From Klebsormidium nitens (Eukaryota; Plantae; Klebsormidiophyceae): a DNA stretch of 64,000 nucleotides. The stretch spans positions 181,852-245,851 of the forward strand of contig DF237016.1 in NCBI GenBank assembly GCA_000708835.1, written 5' to 3'. Made by a program: the position numbers and the translations under genes. Below are positions 1 through 64,000 of the stretch, in pieces (within the stretch, counting starts at the first letter, position 1; the number at the start of each line of letters is the position of its first letter). The notes beneath the pieces were generated by a model that saw nothing but the letters and a program-made list of their open reading frames with translations, was not told the DNA's origin and did no database searches.

Positions 1-3000
1 TACCCGTTCCGGCACTCCGAGCCGTTGGATAAAGATTGAACGCTGTTTCGAGCGACAGCGCCTCGATTCCTACAGTCAATTTACTGCTCTAATTCCGCTT
101 AAGAACCGGACTTAGTGTTTGATGAAAATTTTGCGAAAGAATGTGCTTAACGTGGTGCACCGGGGTCTGAAGGGATCCCTCACCACGGCTTGAACATCCT
201 CGCGGATGGCCACGGCTTGAGCGCGGCTACCTCCATCACGAGCTGCTTCACCCGCCGCTCCGCCTCCTCGCGCTTGCGCTTCTCTGTCAGGAACGCCCTG
301 CAGAACGAAAGTACCCTGCGTTACCTCTAAGTCTTTGGATCCAAAACAAGATCGGAAGTTAGGGACTAGTGGAACAGCTACGCAGAAGCAGTCTCGAGGC
401 TGACCGAAAGCAAGGCCTCCGGAATCATTTCAATCAAAGCTTCAGTAAGCCAGCGAGTCCGTAAGTCAGTGAGCCAGCGAGAATCGATCCTGGCGATCCG
501 CTGGTGCAAAAGCGACCGATTCTGAGACATTGGACTTTCGCCGTTTCGTGTCACCCACAACTTTTCAAGAAACATACCTAGCCGTCAACTTCTGTGAGAA
601 TTTTTTCGTAACCGGACTTGTGCGCCGCTGCCCGCTGAGAACACGGGACGCTTTACTGGCAAAGTTTTGCCAAGGAGCAGTTCGAACACCTTTGTCTAAC
701 GTTGGTCAGGATTGCCCGCTCGTCGTCTTTCCTCACCGCACCGCCTGCATATCTCACCTCTCTAGTTGCTCGGCCTGCCCGGCAATGTGCCCCAGCTCCC
801 AGTCCCGCAGCTCGTTGATCTCTTTCAGCAGCGTCACCTGTTGCCGCAGCTCCGCGATCAACGCCTCCTGTTGTGCCACGTGTCTTACCAGGGACGGCGC
901 AGACCCTTGCGGCGTACAGGCGCCACGTGTCAAGGCCTGACTTGCCGGGCTGTTCAGAGATTCGGACGACTGGCGGCTTGCGGTCTCGGCGGGGTCGCCG
1001 ATACTTGTGGGCGTCTGCGGCAAATCCCCGACAAACGTGGGCGAGTCGGGCTCAGAGACGGGGAAGAGGGGGGCTTCTTCTTTTCTGCCGGCCAGACGTG
1101 ACTTTCGCCTACGATCACGAAACCCGTCCTTTGCAACCAAACTCGAATGGAAGGGCTGCGTTTGCACGGAACCAGCTGCTGATTTTGCGCTGCTTTGTCG
1201 AATTGAGGGACTGGCGGATTGAACCGGTTGCTGGACCCCAAACCCCGGTTGCACATCCCCTCCAGCCGTGCTTGCCCCTTCTCTGCGTGGGGAATCGCCC
1301 TCCGATTCCCCGACATCTGTCAGGCGGCCTCCGTAGAAAAGTCCCGTAACTGCCGGGCGCTTTGGGGACGCTTTCTCGTCCAAATACTCGTTCGTATCAG
1401 GGAGCGAGAAGAGGTCCAGATCCTGGGAGATCGTCCGAGGAGTGTCCCGAAGGGCCGGCCTGCTGACGTCAGCTCCCAAAGCTTCGTCGGCCGCTTCGGA
1501 TAGGGAGCGGCTGCTGGCTGACGAGGCTGACGAAGCGGGTTCGACGGGCGCCGTTTTGAAAGAATCGGCGCTGGTCGCCCTCCGCAGAGACTCCTCGGCG
1601 TCGAAGTGCCTGAATAACGAGCACGATAACTGGGGTCAATTTTGCTGACATCCACCCTTGAGGTGCTGGTGAAATTGACCGGTTGCAGCTTGGACTTTGT
1701 TGGTCGTTTTTCGCTGACTGCTCACAATGCGTGAGCGATTCAAATCCTGCCACGTGTCGAATCGGCTCCCGTCATCAGGGGGTCAAGAATGTTCCACACC
1801 TGCAACTTTACCCTTTACATCGGAGCTTGAAATTGACAACAGACCTGGTGAGAGCTATGTAAGAAGTACTGTTAACCCTAATCAAAGCGTTCACCCCGTT
1901 TCTCTGGAGCAGAATCGAGCAGAATTGGCAAACGCTCAAGCCGTTTCCTGAAGGAAGGCCTCAGATCCTCAATTTCGAGGAAATTTGTCAAAGGTCCACG
2001 CAACGTCAACGAGTGACTTGTCCGCACCGAGAGACCTCAAGATTGCCGATGCTCCGGTCTGTCAGGAGCTTGACACGCTGCTCCGGTCGGTTTAAGAGCT
2101 TGGCAAGCCGCCTGAAGGTCAACCAACTCACTGAAAAGAGAGTGCTCCAGCGTCAGATGCTGGCACGACCGCCTCCGCCGGAACTATCTCCGACGGAATG
2201 TCCTGGGACTCTCGCCTCTCCTTGCCAGCTGTCGGGCTTTCTTTGTTTCCGAAGCGAGGCCCGCCCAGTTGGATCATCGCCACTTTGGCATGGAATGTCG
2301 AGCGCTGCTTCTCATCAACGAGGATGACATGGCACGAGGCGGCCTGGCAAATCCGGGCTGTCAGACCGGGCTTCTTTCGTGGCCTGTGAAAAAGGAAGAG
2401 AGGCATTTAATAAAACTCTGCGATCTTTACGAGGACCTTCCGAAGTTTGTTCAGGACGCGTCGTATCAACCGCGCTATTTCTATGGAGTGTACAGAGGTT
2501 TGTCAAAGCAAGTGGACGTGCAGCCTAGGCTCGCTTTTTAGGGCTCGTCTTTTTGGACTTAAGCGAAACGCTGATCTACGAAAAGATTCGTTTCACCGTC
2601 ATTCGAGAACAGCGCCTTGACACTCCTTCACTGGCACAGATTGGCACCTGACATAAATTTCTGCTTGGCAAGGGACAAAGACGGTTTTTGGTCGGTCCAA
2701 CAGAGTCTCTCGAGCTGCTGCCGATAAATCCACGAGAACCAAAATAAATTCAAGTCAGAATCCACTGCGGGAACGCACCGCAGGCTGAACTTGGCGGGTT
2801 GGCTGGTGCCCATGACGAGATGCGTGATGCCGTTCTGCTCCACCTTGCGCAGCAGCTCCGCCTCCCGCTGGTCGCACCGGCCAACCTCGACTTTCGCAAA
2901 CACCTGAAAGAGAACCAAAGCGTTCATCGGTACACTCAACGTACTCCCCAACTCAGACAAGAGTAGGCACAGGGCGAGCTCGGTTCAACTACCCCTGGCA

Positions 3001-4402
3001 TCGAAGCTCAGGGATTGGAAACCATCATGAGGGTGAGAGCCTGCGCAGATTGGTTAGAGAGACTGGGACGCTGAAGGGAAGGTCAAGAGAGGACTTGTCC
3101 AGCGCTAACTACAGAACCGAAAAGAAAAAGCAAAGCATTCGGGCAACCAGATTCGAAAGGTGCTACAGTAGGACGTCGATGCTTGTGCAAGATGTGACAA
3201 GTCTCAAGGGACTTCCGGGACAAGGGGCATCGCCTAAGCCTCGATTGTGGCACGGGTAAAAACAAGTTTATGCAAAGGCAGTGTTATGTGAGCTCTTGGG
3301 AATCACGCGTGTCTTATTGGTTGGAGGTCCCCTACTAACTTCTTCTGGAAAAATTAGTTTATTTGGGGGAGATACAAGTTGAAACCATTTCATTTAACCA
3401 AGGCATAAGCAAATCCAGTATCCTATAATACTGACAAGCACGTTACGATACTGTAAGGCTGGAAAAATCCAAAGGCCCCTAGGAGGGGTTTGACGTACTT
3501 TTTGTAACGGAGTACGTATCCTAATCTACAGAGTGCCGCTTGCAATTAGACATGGACTATGTTTCAAAGCCCTTGCGTATTTCCTGCTGCAAATAAAGCA
3601 GGTTTTGATCGAACAGCTCTTGCCCCGACTAGGAGACCCAGGGTATCTAGCACGAGACCAAACCCCACTTTGCTTTAAGGCCCACCTTTTTGCTTATACA
3701 AAAACGCTGGCAGCTGCGCAGCAGAGACGTCGCATTATGGACTGCCACCGCGTTGTGTGCTCTCTGCATCTCTGGCGCCACCTTCAGATAGGGAACCATG
3801 CCCGCTGCACAAAGTTGAATAACCAAGAGCTTTTAGAGACGCCCGTGTCTGCTTTTCAAGAAGTCGGTGCGGATGGGCTCCAACTCCAGTGACGATGTAT
3901 TTTCTCGACACGAGTAATGATTGAATATCAACTTGATCAAGTGGTAGACCAGACAGTCAGCATTTGGAACAGATCTGCGGCAGCCAGTTTTCAAGTGCCT
4001 ATCGTGGTTGATAGCCTTTCATGATTCTTCCATGGGTGGTGTGCAAGATTCTGACAACATACCATGTAGGGAGTATGTCCAACCTAGCTGTTCGCAGCAG
4101 CTAGCATGACTGCCACTCATCATGCTTTTGACCACAGCATTGACTTGACAGCTGTTTCAACAAGTTGGATACAACTAAGAAACGCCTTCGATGGATCCCT
4201 TACTTGTTACTGGGATCAGCTTTGGGGTCTTGACCAAGTGGTAGAGCAGCACTTGGTCCCCTTCGCGGATGAGGTTCTCAGTGGCCCATTCTAGAGCCGC
4301 TCTGCTCTCAGGCGAATCGTTAACAGCAATCAACACTCTGTACCTGTACAACGGCGACTGCGGCTGTCTTTCCGTCCCATGCCCTGTCCCGCTCTCCCCC
4401 AT
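1..4402 (-). CDS. Multi-exon protein with N-terminal universal-stress-protein (USP/STK_N-like) domain, low-complexity linker and coiled coil; continues past the left edge
   Basis: Phase-consistent GT-AG exons 4402-4204, 3804-3686, 2903-2779, 2383-2132, 1609-758, 297-184, 69-<1. Translation includes YRVLIAVNDSPESRAALEWATENLIREGDQVLLYHLV, KLIPVTTGMVPY, KVEQNGITHLVMG and ARICQAASCHVILV (USP-fold motifs), followed by heptad-rich QQEALIAELRQQVTLLKE...EKRKREEAERRVKQL. Confidence 0.8.
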
Positions 4403-6027
4403 TGTTCAAAAGTTTGAAACAGGCTGTGGCTACTTTGTTCAACACTGCAGCTTCCTCGTAGTACCAGAAATGTGGGTTTGTTCCAGCAAGGTTGGTGTTG
4501 ACTACAGCTGGTCAGATGCCGCCTGCTTTCAAACTGCCTTGCCCTTGTGCATGTGTTGCGTGATCTGACATGCCACCAGTCTTCTCTTCTGAGATCACCA
4601 CTGCTACGACGAAGCAGATATTTACATGGCCTCTATTTTCTGGCCACTAGGGTACTGCAGAAGCTCTTCTTCTACATTCAATGGCTTTCTTCAACAGCAT
4701 CCCGACGTAGACAGCTGGCGCTTCAAGAGGACCGAAATGGATCTCTCCTCATCCCAACTCATGCGCCGAGCTGGAGCTGCCCTCTACTGCACTCCGCAGG
4801 ATGCGATGGTGGTGTCGACGTGACAGCGCCCCTCGATGGCGTTCGCAACTAATGCGCAAGCAACGCGTGCAAACGAAAGGCGCCGGCGACTTGCAGAGAA
4901 CTTCTCCAGAAGCACCCACCCTGTCTTCCGCTGCTACATTGGATTCTAATGCAATGTGGCAATGAATGGAGCTCAACTTCTGCCACTGGCTCAATTCTAG
5001 AGATCCTGCAGCATTCCTGATCTATCACCACCTGCAAAGCTGCTGGTCAGGGGATATCATACGGGCTCCGACTGCAATGACATTGACAGCCGCCATACCG
5101 CCCAAATCATGCAGAGATTACCTACCTACGAGGATCAGAAACGAGGCCGATGACTGCGGATCCCATCCGACCGCTCATTTGATGATTGAGTGCATGTCGG
5201 CTGCTTTTCACCTAGCAAGAAGCAGCCGAATGACACATGCTTTTGCCAGACGTCGGCGCTACCGGTAGACTTGGCTGCAGCCTCATCACTGCTAGATAAC
5301 GCCAGCCTTTGCTTATGATATCCCTAGATTTGCGGGCTAGTACGTCACAAGAAGCAGGCGAAAGCACGCCAGGTGTCGTTACTGCATTCAACGAAGAGAT
5401 TTTCGACTTTGGGCCGAGCTTCCTGTTCCTCTTGAAGCATCTGCACCGTTCACAGAAATGCATCGACGGGACAGAATCCATGATCATGCTTTGCGCGCGT
5501 GCAACCACCGTAAGAATCGCCGGAGTGACGAGTCTGCCTGGCATGGCCCATGAACCTGGAGTCTGGCATGACGAGTGCGTGTCTCCGTGCATGGCGTACC
5601 TAATAGGTACCTACCTACCTACCTTCTGAACTCATCAAAGCACATTGAAGTCGGATGCCAGCCGGCCCCAGCTAGGTGTAGGTACGCCGGTACGGTAATC
5701 TAATATGAAATCATGCATGACACATCGGATTTCTTGCTCCTCTTGTATGTTGTCACGTAGACATGTACCTAGGTATGCTTGAAGCGTAGACATGCTGTAC
5801 ACAGGTCTACGGTGTACTGGCGTGTAGCCGCACCAGGTGAAACAGAGTACATCAGTACCTTGGTTGTTAAGAATGCAATATTGAGGGAACTTTGCAACTT
5901 GAAGTTCAGTAGTATTCAGGGCCCTGCAAATGCTGCGTTAGCATTGTCAAAAAGGACGCTTGAAGATCAGTGTGGCATATAATCCACATAGGTACCTAGG
6001 TAGATTGCTGATTTATTAATGACTCCA

Positions 6028-6360
6028 TCAGTTTGTCATTTGACTGACTTGAATGCGACATGTGACAGCAGTATCGTATGTCAGCACACTCGTCTGCCAT
6101 GAGTATCGAGAAGCCGCTTGGCACGGAACACTGAGGTATTCAAAGAAAACACCAAGCTTCCAGTCTCGTACTGAATGGTCGCACTCGAAGACGATCACCT
6201 CATCCTGGGAACGTAATCTTGCCTGAGTGGCCGCTGTCAGTAGCTGGATATCCGCCTTGTCTAGCGTGGTTTCAAAGGAAAAGCGAAGAAGCGAGGTCCT
6301 GTGGGGGTCCTGTTTGAGCACATGGTGTTCGAACAGGGACTCGAGTCTTAGTAGTACAGG
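6028..6360 (-). CDS. Possible terminal coding exon of an unknown gene
   Basis: Open frame of about 110 codons with globular-looking composition (DEVIVFECDHSVRDWKLGVFFEYLSVPC) ending at a stop at 6028. No upstream exons or family could be assigned. Confidence 0.25.
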   Translation of the reverse strand, partial: PVLLRLESLFEHHVLKQDPHRTSLLRFSFETTLDKADIQLLTAATQARLRSQDEVIVFECDHSVRDWKLGVFFEYLSVPCQAASRYSWQTSVLTYDTAVTCRIQVSQMTN

Positions 6361-6450
6361 CTAGCTGCTCTCTTGAGACATTTGCTCATGAATTAAAAGC
6401 TGCAACTTTAAAGCCCGATAGACTCTGGACCATCCGGTGGGAATTGACCA

Positions 6451-7419
6451 GTGATGGCCGATTGTCGCCCACATAAGCAGTCGTTTCGGGCTGGCAGTCA
6501 CACATCAACTTGCTTCGGCCAATTGGATTCAAAAACGGAGATGCCGCATGCGGCCGCCCTCCGGACAATGCTGCGGGAGTGGCGGCACGCCCCGTGCTTC
6601 ACGAATGCCAACACCCGTGATGCTGACGGACAAAAGTTTGATGTTGACAGTCGTCTAAACGGGGGGGCAGAAGAACAGGAGGCAATCGCTGATTGGTCGG
6701 CAGAAACAGGGAACCAAAAATGGGCTGCGCTGGTTTTGACTTTGCATAGAGACGGCCGATACGACCTGAAACGGGTCCAGTCTCAGAAGAGGGCAGCAAG
6801 GAAGCCGCACTGGGATTCGAGCACGGCACGAAAGGCTACAACTACTGTGCAGAATAGGCCGGAGTTGAATACACTGGCCAGGGCTTACGGCCAAACGCTG
6901 TTGGGTCGGAGTCAGCTTGGCACTGCCGCCAATTACCATGGGAGACAGCTCTTGAAAAGCAGAGGAGCAGAATGGAGCACCCAAACGGCGAGGAGTCGGG
7001 GTTTGGCTGAAAACGGCTTCGATTTAGGAGGAGTAAACAAAGGCACGTGTTGGAGCATGGCGTCAGCAGCAACCTCTTCACGACCCTCGGCGCCTGGCTT
7101 TGGTTCCGTAGTTTCCAGCGGCAGTGAAAGTAGAGAGGGAAGGAAAGGCCGGCAGAGGTGGCAGACTCCATTGAAAACCGGGTTTTTTCAAAAAACTTCT
7201 GCATACTGCTCTTGTGAGGAGGAGGATACGAGGTTACAAACCGTAGGGAGCTCTGACCAGTCCGGGAGATCGTCAGTCGAAATCGAACCCTGTGCTGACG
7301 TCAGCACAGGCCAGGTCCGCATAGAAGAACTAGAGGCGTCCACTAGCAAAATGCAAGAAGTCGACGGACTTGGGTTTGAGTCTGATGAGGTGAGTTGTCC
7401 AGTTCCGGTTCGGACTTAA
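6451..7419 (+). CDS. Long ORF (322 aa), hypothetical
   Basis: Length only; no recognisable motif or splice context. Confidence 0.25.
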   Translation: MMADCRPHKQSFRAGSHTSTCFGQLDSKTEMPHAAALRTMLREWRHAPCFTNANTRDADGQKFDVDSRLNGGAEEQEAIADWSAETGNQKWAALVLTLHRDGRYDLKRVQSQKRAARKPHWDSSTARKATTTVQNRPELNTLARAYGQTLLGRSQLGTAANYHGRQLLKSRGAEWSTQTARSRGLAENGFDLGGVNKGTCWSMASAATSSRPSAPGFGSVVSSGSESREGRKGRQRWQTPLKTGFFQKTSAYCSCEEEDTRLQTVGSSDQSGRSSVEIEPCADVSTGQVRIEELEASTSKMQEVDGLGFESDEVSCPVPVRT

Positions 7420-9662
7420 AAGAGCCGATGCTGTATGTTCACGGTAATGGGCAACGGGACGACTCTACTGCCGAGATCTAAGCAGATGAGGAAGCCCCTT
7501 GACAGTTCGTGGACGATATTTGGAGGTTCGAACGCTGGAGATGAGTGTGCCCTCGAGACTTCAGCCAGAATTCGAAGAGTAAATGTCAAAACAGTGTGTC
7601 CGATTCTGGCTCCCGAGGGGCCTTTCTCACGAACCTACGGTTTCAGGATGGTTTGCGAAGCAGGCTTTACAGATCCGGCATCGGATGCTTGCGACGACTT
7701 CGCAGAGTGCATACGTTGGTCCATCTGTTGCTGCAAGGTGTATGATTTCCACAGCCAAAGTCTGACGAAAGCACCTTCGTTTTGCAGGCGCGAGTTGCGG
7801 CAGGCAGTGGGCAGCTCCTTGGGCTTGTCTATCTGAAACGGAGCTTTCTTGACGGGATGGCAGCAACAGAAGCGGAGTACGACGTCTGGGTAAGCGGAAT
7901 CGGACATGTACAGTTTTTTTTGTTTCATTGAAATGCAGAGGACGTTGGCCAGTCCTCTGATTCTATGCTCGCTGATGTCCATATCGTGCGAAAAGGTTGT
8001 GCTTTGATTTGACAAGTCCAACGGAAGAGTCTCAGGTCCAAATCTGTTGTTAAAATTTTTTAGCTGACTTCGACCATGCCAGGAGAGCGTCGCACATTAA
8101 GTCAAGATTGTGAATGAAATCGTTCGAAGAGCGTGTACGGACGTCTTTGACTTCATGGTTACGTTTTTCGATTTCGATGTGTGGCCCACCAGGAACAATT
8201 GCCGTTCACTTCGTCCGACAAAAAAAGCCTGAATTTCCGGTTGCGCTCAACTGCATTGCAAGGTTCACAGCTTTGTGGGGATTTTTGGCTCAGTCTGAAC
8301 GGTCGGATTGGTATTGCCCTTTGCGGCCGTCGTTGATACTGGATTTTCCTTCCCGCAGATCTCGAACTTTCGAGCGCAGCTGCGGGGCATGCAGAGCCGA
8401 CTGCAGAAGCACTGGGCCGTACATGACCCGAAATAACGAAAGCAGCCGGGAGTAGCCATTGCTGTGAAAAGCCCTAAAGCGTCTTTGAAAGCGGCATACA
8501 TGATCCGATCACGGTCCTTTGCCCAAGGAAGTCCGGTTGTATGGAGTCGATGGGCGCAGGTTGCTTGAGGGGAGCCTGTTTTTCATACTCAGATGTTGTG
8601 TAGATTAGCTTGGTAGAGATTCCAGTCTTTACGGGCAAAAAAGGGGCCGCCGTCCGCTAATACTGGGCTAGCACCTACGGTCAAAATTCGCATGCTTAAT
8701 GATTCATGGTGGCCGGATCATAATGCGCGGGAAATCGATGATAACAAGCATCAGGCGAGACTGCAAGCCTCTTGAAGGAGTCTGCCAGCAGTATGGTCCT
8801 GCATGCAGCGACGGTGATGCGAGTGTGGAGAGACGCAAAGAGTCCGATCGATCGGATGGCTTGGCCTACCTTGAATCTAGGTAGCTTGCGGCTTTCAGCA
8901 GATCGATCAATATAGATTACGTCGGCAATGGCCCGGCGAGAACGTAGGTTGGCAGCTGATGTCACTTAAACTCACTGGCTTATTGCAAGCGTTTACGCAC
9001 GCATCCGGCCGGGGTTGCTGGAACGGGCCGGAGTTCCAAGCTAGGTAAAAGGCCGCCGCGGAGTCATAAGCACAGCATGATGATGCACAAGGAACTTATA
9101 TATCAATGTGCTGGCATGTGTCATCATTCTTCATGCATGGGACTATAATGCTGCAACCGCGACCATATGGTGCAGGCTGTGTCCAACGTGAGCCGGACAC
9201 CTTCCCGTGCGACCCTATCGTGTCAATCTTGATCAACTTTACTGACAATCTTATGAATTGTAACGGCCGCCGGCTGTAGCAAGTGCGCAGCCAGACTGAT
9301 CAGAGTCCTTAATTGTCGTGAGTTTTGTGAATTTTTGAGTGATTAAAGACTTGTTTGTTGCATGTACTAATAAGAGCATGTGACTCGGAATCTTCTAAAA
9401 AAAGCTCTTGTCTCGTACAGCGTGCCAGAAGCTCGCAACGAAGGACTTGAACTAAAACTATCCGCAATGCACTTTTCTGCACCAAATACTTGAGGATTCA
9501 TAAGGAGTGTACGTTGCACTTGTTTCTCACTTATCGGCATACTCTTACGATCCGACTGAAGGAGCTTGAATCTTGCATTTTCTCGTTTATCCTTCTAGCT
9601 TCTCTTCTCTACGAATTCTAGGACGCGAGCAATGACGGCTTCAGCGAGGCGCTGAAGGCCTG

Positions 9663-12600
9663 CTATCTAGGCAACAACATTGACGCAGAGTCTTTTCTGT
9701 GTATCAAAGGCACCTGCAGGAGGAAGGCACGTCTTCAGATGTCCCCAAAAGTCGTTAAAGTGCAAGCCTTTCTTAGATTGCCGCAAAAGTGCGTCACAAA
9801 TATCTGTCCGGGCACAGACCTCCTGGTCAGTCCAACGTTAAGGCCACCGGGAATGGTCCTCTCAGACTTCAGAGTTTACCTCCGCTTGCAACGTTAACGG
9901 CAACACTTAGCGTAGCCACGAAGCCAGCAACTATGCAGGAGCACTGATACCATCCGTTGATTCACGGAAAGGCGGCGCGTCCTCACCTGCTCTTCAGCGC
10001 CCGCTGACATGTTCATAAGAGCTACGTCCTTGTCCGCGGATCTGTATAGAAAGCAATTGCACCGGTCAGATTGTGGATTGAGGATTTTTGCACTATATGC
10101 ACAGACATACAGCTCTTTGTAGTGCCATCTTTACCCGACTCCTTGCACCGACTTCCTCGGCAAATCTCTCAAAAGCGGAACTGGAATTCTTATTCGCGGA
10201 ACGACCCTCCTATGCAACAGTCAAGAGAACATATGAATGATCTGACGGGGTCCCAATGAAAGCCCATCATCAATCAACGCTACGCCCCAAAATCTGGCTT
10301 GTGAAGATGAAGGCCACGTCTGTAATGCTCGCGCCCCATCTCGACAACTGAGGCCGAAAGGAACCGCCTAACTTTCGACTCTAGCCTGTCCGCCTCAAGC
10401 CACGGATGCGTCAAAGCAACTCCCCAGAAGAAATGTCTGAAGGCAGCAGCTGGCAGTGGATCTTACCCGTTCATCGCAACGCTCGAGAAACGGAGCCCGT
10501 CCGCCGCATGCGGCTCTGGCGCCACCTTAGCCTTGCTAGGGGGGATCGTGGAGAAGAACTGCACCGGTCCGACCGCAGTCAGTCCCGTCGAACTTTCTAC
10601 GTTAGGGCAATCGTCGTTGTTCTTGTCTTCTGATATTTCAAAGATCATGCAGTCACGTTCTGGTGGTGTACTCCTCACAGAATCTCATCAGCTGCGACTG
10701 CAAACTTCACAAGCCCGTCGCTTGCGTGTACCGTATGTGCAATAAGAAACAGCCATTCGTACGTGAAAGCGGGAGGATGCATACAACTTTCTCAAGAGCT
10801 GGGAGACCGGCTCAGGTGCCAGCTTGGACGACACGTGGCACTAGCTGAAGAGTATTCTTGTTTACCTGGTGCATTGAGATGAAGACGATCGATATTCCAA
10901 GGACGAAGTTGATGGTGAGCGTGTGACCGAAGAGAGCGGCTGATGCCAGTCCCGTCACGATGGTGGCGATTGTGGATGAGTACTTTTTCAGGATGGTGTC
11001 TGCGACGGAAAAAGTATTGTAGCAGTCAGAAAGGGGGAAGGCAGTGAAAGAAGTCCACGTAGCTCATTGTGAGGGAACTCTTGGAGGAGAGTCAATGGCA
11101 GGGCCAGTCTTTGGGGCTATTCTCCGCTTGCGCTCGAAGCAGGCCCGTTTACGGTGGTCAAGGTAACAAACCGTGCCACACTTATTGAGCCAAAAGTGCT
11201 ACGCTTTTGCAAGCACGAAAAGATGCAAGCAAGGGCGCTCCAGTCCTGATATGGATGGTCGGTGTCCAGACGAACGGAAGGCAAGGCACCGCGGTGAAGG
11301 CTGGTCTCGAACTGAGGGAAATTCCGCCACAGGATAACAAGGTCACCATTCTGGGACGGATTGATCAGGCGGTGGCTTCAGGGTAGCTTCAGGTGCGGAG
11401 CGGATGCAATGTGAGTATAGAATTCTGTTTCAACTTCAGATGGTAGAGCTAAGTATCTCAAAACCGCGAAAGAGGTATGGAACAGGGCGGGCCCTCACCG
11501 GCGTATTTGAAGAAGAAGGACCCGAGGATGCCCTGCATGGCGTTGTTGGCGACCAGCAGCATGGTCATGGCGCTGTGGCCCGCAAACACGCTCCGCCCGT
11601 CGCGCGGCTTGGCTAGCACGAACGCAACGAGACCCAGCAGGTTAAAGGCCAGGCCGTAACTGTACAGGAACAGATTCTGCACGAAGACAGTCAAGCAAGG
11701 GTTGTCGCGTGCTCAAGGGTAGACGAACGCAGGGGGCCAGTACATAGCCGAAGGGCCAAAGTTGTTGCCAGTGCGGCGCAATACATCATCGTTCTTATGT
11801 TGCTTTGAAACTCAAGGGCGAAGCAGTGTCCATCACGTCAGGGACACGAGGGCACGCCAAAACGCGGGAACGCCACCTGTCAGTTGTACGGACTCGTTCG
11901 ACGTAGCTAAGACTGGAGGCAAGACGGGAACCAACGTTTCAACCGCAACAGCTAGAAGTCAAGGAACTCTTACCTGTAGATGAACGCTGGTTTCGAAGTT
12001 CTTTTTCAAGGTATACTCGTTATATACACTGGCCGTGGAAGGGATTGTCAACTGCAAAAAAAAGCCGTCGATATCTTCACGGAGTCAAAGCCTTCAGAGT
12101 CTTGCAGCAGCTTTCGCATTTGCCTGCGACATTGCAGTTGAGAATGAACCCCAGCTTCTAGCCGCTGGGTTTTGAACCGAATTCTATTAAACGGACATTA
12201 AAAGTGTGCACGGGCAGCCGGAACGGCCTCCAAGAAGGTTCGACTCACCGTTAGTAGCGTGCACAGGTACCCCGCAAGCGGCAGTGCTTGCACTGGACCG
12301 TCGGAGTTGGACTGCGTTGGTATCTGGTTAACGCTTATTCCTATCAGTAGTAGGCAAAGCGCCTCCCATTGCAACGTGGAGAAGCGCCGCCGCATGACTA
12401 GCTTGAGGAGGAGGGCTATGACCAATATCTGCATCAAAATCATGCCGCCTGTCTGAGGGTGGTCCTTGACTGAACAACTGAAACAACGAATAGATGCTTC
12501 TCCGGGCTTTATGGCAGTACCTACAAGCCTGTCCCTTCTTTGTCGGATCAACTGGACATGCTGAAACAGGCGAAAATCTCAACGCTCATCACTATTTCCA

Positions 12601-14096
12601 TGGAGCTTTCTTGACATGATGCATGACAGCTCTCTTAGAGGAGTGCGGAATTCAGATCACGAAACAAGAGCGTGATAATAAACCTCTCACCTTCAAGTTG
12701 CCCAACATCTTGACAGTTGCTGGCTTGAAATAAAGCTGCAGTACAGTAGATCACAGTGAGTGAGATCTGCACATCAGTGCTCAATTCGGTTCCACCCTAT
12801 GCAGGATTTCATGTGAGAGAAGGCTCGGCACTGAGTTGCACAAGTTTACAGACTCCTAAACCTTGTGAACAAACACAATGGATTCCAACAACCTTTTAAT
12901 AAGCATCTTGCCTTGCTTGTAGAATCTCAGCTTCGATTACCAAAGCTCCAAGAAGCCCTCCCAGATAAGAGCAGCCAAACAGATTTCGGTCCCCTCAATT
13001 GCTTGCTTCTTCCCAGTATCCCAACCGGCTTTCCAAAAAATTAACCCATGGTCGGTTGATTGACAAGAACCCCCCGTCAGGCAGAATGGCAGTCGCAGAA
13101 GGAAGTTGGAGATAGTAAGAGCCACAAGTGCTGACGCCGAGGTAATATGTTTCCTTACTTGCATGACAAACTTCAAGTAATTATTTACAGCGAAGAGACC
13201 CGCGGGAACAGCCAAAAGGTAGTTGGCTCGAGCAGCTTGTACGACCACTTGTTTTGAAAGCAGTGACCTCTCCCCCCTTGTCTGCCTCCTCGCCTGTGGG
13301 AGCAATATGTCAGAAAGTTGGACAAGCAACATTTGAAAGTCTGAACTCAGATAGGAGGAAAGGCCAAACATTCTGCGAAGCGACATGCTGACACGCACAA
13401 GCAGAAGTTTTGTCTGAGATATCAGCTCTTCAGAAGTATCACCAGGTAAAGGAACACTGATCAAATCACCTGAGTGAGTAGCATCCCCACAGCAAACGTT
13501 GTCTTGGTCACCTCTGTCAGAAAGTTGACAGAAACTGGGTTGAACGGGAACGTCCCGTCTGCATCTTTGCACATGTACACCAGGATGGGCTGCAAAAGTG
13601 TCCCCACCTTCAACAGTTTACAAAGTATGGAGAAAGCTGAAACTGTCAAATGAAATGGAGTCTGAAAAAGGGGCCATGTGCATCACCCTTCAGATCCTGC
13701 TCAAGGAACAGCGGTTCAATTGACCGGGAGCAATGCTGTGGGACTGAGTGGCTTTCTATTCTGCAGCAGTCAACAGATCACATAAAGCCAGGAGGAGCAG
13801 CATCAGGATTAAAATTTCCTGGTTCCTTCTCAAGGGTGAATGTAAGCACACCACCCCACAGCACTTATTGGTCAAACCACTCACTCAATCAACGTCAAGA
13901 TACACAGTTGGTTCTGCAAACTCACCTGCATTCCAATGAAAATGCAGTCCAAGAAGACTAGAAGAAACCTGAAGAGGCGCATCTGCCGGGTGCTTGGACT
14001 TGCATAAGCAGGCGCAGCTTTCGTAAGACCGCTCTCCATGTTGGTCGGTCCACCACAAGCGGAGCACTTGCCTGGGCGCTCATCTTTGAGCTTCAT
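9663..14096 (-). CDS. Nucleotide-sugar transporter, CMP-sialic acid transporter-like (SLC35A, plant CSTLP/UTR6 clade), 11 exons
   Basis: Exons 14096-13926, 13589-13470, 13293-13159, 12735-12691, 12428-12249, 12051-11974, 11676-11499, 10999-10866, 10558-10467, 10041-9987, 9713-9663, all GT-AG and phase-consistent. Family motifs: [105 protein letters not shown] and C-terminal LLPR*. Confidence 0.95.
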
Positions 14097-14402
14097 CGTC
14101 CACAGTCACATATTCATTGGAGCAGAGCTGATGCGAATCAGCACAATCATGCTAGTCCCAGATGCGTGTGATATGTAGCACATTCTACTCTCTCTGTAAC
14201 CGGAGTGCACCAATGCCACCATATACCGGTTTAAGTAGCTTGGTTGTTTATCTGACCTCTTCAGGGCTTTGCACACTTAGCAACTTCGATAAGGTTTCGG
14301 CTGCTCGCTATGTATACATCTACCTATCACTTATAAGGGCGTTTGCTGTGAGCCCCAGATTGATGAGGAGATGGAAGCGTCCCCATTTTGCTTCAGCCTT
14401 CA

Positions 14403-17260
14403 ATGCGCTTCCTAAGCTTTGGCCTGGGGGAGAACTTTGTAAGGATCCTTGAAAACCCAGGCCTGGCCGTCGATCATATATCGACATTCTCAGGCTGCGC
14501 TCAGGCACGACCGTCGATCTGTATGCATCTCATCGAACGGACGACAAGGATCCGTGATGGGAAGCCAACTTGAGCAGCTTACATGCTGGCTATCTAAATC
14601 TACAGGATAAACTCAGGCGCCATGCCGGGTGGCCGGATTCTGAGGGTATTCTGACGTGGGTCTTGATCAAGAGGCTTGAAGAGAAGCGATCATTGAAGGT
14701 GGCACGAAATTTGGACTATTTCAAAACCTGCAAGGGTGAAGCAAGAGGCGAGACTCGTCTTATGTGGGTCAGGCTCGCTTCCAATTGGAGTAATGTGGTC
14801 TTTTGTACAGTACCAGCTTTCATCGTCATTTGTGACTCCTCACGAGCTTTGTCCGAATCACATAGCTTCGTGAAGCAAGTAGAAACTTGTTTCGCAACGA
14901 GTCACCACGCCAAAGTGAAGGCTGGCGTTGGCCCTCAGTTTGGTCGTGCAGCTGGTTCTCAAGCAGCTGAGCAACTCAGTCATTCAACAGTATCGTGTCA
15001 AAGTCAAGCAGCTAGAGGCAAATGTTCAGTCCCTTCCATCAGTCCCCTCGATCATCTGACGTCATGTGTTGTGACATCTCAAGAGCGCTAGCCAGTGAAG
15101 TAGCGCTGGTCAGTAATGTGTTACAGCAGATCTTTTAAGGCGATTTTTCAACCATGTGTCTTGTCACTGCTCTTACGAGCATTCAGCGGCTCACGGCGCT
15201 CCAACGAACAAGTCCGTTGGGTTCCCTTGAGCAAATTTTCTCTTGTTCTTAGAATATTCTTCTCGCAAACACCTCTTTCTCTCTCCTGCAGCCAGGAAAA
15301 GGCTCCAAAAGGAACGACAAGTTCAAAACGTACGTGCACAAGGATCTGCTGACGACTCCTGAGTGGGAGGACATCCAGGAGCGGTTCGGTTTGAGTGCCC
15401 TTGGAACTACCTTGAAGCGGCATGAAGCGGGGGGGAAGCAGATGACGGTTCTAGACCAGGCGTTCCACAGCGGGGGGCCAAACGGGGACGAGCACATGTA
15501 CGCGAATCAAAGCCAAAAGAAGTCGGAGGGGGCCGGGGCGGTGGTGAGAGCACCGCAGGATTCGAAGAAACGGAAGCGCAGAAAGGGGGGGGGAGCAATG
15601 AAGAAACGGAGTGGAGAGGAAAGCAAGCCAGCGGGGGAGAAGCCTGGTTATGAGTTGTGTAAGCCGAGTGATGCGGAGGGGCGGAATAAGTCGTGCGCAG
15701 CGGGAGAGGGGGAGTCGGAGTCGCCGCGAGGTGCGCGGGCGCAGTCGGGCGGAACGCGTGCGGATACGCGGTTGCAGTCGCAGACGGTCGGATCGTGTGC
15801 GCAGCCACATCTGGGCGGGCTGCCTGCGCAGCCTCGGTCGCCGGAGCAGGTCGGGTGCGCAGCCACGTCAGCAGCCACGTGAGCCGGCCGAGCCACGTGC
15901 ACAGCCAATTGGGCCGCGTGTGCAGACGCAGTTGGGCACACCACGACTGCTGCGTGTGCCATCGCGGTCGCAGGCGCAGTCGGACGGGCGGCTCCCGCAA
16001 TCTCAGATGCAGACACGGTCGCAGACACGGTTGGAGTCGGAGAGAAGCGGCCCGCATGAGCAAACGCGGTCGCGGTCAGAGGCGAAGGATCCGCGCAGAG
16101 AGTCACATGCGCAAGCGCGGTCCCAGTCAGGGCTGAAGAAGCCGCGCGCGCAGCCACGGTCGCAGGGCCCGCCAGAGCAGAAGCGAACAGAAGCGGGGGT
16201 ACCGGCAGACGAAACGAGGAGGGCGGCAAAAACAAGGCCGGGTCTAAAGAAAAGGAAGACGAAAAGTCGGTTGCCCACCCTACTGGGGTTGGCACAGAGG
16301 AGGGGAAGGGGGAGGGGGAGGAAGGGGAAGAAGCGCGGTCGGGGCCAGGACGCCGCCTGGCGGCAGGATGCGTGCGACGGGCTCTATGGGATCTTCGACT
16401 CGCCCGGCCGGCGGGGGCTGGGGCGCAAGCTGTACGTGCACCTGATGAAGCTCATGGGTCTGGAGCACATGATCCTGCCGGGCCGCCGCGAGGGAAAGAT
16501 GCAGCCGCGGGGGGGCAAGAAGGCAGTTGCGCGCACGGGTGAGCCACTTTTCCAGTTTCGATCTTCTCCAAGTTTCGATCTTCTCCGCGCCGTCTTTCTC
16601 TCTTCGTCTTTCTCTCTTCCTGGACTTCGACTTCGTGCTTTTTCGTTTCTGAGTTTTGAGTGAGACTGTGTGAGTAAAGGCGCTTCTCAGATTGTTTTCG
16701 CATCAACTTTGCACGTCTTCAACAAAGCTTGCCAGTCTAGTTCGCTGAGGCTGTGTCATCCCGTTTACAAGCATGAGCAGCTATACTTCACCACTCCCTC
16801 GAAGCAGATGATTTGATGGACGGCTTATGGACATTTCGCCTTCAGTTTTCTTTGAGGCTGGCTCAGATGTATGCTGTAAAAGCGAAAGAGCTGGCCATGT
16901 GTCACAGACAAATACTAAAGGAGAACGGTCCAGAATCTTCTTTCTAGGACAGTGGCCCCGTTCAGTGACTTCCGTTCGATTCAGATCAGTGACCCCGGTC
17001 CGTGCTCTGCTGAATTGTGAGAGGCATTCTTTGACCATCCTGGACTTGCTGACGTCACCTCCTCTTGCCCGTCTTTGCGACTCGCTTTGAGAGCCTCTCG
17101 TTGGAAGTCGCCGGAGCCTTGAGATTTTGCAACCGTGTTATCTGTTTTGCTTACTATAAACGAACGCTCTGTAGCTTCCTACACAGATTTTCGAACCTGA
17201 AAAGAGAGGGTTTCTTACATATCTCTGCGTTTGTGTTCAGGCGACTCGAACAAGAAGTGA
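14403..17260 (+). CDS. Unknown multi-exon protein with a long R/S/Q/P-rich low-complexity centre and an apparent frameshift; divergent from the transporter
   Basis: Phase-consistent exons 14403-14438 (start uncertain), 14606-14735, 15296-16538 and 17241-17260 (GDSNKK*). The frame must change near 15850 inside the long exon. Globular-looking ends DKLRRHAGWPDSEGILTWVLIKRL and WRQDACDGLYGIFDSPGRRGLGRKLYVHLMKLMGLEHMI. Confidence 0.55.
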
Positions 17261-17707
17261 AACATACCAGGAGCGCTGCTCGCGCGACGGAGCGGCACGG
17301 AGGGGAGGAAGCGACGGCGTCAATTGTACATAGGGGCCTGCATAAAGACTTTTTGCTCCCAGGAGGAGAGGGCGGCGGCGTCAACTATATAGAGGGGCTT
17401 GTAAAAATTCTCTGTGTAAGGACTGTAAGGAGGCGTCAAGGTACATAACTAGACTCGGATGAGCATTGTGTAGGAGCCATAGATTACCAGGGGGCGGCGC
17501 CAGGTGTACATATATAAAGGGCTTACTTTTGGCAGCGTAGTCCCTGCCTTGGAAAGATGACAGTGGTCGTGCTCTCCATGAACTACCGTGCGCTTTGTGC
17601 CGTTCAAAGTGTGTAGTTATCCAAATACTTTGACCATCATTCATGCGCGACAGTTGCATCGACCAGGATATGATTGCGTGATCGCGTGTCAGCCATAAAT
17701 GCATTCG

Positions 17708-18066
17708 AACCAGAGTCTGGTCGTGTTTGAACCAGACTCTGGTTAGGAGGGACCGGACTCTGGTTAGCTGGGACCGGACTCTGGTTACGAAGAACCATAT
17801 CCTGATCCCGGTTAACCAGGGCCCCCTGCAGCATGGTTACGAATGACCGCATGATGGTTCTGGATAACCAGGGTCTGGTGGTACGCGACCAGAGTCTGGT
17901 CGCAGCCAACCAGACTCTGGTCGCTAATAACCAAGCCGTCGAGAGTCTGGTTAAGCCTCCGAAGTATGGTTAACGAGCTCACCAGGCTCTAACCAGACCT
18001 GGTTAGAGCCGCTAACCAGAGTACTATGGTTACGGTTTGGTTAGGGCCTGGTTAGAGAGTCTGGTT
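17708..18066. repeat. Array of about 10 copies of a 15-bp interrupted palindrome AACCAGA(C/G)TCTGGTT
   Basis: Copies at 17708, 17730 (perfect), 17751 and 17772 with 21-22 bp spacing; further degenerate copies from about 17866 to 18066. Confidence 0.85.
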
Positions 18067-18480
18067 AGCGGCGGAAATTCCCTGTGAAATTGTCGAAAGA
18101 CCTTTGAATGGAATACACGTCGTCCTAAGGTTTTCGCCTTCTTCGTCTTTTGCCTCCTCTAACTTTGAAATTACAAGTATCTTTTCTAGCACCTCTGGAT
18201 TTGGTACGCCCTTTTTGAGAAGACACTATATGGGCAATTATGGTGAGAGACCATATAGATCGATGCTCCTTTAGTCCTTTGAGTCTAACCCCAAGATCCA
18301 CCCACTGACATTCCGGGCGGGAGAAATTCTAGCTTTGCGGTCAGTTACTTAAGATGCAAGATCAGGCGGTGGATGCATGAGCTGTCCATGGTCTCTTCCC
18401 GACTCTCAAGCTTCTGAAGCACGTACACTTTTTTGATCAACGGGTTCGGCGTCAAGAGTACACCAGAATGCAGTGTGCAG

Positions 18481-18574
18481 TCAGTGCACCTATACGCCGC
18501 CTAGGCATAACCCCAAAATCTGCATCTCGGTGCAGATTTTGGGGTTATGCCTAGGCGGCGTATAGGTGCACTGA
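18481..18574. repeat. Perfect 44-bp inverted repeat with 6-nt loop (fold-back/hairpin)
   Basis: 18481-18524 is the exact reverse complement of 18531-18574; loop TCTCGG. Confidence 0.95.
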
Positions 18575-18717
18575 ACAGTGGTTCAAGCCACAGTACTCTA
18601 GGAGCGCCCCTACCACATGCCTGTCATACACAGTGTTCAACTTCTTCATTCCTGCAGCAGTCTAGCTCGGCTAAGTCATATATGTGGGATTGGAATCCAA
18701 ATCAAGCGACATGCAAC

Positions 18718-19099
18718 CATAGTTTGGACATACGGCCATTTTGCTTCAAAAATACGCTTATTTTACGTATTTGGGCGTCTTCCCAAAAATACTTCAAAAA
18801 TACGGCCTTTTTTCAACTTCAAAGACTGCGGTGCCATTTTCGCGCAAAAAGCGACAAATAAGCCAATTTTTTGGGTTCTCTTAGCGCTCTGACTCTAAAA
18901 GGATGGTGTTGACTTGTTTAGGAGGCAATTCACCAAGTAAGTTGTCCCAATTAGACTATTTTAAGCAAAAACATGGTCACGTTCCAAAAACACGTGGCGT
19001 ATTTTTGCCGTATTTTCATTTTCGCTTTTTAAAATACGGAAAAGTACGTGATTTTCGACCCCTCTGAAAAATACGCGTATTTCGTATGTCCAAACTATG
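18718..19099. mobile_element. Non-autonomous TIR element (MITE), hAT-like
   Basis: Perfect 17-bp TIR CATAGTTTGGACATACG / CGTATGTCCAAACTATG, exact 8-bp TSD CATGCAAC (18710-18717 and 19100-19107), AT-rich interior with repeated AAAATACG motifs, no ORF of note. Confidence 0.9.
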
Positions 19100-19446
19100 C
19101 ATGCAACGCCCAGCAAATGAAACGGGCTTGAACACACCTTTGCAATGACTGTGCTTGCCTGTCGTGGCGGTGATTGGGTTCCATTCGTAGCTCGAAGTCA
19201 CATTCACGGCAGATTAGGTGTGCTAGTAAATACGGTCTGAATGATTAAGATGCCTGTACCACAGAATTCTAGCAGAACTATGAAGTGGCAACGTTAGATT
19301 GTTCACCTGAATGACAGGAGGGAGCCTCTAAACGAAGTGGTAGTCCCTAGACAGGCACCCATTGCAACATCAACGAGATCGTGGCTAGATCAAAGGCTAC
19401 AACGGAGAAATGTTGCACTGTCTGCTCAAGTGACGTCATAGATACG

Positions 19447-20547
19447 CTACAACCATGGCATGTGTGCAAGCTTCCCAATAACCGCTGCCAACTCGGCACC
19501 CAGACCCAACTCCCTGAGGCAGAGGACTAGCGTAACTTGACTCTTCATCAGGTTCCGAGCAGCACCCATCTCTGCTTCAGTGAGCCGACAGCCGCCCTTG
19601 ACAAACACAATTCTCGCGCAAGCCGCGCTTATCTCTGTCCGGTCTCTAAGCCGTTTTCTGAGCCAGGCAATGCTACTAGGAAACGGACATGGCTCTGGTT
19701 CTTTACACATCCATAACACCATTGCCAACTGCCCCCCCTCTGCGGCGTGCTGCATCACATCTCCGTCCCAAGAACAGCCCTGTGTTCGCATATACCGCAT
19801 CATGTCTAAGGGGCCCTCTTCCGCCGCATGATTGCACGCCCTTCTTGTTAGCGGACAGCCCTGCGAATGTACCCACTGAAGCACTTCCAAGTTACCGCTT
19901 CGGACAGCGTTCCGACACATCAGGTCCGCGTCCCAAGAATAGCCAGCAGACCGTGCCCACTTCAGCATTCTCAGATCCCCTCCGGCTGCTGCCATCTCGC
20001 ACAAGAACTCCCTTTGCCGCGCGCCGGCATTGTGCGCCCATTGAAGCACTGCCAGCTGGCCCGACATCGCCGCATGATCCAGAAGTGTGTTATCAAAAGG
20101 GCACTTGTGAACCAACGCCCACTGTAAGACCCCAAAGTGACGTTTCCAAAACGCCGCAGAGCAAACCTCAGCGTTCCAGGGACACCCTTCGGAGCGCGCC
20201 CACTGTAGGATTGCCAAGTGCCCCTTCTTGGCCGCTTCGATGCACACGTCAGCATCCCACGGGCAGCCTTGCGCGCGCGCCCATCGCAACACGGCAAGGG
20301 AGCCCTTTTGAGCTGCCGCCGCACATATTGTTCCGCGCTGCAAAGAGTACACCCACTTCAAGAACTGCGGCTGACCGCCGACCGCCGCAGAGTGGAAGAT
20401 CCCAGTGCTCCAGGGAAGCTGGCTAGAAGAGAAGGCCCGTTTCTTGAAGTGCTTGGATTCATGCGGACCCACAGTAAGGTTGCAGATATTTTCCAGCCCC
20501 ACAGACTGCCCAACTTCGTCCGACTCCGCCAAGGTTGGTAAACTCAT
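19447..20547 (-). CDS. Intronless ankyrin-repeat protein of the (G)CPW-D-AA-G-L-LQW type
   Basis: Single 366-aa ORF (ATG at 20547) with about 8 tandem units such as ARAQGCPWDADVCIEAAKKGHLAILQW and ARSAGYSWDADLMCRNAVRSGNLEVLQW. Confidence 0.88.
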   Translation of the reverse strand: MSLPTLAESDEVGQSVGLENICNLTVGPHESKHFKKRAFSSSQLPWSTGIFHSAAVGGQPQFLKWVYSLQRGTICAAAAQKGSLAVLRWARAQGCPWDADVCIEAAKKGHLAILQWARSEGCPWNAEVCSAAFWKRHFGVLQWALVHKCPFDNTLLDHAAMSGQLAVLQWAHNAGARQREFLCEMAAAGGDLRMLKWARSAGYSWDADLMCRNAVRSGNLEVLQWVHSQGCPLTRRACNHAAEEGPLDMMRYMRTQGCSWDGDVMQHAAEGGQLAMVLWMCKEPEPCPFPSSIAWLRKRLRDRTEISAACARIVFVKGGCRLTEAEMGAARNLMKSQVTLVLCLRELGLGAELAAVIGKLAHMPWL

Positions 20548-21171
20548 GCTCACCGCAACGTATTGGAGATTTTGGCCGAAGCACTGCGACTGCTAAAGAA
20601 GCCACTGAATAAGAAAATGAGGAGGGGCGCCGCTCGCTGCGACAGACGTTGCTGCCTCTTCTCGGTTTCATGCTTCTACCGAATGTGCAACCGTAGCGCG
20701 TGAAATGTTGCAGCTATATCATAGTATATGACTCACGAACCCTTGATTAATTGGAAATCTGCCAGTCAGGATAGAATTACGTGGATATAAGTTGTTTAGC
20801 AGACGACGCATTTATTAGGTACCGGTATTAAAATGCGGTCCACGATGCACCGTCAGCTGAGCCTGGCCGTACTGATAAAAGACTGAGCGATCATGGCGGA
20901 CGTGGTACCGCAGCGGCCATTTTGGATAACATTCTGCCCTCGTGTCGTCACGAATTCCGTGAAGTGGTACGTACCAGCTACAGCGATCCGAATGGCGGGT
21001 ATACGGGGCACAGGCCCCGGGCTGTCTGGTCGCCGAGGCGTGGAAGTCGAGAATCACACCTTAAAACATAGTATTTAACCCGCGCAGCGACGATCATAGG
21101 CTCATAGCATGCCATGGCACCCCCGGGGCGGCATCGGCTGGCACAAAGCCGTCAGCTAATTACGTCGTATA

Positions 21172-21269
21172 NNNNNNNNNNNNNNNNNNNNNNNNNNNNN
21201 NNNNNNNNNNNNNNNNNNNNNNNNNNNNNNNNNNNNNNNNNNNNNNNNNNNNNNNNNNNNNNNNNNNNN
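21172..21269. other. Assembly gap
   Basis: Run of N. Confidence 1.
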
Positions 21270-21953
21270 CTTTGAAGATCCGGCTTTCCGCGTACGTGAT
21301 ATGCAGCGTGCGGCGATGTCGCCACGCGGCCGGCCCACCGTACCTGAATTAATTCAGGATTGCGAACCCGAAAGCTACGTAACACCTAAACCGCGACGGC
21401 TTTATCAAGTTTACCGTCTGCTCTCAAACGTGGACACCCACTACCACCCACCCACTGGCAGCTGCTAGTCTCTCTTGAGCCAGCAACTACCCTTGGTTAA
21501 CAACTTCAGTTTGTTGTGACTGTAGTTGCTGATGCCGCGTCACTTGGCAATCATTGCCTGAACGAAGCAGCTTTTGCCACTGCACAGCTGATTAATTTGG
21601 TGAGTAGGTTTCGCAGTGTGCGGCACTGCGCACCTGTGCTGGACACTTGACAACGTAAGCATCTCCGTCAGCAAACTTGTCAATGGCGTGTGCGAGACTG
21701 ACTCCTATATTAGCGGCCGGTCACTGTCTGACAGACTTACAAGACGAGAACGGTCAGAAAGTACTGTCGAGCGGATCTTGCAGTATCAGCTTTGGAATTT
21801 GGAACTAGATGCTGCTGGGATTAGCTGCTGGCAGCGTTCCATCTAGTAAAATTAATGTGCGATATTAAACAGTGAACTGGATCTCACAGTCGAACCTTCG
21901 AACCACTCCGAGTCCTGGCCCTGTCCTGCTGTGACGTGGAAGATACTATTTGA

Positions 21954-22766
21954 TAGGGCCCGGAACATGGAATATTGGAATACGGAATACCGCTTTTTGG
22001 AAGCAAAAGAATCCGGAATACCCAAATTTGGCCCCCGGAATACTAGAATACAGAATACAGAGTTTTCCCGAGCATACTACACAAGATGTTGCAAATAATG
22101 GCAATCTACTCGGTCTCGAAGTAGAAAGACCTTCAAAAGCATACAATGAACAAGAAAAAGCCCTACATGGATATACAATTCCCGCGCGACTCTTACGTAC
22201 TCAAAAAAAAGTCATAATGGACATTTCAAAAAAGGAATACAGAATACTCGAGCACCTTGGAATACGGAATACCGCCTTTTAGAAACCTTGGAATACAGAA
22301 TACTGGGGTCCAAGCCCGGGTAGGCAACTCAAGTTTTAAACACAGGGGGTAAGTTTTAAAACATGGCCACTGGTTTTGTTTAAAACTTCGAGAAAAAATT
22401 TAAAACCTGGTTAAACCTGTTTTAAACTGGTTTTAACGTGTTTAAAAAGTGTTTAAAACATGTTTATGTTTTATTTTATTTATTTAATCTTAAAAAGAGA
22501 AGGCCGCTAGTACTTACCCCCGTGTATTAAAAAGATCTGGTTTTAAACATGTTTAGACGTGTTTAAAACATACCCCCCGGGGTCGTTTTAAACATGGGGT
22601 AGGTCAAATTGACTTTTTTCGAGGTGAGGAATTCGATGGTTTTGGAATAAACAGGGAATTTCAACCGTTTCAACGAACTAAAAGATGTTTCATGAAATAA
22701 AACATGGACTTTTCCTGCCCCGAGTTGCCGCCCCGGGGGTCCAAGTATTCCATGTTCCGGGGCCGA
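21954..22766. mobile_element. Non-autonomous TIR element (outer, host of a nested insertion)
   Basis: Imperfect 21-bp TIR TAGGGCCCGGAACATGGAATA / TATTCCATGTTCCGGGGCCGA; flanking direct repeat TATTTGA (21947-21953, 22767-22773); subterminal GGAATAC(G/A)GAATA repeats. Confidence 0.75.
22315..22737. mobile_element. Nested hAT-like MITE
   Basis: 16-bp TIR CCCGGGTAGGCAACTC / GAGTTGCCGCCCCGGG (2 mismatches), exact 8-bp TSD GGTCCAAG (22307-22314, 22738-22745), interior rich in TTTAAAAC repeats. Confidence 0.85.
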
Positions 22767-23940
22767 TATTTGAAAGCCAACATTTCTATTAACAGGAGCT
22801 ACGGTCTTCGGAATGTTCGGAAAAGAAGAAAAAACGAGCTCGTGGAAGAAGCTACGGTACTCAAAGATGGGGTTCTGGGTACTCCTAAGATCCTAACTGA
22901 CTGCATGATTACTTAAATTCGTCCGAGGGTTGTTGAGCGCGCAGGCTACTACTCTTGCTATTCCTCTGCTTTTCTTTAGAGGAGATGTGGCAAGATCGGT
23001 GGCATCTTTTGTCGCATCAGGTGCACCTTACAATGAACCCTTGGATTTCAGCTGATAGTGACCGGAAACTGGCGTGTTCCTGATTGACTATAGCTCGCTC
23101 TGCACCAAGACCTTGGTTCATGGTGCCTCTGGACAGGTTCTGAGAGGAAGGAGGAGTGACAAGCTGCATTTTGAGCAACCCTGCCGCAACTGCGGCTTCA
23201 AGCGAATAAGGCGGGAAGCCTTGAGGTTCGTCAAAATCGAAAAGTTGATAGACATCATTGGGACCGGAAGGGGCAGTGGATTGGTGATTAAGGTGAGAAG
23301 CGTGCTTTCAACTCACCGATAGTAGTCCTTCGAAAGTCAGGTCATAATGCGCACTGCTAAAGGATTCTGACGATTGACCAGACTGTGATTCTTGGGCTGA
23401 AAAGAAATATTTTGAGGAGGTTCATTTTTCGGAAGCTTGTTGACCTATGGGTTGCAATGAGCCTGACAAAAACCAGGAAACCTTGCTGATTTGGTTGGTT
23501 GCAAGAGGTAGGCCTTTGACTTTGGGAGCGTTGGTTCGTAGGATTTTGAGAGTAGATTTAGTGTCAGAAATCTGGAGGTTGAGGGTAGTGCGCTGAAAGA
23601 TGGACCCTTTCCAGCCTTCGTACCCTACTTCAGATTCTATAAGGGTTCAAAAAGTACAACTAAGACCAGAATTTTGTAGCGCAATGGACCCACTTGCGTG
23701 TTCCAGCCCATCATGGAAAACGTGGGCGAATTTGCCCTGAACCTCCTCTTCTACCAAAGTCGACAGATTTGTGTTCTGAAAAGATCAGGATGAATGGCTT
23801 TAGAGCATAAGATACTTGACCCTTTCTTAACACATGAGCGTCCGAAGGACAGACACATGCTTTCAAGAGATGGAGTAAGAAGTGGGTATAAGCAGATTGC
23901 GCTATGCATTTTGCAATGATTGTTTGTTTATTGTTGTCAG

Positions 23941-23964
23941 TGTTGTTGTTGTTGTTGTTGTTGT
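23941..23964. repeat. (GTT)n microsatellite in a GTT/CAAC-rich tract
   Basis: About 8 direct GTT units, followed by repeated CAACGTTGTTTGTAGGC motifs. Confidence 0.9.
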
Positions 23965-24627
23965 TTGTTATTTGTTGTTTGGCCAACAACAAACAACGTT
24001 GTTTGTAGGCCATGCTATTTGGCCTACAAATAGCAACGTTGTTTGTAGGCATGTTTGTTTAAAAGAATGGCATCAGGGCTTTGTAGGCCATGCTGTTTGG
24101 GTGAAGGTTACATCCGAGTGTTTGCAATAGCAAATCCTTTCACATGTTAATTCGGGCTGCCACGGCCCGGGTCAGTTCAGCTGCCTAGGATCTTCAATGA
24201 GCCCAGCTTCATTCTGCACACAATGTTGGAATGCTGTTGTAAAGAACATCGTACCATGCACTATATTGGTTTTAGAACACTGGTCAGAATCTCCAAAGAA
24301 GGCAGATAGGTGCGCTCCAAGACTTGATTTGTGGTTTCTTGTAATGTCAGGTGCAGCATTCAAGCCTTACATTGAGCTACTTAATATCCTAGACTGAGAC
24401 TGCTTTCTATCTTCCATCCTTCTGTCCCATTACCTCCACCCTGTTGAGTCCTCACCGGTATCTTGTCTGCATATTTTAGTCCTTGAAAAAGACCTTCGAT
24501 CACCCTATCAATCCTTCTTTCATATACCACATGTCACCAGCATGTTTCATTTGTGTTTAGGACTTGCAGAGTTGATTCCACGAATGCGTATCTCAATCTG
24601 CAGAGCTAATGCAGTTCAGAGCGCCAA

Positions 24628-24894
24628 CAAACACACCTCCCCGCCACAGCAAAACATCCTTTCTTCCTTGAACCCGCTCATACATGTATCACTTGTCAAA
24701 GCCCTCGGAAATTGTCTAGATTCTAGTTTGATCAACCTCGCTTTACTTTCAAGTTCAGTAAAGTGTCAGCAAACACACCTCCCTGCCATCGTCAAAGATG
24801 TTTTTAATCTTGAACCCGTTCCATTCCCTTGTCAAGCTCTTAGAAATTTGTCTGAATCTTAATCTGATCGACCTGCTTTACTTTCAGGTTCAGT
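24628..24894. repeat. Diverged tandem duplication, period about 142 bp
   Basis: CAAACACACCTCC...CTTGAACCCG...CTTTACTTTCA(A/G)GTTCAGT present twice (24628, 24770). Confidence 0.8.
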
Positions 24895-25509
24895 GGAAGC
24901 AGAACCGCCGCACGCAAGACTGAGCGTGACGGGATCACTGAGGTGCGCGCACAGCCAAGTTGCACGGACCACCAAGGGGAATGAGAAGCGCGCAGTCATC
25001 AACTTCCAGCGCCGCAGAACCCTAGCCCGATCAAAAGTCCCTGCTTTGAGACTTATCGTTTGAGGTGCCCCCGAAAATAGCCCCTCATTTGGTCAGTTGG
25101 TGGGCGAGTGTACTGGTATTTCTATGCGGACGTGACCCCAAATCCTAGCGGTTAACCCAACTTGTAACCGGACCCCAAACCCGGTCAATCGACGCCAAAC
25201 CCGAACTTGATAGGAACAGCTCAAGGCGCCTTTCAAGAGGGGTGCAATCTAGAGGTCAGCCTTGGACATTCCAAGTGAAACGCTCAATTGAAAACCCTGC
25301 CTATAACCTTTTGCAAACCGCCGCCGCGGAGCGGAGGCAGCCGGCCTTTTCTACCCTGAGGCCCACCCGATTGTGAGACGCTTCTCGACGTCACAACGTC
25401 ACGGAGGAAAGCGAGCCCCGAAAAGGGGTTCTTAACGGACTTAGAGCGCTCAGTTGCGAAAGCCTTTTCGGAACCCCCGAGGAATTCGCTGTCGAACTTT
25501 GACTACAGA

Positions 25510-26559
25510 TTGATGGACACTTGGTTGGGCGCACTCCGTTCGAGTGGGATTCCTGCCGACGGGAGCTCACTCGGTGAACTGGGAAGCTCGTTTGGGTTGG
25601 AAAGCGCGACGGTGCGCGTGCCTGGCCTGGCAATCCCCGCAGCAACGGACAGATTTTATACGGAGTTGTGGGCGGACCGGAACGAGCGGAAGCGGAAAAG
25701 AGGCTCGTGGGCAAGATGCTGGCCATGTGCGCGCGCGAAACGCGAGCAGCTTGGGTTCGGGAGCGGGCAAAGGCGCTACGACGGCGCCCCGCTTCAGGGG
25801 GGAGCATCAGCCAGGGTTTCTACCCCCCCTTCCATTCCTGAACCTCAAGTAAGCAGGGTGAAGTCGGACCCCGCTAATCTGGCTCTAGCGGGGCTGGTGG
25901 TTGACCGGATTCAGGGGCTATTCGAGGCGCAGCAGTTGGAGTTCGAGCAGGGGGACGACCTGTCCCTGGAACTGACCCCCCCTCAGCTGGCCCGCTTGCA
26001 GCAGCAACACAGCCTGATGCGGTCCGCTCTGACGTTTCTGCAATCCCTTGACGGAGGAGGAGGGGCAGAAACACGTGATGGTGTCCGAGGGGGAAACGGA
26101 GTGGAGGGCTTTCCGCCGCTGTTAGTCGAGGCGACGAGTCACCCCGATCGAGCCACGAACATGACCGGCGGGCCGTCCGCGGGCGAATATGAGATCACGT
26201 CGATATTGGCCAATAACCATCGGAGAAAGACGGCTGAGCGGAAATCGTTGGGGGCGGAATCAAGGGCGGAACCGCACGAGAACCTGAGCGCTTCGCCAGA
26301 GCAAGACTGGGGAGAGTCCCAGGGGACGGTCGCCGGGAACGCGCCACGCTTTAGTGACTCGAGCAAAGTGCCCGGGGCAGACCCCCGGGGCAATGTCGCC
26401 CCATCAGCCCAGTCATTCGAAACGGGTGCTTCCATCGAGAGTCACCGATGGTGCGGTTCTGACTCGTCTTTAGAAACGGTACAGAAAGAGGGGGACTGGA
26501 GTGTGTTTCCTTTGGAGTTGCCTCGTGACGAGTTGTGGGACATGCTCGCGGATGATTGA
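25510..26559 (+). CDS. Hypothetical protein, probably a large terminal exon
   Basis: 349-codon GC-rich ORF preceded by an acceptor-like TTTGACTACAG; contains a helical-looking segment LALAGLVVDRIQGLFEAQQLEFEQG...MRSALTFLQSL and an acidic C-terminus. No family recognised. Confidence 0.55.
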   Translation: MMDTWLGALRSSGIPADGSSLGELGSSFGLESATVRVPGLAIPAATDRFYTELWADRNERKRKRGSWARCWPCARAKREQLGFGSGQRRYDGAPLQGGASARVSTPPSIPEPQVSRVKSDPANLALAGLVVDRIQGLFEAQQLEFEQGDDLSLELTPPQLARLQQQHSLMRSALTFLQSLDGGGGAETRDGVRGGNGVEGFPPLLVEATSHPDRATNMTGGPSAGEYEITSILANNHRRKTAERKSLGAESRAEPHENLSASPEQDWGESQGTVAGNAPRFSDSSKVPGADPRGNVAPSAQSFETGASIESHRWCGSDSSLETVQKEGDWSVFPLELPRDELWDMLADD

Positions 26560-28296
26560 GGGAAGCGCAGAAAGATCTGCTTCGCGGATTCGTTGAGTGG
26601 GCTTGAGTTGAGTTACCGGGTTAGATTATTGGTTAACTGATGATGTACAAGGGTAATCTTTGAACAGTCATTTATAATATCTACTTTGAAAGAGCGTACG
26701 GTTGGACTACCGTTCTGAAACGTTTCGTACATGTACATCGTACACGTACATCGTACACGTTTCGTACACGTACATGTACATCTCGGTAAAGAGAGCTTCC
26801 TCTTGTTTATGTAACTTCGGCGGAGACTGGCAAAATATCCTCTGAGCAAATTATTGCACGTACAGTGAAGCTGTCCGGCCGCGCTCCCATGTATACTAAT
26901 CTCGCCCGGGCATGCACAGTTTCTGGCACATAAGCACGTATCGTATACGCCAGCATAAGTCATCGCGACACGACCAACTGATCGCGGATGGAAGTGCCAT
27001 CGAAGCCGTTGTTGGACCAAAGCGGCCATGCACGATCTCACAGCTATTCGCCGCTGGACTTTTCATAACGTCGATCATCGTTTATGTGTAACATCTTAAC
27101 TTGGGTCGCGATTGGACCGTCTCATTATGCATGAAGCACGCCGGGGGTAGAGTTTACTCCAACTGTAGCTTTTATTGCATGCATGGGTTTCTTCGAGGAC
27201 TTCGGAAGCAACTTCGATGGTGAGCGTTGCGCAAAACGCCCCGGGCGGCCGTTCGCACAGTTAATGGCATTCGCGGCGGTGCCGATTTGGAAAACACACA
27301 ATATGCGGCACCCCTTGAATGAAACTTCATTGCTTCATAAAGTCAACGATCCGCATGCACGACTGAACCAGCTTCGCACGCTGGCGTCAACCAGACTCGC
27401 AGGTTGCCGCCGCTGCAGGCCAGGGGCATTTCCCTTTTGCAGTGTGCTGCGGATAACAATTGACGAACACTGTGCCAGCTCCGTTTACATCCTGCGGACT
27501 TGACGCAGGACCCCTTGACAAGCTAGTAGCAGCACGCCAGAGGGGTCGATAGTTCTCAATGATGGTCGGAGGCGCAAAGAGGTGGAGGCAGCAAGTGCGG
27601 CGGAAGGGTGACAGTCAGAGGGACCGCCGTTTCCCCTCCTCCATCAAGAGAGGGCACTCCTGCTCTGTATTGTGCCCAAGCGACGGTGTAAGGAGGATCG
27701 AACTACAAGGGACGGCAGGTGTCAGCGCACTTTTACAACGCTTTTCCAAATGCATTGAGCTTACGTGCTTACCAAAGTTGAGGCTTCGCGCATCCCTTTT
27801 GTAAGCCTGAAAGAACTGTTCTTGTTATTGAGCTCCGAGTCGAAGATGCAAGACTGAGATCGCTGCGCTTTTGTCTTTCGTACGCAAATCTCAGGCACGA
27901 CAGGCGAAATGGCTCTCTTATACGGACGTTTCATATCCAGAAATGCCACTTTCTGTGCACCATTCTGGCTTTTATTTGTTTTCCACTGATCATTCTTCTC
28001 TGATTTGGGCCCAGCTTTTTTCAACCTTCTTTGCATTGTGTGCTATTGTAACCTGTATTCTGTTTGAAAGTTTTTGATAAATTCAATCTCAATTCCGACC
28101 AGGCGGCACACAAAAGCGTACCTCTGAGCAGGATTCAGAGTCCTTTCAAGTCACCAACAAAAGCATCCCCCGCGCTCTGCAAAACTGCGTCGCAGATGGC
28201 TTCCTCATCGAGCAGCCCGTGGTGCACGGGTGCAAGATGCGGTGTGAAAGGGCGCCAGGCAATCTCCTAGGCTGCTTCTTGCTGAATGCGCGACAG

Positions 28297-28509
28297 GAGA
28301 AGGCGACCCAGGGTGAGCATGCGAGAGGAACTGGTCCAGAAGTGGACGACGCTGGCAGTCCCATCTTTGTCGACCTGAGCGCCCATGCCCATGCCCTCCG
28401 AACGGAACTCAGGAAAGTGGAGATGGTCGTCCTGGACGATTGCAAAAGTAGCGGCCTGCGGGAGGTCAAGTTGATAAAGGATGCCCTCTGCACTGCTAGG
28501 AAAGATTGA
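28297..28509 (+). CDS. Possible terminal exon of an unknown gene
   Basis: Open frame after an AG (EKATQGEHARG...LRTELRKVEMVVLDDCKSSGLREVKLIKDALCTARKD*); no partner exons found. Confidence 0.25.
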   Translation, partial: EKATQGEHARGTGPEVDDAGSPIFVDLSAHAHALRTELRKVEMVVLDDCKSSGLREVKLIKDALCTARKD

Positions 28510-28846
28510 AAGGGCGATGGAACAGGATTCGTAATAAAGATTCAGATCCGTCGGAAAGGTCGTGTACATAGTCAGGGGCTGAAAGCGATATTGGCACCAG
28601 CAAGGACGACTCTAATAGTCCTCGAATGTTCCAGAAATTCAGCAGGCTGTTGGAGATCAGATCATTAAAAAGTGCGATCCACGAAGAGATATTACAGCAT
28701 TATATTGCTAGCACAATCTGTCCACTGCTTGGTCTTCCAAGCATTCTCCACAAGCTTTTCTACAGCCTGAGAAACATATCAATTTTAAGCCTTCGATCAT
28801 GGCCTGTATAGGGTCAGGCATGTCAAGACGAAATAGCAACTGGTTC

Positions 28847-29191
28847 TCAACCTGTCTTGTTAACTGACATGGTCACTAAAAGTTCTATGAACTCTCGTTA
28901 CCTAGAACAGTACGTAAAGTTGTACGACTCTATTATGAGTACATCTTCATCGGTTTCTCAATACAAGGAATCTGAGCTGTCATGAATTGCTCCCTGCCTT
29001 CGACCCGCCTTCGACCACTTTTGAGGTTTTCAACCTGTCTTGTCAACTGAAATGGTCACCAAAAGGTCTATATCATGAACACTCTTTACCTGGAACAAGT
29101 ACGTAGAGTTATACGACTCTATCATGAGTACACATCGGTTTCTCAAAACGAGGAATCTGAGCTGTCATGAATTTCCTTCTGCCTTTGACTA
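28847..29191. repeat. Diverged tandem duplication, period about 183 bp
   Basis: TCAACCTGTCTTGT...GGAATCTGAGCTGTCATGAATT present twice (28847, 29030). Confidence 0.85.
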
Positions 29192-29711
29192 CTTAAAGTG
29201 CTTCGAACACCTTACTCATTTCGCAGTCATCGATGTACGTCCCGAACAACTGAACTGATTGGATCAAAGCATCTCGCCCGGGTCTGGTTGCACACTGGCT
29301 AACTTGATTAGAATACATGGGCCGGAACTTTGTCGTCATATATCGTTGTACTACAGCGTCCCTGTCGATCGGTCCCACGCATACCTCGAGCATAGTTCAT
29401 AATAAGAAGTGTCGATCCATCTTATCCGTTCGGATCCGGCATCGGATCACAGGTATGAAACATTGAATGACGGACGCGTATACAGCAACTTGCGCGCAGC
29501 TATGCTGCGTGCGTCGGGATAGATACAGGGATATCGCCTCTGGCAAATGCTGCACGGCAAGCTGGAGAACGCCGTGACGTGGACACGAGATCCAGAAATG
29601 GGCTCCAAATGATCAAGCACCGCGCGAGTGCACTGTGCATTCTGAAAGCAGAAAGAGCGGATCCACTCATTGCAAGACCGCCCAAACGCACTAGCCTCCG
29701 CACAGGCACCG

Positions 29712-32700
29712 TTATCGCATGCTTTTAGACAGCTTTTGATGGGACGTCCTCTGCTTGTTCTCATCGAGCGCCGCATGACACAGTGGGCAGCTCTGCGTGG
29801 TGCCCAGCTCCGAAAGGATCATGAGGTGCTTGCATGTCCGACACTTGACTCTATCTTCCGATATGATGGACCGCCCGCTCGCGACACACACCGGGAAGGT
29901 CGCCTCGCAGCCTTCCGTCGGGCAGCGGCTCGACCAATCCTGCGAGAGCACGTGTCGCAAGGTCAGCTCAGGTAAATAATTGCTAGCAAATTGCGTAAGA
30001 ACGTTGAGAAGCAACCTATGAATGTATCTGTTGATTGTAAGGGACTTGCCCTCGACTCTTAGCTGAAAAGCACTCCCTCGATCACGCTTTGCATAACTTC
30101 CTAGTGAATTTCGACGGACGACTGAGCGTTAATCAGCCGAAAATGGACAAGCAGTCGGCCAAAGAGGAGGATTGAGAGCTTTGGGACGAGGAACCTGCTA
30201 CGTGCTGACACGATTGATCAGGCAAGACGAGGCCTCGTATTGTGAAAGCCTACTGACCCACCACTTGAGGCCCCAAGGATAGACAAAATCCACAGTTCTA
30301 TGTTTCCTTGAACGCGGCTTCAGAATGCACAAGTTCAAGCAGATTATGCGCGCACCTGCACCGGCCCGCGGCAGAGCGGACAGGCCTGCGCCCTGCCCAA
30401 GGGATCCTCCGGCTCCCGGTCGGCGAAAATGTTCAAAGCCAAGTCGGCAAACGCTTCCTGTTTAGCAGCCGGGAGGTCGGGGTGTGACTCCAGGCGGATG
30501 AAGGCTTGTGAGCACTGCTGGTAGTGGCGGCTGTAGAAGGCGGTGAGGGCGACCAGGGACGCGACGTCGACGGAACTGAGGACGTCCTCGTAGTCGTGGA
30601 GGCGCAGCGCGGTCTTCATGGCCGCGTCCGCGTTGCCTGCGTGAGGGTCGAAGTCTGCTCGGAACCAGGCCTTACTGACTGAATTGACAGGAGATCAGTC
30701 AAGCTAACGAGACAGATACTGATGCGCCTCCTTCGCCGGGGGGAGAAACAAGTAGAACACGCTAGACAATGATTTTTGGCTGAGATCTGTAGGAACTCTC
30801 GACTTTTGAGGAGAATAGTTTTATCTGTACTGCACTGTCAGCTTCTCGAAGACGTTTGCCCCATTCCTGCCGCCTCTTCGCCTTCAGCAGCTTCCCGCAA
30901 GGCTGAGCGCCATTTCTCCTCATGCCCCGACGCTTCGAGTAGGAAGCCACGAATAAGGTGCATATTGCTGCTCTGATTGCGACGCGCATGCATATGGGCA
31001 GCGCTCGATGGGCGCGCGCGCTCTCTTTGCTGCCGCCGCGCGTACCTGCGTAGAGCTGCCTGTGCGCGAGCAGCCAGAGGTGCCAGCCCTCGGCCCCGTG
31101 CCACGCGCCCGCGAGCGACCGGTCGAGCCCCGTGGCTTGGTCGTGCTGGATCAAACCTTCCAAGGTTGCGGCCGCTGCCGACTTGGTCGTTCCGGCGGAA
31201 CCCTGCGGCAGGGGGGCCGGAATATTGACACGTTGAAACTCTGGATTTTACTGTTCCTGGCTTGCCGTGTTCCGTGGTGATTACTGCGGCATGGTGATTG
31301 ATGTTGGGCTCGTCATTCACACAGCGAAAGTTCGTGATTTTGAGGCGGTGAAGTGAAGGAAGCCCATTAAGTTCATCGTTGCGGCGGTTTGCAAGCACGC
31401 GAAGCTTTCCCGTCGTTGCACCGTCGCTTGGTTTCAATCACGCGACACAGCGCTGCCCCGCAAAATGACTCAGTCTTTGCAGACAATTGAAGGTTCCTTT
31501 ACCTGCAGGCTCAGGGTCTTCTTCCGGAACTCTTCCGCCTCGAGAGCGGCCAGTATGTACAGTTTCTTAACCCTCTGCGGGCTTGCCTTGGCCGCGGCCG
31601 CGTCCCGCGTGAGTGCGCTCAGAAGGCGAGCCGCGTCTGAGTGGTGGTCCGCGCGGCGGTACAGCTCAATTGCCTGGAAACAAACATCGCGACTTGTCAG
31701 GACCATGGGCTTGCAGAAATGACAATCCAGGCTCCTCTTTGCAGAAATCATTTGGACTAGATTACAGTCAGAATCAGATGAGTGAAATTGCGTTCTCGTC
31801 GCAATTATGAACTCCGCAAATGGATGCCTTACTAAATCCAAGCGACTTGGGTCATAAGGCCAGAAAGCACATGCATTTCAACATCTTTTGGAAGGTCGAG
31901 AATCCTAGATCAGACCCTACATGGTAAGCGTCCGTCATGGCACTCACGTATACCATGTTACCAAAAACCGCGAGAAACCCACGTCACCACAATTTTAGAA
32001 GACCCTGGGAAGTTGTTCATTCCGAAAACGCTTCACTGGACTTTTGACTCCTCAAGAAAGATTTTCTGCGGTCAAAACAAAAGAACTCGACACGAGAGCC
32101 AGCAGTTCTGCGCCTTGCCTGCAGCTGCTTCCCTTTGTCCAGCAGGTGGTTGGCGTACTTGGCGAGCAGCGCCTCGATGTGGCCCGACCGCTGCTGCTCC
32201 GCCAGCCGCACAACGCGGTCCCACTGGTTCAGCACCACGCAGCACTCGATCGCAGCCTTCACGTCGCCCGCGCGCAAAAATGCCGTCGTCTGAGCAGGAA
32301 GAGAAACGGATTTCAATGCACAAAGGAGCGGTTTGGGATGATACTTCTGCGTCTCAAAGGAAGGAGAACGGAGAGGAGAGACTCTAGGAGGGGTTCTCGG
32401 TCCAGTGCAAGCCAATCAAGCGGTTATTGCCTACCTGCAAGAGGCCGTTGGAAACGATTTGAGGACTGATTGCACATACTTTCAGGAACGCGTTGGCGGC
32501 CTTATTCTTTCAATCAAAGCCTAAAACTCATCGCTAAATTACCGCCGTGCTTGTGGCCCATCGCCGACTTCGGCCCGCAATCAATCGAGGCCGCCAAACC
32601 CCTGCCAACTCCCTGCCAAACCTCTGCTAAACCCCCGCCAAACCCCGGTGCTCACCGCGTGCTCGCAGATGCCGACGCTCGCGAACCGCTCCCCGATGAC

Positions 32701-35700
32701 GCCCAGCAGCGGGCTGCCCTCTGGCAGCGTCGCAATCAGCTTTTCCAGGCCCGCCCAGTTCTCCAGTACGTAGAAGCACTGCACGAGCGCCTCCGTGTTC
32801 TTGGCCTGCGCGTAGTACTGCGCGGCCTTGCCCCACTTCTGGCGGTCCGTGTAGTAGTCGCCGATCCGATTCCAGGCAGTGGTCAGCTGCGAGTCGTCGC
32901 CGCCGCCCGCCTGGAGCAGCTTCTCCACTCTGCGGGTAAAGTCGGGTGATCACTCTACTACATGTCGTTGCCCTGAATCACCTGGAATCCCACCGTGAGT
33001 ACTTCAGCATCTTACTGCTTGGCTACAGCTCGGTGAAGTGTGTGCAAGCTGTTAGCGATGCTAGCGGTTGCGCTCGGATGTGCGGATGTCAACGTGAATG
33101 GAACGAAGCCTTGCTAACCTCGAAATTTACTCTACGAATTGGACAGAAAACTCCTAGAAACGCGACGTTGTCACGTCCCAATTGCAGCGCTGTTCCGAAT
33201 CAGGCCATCTTCACCAAGCCATTGTGGGCCGCAGCACGTGATATTCCAAACCAGGGAGCCAGGATCCCTGTTATTCCACAACATAGGGCTCCAGTGCCGG
33301 GCTCACTTGAACCAGTCGCCCAGCTTGGAGCGCAGCTGGATGGCGAGGTCGGGCCGGTCCAGTTTGTCGTAGATCCGCTCCGCCTCGTCGAAGCGCCGGA
33401 AGTACACCGCCACCTCCGCCGCCTGCTTCTCGCGCTCGTCCAGCAGCTGCAGCCGCTTCACAAACTGCGCGAGCAGGGACGCGCCGTTAGCTGCGAACTC
33501 GGAAGCTGAGCCGCAAGGCCGGAAGCGTACCTTCTGTTCTCGGAGCTATTGCTCCTCCTCGGACAGGCCTGAGGAGACGACTAAGAAGCCTTGCTAAGTG
33601 CAATTTTCAAACTCAAAGCTGAGTTGATGCTTGGCTGCCGCTCTGTCCCCAAGGCCTCGTAACGGGGCTTTTATTTTCTTGTGCAAAGCACCAGGCTCAC
33701 GGGTGGGTTCTCAATCTTCTACAATCTTCAGGAAATGTCAGTATGTGCTTCTCAGAGGCGTAAGAGGAACTTTCACAACTCCTAGATGGGGAAAGCAGAT
33801 CAGCCCTCAAACGAACTCTTCGTGTTTGCAAATCACAAATTCCGCCAGCGCCTTTCTCGACAGCCAGCGCACATGCTGCATGCGTGCGCACCTGGATGCC
33901 GTAGTAGTCCTGCACGCGCACGAATGCCTTCTCGGCGGTGGCCCAGTCTAGTTTCTCCAGCGCGTGCTCCGCCAGCAGCTTCCACAGCCGCGGGTGCGCG
34001 TGCTCCTCCACGAACTGGTACGAGTCCGCCAGACTCGCGTCCGCCAAGATCGCGCGCAGATCGCGCAAAGATTTCGTCTCCAGATGCAACAGGTGGTCGC
34101 CCTCCGGCGCGTCGGGCTTGCGCATGATGTCTTCCAGCGAAACGGCTTTGATCTGGCGGGGAAAGCAGCCTTAAAAGATTACACCAGAACTACCACGGAT
34201 TGAAATTTCTTCACTGCGCTTGCCGATATGTACTTCTGATGATTGCAAGTCGTGAATGAGAATGGAGTCGATCCTGGCTGGACGACCTTGACTGAAAGAG
34301 AGGTCAGGTAAGCGGAACATCGTAAAAATGAAGAACGAAAGCGAGCAACTGCAAATGCCTAGGCGCTGAAAAGCGGTTCAGGAAACCGCACTACCGAGTG
34401 CTTCTTGCCTACCCATGTCTTAGTTTCAACACCTCGGTCTGCAGAAGACGAACAGCCTGCTTGGATATTTAGAGTCCCTATTTGCTCGCCGAAAAAAGAC
34501 CTTACTTGGACGCAAAGCGGTCTTGAACTCTTGTTAAAAGCAGCTCGTAACAGGCGGCCCGCTTCCTGCCATTCCTCGATGATACCGCAAATCTCCCTTG
34601 ACTATCAACCACCGATGGTTTGTCCTAGGCGCCCACCTCTAGGTCGGTGAAGGTGCAGAGGTAGCCGGTGGAGTTGACCGGTTCCTCGGGGTCCGTCCCC
34701 CGGAAGATGTACATCTTGGCCTTCTCCATCACGGCCAGCAGCTCCGGATTGTCGTCCGCCCACCGCATGTCCCACACGTCCTTCCGTTCGAAGTCCGCCA
34801 CCAGCCGGCCGGAACCACCCTGCGGAACGGAACGGGCAAGGTTATTACAAGGGTAAGCAGACTGAGGTGGGAAGTGTTGAAAGCGGCGATCTTTGTGCGG
34901 TGGGACTTGCAGAGTTGACAAAAAGCTGACCCTCTCCCGTCATACTCTTGCAGTAAGTCCCCGAACAGATCCAGATGCTTATTGACTTCCCGGAATACAG
35001 GGCATAAGCCCAAGAAACGTAGGAAGCGCTTCGGACGTAAGTAATGTCTTAGTGTAGGTCTTCCATTTGTTTCATACTTCCATCTGGCACGTTGCTCCAG
35101 GCCACCATCTTCAATGAAAGTAATAGATGGCGACGTACCGCCGCGTTGTCGTTTCCGTCGATGTCGTACAGGGTGAGGACTCCGTTCGCGTCGATGACGG
35201 ACATGCGGGTCGACTCGCAGTTGAGCGCAAGCGCTGCAACGCGGGGCAACAGGGGTCATGGCATCCGACAATGCCAAAGCGAATTAGAGTTTGATCGAGC
35301 GAAGGAACGAATCACTCTTGTCATTACATCAACTTTATCTGAGCAAACGTGATCTAAACTCATCTTTGATCTTCGCCGACGGAGGGAAAAGGACCCTCCG
35401 GATGGCTGAGTTTTGAAAGTAAAGGCAAAACATCAACCAGAAAGTGATCCCTACTGCTGTTGGTTAAGCAAGTTGCTCCATGTACGCAAAGAAGATCAAA
35501 TGATTGGCTTTCTTTGAGACCATGCTCAAACTCTACTTCCCCACAGGTCATGACTTTCCCATTCGGTGGTCTGATACGGATTCTAAGCCGGAAATGGTGG
35601 CCGCGCGCGCACCTTGCGGCTTGCCGCGCAGCGCGTACTTGGCCTGCAGGTTCATGGCGGGCAGCGAGTAGTGCTGGACGCTTCCGGACGCCCGGCCCAG

Positions 35701-38700
35701 CACGAGGCACGTGTCGGACGCGCACAGGCACGCGATGGGGTCCTCTACGGCCGCCGTAGACGCCGCCAAATCCGGACCGGTCTGCAACGAAAAGAGGGGG
35801 CCCGCTGGTGAAGACACCACCGATGAAAGTCAAGTGGTTCAGAATCGAGTATTCCTGGAACAACTCGGTCACACTCTAGAGATTTCCCGTCTATTACTCT
35901 CAGCTCACACTGCCTTTTGTCACCACGGGTTCTTGCTATGGTCCAGATTCTGCGGTTAAGGTTGTCCTGGAAAAAGCAGAATGATGTCCGTCACACCATT
36001 GGGGCAAGGCCCTCGCTGTGAAGTGTATGGGGCTGAAAGCTTTGCGACACGTTATCGCTAACCGCCTTTTCGTCGACAAGCTCGGGTATCAACCTGACCG
36101 TTCCTCCATACAGACTCCGCAAGCGAGCAATGTCTTGTGCGGTCAGACTCGTTGTCAAGAATTCAGCTCACAATTGCCCCAGCAACGTTTGCGGGCAGTC
36201 CGGGGATCCTGTAGCATCCTTCTCTATTCAACAGAGAGCCTCGCTTACGTCCATCGACGAGCTCCGCCTGGCTGCCACGTCATCGATCCGGAACTTCCAC
36301 TCCTTGCCCGGTTTCAACGTAGAAGCCGCGCCGGCATCCGCGGCCGCGTTCGCGCCCTTCGGGGCGGACCGGTACTGCCAGGCCCACACCCACTCCTCGG
36401 AAGCCACCGCCAAGAGGGTCTGCGCAACAACGAGGGCGGTTGACTGATTGGATCTCGCAGTTCTTTGCAGCCTTTGACCTTCGTTTTCGGAGACGCGGGC
36501 ATCCAGCCCTGACCGTGAAGAGCTACGTTTGGGCGACAATTGCGCCCCCGGAAGTCTGAATGATGTAGTTGCGAAAAATCCGTAAACTGTGCTAGAGGTA
36601 CGCGCCCAAAGCATTTCTCGCGGCCCACAACCTCATGGCTTTTAACACCGCTTGAAAGTGTCCCCGGTGCCATTCCAAGTGCATAATCCACGACTAACAC
36701 AGCTCTTTGAACAGGTTTTTAAGATGTTAATGCCACCTCTTAGGTGCAGGACGAAATGCAACGTCCCGAAGAAATACGATTGGCCATTGAGCTCGCTCCA
36801 ACCTTACCGCTCACATAACCAAACATTACATCCCCTCACATCCCGCTGCTATTCATCTGCGAAAATCTTGGAAGCACCTGAAAGACATGATTTCCAAATC
36901 CCAACCATAGAAGACGTTCGACAACAAATACGGGATTCCCGCAACCTTGCCTGCGTCATCGTGATGTGGCGCGGCTCCACGTCGATGTAGCGCGTCTCGA
37001 GCGGGCTGCCGATCGCGTCGCAGAGCACGACCACGTACTGCCCGGCGTCCTCTCCCCTGGCGGCCAGCACGCAGTGGTCGCCGGCGGCGCGGATGCCCAT
37101 CAGCCGCTGAACGTACTTGCAGTATCTGCGCCAAAAGACCGAGAACTTTGAGCGCGACTCAGAGGCGGCTCGATGCTCGCAATCTTCGCGCAAGCTTTTG
37201 CTGCAAAGAAGTCATTTGCACCCTTGCAAGGATCGCGATGCAAGCACCCCGCTCCGAGCAGAGAGCAGACAATGAAAAGCAGTTCCCTATGGTTAATGAT
37301 TCAGATAAGTGGCGGTGCCGATGCAAGCAAGTTACTATCTCCCTCCGCGAAACCCGTGCCCTCACAATCCAGGTTCTTCAGACAATAACAAATAAACGGA
37401 AGCCTAAACCGCGCGCGCCCACTCACTTTTCGTTGCTCCCGGTGTCCCAGAATGTGACGCACTGCTCGGAGCGGTCCGCCTTGACGTGCGCGTACACGCA
37501 GGTGTTGTTGAAGTAACCCCACTTGTAATCAGGCCGCACGTTGGCAAAGTAGATGAAGGAATCGACCGCGAGCGCGACCCGCAGGCCGCCGCCCTCCCAC
37601 GATAGGGAGGCGATGCCGGAGCCCGGGACGCGGAGCGTGCGCAGGAGCGCGCCTGCGGGGGTCTTGGGGTGTTAGCAGCTAGGTTGCGCGCCTTTACAGA
37701 GGGGGTTTAAGGGTTTGGGTTTTGGGGTTCTGGGGAAAGGACGGGCGCTCACCGCACCTCGAAAGGTAGTGTGGTCTGCCGCTTTCGATATCAACCTTTC
37801 TTTGAGGAAGGAAAGCAGGGCGAAACTGTTTGACGCCTTGAAAGAATAGAGCCAGCGGTTCTGGTTTTTAAAAGAGCTGACAATCAGGTGGGGGCGCCGC
37901 TTGTATGCAGCAAAAGACTTATACTGCATGACAAGCCAAAGTCGGCTGTCCCCTCCCAACATTACCTCAGCTTGTGAGAGCTGGTGTCAGCTCGGACAAA
38001 CCACAGCCGGGATCGATGATGTAACCGGACTGGTTTGGCACGCCGGAAGCTTGCCTTGGTTGGAGTAGAACTGCACGGCGGGCGTCTCCTTAGCGTCGCC
38101 CTTGCCGTCGCTCGTTCCGGGCGGCAGCGTTCCGGAGACGGCCAGCACGGTTCCATTGGAGTTCCAGGCAATCCGCGCCGCGCGCATGCCGCAATTCACA
38201 AGCAGCGGCTCCTCGTCCGCCTCGTGCCGCATCAACTGCACAGCAAATCTGTCGGTTGTCTCTTTTCCTCGTTGTTTCTTTCTTTTTCTTCTGCTGTGGA
38301 CGTCTGGATTGCTATCCACACCTTTACGCCCCGAGCTTCCTTACTAATCATTGCAGGCCCTTTCAGAGTGACCTTGATAAAGCGAACGGGTGAGCGGATC
38401 TTCGTTGCATTGACCCGAACCTCCGAACTGGAGCACTTGAACCAGGGGGGCCGCAGAAAATGGGTTTCGGAGCTAGCCAGAACCCTTAAGTTGCTTGAGG
38501 ATCGTAGATGTTTTGAACACGTAAAGGCATGCACGGTTTAGCGACGTCGTGCTTCAACCTATGCTGCAATCACTGGAAAACAATCAGTGCACCTTGGCGT
38601 CGTGGAAAATCTCGAAGAGTCTCTGCAAAGAAAGACCGAAATTGTCGGCCGATTCGCGACCCGCACCTGAAGCCTGCCGTTCTCAAAGGCGACCGCGAGC

Positions 38701-40880
38701 GTGGGCGCATTCGGGTCGGTGTAGCCCTCCAGGCCGTGGTACCAATCGATCCCGATGATGGGGATGGCCCCGGGGGGCTGTTCCGGGACGCATAGCGGCA
38801 GCTTCGTCAGTGGATTACCGATATTGTCGTGCACGTGGCACTCGCCCTGCGAGAGAGAGGATATTTGCTTATTTTCTGAAGCCGAAGAAGGACTGGTTCT
38901 GTGATTTGGTCGTGGAGCCATTAAAACTGCGCAGAAGCAGCTGCGGGTCTGCCATGGGCGTTGCTAAGAGAAGTCAGGAGCTGTTGCTCTTCTTAGAGAC
39001 AATATTGCTGGCGCTCCGCTACATATTTCCAATTCGTTACCGGTCCCTTCTCAACCTCGTGCTTGCGCTTCCCTCGCTGACACATCATTCCATTCAGCCA
39101 CCGGCGCTTGCCTGCACAGTGCAGAAGAGGATGAGCCGCCCGTCTGGCGACCACTCGACGAGCGCGAGCTGCAGGTCGAGCTCCTTGCCCCACAGCCGAT
39201 TGCCGTCCACGGACCCCACGATAACCGCGCCGTCCTCGTACACGATGCAGATCTTCTGGCCGTCCGCCGTCCACTGCATGTCGCGCACGATGCTCTGCAA
39301 CGGGACCAATGTGACTGTTTGATTGAAGAGACCATTGCGATTAGAAGTTGGAGAGCGACGGCATCGGGATGGATACTAGATCGCTCTGAAGACCCATCTC
39401 ATGGGCAAATCCTTTGTTCAAGTGGGCACAGCCTAGGCGCGACAATGAAAGCGTCGCGTCTTGGTTGCACTCAATCCGAAGCGCAAAGCAAAAGTCGGTC
39501 AGAATGCGCAACTGGACGGGCATGCATATTGGCACCCCTAGCGGGCTCCACAGCGGACACTTTAGCCGGAATCGTGCGCACCTTGTTGCGGTTGTTGATC
39601 ATCTCCTCGAACCACATCCCCTTGTGCAGCATCCACACGATGATGAGCCCCTGCTGGTCGCTGGTGGTCAGCTTGCGGTAGTTCTCGTTCCAGCACGTCA
39701 CCAGCACCGCCCCGCTGTGCCCCTCCAGAGTCTGGTTCATGCTCAGGTTGCTCGCGGCGCTGCTCGCCGCCGTCGCGCCCTTGCTGTCCTTGCGTGCCAC
39801 GCCGTCCAGCTTCAGCACCTGGGGAGATATTGGTGGTCAAGGTTAGCGGNNNNNNNNNNNNNNNNNNNNTGCGCCACGGCGTCCAGCTTCAGCACCTGGG
39901 GAGGATATTGGTGATCAAGGTTAGCGGCACCCAGGTTTTGGTTGTTTGTGTGGCCCTCTATTAGAGCGGTGGGTATAATATGCTCGCGGCAGACGCGCCC
40001 TTGCTGTCCTTGCGCGCCACGCCGTCCAGCTTCAGCACCTGGCGAGGGTATAAATGATTAGGTTAGCGGAACCCGGTTTGGGGCTGGTTATCTGGCCCTA
40101 TGTTAGAGCGGTGGGTGTAGGGTGCTCGCAGCAGTCGCGCCCTTAGTGTCCTTGCGCGCCACTACGTCCAGCTTCAGCACCTGGGGAGTTTTCAAGATTC
40201 AGAATATCTGGTCAAACCAAGGGGTTTGGGAGACTGAGGCAGCTATCTCTCATGGAAAGTTCATGCCTGCTTTTTGCAAGCTGGGCGTTCTGCAACTCTT
40301 TACAACCTGCTGTCACAAAGTCCAATGCTGCCAACAGAAAAACAAGACGCAAGGAAGCTACCCTTGAAACTAAACGCTGGTCCCTGGCACCTTTGCCAAA
40401 GCCAGGCTCCTTCAAAACAAGCAAGTTTGCAAAAGTGTCACTGTGCCTGATCCTGCTGGGACGTGAGTAATCGCTCATCATATGACGGGGGCACTTATAG
40501 TGGTGGTGGTGATCCATAACTGGCACTGTGCTGATCAAGTTCATTAGTGATAGCGGTCGACAAATACCCAGAGTAATTGTGTTGAGTGCAAGCTATGGAG
40601 AGACAACGCGGCTGGGACTGGTTAGGTTACTATGCAAATGTAGGGTGGCAGTACGGGTGGGTTCGGGTAAGTTTCCGGGTTCAGCTTTGTAGTGTCAGCT
40701 TCGATAAATGGACAGCTTGAGCCTTTAAAGTTAGTCTGAAGAAGTATGCGTGGTGGCGCTTACCTTGAGGAGGCCATTGTCCCCACCGCATGCAATCCAG
40801 CCCTGCTCCGAGTTCCATGACAGGCACTTGAGCTTCACCCCATTTGGTATGGCCACCTTCTTGCTCAAGTAGATAAGCAT
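29712..40880 (-). CDS. WDR35: WD repeat-containing protein 35 / intraflagellar transport protein 121 (IFT-A), about 19 exons
   Basis: Exon 1 (40880-40764) [39 protein letters not shown]; later exons give [97 protein letters not shown] and AIELYRRA. The last exon (29939-29712) carries the C-terminal zinc-finger CVASGRSI...CRTCKH...CPLCH. Confidence 0.97.
39770..40190. repeat. Tandem copies (at least 4, period about 140 bp) of the WDR35 intron1/exon2 junction
   Basis: GTCCAGCTTCAGCACCTGG plus adjacent intron sequence at about 39805, 39881, 40024 and 40166; an N gap at 39850-39869 lies inside the array. Confidence 0.85.
39850..39869. other. Assembly gap
   Basis: Run of N. Confidence 1.
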
Positions 40881-42019
40881 TGTGCCCGCCCTTCAGGAAC
40901 AGGTCATATCATTTGTAATGGAGCTAGCAAGCAATAACAAACTAATTTTGCTCCACCTTATCAGTAAGTGCCCATGGGTGCTTGTTTAGAGGAAGATTGG
41001 GCGAGCTCGATCGCAGCTAGTAGGCGGGCCGAACTCCTGGCCGCTTGTTCGGATAATAAGCGGCCCACTGAAGACTCAGGACTTTGTCTCACCCAGGGAA
41101 GCCTTGTACGGTAGATTTCTATCTGCATTTTCTAGAACTAGGCCTTGTTTGGACTTCTTGTTCAGGACTCAGGCGCCAGCCCTTTGCCAGCTCCACCTGA
41201 CCATCTAAAACATGCTTCGAGCTATGTTCCTCCACTGTTCCTCTTTCTTCGCGCAGCAGAGAGCGCACCACTAGCTCTAGCACAGGCCCCCCTCATCGCA
41301 ACTTTGGACAAGCCACATATATGGTGGCCAGGGCCTCGAAAAGGCGGACTTCAGGCTCTGCACCAGAAGGCTGAGGTCTGAGTGCTGCTCCTTTGGAGTC
41401 TTTGGAATACCGGAGGTAGTATCATGTATGTACAGGTCCAGTACCGGGTAGGTGGTGGTTCGAAATGTTCAACTGCTCAGACTTTGCACAAGACCGTCCG
41501 ACGCAAATCGCACCAAAGATTGCTTCGGGTACGAATTTCGGGGAAGAGATTGTTTGGTGCCATTTTGGGTTCCTGCATGACTTGCTCTGCAGCACTGTGT
41601 AGATGTGTACCGTATGGTCTGATCAATCTCAAACTTGATCCATGCCCGGTACCGTAACATACCATGTAGCTGCATGTTCTGTATAGTGTACACAGTACTA
41701 CCACACGAGCGCGTCCGCAAGCTACCACCTCCCTGATCTGACATAAATTGAAGTTGACACAAGCAGGAAAGCAGGTACTGCCGTGAGCAGAAGGCTCCTT
41801 GCCACGTAGCTCGAGCCTCCATCTTTCTGGCGCAGGGGGGCTTCTACCTTCCTCATTGACTCCATCGGCATTTGCACAGAATCGGTCAAAGGTTGCAGCT
41901 TGGAGACTTGCAGAGCGGTAATAGCTTATGTAGCCTCAGAAGCTCATATTGCTGGTGGGTTTTTTCAGGGAAAATTTATTGCCTGCTGAGTTGTGGAGTT
42001 GGTGCAGAAAGGATATACC

Positions 42020-45000
42020 ATGGCCTCGATTCAAAGCAGAATCAGGTCTTCCAGCTACTGCAGAGTTGTCCTACAGGGCAGACTCAGGAAGTATCGTGCA
42101 AGTTTAGTTGAGCCAGAAGTTGAGCTGGAAATGCCCAGCTTTTCACCTGGGCTTTCAGAATCGGAAGATTAGGGCGTTGATACCCTTCGTCCTGCTGCCT
42201 TAAGGAAATCTCAGCGGGCAGTTGTACATTCTGATGATGACGAGTTGCCCCCAGCAGCTACACAATGCCAGGCCAGAAAACGGAAGCGCCCATCAATGTC
42301 AGATTCAGAGTCGGACTCGGATGATGAAAGACTTAAGAAGCAACCGCGTGCAGATGATCCGCAAGCGGTCGAGGAACTGAGAAGACAGCGGCGCCAAGCT
42401 GTGAAGGCGGCAGCTGAAACGGCAAGGGCAAAGGCAAAGAAGCCTTCGACAAAGCGTAAACAACGTAGAGTGGAAGAGTTTTTAGCAGCCAAGAAGCAAC
42501 GCAGGCAAAAGCTTGCCAGACAGGATAAGGAAGCATGCCTGCGAAAGGCGAGGCAGGATCGCCAGTTCAAAAGCTTTCCTTACGAGAAGGATCACATTGA
42601 AGAAGCAACAATGCAAAACTACAAAGCAGGCCCAAAGGCTTATCAGGTTTGTGCTCTCCTTCCATACTTTTGATCTGCAGAAAAGCTAGACAGGACCCTG
42701 CTTTACTGCTTTCAATCAAAGGGTCATGATACGTGTACTTATCTCTAGCTGCTGATTTGATGATTGCCTGTAGTAGCAAACGGTTGGGGCGTACCATTGA
42801 CAGAGTCATATCAATAAGGCATGCCAGGCGAGGAAGTGAAAATGGAAGCAGCATACGACCTAACAAAGACTAAAGATCTCAATGCAATGACCCAAATTGG
42901 CAGAAAGTATCATGTGGGCAGGGCTTGGCAGACAATAAAGGACGCTAAGATCAACAAGTGGCCATGCCTGATTTGCGTGCTCTGGTTTTGCAGAAGTTCT
43001 TCCTGCAGAGAGACGGCGTTCGCTGGGCTGACATCACTGCAGAGGGCATCCGCACTTTCTTTCGAGAGACGACATGCCATGTGAGTTCTCGTGGCACTCC
43101 TGGCTTGCACAATTGGTTGAAAATTTGAACAAGCCTGGCGACCACGCGAGGCCTTACGTGCATGAAGATTCTGTTCCGTATGCAGATTCTTGCATTGTGT
43201 GCAGCATTGTGGTCTTTAGAATTGTCGATCTAACTGTTGTGAAGGAGAGCATTTCTGATCAGCGATTATTTCACTCTCTCCTATGGCAGAAGCCACCCAC
43301 TCTCGACAAGTACGCCAGGGGTCTTCAGTGGCATTTGTACCATCAGTGGGTACTTGACGGAGAGAAAGGCCCAGAGCCAAACTCTTGAGCCTTTCCTGAA
43401 GTCAAGGAGCGACTGAAGACTGAGAAGAAAGACACCGCCCGGAGGCGCCAAGAGTGAGGATTGCATCGAACATTATAGCGCTTGCTTTGTCCTGAACTGG
43501 TCTTTCCCGAGTTTGCAATATAGCAGCACATGCCTTGAAATCTCTGAGCGGGCTCTGAGCACTGCCCATTGTGTTGCTTGAGCTGCTTATATTTGTTGAA
43601 GGCTAGCGGTTCACCTGGGCTGCACCACATGTTTCTGGAGATTGCTTGCAGAGGGAGTCGGTATTTGCAGAGCACCTATAGGACCAGTAGATCTCCAGGA
43701 AAGAATCATGCGCTTGAGTACAGGCTTGATAACATGGGAGCCTTTTTTCTGCAGGGACCAGCTGGACAAGCACGACGAGCTCACGGACCACCTCTCACCT
43801 GAGGACTGGGAGCTCTTCAACAAGACTCAGCTAGAGAATGCTTCCTTGTCCAAGGAGGAGCTCCGTGGCACAGGAATCACAGCAGTCGGGTCCCTCCAGG
43901 CATGGTAAGTCGTCTGACTCAAGTGCATCAAGCTTTCAATGTGGCCCTGCTGATTTTCTTGGTTCCATTGTAGAAGGTTGTCAGGTGCATCACATAGATC
44001 ATGGTTGTAAACCTGACTGATGTTGCGATGCTATGATGCTGGGATTTTGATGCATGTCGCCGGGCACGTTGCATTCGATTGGTTAGTTCATTGAACAAAA
44101 TCATGAGCAGAAAGGCAGCGGGCAGCCATGTCACGTTTGATCACAACCAGTTATGCTGTTTTAGCTAAAAAGTCCTGAGCCTCGCCACAAGGACAAATTG
44201 ATCTCGAGGGTTTTCCTTTGCAGGGCGGACAACCTGGCGCTTTTCAGCTGCATCATCCGGAGCAAGACCACGCGTGAGATGCAATGGTCCGACCAAGCAG
44301 CGCGTATTGAACCCATGGTCGAGGTGAATATTGCTCACAACGAGGTGAGCAATATTCTCGATGCACCCCAGGTGAAATTCCCCTATGCGGCATGCCTGCT
44401 TGACCAGTCACACGAAATCCTTGATTCATGAGAGGCATTCTTTGGGTAGCTGTCGAGAAGTTAGAAGGATTGTCGAGAAGTTGGTATCCTCCTGTTGATA
44501 GTCTGACATATCTGGTGGTTTGATAACGACGAAGTGCTCGATCAAATGTAACTTGCAGTGCATGGAAGTTTGACAAGTGCCCTTCTTTCTTGTGGCAGAA
44601 CGGACGAATTGAAATACACTCAGTCCTCCGGCACAAGAATCCTCTGTTCGACTCCCGCTTCGCGCGCTCGTGTCACCTTTTCTACCTCTGGGAGAAGAAG
44701 CGGAAGAAGATATTGAAGGCCGGTGACAAGTCCTGGTAAGCATTCAGTCACTGTCCGGTCAACTTCGTCGCATGTACATATCGCTTTTAAATCTCGAGTT
44801 TTTCAGTGCTCTTAATTCGTTCTCGTGTTGGTGCTGGTCCCTCAAACTTGTACGTACATCAAACGCTGTGCACGCACCAGTTGTCTCGATCAATGCACTC
44901 TTGATGAAAGTACTTGAGTCTGCTTCTTACTGTGCTTCTTGAGTAAGTGACCTTGAGGATTCGAACTTGAGGACTGAATGCAGATGCTTCATGCTTCGAT

Positions 45001-48000
45001 CATTGATTGCCCAAGCGTCTCAATGTACATGCCTACAACGTGCTTACAGGCAAAGGGAAATGATCTCCCCCGGTTCCAAGAATCCCTTGAAAGGCCGCTG
45101 CGCGGCAACCCAGGCCCGTTACATCCGGTCTGTTCAGAATCGGCTAAGCATCCGCTCCAGAAAGGTGACGCACTTTGGGCGGAAGCAGGGTATCAAATGG
45201 CTGATGAAGTCGGGGTGAGCATCCTAACTTGACAACGTTTGTATCTGCTTCAGCAAAAGAGTTGGCCTCCATGCACTCGATGAGATGAGTTCTTCCCGGT
45301 ACAGTGGACTTTCACCTCAGCACCGCTGTTGCGCTCAACGACGTTCCGCACTTCGGCGCTCTCGGGAGCGTGCACGCACCACTTTTGAATCCGCATTTGG
45401 AACAGGGGTTTAGTTTCAGCCTGTGCGGAGTCCCCCACAGCGTGCACGCACCACTTTTGAATCCGCATTTGGAACAGGGGGCTAGATTCAGCGTTTGCGG
45501 AGCCCCCCACAGCACATTGTCCACTTATTGATTGGCGAGGAGTGAAAGGTGTGTGCCAACTCGGCTTTGAACATTGCATGCAGCACGAGCGGTGGGTTGC
45601 GAAAGCGGGAACGGAAATTGCGCACCAGAACTGATCAAGCCGCATCTGTTCAATTGATTGCAGAATACCGATGGCTGACGTTCAGAAGGCTGCCAAATTT
45701 GCCCAACAGATGAACAAGCACTTCAACATGTCGTACGCGGACGACACGCCGCTCACGGTGCAAGTCGCAATGGCGGGCTTTCCTGAGGAGGCCCGGGTCA
45801 GCAACTTCTCGGACGGGTATCGGATCCCCCGGTAAGTTGCTAATGGTTGGAGGATGCAGGCATTCTTTTGGGATGTTCAAGTCAAGGGCCGAGCTCTGCT
45901 TTTCTGTAGGAACAGTTCTCTCCAGTGCTCAGTCCCGTTTGCATCCAGCTCAGCCGTCCGTGCAACGAGCAAACGAGCATACGAACCCGTGGGCATACCG
46001 CTCCGGTCTCTTTTAGAAGCTGTACAATGCTACTGATCCTGAACACCTCTCTTGATTTTGCAGAGAGCACGCCAAGGTGGACGAGAAGGCTGTCCAAGAG
46101 CTCTTGAAGGATCTTTGTCCGTGGATAGACAGGGAGTACAACAAGGCCAAGAAGGTGAGTGTCGTCCCCTGCGAGCTTTCTATCCTGTCCAAGAAGGCGT
46201 TCAAAATTTGAGCGAGTTGTTCGTCATGCCAAGTCGCGATGACCCGTTTTCGTGACTCGCAATGCGGACAGTCTGGCAAGTTTGGTCTTGGTCTGGGTGG
46301 ATCTGTTGTACTTGTCACTGGTCTCGACGTGACGTCAAAGCACTTCAAAAAGCAATTATACATGTACTGTCACGAAGGCTTCTCGCTTTTTTGAATCATA
46401 GGTGGTAATTTCAACTCGTCAGGCATTGAGTCGGAAGAAGTTCTTTGTGCAAACATTGTCGTCATTGTGCTTCTCGCAGAGAAACGAAAGAGCACGCTTG
46501 AAAGCGGGGCGAGACCTTACGGAGGAGGGTGTGCTCCGGTTCCTTCAAGAGAGCAAGCGGCTCTTCTTGGAGGACGCCGCCTACATGCAGGACGAGTTCC
46601 CCGACCTGCCCATCTACGAGTTGAAGGTTTTCCAGTCACCGCACTGGGATTCGTTCAAGAAGGCCATCCTTGCAGCCGAAGCGGATCCGGAGAGCTTTCT
46701 GCCACCAAGGAAAGACCTGCCGGTGAGAAGTTGTCAGCTGCGAACTGGAGTTCATGTTTCTTTTGTCAAATACTTTCAGACATTTTTGTCTCAGGTCTTG
46801 TCATTTCGATCAGGTGACCTGCCGCAGTCACAAGGTTCGTGTTGATAAGTGAGGGCTCTGCTTGTCCGCACCTGCCGCTTTCGAACAGACTACATGCTGA
46901 CGTCACCCGCAGGTCAGCAGTAGACTGTCGTCAAAGGTGAGATCAGTGACATTTGATGTCACCAGCAAGAGCAATGAGCTAGTGACGAGGAACACACAAT
47001 GCTTGTACTTCAGCTGCAAGAGCGATTCTGTCATTTCAGCGTGCCTTTAGTTATTGTGAGCACGCACTGAGTAACCCGTAAAGCAGGTACATAACTCTCT
47101 GCCGGTCTGCTTGCAAGTATCTGAAGAATCTAAGAAAGTGTATTCTTGATTGCAGTCGCGCATCCTCGAGGTGGTCAGCATCCTGAGCAACGAGTTAGCT
47201 GCTGTGAAGGAGGCAGTCCACAATGTGGGCGGTCAAGTGCAGCGCGGGGCTGCAGGGTCGGCCTACAGGTTGTCGGCGTTCGTCAGCTGATCGAGGGAGG
47301 ATTAGCGACGCGAACAGAACCTGTTCCGACGGTTGACGCCAACGTGGAGAGCGCGACGCTCGGGGTGGAAGGAACCTTGAGAGCAGAGAACGAGCGTCTG
47401 CAACGAGAGGCGCGACTACATCGGGCAGAGATGGCCTACCTCAAGGCGTTCTACGCCGGCGCCGGGGAGACTGCTTCAACGGATCGAGGGGGCGAAACAG
47501 GTGACGTCAGAGGGGGCGTCGGAGAGGGCGGCGTTGGAGAGGGCGGCACGAACGAGGGGGAAGCGGCAGCGCGCGTTTTTGGTCAGGGGGTTGCGGCGCG
47601 CGCGAGGGCGCAACAGATGGCAGCCGGTGTGAGGCCGGAAGTCCAAGGTGGGAGGTTCAGGTTCGCACGAAGTGGAGGGTTTGGTGGGGAGGCTCGATCG
47701 GAGGGACGGAACGGGGGCGGTAAACGGCCTGAGGAAGTGAACCGAGCGGGAGAACCATCCACTTCGGGGCGGGGAGAAGTTGAAAGAGGAGCACGGACAG
47801 GGCAGCGTCGGCCGGAGAACAGAACGGAGGAAAGCGGTAGACAGCGGGCTGAAGCAACGGAGCCGGTCACTGATGGCGAAGGCGAAAGAAACGAAGAGGA
47901 TCCAGGCCGAATTTATCGAGAAGGGGGCTATCCGTGGCCCCAGGTGAGCACGGTGGAAGACGTCTGGACGGAGTGGAGCTTTGGGCTTGAGAACCATCCG

Positions 48001-48282
48001 TCTATAACACAGTTGGAGGAAGAGAAGAAATTGTTTCCAGGAACGAACTGGAGAAAGGGGCCAGTCCATAGGAAAAGGTATTTTGAGAGGAAAGAGGTCA
48101 TCGAGTTTGTGTTGAGGTTTCAAACAGAAAAGCAGTTGACTAGTACAGCTACGGCGGTGGAGGTGTTAGGAAGCAGGTACTCTAGTCATCGGAAGCTTCT
48201 AAACGAAATTGCACGATTGAAAAGAATCGAAAGAGTTGAACGACAAGCTGCTCGGGAGGAAGCAGAAGGTGATGATGACTAG
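42020..48282 (+). mobile_element. Crypton-like (CryptonF-type) spliced tyrosine-recombinase gene with NDC10_II-like and C-terminal GCR1_C-like domains; probably inactive
   Basis: Spliced translation shows LFSCIIRSKTTREMQWSD (Arg at 44258), NGRIEIHSVLRHKNP, RKVTHFGRKQG (HxxR at 45171-45182), MNKHFNMSYADDTP..VAMAGFP (Tyr at 45734), LKDLCPWID, FLEDAAYMQDEFPDLPIYELKVFQSPHWDSF and STVEDVWTEWSFGLENHPSITQLE...WRKG...RKRYFERKEVI. In-frame stops at 42170-42172 and 43386-43388. Element ends not determined. Confidence 0.85.
45367..45512. repeat. 72-bp tandem duplication inside a Crypton intron
   Basis: Identical 42-bp core AGCGTGCACGCACCACTTTTGAATCCGCATTTGGAACAGGGG at 45367 and 45439. Confidence 0.9.
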
Positions 48283-49046
48283 TACTTTAATACGGATGCG
48301 GACATATGTTGGGGAAGCAAACTTCAGTGTAAATTATTTAGAAAAATCTTTATTGTACCGGTAGCTTTGACATTTGATAACGTGCTGTAGGGGACAAACA
48401 ATCTGTAACAATCTGTACATGTACGTATTGTTACAAACTGCACATGTACGTATTCCAGTAATCTTTTTCCCTTCGAGCAGTTCTTCTCCTACAAACGGTA
48501 TCATGCCGAACTCCTCTCCAATACTGACGCGAATCATGCTCAACTTGTTGAATTAAGTCGGCCATGTGATCGTATGAATTCTAGCAAAGCTTTTCCTGCA
48601 TAATAACAAAGTATTGATGGGCGAGGCTCAGTTCTATGATTGATGGGCGATGGGGCGAGGCTCAGTTATGTGCATCATGTAAATACTACTTTGGTACTTG
48701 GTAAATCTGTAGACGGCCGCGGCCGAATCAGTACGGTGAAATGCACCTGAATTACATGATGCTGTACACTGTTACATTGCAAGAGTGGATATGAGAAAAG
48801 TTATGTAATCGGTACTTCTGGCATAAAAAGCAATGCGCGTACTAGCTATAATATCAATTAACACGCGTGGTTCAGATGCAAAAATGTCCGGTCTGCAGCA
48901 TGAAGAATCACCGCAAGTTCCGACGCAACCAAATGACCCGTGATGCAATAGAAGCTCCACATGCCGATCAGAGCTGAGCCTCCATATCAGGAGCTATGCA
49001 TGCCAGGGCGCCGCCGCATGCGGCGCGCGCGGCAGGCGGTCACGCG

Positions 49047-49077
49047 GCCGCCCGGCCGGCAGGCCCGGCCGGGCGGC
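49047..49077. repeat. 13-bp GC hairpin in a very GC-rich noncoding block
   Basis: GCCGCCCGGCCGG-CAGGC-CCGGCCGGGCGGC. Confidence 0.85.
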
Positions 49078-49835
49078 GCGCTGCCAGTGCAGTCACGGTA
49101 CGTCACTGCGGCCAGGCTTAGGGCTAGCTGCAGTGCGGCCGCGCGGCCAGCGAAGTTGCGCGCCCGGCCGCCGGCGGGCCGCGCGCCACACTGCGCGCGG
49201 CACTGTATTGAGTCGGCGCGGGCGGCGTTCGCTGTGGCCGTGCTTGACAATATAACCGATTGAGTATATTCCACAGTGCACATATAAGTTATGATAAATT
49301 GTAGTAGTGCCGATGTCGTATCGGTGTCGGCCGCGGACTCCCATAGACTCGGTACGCACCGGTCTGAGGCTTCAGCGGGTTGGTAGGTCGCGAGGGAGGA
49401 CAGGAAATGGGGGACGGCGGTACCGTCCTCCGTCCGGTCCTCGAGTGGTGGGGACTTATGTCCGCACGCGGCGGGCCGTGTTGCGATCCTTGTATGAAAC
49501 AACCAGGGGCGGTACCGTACTGGTATATACGGTCCCCCTCATGCAAGTACCACTGCACAGTGTGGTAGGTACCTCGTGTCGAGGCTGGTCTCCGTTCCCA
49601 AAACCGTCCCTTGGCCGGTCTTGCTTCAAATTTTGCCCCGCGGTGTGGCGTCTTTTCAGTCAATTTTGCCCGACGGTGTTTTGGTCTTCGTCCCCGACCG
49701 GCGTCCCCAGCGTCCTCGGCGGTGTCCCCCATGATTCATTCCAAAGTCAAGCCTCTTCCTGATGCATCAAATCATTAAATAGCCTCCAAAGAGAATGGCC
49801 ACCTTACTCGGGTTTCATGCCAGACGCTGACGGGC

Positions 49836-49915
49836 GTGCCGGCGAGCCACGCATGCCAAGTCTGCAAGAGCGCCGGCAACCCCAGCAAGATGCTGCTCTG
49901 CGACTACTGCTTGGC
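49836..49915 (+). pseudogene. Truncated PHD-finger fragment
   Basis: ACQVCKSAGNPSKMLLCDYC matches the first half of a PHD finger (C-x2-C...LLCD-x-C); the His/Cys second half is absent. Confidence 0.5.
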
Positions 49916-50258
49916 GTGTGGCTATGCCCAAGGTGCCGAGAAGCGGAGGCGCAGCAGGTGTGACTCGCTTTGGCCGCGGGAACCGCAGTGGCAGCGAGTG
50001 GGGGGGAAATGGATAGGCCCGGTCGAATAGGGTCGTTTTGTTCATTTTCATCATGTCGCGAGGTGTCAAGGGTCGAGTAGGCCATGCATAGTCTGTGCCG
50101 GCAGGGATAGACGGGTAGGAGTAGGCCACGTGGCCGTTCCCGATGCCAGCCGGCAGAGGAGACGATACCGCACGGCAGATTGGAGGAGTTGTCGAGAAGA
50201 AGCGGGTTCGAGTGGCGGTGGAAAGGACTGGTGCTCGCGAAGAGGTTGGAGGAGCTGG

Positions 50259-50363
50259 TTGCGTCAGAAAGGCTCAAAGTCTGCGAACGGATATCAGCAC
50301 TGGCACTCAGTGCTTGCGTCAGAAAGGCTCCCCAAAGTCTGCGAACGGATATCAGCACTGGCA
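50259..50363. repeat. Short tandem duplication, period about 55 bp
   Basis: TTGCGTCAGAAAGGCTC(CCC)AAAGTCTGCGAACGGATATCAGCACTGGCA present twice. Confidence 0.9.
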
Positions 50364-51744
50364 ATGGACTCAGCCCACTGGCAGTCACTGAAAGTGCGGA
50401 TATATGCTTAGTCGAGGAAGGATTAAGGAAATGGTCACGTCAAAGAAGGTTGTACATGCAGAATTCGTACTTAGTGCGAAGTAGCTATTGTTCTGCAAAT
50501 CAACGACCAAGAACTAAGTTTCTCTGAAGTAGACAGTTCCTAGTCCCTTCTGAGTCAGATGTTTATTGACCTAACAAGTCTCTCAGTCGCTGGGGTTGTA
50601 TGTCAACTCTTTGGTCCAAGTTCCAAGTCCCTTTTCTACTGAATGACTAGTTGACCAGCTTCCTCTTGGAGACTTGACTGATCCGTTGAAAGGATCGACG
50701 CACATGCATGCTCATCATGCAATGATCTGGCACCGATCAATGTGCGTCACGCGTCGGACTATGCATCCTGATATTGCATATACGTTGCAGTATTTTACTT
50801 AAACCATGTATCAGTCGCTTCCAGACTATATATGCTTTACGAATGCCGTTCAACAAGCTGCGCAATCCAAGTTTTTGTGTGCAACAATATCAGGCCTGGG
50901 CGGCAGGCTCGGAGCTACGCATCAGAATACAAGAGTATGGGAAGGGTTGTGTTCCATAAACGTCCTAATTGCTGAAGCCTTGAATTCAAAGTTACGTGCA
51001 CAGAATTGAACGCAAGCGGGCCCGGGGGTCTCGTTTGTTTCATCAAGATAAGTACAGTAAGTATATGTGACTGTACCGGCCAGAGTTGCCTATCTATAAC
51101 AAAGACGATCGCCGAAGCAAAAACGTCTTTGGAACGCTATGAAGTTTGAGCACGGGTTAATGCAGCTATGCGGAAGCTTGAAATGAGATGCCGGATCGTG
51201 AGTCCATATGAGGTCCTGTTATACTCGGCGAGATCAGTGCCCAAACTCTAGGAGAACGGGTCTGGTCTTAAGACTGCCAGGGCGTCTGCAAGTATACGGT
51301 TCCTTAACCAGTCTGTAGGTGTCTTATGTGCATGGTGAACCTAGGTCCAATCCTACGACGCCATGTCAGCGCCTTATCTACGCCTGTTTTCGAATGACGG
51401 CTGCTATATATGCCACATCAGCAGAGCCTGATCAACGAAGGCTTCAAAATGGGGAATGAAGTTCTGCGCCTTCATCATGAAGCTTCCCGCGAAGCTTCCT
51501 TAACAGATTGGATACGAGTCGGGCACACTACAATGAATGCCTTATGATTGCATGAGAGCTCCAGTTGTGCGCCAGTCCACTACTTCGTGTGCCACAATAC
51601 TGTGGCTTCATAGCCTAGCTACTAAGAGCGAGTACAATCAGAACATGCAACCTAAAAGCCGAACCCCCTGACTAACCCCACCCGTCGCTAATACTTTTCA
51701 CCGGGTCTGGCAACCTTCACATAGATTACCCAAACATAACCCCA

Positions 51745-54700
51745 TCAGTTCAGCTGCACCACCATGCCGTACGCGTTGAAATAGGCGAGGAACTCGTCGA
51801 ATTCCACGTCGCCGCTGCCGTCCGAGTCCATGACTTCGAACAGTTTGCGCACCACAAATTCGTTGATGTGCGTGCTCCCAGTGGTCCGCTTCTGCAGGTC
51901 TCGCACCAGGTCCGTCATTTCGAGCAGCGTCAGGCTGTTGCTCTTGTCGGTGTCGTAGCGCGCCCACATCTTCTCCAACTGCACGCGAGGGATTGACGGA
52001 GGTTTTCAGCGGGCAAATCGTGGATGGTTAACCACGGGCAATCTTTTGTAACTTCGCGCGCGAGATTGGCGGGCGTTCTCGGCCGTGAACGGTTATAGGC
52101 TCATCGAGAAGAAGTGACGTGAACAACAACCAAGGTTGGGCGGTAACCAGCCTTAGAGGAAGCTTATGCAACGGTTATGTGGCCAATAACCTTAAATTTG
52201 AGACTGAAAATCGGCCTCGAAGTGCAGCGTCAGGCTGTTGCTCTTAACGGTGTCGTAGCGCGCCCACATCTTCTCCAACTGCGCGCGCGAAAGTGGCGGG
52301 AGGTTTTAGCCGTGAAAGGTTAAACGATGACTAAGAAGGTGAAGTGAACGAAAAATAGACTTTGGGCGGTTAACGGTCTTAGAGCAAGGTTGGGTAACGG
52401 TTATGTTTTCAATAAACCTGAAACTCAAGTCTCAGAATGGGTTCCTGTTATTGGCAGGGGAGAGTGCAAGACGTAAATCGACAGGAAGATGAGAGACGGA
52501 CAACCGGCAGGGCCAACGCAACCCGAATTGAGCCTCTTTCACGAGGAATTCACAATGATGATTTGATTTTACGTACGTTGAGTTAGGCTCCTAGGTTGAG
52601 TAGAATCGGTTGCCCGGCAATATCAGTGAAACAAGAAACCTGGACTTAAAGCAAACGTGCTCCTATCCCTAGACACTCAAACACCTGCCCGAACCAATCC
52701 CGCGTCTCACGGTCATGGCCGATCAGTAGCTTAAGTCAACTTAATCGTTACACACGGATTGTTGGAAAATAACCTATTGTGCGGTGACGAGCTGTTCAGA
52801 CGCTGGGTATATATGCGTTCCATAAGCAAAGTTGGGTGGTAACCTGGAATGCACCAATGTTAGAGCCCATCTATTTGTCCATCACCAAAACTGTTTAGAA
52901 ACTGTCAGCCTGTTTAGCAGCAAGCCCTCCTATGTTGACATCAGTCAAGTCCGAACCGGTACCCAAACCCACCTCCTCGCGGTCCATCTTCTCCTCCTGG
53001 TGCGCCTCGATGAGCATCTCCTTCGAGAAGCGTGACACGAGGAACCGTTGCGTCAGCGTCGGCACGATGAAGAAGAAGAGCGACAGCCAGAACTTGGCGT
53101 AGTCCGTGTGCGAGCCTCCATCGGCGCTGGCCTGCTGTGCGTCGCTAGCTTGTGCCAGCGCTGCAACGTCAGAAAAAAGGAGCGGTTAAAATTGTTTTCT
53201 AAAGTAGGTACGATAAGCTTAGGTTAAGGTACTGTGAAGGATAGCGTTAGTATTGGGGTTAGGGTGGGTACTGGTGCGGAGCGGGTGATCGTTTGGGTTT
53301 AGGCTTTTAGTGTTAGCTTCGTATTTCTTGAATCTTCTATTGGTAAGCAGTTTCTCAGGTGAATCAAAGTTAATAGGAATATGCCGGCGCGCAGCCTTTG
53401 AAGGATCCATTTCAGCGAAGTTGAAGTTCCGAGATCTCACCCGCCCACAAAAAAATGTTCGGAGTTGCCAGCACGATGTACAGGTCCAGGTTATGACCCG
53501 GGGTTAGCAGGTTCCCCCGGAAGAACTTCTGCCACGTGGCAGCCAGCAGCGCCCCCAGCAGCTGCATGCCGACCACCTGGGCTAGCGCCAGCCAGAACTG
53601 TTGAAAGCACCTCTGCACGCGCGCGCACGTTGAAATGGGGCTATTAACCTGACCGGGTTGATGCCTGGTTAAGTGTGGTCCTGCGGCTAAGGGATCATGT
53701 GCGAGAATGATTGAGTTATATTGTTCAGTGTGCGACTGCAAGTCGACTCGACGAAGGTGAAAGTGACAAGATTTCTGGAGGAGGGGTTAGGCAAAGCGAA
53801 GATTAGGACCGGATTCTCGATCTCGAAGCAGGTTGAAGCTTGGATCCGTCGGCGGAGATTGGAGCCAGTTGTGACGATATTTCAAAGATTAAGAGGCCTT
53901 GAACGGGCAAGAGGGCGAGTAGAAGCATGAAACGCAAGTGCCTTCTACTGAAGCATTTTTCTTCGAGACCAAACCGCAAAATGGGCAGAAAGAGCGCTGT
54001 TGATAGGTACTAAACAGCCTCCAAAGAACGCTGACGGCCGGACAATTCGACGTCTCGGTAGTTACCTGAATAATGAAAACCTCTGCTGTGCTGTACGTGT
54101 GGTTGAACACGAGGTGGATGAGCGACTCGGGTGTAAACTGGTACCCGGAGAAGAGCCCCAGGCACATGAAGGCAACCGTACCGAGCCACTGCCACTTCTT
54201 GGCGTGCTTCTTGCAATCCACCGGGGAGCGCCTGGAGAATTGGAACGACACGTAAGCGGCAGTCCATTGTTGGAAGCTCATGGGGGGACGATCGTGAGCA
54301 GACTCAATAAGTGTTCGATCCTATTTCGGCATGGGCGTGTCTGCGAGTGGGGTGTTCCGCTGGTCAATACGATCCTGATGCAACTGCAATATTTTCAACT
54401 TGACCATTCTGAGTGCGCTGTTAAGAATCGAAACTTGCGAGGATGTTGCTATGACTCGATCCTCTTCCTTTTCCGAAAATCACATACCAGTTCCAACTCT
54501 TTCTTCGTATTGTTTATTCAAGAGCTTTTTGTTTAGTGTGCATATCGTGCGTTCAAAGGATCCATCGGAATCGACCCAACTGCGCTTTGATCGAGCCCCT
54601 TTTTCAATGGGTTGATCATACGGAAGTGTATCTGTCCTCAGAGTTCGGGTGTTAACCTTGGTTATGAGCTGGCAATGCGCTGGTCATGGGCTGCTTAGAA

Positions 54701-57700
54701 AGTTGTTACGTGTTCAGTAACCAGACTAGAACAACTACCAGATAACCAGCCTTGGAATAAGCTTAACACCCAATTACTTGTTCACCGACTTTAAGACTTC
54801 ACTCTCAATTGTCAGCCTGGTTTTGTAGCAGCGAGAACTTGATTCCTGTGCTCGACCCACCTGCGCCAGATCTGAGCGATGGCGCCTGGAACGGCGAGCC
54901 CGACGGCAAGAAGGATGTAGAAGAACTGGGCTGGTTAGAAAGTGGTCAAATAACCAACAACCAGACTAGCGTCCCTGCCTTGGAAGAAGGCTAAAGCGGG
55001 GTTATTGATTCACTAAGTTTAAGCTTCACTCCGAGTCCCAGCCTGGTTAGCAGCCAAAACGTTTTGGTTAGAGTAAACCCACCTGCGCCAGATCTGGGCG
55101 ATGGCCCCGGGCACGCCGAGCCCGACGGCAAGAAGTATGTAAAAGAACGTCATGTCCTCCGGCTTAAACACCGTTACGTCCGTGGCTGAGAGGATGATCA
55201 GGAGAAGCGGCTGCAACAGGCTGGCAATCAGAGACACTACCTGTGGAAGAGATGACACTCATTGTGTAAGAATATCGCTGTGAAAGACCTGGAAAATTTA
55301 TCAAGGCACCATCTAAGTTCTAGAAATCGTTCGACAGAGTAGTGTTCGGAAAGGCAAATCGAACATAATTTTACATTCCGTGATCGTCTGTCGAATCGAA
55401 GCTAACTTTTGGGCTCCATCCGATTCTTTCCGATTCCCGGGGGTCTTGAAGTGCACTTGAATCCTACTGGCGGCGTATCGGCCGCGAAGAAGTATCCGTC
55501 CGCTTTAATTACATCAAAAAGTAGCTGTTGTCGCTCACAAACCGCACTCTCCAGCGTGACAGCTCTACTGAACGGGCGAGAGATTTCACTCTCCGAAATC
55601 GGCACCAATCAAATCCATCGACTCAAACCCTACAGTCAAAGAGACTTCATAAGCGTAGCCACTTCCGAAAGGGAGCGAAGAGAAAAATTAAGCATTGACA
55701 GTCCGCTGCGTTTGAAGCGCTTGTAGATCAGAGCCGCCTGGGGCCAGGTTCCTGGGAAAAGGGGCAGGCGATCGCTTACCACTGAGAGGTATAGTCCGCC
55801 CCCCCACAGCAGTGACACAGTTGCGCACGTCAGCGCAGGTGGCACGAGCCAATACAACGCGAACAGCTGTCCCGCCACGTCACGCTTGAATGGCGTTAGC
55901 AACAGCGGCACCATCACGATGACGCGAGCAACGAACTGGGCGAAGTAGATGAAAGCCGCGCTCAGAGGCGCGCGCGCGAACGAGATCGGGAGGTCGATTT
56001 CCAGGTAGGAGTAGAGCGTCGAGAAGAATAGTGCGACGGTAAGAAAAGTCTGCAAGGGCCAGGAAATGTGGTTTGAGTTTTCGAATCTGAGCGGAGCAGA
56101 CGAGCCCGCCTGAATGCGGCCATGACGTGGCTGTCGATAGACGCACCAGACTGTGTTGAATTCACAAGGTTGCCAAGAGTCAAGTTGCATTAGTCATGCA
56201 GAGAAGAAGCCAAGGCATGGGTACGTACAAGAAAAGGTTGGAGCCAGACAAGAACAAAGGACAAGACTCTCAAAATCTTGCTAAATTCCGACGGAACAAA
56301 ATCAAGCTCGTCGGCCGTGCTGCCATTTGATGTGATTCCCGAAACAGGCTGAAGCTGCCGCGGATTTCTCGTTTAACCGTATCGGATAAGAAAACTGCTT
56401 CAAAATAGTGACGGGCCTTCTGCGAGTGCCCACCAACCAGGAACGTCGTTGCAGGGTGGATTGGGATCAGAGTTCTATGGACGTTCAAGAAAACGAAAGC
56501 AGCCTCGAGCAATATTCATTGTCACCAGGCGCGGCGCTTCCGCACGCTGCAAGAGCTTGGTTCTACTTCACAGGAAGGGTTTCGATCCTAGTCAGATTGA
56601 AATCAACGTACTCAGCCAGCTTTTCACCAGCTTCATCCGGTGGGATTAGTAAGACCGAAGACTAAGCAGGCTTGGTCAACGGTACTTTGTTATCATGAGG
56701 TTCTTCTCAGTCTCGACTGCCCCCACCTGAAAGAGCGGCTTCGGCATGGCGTCGGTAAAGTACCAGCGGAGGAGCAGACCGACGATGAACAGAAGCGGCG
56801 ACAAATTGAGCCCGTGCAGGGCCACCATGTCGCCCAGCTTCTGGATGAACTTCCCGAAGCCGCCCGTCTCCATGTTCTTGTACTTGACCAGATCGGAGCG
56901 GCTGAGGGCCTTTCCGTTAGGCAGACTGCACGAGAGAGCGCAAGTTACAAGAAACACTTTGGGCATCAGATACGGATGATTATGGTCTGGCTTACAAAGT
57001 GGTTCAGTTAGTGTCGAATAACCAGACTCGGGCGGCGACCAACTTTGGAACCTGAAGGTAAAAGCCCAGTTTTCTGGTCAGATAACCCGATACGCAAGTT
57101 TGGTGATCAGCCTGGTTAGCAGGGAAAGTTTTTAGTACACATCAATGAGGCATTGCGCCTGCACGAAGAGATGCTGGCAAGTGCGGTAGCGTTCTTTATT
57201 CTGGAAGTGTTGAACGTAAGACGTATCTAAGGATTCCCAACTCGCAGACACAGCAAAAGACAGACCGGTTTTCTAGCTAAATGGGCTTCGGCTCAAGGGG
57301 CGGCTTTGGAGCGCGGATGATTGAACATTTGGTCGAAGATCTAGCTCTAGAGAATTTGAAAAACTCTGCTTCTCAGGTTTGAAAAAGAGCGTACTTGGAC
57401 AGGATGCGGGAACCCTGAGTAGTTTTCATCTGTCAAGTCGTCTCAGCAATCACAGAAAAGTCGGAAGCAAAACTTTTATCCAATCCATGATGAGAGTGGG
57501 GTCTTTTGCCACGAATGTTGCTGCGAGGGCGTATGAACACCAGACACGATGTCCTATGTGAAGACCAAAACCCTCCTGATTGCAACCGGTTCATCCTCAG
57601 CCTCCCCTAGAAATTCGAGGTACGTGTGTTGGACTCACTTGAAGTGAAAGAAGTCGCCCGCCGTCAGTCCGTCCAAATAGAACGCGAGCGGCTCAATTAC

Positions 57701-60013
57701 GTACTGGTGCGACACCACCAGCACCTTCTCCCCGCGCTCGACACGTGGCAGCACCTTGTCCTCCATGAAAAGGCGCGCGCGCTCATACACCTTCTTCATC
57801 GTCTCGCCCTGAGGGGGCGCCTCGTACGCTGAGTGCATAAAGTGCTCGAACGGCTCGTAGCCGAACGCCTGTATAAGGAACAAACGGTGGGTTTGTATAA
57901 CCTTCGCTCAGTGGTTCGAGATTGGTAAAGGTGAAGGAATCACGTCAATGTGGTGATGTCAACTTGACGTCAAAACGAGCTCACCCTGCAGGGTCCGGAG
58001 CATTCGAGAGTGCACGTCACTGGACGGTTGATTGTGATCAAAACCAGGTGGTTATGAACGGACTCTACATACTACCTGTTGACGGCTTTAAGACAGGATC
58101 ACTTTTGTGAGTGATTTCGAATTACGTAGCAGGACCTGGTAACTCCCGTTTCACTTAAGAGCCACTTTACTTGAGATAGTCGCCCGGGAGACTTCTCGGT
58201 ACGGTTGGCTTGGTGGTTAGGGTGGGTCCGGGTGCGCAGCGCATTATTCTGCCGGTTAGGGTTTCCAACAGTGTTCGCCCGGGTAGCTCGGATCTTAAAT
58301 GAAAAGGCTGTTAAATGGATTGGGAGTTGCCAGTATGATCATAGCGGGCCAATCTCTAAGGTGGCTGTGTTTGAACCCGGTAGCTGTGACCCTTAGGGGA
58401 CTTTAACCACAGGTTCATGAGCTGGTCGACAAGCTTCAACCATGAACTAACCAGGTCGATCTTGACTCTACTACTGAAGTTTCACACTGGATCCAGAAAC
58501 AGCGTGACAGCCGAATCAAATTGCATGAAGCCACTTGCCTGCCTCAGCAGAGCAATGCTGCGCCCGGCAAACGTCCCAAACGAGCGCTCTGCGATCCTGC
58601 CGTCCTGTTCCGGTTCCGTTCCTTTGATTCCGGCCTCCTCCAGCGCGAGCTTGCACGTTTGGCGCGCTCTGAGCATGTACGACACGTACACTTTGTCAAA
58701 GTGCGCGAGCTTCTTTGCCTTGATGTCCAGCCCCGCGCGCCGCGCCTGGTTCTGACCGAAGGGGGTGAGGGCCACGTCGAAAACGCCTGTGAGGGAGAAA
58801 GAAGGGTTGTTGGTTCGATGCGAAACAGGCTGGTACTGTTCGATTCATAGGCTTTTGTTGAAACATCTAAATAGCTGATTTCTTGAATTTTGATGACCTG
58901 GGACAAACCCATGTCCCCTAGTGCTGCCGATGGAAAACCAGTGGAGATCTGATATAATCTGAACAGCTGGACAAATCACAACGGGCACGATCAGCCCTTG
59001 CCACTTGGCCGGGCTTGGCTTTGAGGGAACGCTCAAGTGCAACCTGCTGGCGTTCCGATAAAAGTCTGCATAAGCAAGAAGATTGTGTTCGCTGTCCTAT
59101 CAGAGGGTTGCCGTCAAAACATGCCGCTGCTGTTGGGCAAGGCATAGGCGCTGTGACGAGTTATGTAGGACGCAGTTTCTTCGTAGGAGATACATACAGC
59201 TGTAACACATCCCAAGTTCCAAAAGCCAGGCCAGGGAGAAGAGGGAACAGGAGGGTTTGAACTTTCCGGCATACTATTAGGTGTCTTGTTTCACACAAGG
59301 GGTCAGCTCCCAAATCCTGAGGCGCCGTGATGAGCTGATTACCATCAGCCTTGCTCTACCCTTGTCCTTTAGCTGACTTTGGATGTTCAGGGTTGAATCC
59401 CACAAACAAATTCAGCCTCTGACGTTCGTATTCAATCTGCATAATTCGGATACAGGATGGACTAACCTTGGGACTCACAGATCTTATAATAACATCAGCA
59501 GTATTTTCTTCCATTTCAGAAAAGTGGGCTCGTGAGGGGCAACCCATCGGCTCTACTTCTTTGATGTGACCAAAGCCCTAGCTGCCTGAGGTCCTTCACC
59601 AGATCCCCTGAAGATACACCGACACACAGTTGTTGTTCCCCTTGTGTTAAACTCCACTCATACAAGTACTTTCGAACAACGAGCAATGTTGGGCTTTACT
59701 CCTCATTGCCATGTTGCTGACATACTAGGTACATAGACTTTACCCACAAAAGACACTCATGCAATAGTCTGAAGTTCTAGGAATAGCTGAGCTGGAAGAA
59801 TGCCACAGAACGTGACTAGTGCATAATGTAGCATTGAAGGCTGAATGAAATTTTGTGTGGACGATGCCTGCCGAGTTGGGTACCAAATATGTACCAAGCA
59901 GAACTGAAGCCTTAAACTTGTTGGTTACCTGCAAAGCGTCCCTGGCGATTTGACTCAGACTCCCCGTGTCTGATGAAATACACCTCTCCCTTGCCGTTCT
60001 TCCCTTCCTCCAT
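51745..60013 (-). CDS. Fusion protein: histidine phosphatase (phosphoglycerate-mutase-like) + multi-pass bile acid:Na+ symporter-like membrane domain + two C-terminal EF-hands; 10 exons
   Basis: Phase-consistent exons 60013-59929, 58786-58539 (GC donor), 57868-57639, 56925-56727, 56049-55780, 55240-55083, 54231-54066, 53612-53441, 53160-52973, 51978-51745. Motifs: VYFIRHGESESN, DVALTPFG, RARQT, IAERSFG, PPQGET, VLVVSHQ, LPNG; hydrophobic helices including PPALTCATVSLLWGGGLYLSVVVSLIASLLQPLLL and TPNIFLWAALA; EF loops DTDKSNSLTLLE and DSDGSGDVEFDE. A further 5' exon is possible. Confidence 0.85.
52222..52440. repeat. Intronic degenerate copy of the acceptor and first codons of the EF-hand exon (period about 300 bp)
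   Basis: GCAGCGTCAGGCTGTTGCTCTT..CGGTGTCGTAGCGCGCCCACATCTTCTCCAACTGC occurs in the exon (about 51925-51982) and again at about 52225-52282, with adjacent intron similarity. Confidence 0.85.
54856..54930. repeat. Intronic copy of the 3' end and donor of exon 6 of the fusion gene (period about 222 bp)
   Basis: CCCACCTGCGCCAGATCTG.GCGATGGC.CC.GG.AC.[G/C]CGAGCCCGACGGCAAGAAG at 54856 and 55078. Confidence 0.85.
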
Positions 60014-61731
60014 GAAAGCAGCATCGTGACTTATCTTGGATAGCTCTGCACATGTACAGGAAGGAAATTTTGAAACGCTTGTACAGCATTTGCAGTCGTT
60101 GGTGGATTTATGTGGATAAGGGCCAGGATTAGACATGTAGTAAACATATGACATCCACTCCAGGGTCCTAAGAAAAGGTGTTGAGCGATGGTTGAGAAGT
60201 CCACGTACTATTAGCTAGACATCCAACACCTGGATTGCAACACCGCAACAAGGAACTAGAAGATACAACCTGGCTATCAACTTTTGGAATGTGCCTAGGG
60301 AGAGAGATCCTGAATCAGGAAGCTGCATAACTGAAGTTGTATGGCTTTGATATGGCTTTGATGTGAACCAGGACCAAAGAGAAACAACATGCTAATGAAA
60401 ATGTGTGTTGACCACAGGCTAGCTTTCTGCACATGAAGACGCTCTGAACTGAAGGCTTTCACAAAAAGATGACAACTTGGCTAACTTTGAAGCTTCCCAG
60501 AGTTTTCTGACACATCTCATAGGAAACTTTGGTCAATCATGACTCGTGGGTCCAGACCGTCAACACCTTTCGTGCTTTTAAGGAGCAAGTTTTTGTTCCA
60601 TGCTCCTCAATATGAGCTGACAAAACCTTAAGAGCCAATCCTTTTCTTGGTTTCCCCCACGAGTGCCGCATTACTATTCTGGCGAATACCGTGTAGACAG
60701 ACTTGCTGGTTACCCTGGACTCTGTTGCCCAATGGTTGAGAGTCACAAAAGCCAACAACTTTTCAAAGATAAGAGACACCCCGCCTGAGTAAGAAGGCAG
60801 CAGGGTGACCTGACAGATGTCCCGTCTTGCACACAAGAGAACCCAAATGAACCCCTTGGAACATCCTGGTTCATTTTTATCATCTGCCACACCTCTTCAA
60901 GACACACCTAAAGTGGACAGCCCATAACCATAAGCAGCTTCTGATTATGGACCACGAGTCGTTTACTTTAGTTTTGCAACTTTCTCGATCTTCTTGCAGC
61001 GGGTTTGACTTCTCACCGGCTTCATTATGCAAGCTATCGTACGGCTGACCCCCTGGCATTTCCATGACGCTGCGAGCTCCTTCCGTTTTGGGGCTCTGAG
61101 AAGTCGTGACCCTGTCCCCCATGTACTTGGCCACAAACTCGACGTGAGCTCAGGACAAGGCCGAGCTTAGATAAGCTCGCAACTAAGTTCTGGTGCTTCC
61201 TTTGTGCTTCAAGAGGAGAATGCGTGGTGCTCCAAGAAGAGAATGCAATCAGATTTCTCTTTCGAGAGGACTAGAATGCTTGTTGCTTCAAGAAGAGGAT
61301 GCTTGGCGCTAAATTCAAGAAGAGAATGGGAAGTGCAAATGTACCAAATACACATGGTAGTCCGTGACGGTCCGTGACCCGTCTCTCGGAATTGCAGCCT
61401 TCAATGCTCAGCATTCATTCACCGTCCAATTTCCAAGCGTGCCCGCTGACGTGTTGTAGAATTAATTAGGGCTCACGCAGAACCTAGTTTGTACTGGTCT
61501 TGACGGATCTGATGTGTTTCAGGCTCAGCCACTCACAGTGGGTTGCCAGATCGATGGTGGAGTCGTGGAGGACAGCACATTCTGCTTTAATTCAAAAACA
61601 CTCATGATCAGAGGAATCTTACGTACGAATTCATGGGATATCCTGACTCTTGAGGTTATCCGCAGAACTGCTATTTATAGGTATGCGTGCTGATTGCGGA
61701 AACAGGGTCAAAATCTGCTTTGTCTTCGGGC

Positions 61732-61961
61732 ATGTCAGTCAGGATACCCCTGTGACAACACGAGCTATGTTACCAACCGCAAATGGTTGCTCAGACTTGC
61801 TCTGTCACTGTGTATCAACCCGGTCGTGGGATTAAATATTGTCAATGCAAATTACCGGTACCTGAATGAGCAGTCAGTCAGGACTCAGGATATTGCATGC
61901 GGAGCCTGGAGGCTCTAGAGTCTAGCCTCTAGCTCTGTTCACAGGATATCCTGACTGACAT
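61732..61961. mobile_element. Possible small TIR element
   Basis: Inverted repeats ATGTCAGTCAGGATA(CC)CCTGTG and CACAGGATATCCTGACTGACAT about 185 bp apart, with further CAGTCAGGA motifs nearby; no TSD identified. Confidence 0.5.
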
Positions 61962-61985
61962 ACCGTAACCCAGACTCCATAGGTA

Positions 61986-62920
61986 NNNNNNNNNNNNNNN
62001 NNNNNNNNNNNNNNNNNNNNNNNNNNNNNNNNNNNNNNNNNNNNNNNNNNNNNNNNNNNNNNNNNNNNNNNNNNNNNNNNNNNNNNNNNNNNNNNNNNNN
62101 NNNNNNNNNNNNNNNNNNNNNNNNNNNNNNNNNNNNNNNNNNNNNNNNNNNNNNNNNNNNNNNNNNNNNNNNNNNNNNNNNNNNNNNNNNNNNNNNNNNN
62201 NNNNNNNNNNNNNNNNNNNNNNNNNNNNNNNNNNNNNNNNNNNNNNNNNNNNNNNNNNNNNNNNNNNNNNNNNNNNNNNNNNNNNNNNNNNNNNNNNNNN
62301 NNNNNNNNNNNNNNNNNNNNNNNNNNNNNNNNNNNNNNNNNNNNNNNNNNNNNNNNNNNNNNNNNNNNNNNNNNNNNNNNNNNNNNNNNNNNNNNNNNNN
62401 NNNNNNNNNNNNNNNNNNNNNNNNNNNNNNNNNNNNNNNNNNNNNNNNNNNNNNNNNNNNNNNNNNNNNNNNNNNNNNNNNNNNNNNNNNNNNNNNNNNN
62501 NNNNNNNNNNNNNNNNNNNNNNNNNNNNNNNNNNNNNNNNNNNNNNNNNNNNNNNNNNNNNNNNNNNNNNNNNNNNNNNNNNNNNNNNNNNNNNNNNNNN
62601 NNNNNNNNNNNNNNNNNNNNNNNNNNNNNNNNNNNNNNNNNNNNNNNNNNNNNNNNNNNNNNNNNNNNNNNNNNNNNNNNNNNNNNNNNNNNNNNNNNNN
62701 NNNNNNNNNNNNNNNNNNNNNNNNNNNNNNNNNNNNNNNNNNNNNNNNNNNNNNNNNNNNNNNNNNNNNNNNNNNNNNNNNNNNNNNNNNNNNNNNNNNN
62801 NNNNNNNNNNNNNNNNNNNNNNNNNNNNNNNNNNNNNNNNNNNNNNNNNNNNNNNNNNNNNNNNNNNNNNNNNNNNNNNNNNNNNNNNNNNNNNNNNNNN
62901 NNNNNNNNNNNNNNNNNNNN
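61986..62920. other. Assembly gap
   Basis: Run of N. Confidence 1.
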
Positions 62921-63450
62921 CCGCTGCTCACTCCCACTCAGGAAGGGTCGCTCTACCTAGCTTGGAGTCTGACGTTGTCACATTACCTATATTAAATAGA
63001 GGTACGACCCGTACACTTGTCTCACGTCATCCGTAAACCTAGCTGTCCAAAATGATTACGACAGTACAGCAGGTACTAGGCTTGAGGTGGTATGGCGGCT
63101 CATGGCCGACCGGGGCAGTGACGGGCCCAGCCGTGTGGCTTCGACGGCGAATTCTCCGCGCTGCGTTTTGATCGGACCGACTCGGAGCCATCATCAGTGA
63201 TCACACCACTAGCGAACCGGGCGCCGGGCCGGTGTGCCGGCCAATTCCGAGTCATTTTGACGCTAGTCGAGGAGATGGCGGCAAGGCCCAAGAGTCAAGC
63301 CTGCCCAGTGCCGATCATGCAACCGGCTCACCAGCATGCAACCGACTCACCAGCATTGAAATCTGGGCCAAGAAAGGAAGTATTTGCCCCAAAAACATCC
63401 CATATTATTTCATATTTCAAACATACTAGCAAAAAACCAACTATTATTTC

Positions 63451-63925
63451 TTCCCGACCGACCGACCCACCCAAAAGGGGGTAGGACCGGAACCCGGGAA
63501 TTGAATTCGACCCGCCTTAGGTAGTACGTACTTCACGGTACATACTACAGACGTTAGTACCTAGGTGCGGTAGTTACCTACAGGTACGTACAGTACTACC
63601 GTACCTACATTCTAGAGTACAACCTGTACGGCGTGCGCTGTACAAGTAGCTACTACCTACCGTGGAGCCAATGATACGGTACCGTCCGTACGAGAGGAGA
63701 CTAGGTAGGTATTGTGCGCACTGGCCGCGCTTTTGCCCAGCGAAGAAGGCACCCGTTCGACACGGACTCACCGTCGGAGTCATGCAATTCATGGAGTGCT
63801 CCAAATGACCCAAAAGCGGGACGTTTTGGCCAAAATACTGACTATATTTATTATTTTTCTCCAAAATCCTTCGGATTTTGGGTCGGTCGGGGACCGGAAA
63901 CCGGGATTTAACTTCGAGTCGCCTT
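63451..63925. repeat. Mixed direct and inverted repeats, probably transposon termini
   Basis: Direct GGACCGGAA(C/A)CCGGGA.TT.A..TTCGA..CGCCTT at 63484 and 63891; inverted CCCGACCGAC..CCCAAAA (63451-63476) versus TTTTGGGTCGGTCGGG (63876-63891). Confidence 0.55.
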
Positions 63926-64000
63926 GAGCTGCCCAAGAGTCACCCCCTCGCGGACAGTGCCACTTCGTCATCCCCTGCTGTACGCGAGCCCGCGCGCGCG

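Follow-up and report, generated by a model that had tools for sequence, protein, structure and literature searches.

A broken but still spliced CryptonF-type tyrosine-recombinase gene in the streptophyte alga Klebsormidium nitens

Combination of a tyrosine recombinase (YR) with a GCR1_C domain defines CryptonF (Kojima and Jurka 2011, PMC3212892). A gene of this kind on contig DF237016.1 of the streptophyte alga Klebsormidium nitens raises the question of whether it is part of a mobile element, a gene retained by the host or a recent arrival from elsewhere. We analysed a stretch of 64,000 nucleotides around it, hereafter the window, which agrees with DF237016.1 (assembly GCA_000708835.1) without a difference over 22.6 kb. 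The first-pass annotation, made from the sequence alone, had proposed a CryptonF-type architecture (YR/NDC10_II followed by GCR1_C, with many introns); this was supported, with a streptophyte alga as host, and the pseudogene state of the copy had been overlooked. In our view the locus is probably a dead member of a CryptonF DNA transposon lineage of Klebsormidium, one that is old, present in few copies and moving by excision.

The gene consists of 11 exons separated by ten introns, all with canonical GT-AG borders and with phase consistent from exon 1 to exon 11. Exon borders were set by eye from donors and acceptors and then compared with RNA-type contigs; the corresponding runs had been labelled RNA by guess, and intron-skipping contigs identify them as transcripts. 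All ten introns were seen as GT-AG joints in three runs from three studies, with intron 5 retained in some RNA contigs. The summed exon length from ATG 42020 is 3,080 nt (approximately 1,026 codons). The features are as follows, with exons 5, 6 and 8 compared to the relative L013:

42020-48282, + strand: whole coding locus, Crypton-type tyrosine-recombinase gene
41756..48452, + strand: approximate transcribed span (contig limits, not mapped RNA ends; strand from GT-AG orientation)
42020..42646, + strand: exon 1, coding part; acidic/basic low-complexity N-terminus; donor seen in RNA
42994..43080, + strand: exon 2, putative core-binding region; joints in RNA-type contigs
43290..43453, + strand: exon 3, with in-frame TGA at 43386-43388; contigs X5, X9 and X11 identical across the exon
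43755..43904, + strand: exon 4; joints in RNA-type contigs
44224..44344, + strand: exon 5, catalytic Arg I at 44258-60; 11 codons short against L013
44599..44735, + strand: exon 6, strand after the Lys loop and RH motif; 76% amino-acid identity to L013
45050..45214, + strand: exon 7, His II at 45171-73 and Arg II at 45180-82
45664..45831, + strand: exon 8, Phe at the His/Trp III position (45698-700) and Tyr nucleophile (45734-36); 82% identity to L013
46064..46154, + strand: exon 9, PWI block
46480..46722, + strand: exon 10, C-terminal end of NDC10_II
47156..48282, + strand: exon 11, coding part; linker, frameshift near 47245-47259, GCR1_C at 47941-48162, stop at 48280-82
40734..40880, − strand: first exon of WDR35/IFT121, neighbour outside the element, head-to-head (PF24797, E 4e-19)
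from ~51745, − strand: histidine-phosphatase/EF-hand gene, downstream neighbour

The upstream limit of the transcribed span was given by contig X5 (41756) and the downstream limit by X5, X9 and X11 (48452, 48450 and 48395, respectively), provided that there is no splicing beyond the compared stretch. ATG 42020 has a strong context and lies 1140 nt from the first exon of WDR35/IFT121; the NCBI model begins at ATG 42296 instead. The NCBI annotation cuts the locus in two, a 584-aa product (42296-47290) and a 239-aa product, KFL_000670400. The latter model joins a PHD-finger stub at 49836-49920 (+ strand; Pfam E 0.0026), which may be part of the element or of a different relic, to an exon-11 ORF instead of GCR1_C; this join is doubtful because the RNA contigs apparently stop near 48450. 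Intron 7 contains a 72-nt tandem duplication (45367-45510, 92% alike).

Domain searches, trees and comparisons were made exon by exon. GCR1_C (PF12550) was recognised in exon 11 with E 1.4e-13 and 51 bits against the Pfam cut-off of 23, confirming the C-terminal block pointed out earlier. The second expected domain, NDC10_II (PF16787), fell under the cut-off with exon 10 alone (E 0.0075); it is on record for the NCBI 584-aa product of 42296-47290, as an unmarked database entry with E at most 1e-5. Longer relatives of exon 10 carry NDC10_II above the cut-off, several of them together with GCR1_C, with E down to 1e-28. Exon 2 searched alone against Pfam gave no match. CryptonF elements lack reverse transcriptase/RNase H, being DNA elements and not DIRS; here, ten spliceosomal introns were found and the scanned exons gave no match to an RT-like Pfam domain. 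There was also no 2A-like motif within or near this copy.

The catalytic residues occur in the expected order, Arg in exon 5, His and Arg in exon 7, Phe and Tyr in exon 8, and the AGF, PWI and DAA blocks extend across exons 8-10, all where the first reading had located them. Alignment fixed His/Arg and Tyr; Arg I was assigned solely from its motif and position. The alignment of exon 7 covers the His-x-x-Arg box, and that of exon 8 to an intronless YR (P0036) places Phe opposite its Trp (z 5.9 against shuffles). The tetrad R-H-R-Y is present both in this copy and in L013.

Three or four lesions make this copy a pseudogene. The first lesion, a probable one, is an in-frame TAG at 42170-72 (exon 1) within an otherwise open frame of more than 200 codons; it counts as a lesion only if ATG 42020 is the start, and would be harmless with the start at 42296. 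The second is the TGA 43386-88 in exon 3, an exon included whole in RNA contigs. Thirdly, exon 5 is without 11 codons between 44320 and 44344 as compared with L013, and the catalytic-Lys loop has gone with them; L013 reads AKTND directly before a donor at the same position as the exon 5 donor. The KTN loop, previously reported as not clearly found, is truly absent, and by comparison with L013 its loss is a lesion of this copy. The corresponding Lys is essential in Cre (PMC2943603). Other exon-5 donors, or a hidden mini-exon with the Lys loop, were ruled out: the RNA is spliced at donor 44344, and in the relative the donor occupies that very position, immediately preceded by the loop. The fourth lesion is a frameshift near 47245-47259, after which the frame stops at 47288 and GCR1_C is severed from the YR part; the relative L001 stays in one frame across this place.

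Contigs of DNA and RNA show no differing letter and no gap anywhere in 41950-47949. An assembly error behind the stops was ruled out, as DNA and the three RNA-type runs agree letter for letter. The proposed joining of ORF fragments by splicing into one protein was not confirmed: the joints are seen in RNA, and the spliced frame is broken by the TGA, the frameshift and, with the start at ATG 42020, the TAG. Translation of the spliced RNA would yield 50 aa if begun at ATG 42020 and 178 aa if begun at ATG 42296, ending ahead of the catalytic domain; as its spliced frame is read, this copy cannot make an active recombinase. An autonomous Crypton has an open frame and the catalytic Lys, and both are missing here. 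The broken copy is nevertheless still transcribed and spliced. Its two stops in ~3 kb would correspond, very roughly, to 1-2% neutral change, so that its death is recent by comparison with its separation from the relatives.

These relatives form two lineages. The close one is known from short genomic contigs belonging to two further sample sets, covering exons 5-9 (L013), exon 10 (L005 and L006) and exons 10-11 (L001 and L002), with L004 in addition. Against it, the gene shows over 407 codons 72% amino-acid identity, pS of 0.83 (saturated) and pN of 0.17; the resulting pN/pS of 0.21 with saturated pS reveals long purifying selection before the recent decay. Every intron position tested is common to the gene and the close lineage, and the intron sequences do not align. 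The close relative has R, K, H, R, F and Y with no stop in the exons seen, and a one-base shift in an A run after GCR1_C. The second lineage (L011, L012, L014 and L016; 35-55% identity) comes from the same samples and shares exon borders and the Phe; it includes stop-bearing copies, L011 and L012 among them. In one sample, two second-lineage copies, 72% alike, were present, which could equally be two strains. The two sister lineages thus co-occur in two separate sample sets, and the host of their contigs is presumably Klebsormidium-like.

The Phe that replaces Trp (AAKF), noted from the outset, proved to be common to the relatives. Since these keep the Lys loop and the frame and yet have Phe, the residue is a trait of the lineage, and the absent loop a lesion of the copy. 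Phe as a lesion was ruled out, since L012, L013 and one paralogue from the source DNA run have it as well. Phe at the Trp position is a tolerated, active substitution in Cre and Flp (PMC2943603), and therefore need not mean lost catalysis in the algal lineage. The gene defines a sub-lineage whose active site naturally has the Trp-to-Phe change, which in Cre and Flp has been studied by engineering it (PMC2943603).

Searches for further copies gave a mixed answer. No other contig in the source DNA run was at least 85% alike over any length, and no other copy of the exons exists inside the window. In the same run, two divergent contigs match exons 8 and 11 over 30-32 nt and extend beyond the match as homologous coding sequence, one of them with Phe. 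A distant, decayed element (L015) has Trp and a KTN loop and agrees with the gene in at least three intron positions. Taken together, the divergent contigs of the source run, the stop-bearing and paired copies of the second lineage and decayed L015 are signs of what may be a dispersed family. L015:3100-11700 is itself an intron-rich Crypton with part of the Tyr-bearing exon internally multiplied, near an Indigoidine_A-family gene.

In the protein search with exon 10, matches beyond the close lineage were at most 51% identical, and two of them (P0015 and P0018) were discarded as chance matches. The exon-10 tree groups the two Phe lineages (89/90, not starred); being a single-exon, unrooted tree with no taxon labels, it is silent on a donor. 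There were no related loci among metagenome and viral contigs. A word search with a YR alignment returned only an intronless family. The relative P0021 (L007-L010) is an intronless NDC10_II-type recombinase of 685 aa, closely flanked by two other ORFs in contigs of ~4 kb from 11 samples; a PDB sequence search with it found nothing.

Around the locus, neither element ends nor an empty site was found, and there was no long direct or inverted terminal repeat and no terminal repeat beyond chance. The flanks share 527 6-mers, too many for short repeats to be informative without mapped ends, and CAYCG occurs there too often to be interpretable. One downstream segment may be mentioned:

48990..49245, no strand: GC-rich multi-hairpin segment, ssDNA fold z -3.5, 540 nt past the apparent transcript end

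It is possible that this segment is an element end or an unrelated relic. An exact 31-nt repeat with 58-nt spacing lies in the downstream intergenic DNA at 50256-50363.

As in the CryptonF of fungi and oomycetes (PMC3212892), YR and a C-terminal GCR1_C are combined in one protein, with the order R, H-x-x-R, aromatic residue, Y. In contrast to them, the host of the present gene is a streptophyte alga, Phe occupies the Trp position across a sub-lineage and the copy itself is a pseudogene; the short (4-6 bp) direct repeats that end CryptonF elements, in place of TIRs, were not recognised among the many 6-mers shared by its flanks. By the features tested, the gene is a CryptonF in the form of a dead copy. 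A CryptonF of the green lineage is not new: CryptonF-1_cRei of Chlamydomonas reinhardtii has been published, with transposition observed and insertion preferentially near genes (PMC9977147), and the first suggestion of a widened host range was overstated. Both are green-algal CryptonF, and the gene-proximal site of the Klebsormidium copy fits this insertion bias; CryptonF-1_cRei is active, targets CAYCG and has had its ends mapped, whereas the Klebsormidium copy has no mapped ends. The literature searched contained no report of Cryptons from Klebsormidium or any other streptophyte alga.

If the locus is a dead transposon, the intact 11-exon gene would have encoded a protein of ~1,030 aa, with a basic N-terminus, a core-binding domain, a tyrosine-recombinase domain (R-K-H-R-F-Y) and the C-terminal GCR1_C. 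By analogy to CryptonF-1_cRei, the enzyme would have excised the element and, with a preference for DNA close to genes, recombined a short motif at its end with a target that matches it. The present copy would have landed head-to-head with WDR35 and then accumulated the nonsense, deletion and frameshift lesions observed in it, while its continued transcription was perhaps aided by the neighbouring promoter region. The gene supports an old radiation of intron-rich CryptonF elements within a streptophyte alga; this copy, because it is dead, is a poor experimental subject.

The transposon reading has against it that no sister copy of at least 85% was seen in the source run, that no ends, terminal repeat or empty site were found, and that the search gave one close relative per sample set, roughly equidistant from each other, as orthologues would be. 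The same single copy, the one relative per sample set (~70% alike in all three pairings, with synonymous far above non-synonymous divergence) and the precise splicing and transcription in several studies would suit a Crypton-derived host gene, i.e. a single-copy recombinase or DNA-binding protein recently pseudogenised in this strain. Yeasts kept Ndc10/Gcr1 in this manner, and their domesticated CryptonF genes (Ndc10/Cbf2, Gcr1, Msn1 and Hot1) share NDC10_II-like and GCR1_C domains with the algal gene. We hold this explanation, the likeliest of the rivals, for unlikely: the relative retains all catalytic positions, while the catalytic site is gone from yeast Cbf2/Ndc10 and Gcr1 (PMC3212892), the lineage is surrounded by divergent paralogues and decayed copies, and the C-terminus of the relative has the one-base shift. 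Furthermore, there is no downstream flank similarity to L001 or L011, whose contigs of 1-3 kb are too short to reach any neighbouring gene. Somewhat less probable still is that Klebsormidium long kept, by vertical inheritance, a catalytically competent Crypton-derived recombinase with Phe for Trp, which strain NIES-2285 lost recently; if true, it would be a domesticated Crypton retaining catalysis, unlike the yeast and animal cases.

Spliced RNA in at least three studies despite early stops could also mean that the broken copy is kept as a regulatory transcript, or for a short N-terminal protein dampening other Cryptons. This is very improbable: contig depth is uninformative on level, dead copies transcribed beside a host promoter require no function, and the lesions are distributed over the gene in the way expected of neutral decay. 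A recent horizontal arrival of a fungal or oomycete CryptonF, raised by the first-pass annotation and recalling the first description of CryptonF from these groups and the inferred transfer between them (PMC3212892), is unsupported and highly improbable, given closest relatives with the same introns, saturated synonymous sites and sister lineages together in two sample sets, remaining exon-10 matches of at most 51% identity, composition equal to that of the window (GC ~0.5; CpG o/e 0.90 vs 0.91) and the existence of CryptonF in Chlamydomonas (PMC9977147).

Several repeats were observed elsewhere in the window. Near the 5' end of WDR35/IFT121, an array of ~142-nt units (39698-40188) repeats part of an exon-like sequence and adjoins a 20-N gap. 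At the EF-hand end of the downstream neighbouring gene (51924-52422), an exon-plus-intron segment is duplicated (94 nt, 84% alike, spacing 300), and a perfect 44-nt inverted repeat with a 6-nt loop is located at 18481-18574.

Follow-up and report, generated by a model that had tools for sequence, protein, structure and literature searches.

A three-part gene of Klebsormidium nitens predicted to join a histidine phosphatase, an ASBT-fold membrane domain and an EF-hand pair

In a 64,000-nucleotide stretch of the genome of the charophyte alga Klebsormidium nitens (GCA_000708835.1 DF237016.1:181852-245851, the window from here on), a set of exons on the minus strand seems to bring together a phosphatase, a membrane region and a Ca2+-binding module, which raises the question of whether they form one protein and, if so, what such a protein would do. 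The original prediction had described a single gene of ten exons, whose product might be a Ca2+-regulated transporter coupled to dephosphorylation or mutation of its substrate.

Gene structure and soluble domains

Ten stop-free, in-frame exon pieces were located in the window, and all nine junctions between them, read from the exon flanks, are phase-compatible (1, 0, 2, 0, 0, 2, 0, 1, 0). Acceptors are AG throughout and donors are GT, except for a single GC donor (CAG|gcaagt) just below position 58539. Use of the 90-aa TM exon as query retrieved a public K. nitens gene model of 676 aa with 100% identity (GAQ80984.1, P0001 in our numbering), which carries the database label "dPGM" and, when mapped back to the window, occupies 11 coding exons. 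The exons identified here agree with GAQ80984.1 at 100% identity, except that the public model has one more exon at its 5' end and starts one of the others at a later acceptor. The additional exon (61018-61065) encodes 16 aa from a start ATG, with exact mapping of residues 1-16 of P0001, and the exon with the RHG motif begins further upstream, at 60046. Conservation is absent from this N-terminal stretch, where residues 1-33 have pLDDT values below 50 in the AF2 model, so that either start codon is possible. The other difference is the acceptor at 54231 (...IWRR|RSPVD); an earlier in-phase acceptor at about 54276 is unused in the public model, and homologues back the 54231 junction. The proposed exons do join in frame, therefore, but their number and one of their boundaries had to be amended. 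The existence of one fused three-part gene is confirmed by the fitting phases, the full identity with the public model and the single ORFs found in cyanobacteria, and the product is predicted to be one membrane-spanning polypeptide of some 660-676 aa. Scanning the window with Rfam and for tRNA genes gave no match.

In exon-wise Pfam searches the first three pieces match His_Phos_1 collinearly. The exon at 59929-60046, containing the originally proposed ATG (60013) and the RHGES catalytic motif and ending in phase 1, covers profile positions 1-17 (E 0.005). It is followed by the exon at 58539-58786, with the second catalytic Arg (LRARQT) and the Glu (ERSFG), which covers positions 22-91 (E 3e-12) and precedes the GC-AG intron, and by that at 57639-57868, with the second catalytic His (VSHQY), which covers positions 102-168 (E 8e-8), ends in phase 2 and would run into an immediate stop if unspliced. 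The final strand of the phosphatase fold (LPNGKAL, kept in all lineages) is encoded together with a linker and TM1 at 56727-56925, according to the P0001 mapping and the AF2 model. The whole protein scores 119.2 bits against His_Phos_1 (PF00300; gathering threshold 21.7, E 2.3e-34, positions 1-174 of 194). The catalytic set R42, H43, N49, R95, E122 and H192 (P0001 numbering) is intact, as had been anticipated, and shows no variation in essentially all family members with this domain; R42, H43, R95, E122 and H192 are invariant in the aligned relatives that cover each position (26-29 per position). Profile score and catalytic residues thus both assign the domain to branch 1 of the histidine phosphatase superfamily at the sequence level. 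Like the 211-aa dPGM of S. pombe, which is also its best PDB sequence match (E 4.5e-24), the domain is of the short form that lacks the long loop.

The expected pair of C-terminal EF-hand loops is present in the last exon (51745-51978, including the stop codon at 51745-51747), which matches EF-hand_7, EF-hand_1 and EF-hand_6 in Pfam with E-values of about 1e-10 to 3e-11. In P0001, EF-hand_7 (PF13499) has an E-value of 1e-9, and whole-protein and exon scans give 39-41.6 bits against a cut-off of 30, the highest value being that of the exon. Loop 1, DTDKSNSLTLLE, is near-canonical, with D, D, S and E present and N at position 6, and loop 2, DSDGSGDVEFDE, is canonical, with D, D, S, G and E at positions 1, 3, 5, 6 and 12. 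By profile and loop residues, this part reads as a canonical EF-hand pair. EF-hands are missing in one bacterial relative (P0147) and half-degenerate in one eukaryotic clade, so Ca2+ control would be an add-on rather than part of the core function.

Two pseudo-exons were also observed in introns of the gene. The one in the last intron (52224-52317, minus strand) repeats the 5' part of the EF-hand exon, acceptor included, as an 84% copy by sequence comparison; its loop 1 is damaged (D to V), and a stop comes after. The other (54855-54926, minus strand), in the intron following the TM5-TM6 exon, is a 90% copy of the 3' half of that exon and is absent from the public model.

Predicted fold of the membrane domain

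Between both soluble parts lies a membrane region of around 360 aa. After TM1, it is encoded by the exons at 55780-56049 (TM2, TM3 and the broken helix TM4, with PPALT...SLLWGGGLY, the most conserved stretch of the family; this is the exon that matched P0001 in the search), 55083-55240 (TM5-TM6, ending in phase 2), 54066-54231 (a conserved RSPV(D/E)..KH.K.W loop and TM7), 53441-53612 (TM8 and the broken helix TM9, D.YI....PNIFLWA) and 52973-53160 (TM10 and a long cytosolic helix toward the EF-hands), as assigned from the P0001 mapping, family conservation and the AF2 model.

The region had been likened to the BASS/SBF family, and this resemblance was found in the predicted fold and not in sequence-family membership. 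Pfam and NCBIfam scans of the six middle exons returned no match, and SBF and SBF_like gave no signal at E-values up to 10 for the exons, for P0001:235-600 or for 21 relatives. When 21 TM domains were scanned leniently for SBF, SBF_like, Mem_trans and related Pfam families, only scattered DUF noise appeared, and the family profile (A4) found no match among PDB sequences at E-values up to 10. A word search with residues 235-600 of P0001 alone recovered just the protein itself; relatives of the membrane region were recovered only with an alignment as query.

The AF2 model of the membrane part (pLDDT 82.4, pTM 0.81) contains 10 helices, two of them broken, at PPALT in TM4 and at PN in TM9, and 10 TM helices are also present in the full-length model (pTM 0.70). 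The top PDB matches of the membrane-part model in Foldseek (E 4e-6 to 3e-5) were ASBT_Yf and ASBT_NM, followed by NTCP, with target-normalised TM-scores of 0.64-0.73 for the two ASBT proteins and 0.57-0.67 for NTCP. The central domain is therefore predicted, with good confidence, to have the fold of ASBT/BASS secondary carriers, with two broken crossing helices, and the membrane motifs singled out in the original prediction fall on precisely those two helices, which define this fold. The best-conserved stretches in the family are both helix breaks and the TM6-TM7 loop, and strong conservation is also seen at the membrane-embedded R323, D522 and N531 and at polar or helix-breaking residues of the crossing helices.

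Distribution of the fusion

The search with an alignment as query gave 183 clusters (90% identity) at E <= 0.001; among the 120 listed, all but five have both His_Phos_1 and EF-hand Pfam matches in one protein. In GTDB species genomes, 106 stretches encode a relative, and the 80 loci kept are all labelled cyanobacterial, one of them as Candidatus Sericytochromatia; no prokaryotes other than cyanobacteria with the full three-part architecture were found in this set. The three parts lie in one frame at 74 of 84 loci, while the other 10 correspond to contig ends, frameshifts, one N-terminally truncated copy, one tandem full-length pair and a eukaryotic contig (L004). Judged by these sequences, no fewer than 106 species of cyanobacteria have the architecture, in most cases within an unbroken ORF, and the same order recurs in algae. 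That more than 100 cyanobacteria keep it as one gene argues that the combination has been selected for. In P0147, which lacks EF-hands, phosphatase and carrier are kept with 32% identity over 584 aa, and a second clade of eukaryotes has the phosphatase ORF immediately upstream of the carrier.

Identity of the alga protein is about 40% over its full length and 31-34% over the membrane-plus-EF part. The cyanobacterial sequences group in the tree as a single supported clade, with a branching order broadly in line with taxonomy, and the alga lies outside on a long branch; the root and the direction of transfer are not fixed by it, and the eukaryotic rows and P0147 are long branches flagged by the tree tool. 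Recent transfer from a crust cyanobacterium is ruled out by the tree placement and the low identity.

Literature searches for the architecture and the accession gave nothing relevant, and as far as they reach there is no characterised protein of this kind, as had been supposed. The architecture is not a one-off, however, but widespread and already annotated under generic names. These data define a conserved protein family, with members in more than 100 species of cyanobacteria and at least two lineages of eukaryotes. Its membrane domain is missing from Pfam and NCBIfam, and its members are now mislabelled as phosphoglycerate mutase or generic histidine phosphatase.

Proposed function and known systems

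The best full explanation that we can offer, whose prospects we regard as evenly balanced, is that of a carrier regulated by cytosolic Ca2+, with a fused phosphatase that makes or consumes its small organic-anion substrate. Phosphatase and EF-hand pair would both be cytosolic, given that the phosphatase has no signal peptide and the number of helices is even; the relative P0006 likewise has no hydrophobic N-terminal segment. At the carrier's inner opening, the phosphatase would hydrolyse a small phospho-metabolite; the likeliest class is that of phospho-carboxylic acids such as those handled by PGAM-like enzymes and BASS carriers, for example phosphoglycolate, phosphoglycerate, PEP or phosphoserine. 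The dephosphorylated product would then be moved across the membrane, with export after dephosphorylation as the favoured direction and import followed by release of Pi as its mirror image, and Ca2+ bound to the EF-hand pair might switch on the carrier or the enzyme during cytosolic Ca2+ transients. Regulation by Ca2+, a link between dephosphorylation and transport, and the kind of substrate are all inferred. A bolder version, which we put forward tentatively and would not expect to hold in full, is that of an unrecognised class of enzyme-coupled secondary carrier, performing vectorial dephosphorylation, i.e. group translocation in reverse, with the product handed to an ASBT-fold carrier under Ca2+ gating. 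In filamentous cyanobacteria the protein would then be part of a Ca2+/redox stress module with a NOX5-like oxidase, an MscS-like channel, a globin-pentapeptide protein and a conserved 105-aa protein, and Klebsormidium-like algae would have inherited or acquired the fusion anciently.

Gene neighbourhoods can also be read differently. In cyanobacteria, further genes for membrane or signalling proteins recur next to the fusion gene, among them those for an EF-hand NADPH oxidase and an EF-hand urea transporter. A NOX5-like gene adjoins it at 10 cyanobacterial loci; other neighbours encode an MscS-like channel, a dCache-HAMP cyclase and the globin-pentapeptide protein, and a hybrid histidine kinase is encoded beside P0147. 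No metabolic operon context or pathway pointer was found in the neighbourhoods examined. Such signalling and ion-handling company would suit a regulatory phosphatase, in which the cargo of the carrier is unrelated to the enzyme and a protein or phospho-histidine phosphatase or phospho-ligand sensor (like PGAM5, Sts or SixA) acts under Ca2+ control to tune either the carrier or a partner in signalling. The loss of dPGM residues that bind phosphoglycerate is in keeping with this idea, as are the ion carriers SLC9C1, SOS1 and SbtA, the structural neighbours that follow ASBT and NTCP in Foldseek. However, the domain is far nearer to dPGM and small-molecule phosphatases than to SixA, whose model gives only 24.6-32.4 bits against a cut-off of 74.5, and a strict 1:1 covalent fusion kept at about 30% identity is more typical of substrate hand-over. 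We consider this explanation doubtful.

Less probable still, and in our opinion unlikely, is that the 10-TM domain no longer transports and serves as an anchor that tethers a Ca2+-regulated phosphatase, or as a transceptor that senses a ligand. The missing sequence similarity to active carrier families would agree with it, and the fold assignment comes from prediction; but the strongest conservation affects the working core of the fold (the polar and breaking residues of the crossing helices, R323, D522 and N531), which a passive anchor would not need.

The database label would make the protein a membrane-tethered cofactor-dependent phosphoglycerate mutase. TIGR01258 (pgm_1), a subfamily-level model, is the only one that passes, with 89 bits against a cut-off of 81.7, and the best PDB sequence match is a true dPGM. 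Against this, the dPGM equivalog NF002339 of NCBIfam reaches 95.5-101.9 bits for a cut-off of 316, other dPGM equivalogs are likewise far below theirs, and the positions of K97, R113, R114 and N183 of yeast dPGM (1QHF) read I, M, H and Y in the alignment. We take these four residues to be the distal phosphate and carboxylate ligands that hold phosphoglycerate, and because they are replaced the N-terminal domain is, from its sequence, probably a phosphatase and not a mutase. The C-terminal tail required for mutase activity is also missing, the domain running directly into TM1. Without the mutase-specific residues and tail, the originally suggested "mutation" of the substrate is unlikely, and the label itself is very improbable. 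A mis-joined model, with K. nitens phosphatase, carrier and EF-hand exons on separate transcripts, is hardly credible: intron retention would give a stop straight after the last phosphatase exon and there is an in-frame ATG ahead of the next one, but every junction phase fits, single ORFs in more than 100 cyanobacteria have the same order, and in P0002, which is closest to the alga protein in the tree, a single ORF spans the junction between phosphatase and TM region.

If the carrier-phosphatase reading is true, the family would offer a compact, directly testable example of how Ca2+ signalling controls metabolite flux in cyanobacteria, a group with few well-understood Ca2+ effectors, and of a substrate being handed over between enzyme and ASBT-fold carrier; its intron-free cyanobacterial orthologues make it experimentally accessible.

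Among known systems, ASBT_NM (3ZUX/3ZUY/8OYF), ASBT_Yf (4N7W/7CYG), NTCP and plant BASS proteins share the predicted fold, with 10 TM helices in two inverted halves and broken crossing helices TM4 and TM9. They differ in having no detectable sequence similarity to the fusion carrier (12-18% identity in structural alignments), which has motifs of its own (PPALT.P..S.LWGG.LY and D.YIL...PN.FLW) and two fused soluble domains. Proteins of this fold are known to carry small organic anions, and 8OYG is a complex with pantoate. The phosphatase shares His_Phos_1 and the full catalytic set with S. pombe dPGM (1FZT), PspA (4IJ5), PhoE (1H2E) and CobC, but has H-Q-Y instead of H-G-N after the second His, replaced mutase substrate-binding positions, no C-terminal tail and an attached membrane domain. 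Diverse EF-hand fusions have been reported in cyanobacteria (PMC7016017). As in NOX5, including its cyanobacterial form, SCaMC and Aralar, a cytosolic EF-hand module would be joined covalently to a membrane enzyme or carrier; here it is a single C-terminal pair, on a predicted ASBT-fold carrier that also bears an enzyme. Regarding hand-over, the ACR3 signature is absent from the fusion carrier, and enzyme class, motifs and substrate are all different in ACR3-ArsC. The ACR3 arsenite pump fused to the ArsC reductase is nonetheless a carrier of the bile/arsenite/riboflavin class joined to the enzyme that produces its substrate, and may serve as a precedent for the logic proposed here.

Phosphatase and membrane domains of the fusion protein

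The best reading of the fusion protein is a carrier under Ca2+ regulation whose attached phosphatase would make or consume its small anionic substrate. The N-terminal domain matches His_Phos_1 (Pfam E 2.3e-34), and its catalytic set (R, H, N, R, E, H) is invariant among the aligned relatives of the whole family. A rival explanation is that this domain is a regulatory phosphatase. At the C-terminus both EF-hand loops were recovered, loop 2 being canonical and loop 1 near-canonical. Since the N-terminus in cyanobacteria lacks a hydrophobic leader and the number of helices is even, both soluble domains are probably cytosolic. The full-length structural model had a pLDDT of 78.5 and a pTM of 0.70.

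Comparison of the membrane domain with Pfam, NCBIfam and PDB sequences gave no signal. An AlphaFold2 model of residues 235-600, built with 26 aligned sequences (pLDDT 82.4, pTM 0.81), contains ten transmembrane helices, of which numbers 4 and 9 are broken, at PPALT and PN respectively. When it was compared with the PDB using Foldseek, each of the best 15 matches was to ASBT_Yf or ASBT_NM (target-normalised TM-score 0.63-0.73; E 4e-6 to 1e-4), followed by NTCP and then by Na+/H+ exchangers and SbtA. The original assignment to the BASS/SBF family thus holds for the fold but not at the level of sequence, and the modelled membrane part is an ASBT/BASS-fold carrier domain that constitutes a separate sequence family. 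The two broken helices, where the motifs behind the original assignment lie, are the most conserved stretches of the family, which tells against a further rival explanation, a non-transporting membrane anchor.

A true dPGM, the name under which the protein is found in databases, fares worse. The name derives from the broad TIGR01258 subfamily model, the only one passed in NCBIfam, whereas the dPGM equivalogs scored 70-102 bits against cut-offs > 300. The closest solved sequence is the short dPGM of S. pombe (E 4.5e-24), followed by PspA (7e-13) and PhoE (8e-11). In the alignment to yeast dPGM, the positions of K97, R113, R114 and N183, which we take to be the phosphoglycerate ligands, read I, M, H and Y, the H-G-N of dPGM is replaced by H-Q-Y throughout the family, and the C-terminal tail is absent from the domain. 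These replacements and the missing tail suggest a phosphatase with a different substrate rather than a mutase, and tell against the earlier option that the substrate might be mutated.

Gene model and evidence for a single polypeptide

The translation of a 90-aa exon was 100% identical to the K. nitens protein GAQ80984.1 (UniRef A0A1Y1HQS0), here P0001; exons were queried singly in searches, and full-length analyses were done with P0001 or natural homologues. The ten minus-strand pieces originally joined are stop-free and in frame, and the phases read from their flanks agree at all junctions, with AG at all acceptors and GT at all donors except one GC (CAG/gcaagt, minus strand, 58533-58538). 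P0001 can be placed exactly on the window in 11 coding exons, and differs from the original exon chain in two places: it has a further 16-aa 5' exon (61018-61065, minus strand), unconserved and with pLDDT < 50, and it uses a later acceptor, at 54231 rather than ~54276, this junction being backed by every homologue (WR.(K/R)SPVE...). The protein is 676 aa long, or ~650 aa counted from the ATG first proposed. Exon by exon, Pfam places His_Phos_1 collinearly on the first three pieces and EF-hand families on the last, with no match for the six hydrophobic pieces in between.

Two introns carry partial exon copies, at 54855-54926 (flanking intron copies 54687-54729/54927-54969, 90% identity) and, for the EF-hand exon, at 52224-52317 (52136-52196/52362-52422, 84% identity). 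Both are small tandem duplications of part of a coding exon plus adjoining intron, and neither is used by the public model; in the copy of the EF-hand exon the loop is damaged and the reading frame meets a stop.

Without splicing, a stop would come directly after the third phosphatase exon, and the exon that follows is preceded by an in-frame ATG, so that from the K. nitens sequence alone separate genes could still be argued; a mis-joined gene model is nevertheless the weakest rival, as comparative sequence evidence settles the matter in favour of one polypeptide. An alignment-seeded search yielded 183 clusters at E <= 0.001, and all but five among the 120 listed combine His_Phos_1 and EF-hand Pfam matches in one protein, mostly of 640-695 aa, from Microcoleus, Nostoc, Coleofasciculus, Brasilonema, Aulosira and other taxa. 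When one genome per GTDB species was scanned, 106 stretches proved to encode a relative; the 80 loci kept all carry a cyanobacterial label, one as Candidatus Sericytochromatia. As proposed for the alga, all three parts share one frame in 74/84 loci (tblastn), the other 10 comprising contig ends, frameshifts, an N-terminally truncated copy, a tandem full-length pair and the eukaryotic contig L004.

The relative P0002, placed beside the alga protein in the tree, has a single ORF across the phosphatase-transmembrane junction. A bacterial relative of low-GC style, P0147 (L086, 304-1971), has phosphatase and carrier without EF-hands (32% identity over 584 aa); its neighbours are an ABC substrate-binding protein and a hybrid histidine kinase. 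In a second eukaryotic clade (P0003, P0133-P0142) the carrier has a His_Phos_1 ORF immediately upstream. The family core is thus phosphatase plus carrier, with the EF-hand pair as a frequent addition.

Evolution and genomic surroundings

In a tree of 49 rows built by a quick maximum-likelihood method (SH-aLRT support), to be read with an open root and long-branch warnings, cyanobacteria formed one clade (support 99) with a broadly taxonomic internal order, and K. nitens, P0002, the family protein P0007 and the second eukaryotic clade fell outside it on long branches. This position speaks against the gene having come recently from a soil cyanobacterium, and would fit an old acquisition or inheritance. 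The cyanobacterial flanks hold ordinary cyanobacterial genes, among them ClpC, SecA, DnaA and PBP, and the second eukaryotic clade is on a eukaryotic contig with Alg6/Alg8, LSM and fragmented gene calls. Scytonema sp. HK-05 has two copies (L022, L038), both frameshifted in the phosphatase domain near residue 165, and one uncultured cyanobacterium (L015) has two tandem full-length copies with 86% and 71% identity to the cyanobacterial relative P0006.

No metabolic operon was found around the cyanobacterial fusion genes, but a same-strand order recurs across Nostocales and Oscillatoriales: fusion gene, optional insert (MscS-like channel, NOX5-like EF-hand NADPH oxidase, EamA transporter or GATase-like protein), a 105-aa protein without family and a globin-pentapeptide protein (examples at L031 7739-9751, L048 7371-9641, L021 7570-7884 and L081 7614-9632). 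The 105-aa protein occurs at 29 loci under 12 taxon labels (named genera and unnamed lineages), the globin-pentapeptide protein at 28, the MscS-like channel at 17, the NOX5-like oxidase at 10 and a dCache-HAMP cyclase at 9. In Coleofasciculus a urea transporter (UT, E 1e-61) with a C-terminal EF-hand pair lies two genes downstream of the fusion gene (L003, 12331-13986); in the matching region of Microcoleus, a gene call of 91 aa also matches UT (L001, 14599-14874).

Elsewhere in the window, a 378-aa ORF without introns lies on the plus strand (47146-48282). Its central part is rich in Gly and Glu, it carries a GCR1_C DNA-binding domain (E 8e-13), and it may belong to a mobile element or encode a transcription factor. 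A long ankyrin-repeat ORF lies on the minus strand (19450-20553; Ank_4 E 7e-12). A run of N marks an assembly gap at ~61950-62920, which probably explains the low GC (0.29) of the final 2 kb bin.

Cyanobacteria hold diverse EF-hand fusions (PMC7016017), and the text of that report makes no mention of a histidine phosphatase fusion. Literature searches found no description of the fusion family, which is annotated in databases, yet uncharacterised. Among known systems, it differs from yeast dPGM in not keeping that enzyme's ligand residues and tail, and its predicted membrane domain has the fold of ASBT and NTCP in a distinct sequence family.
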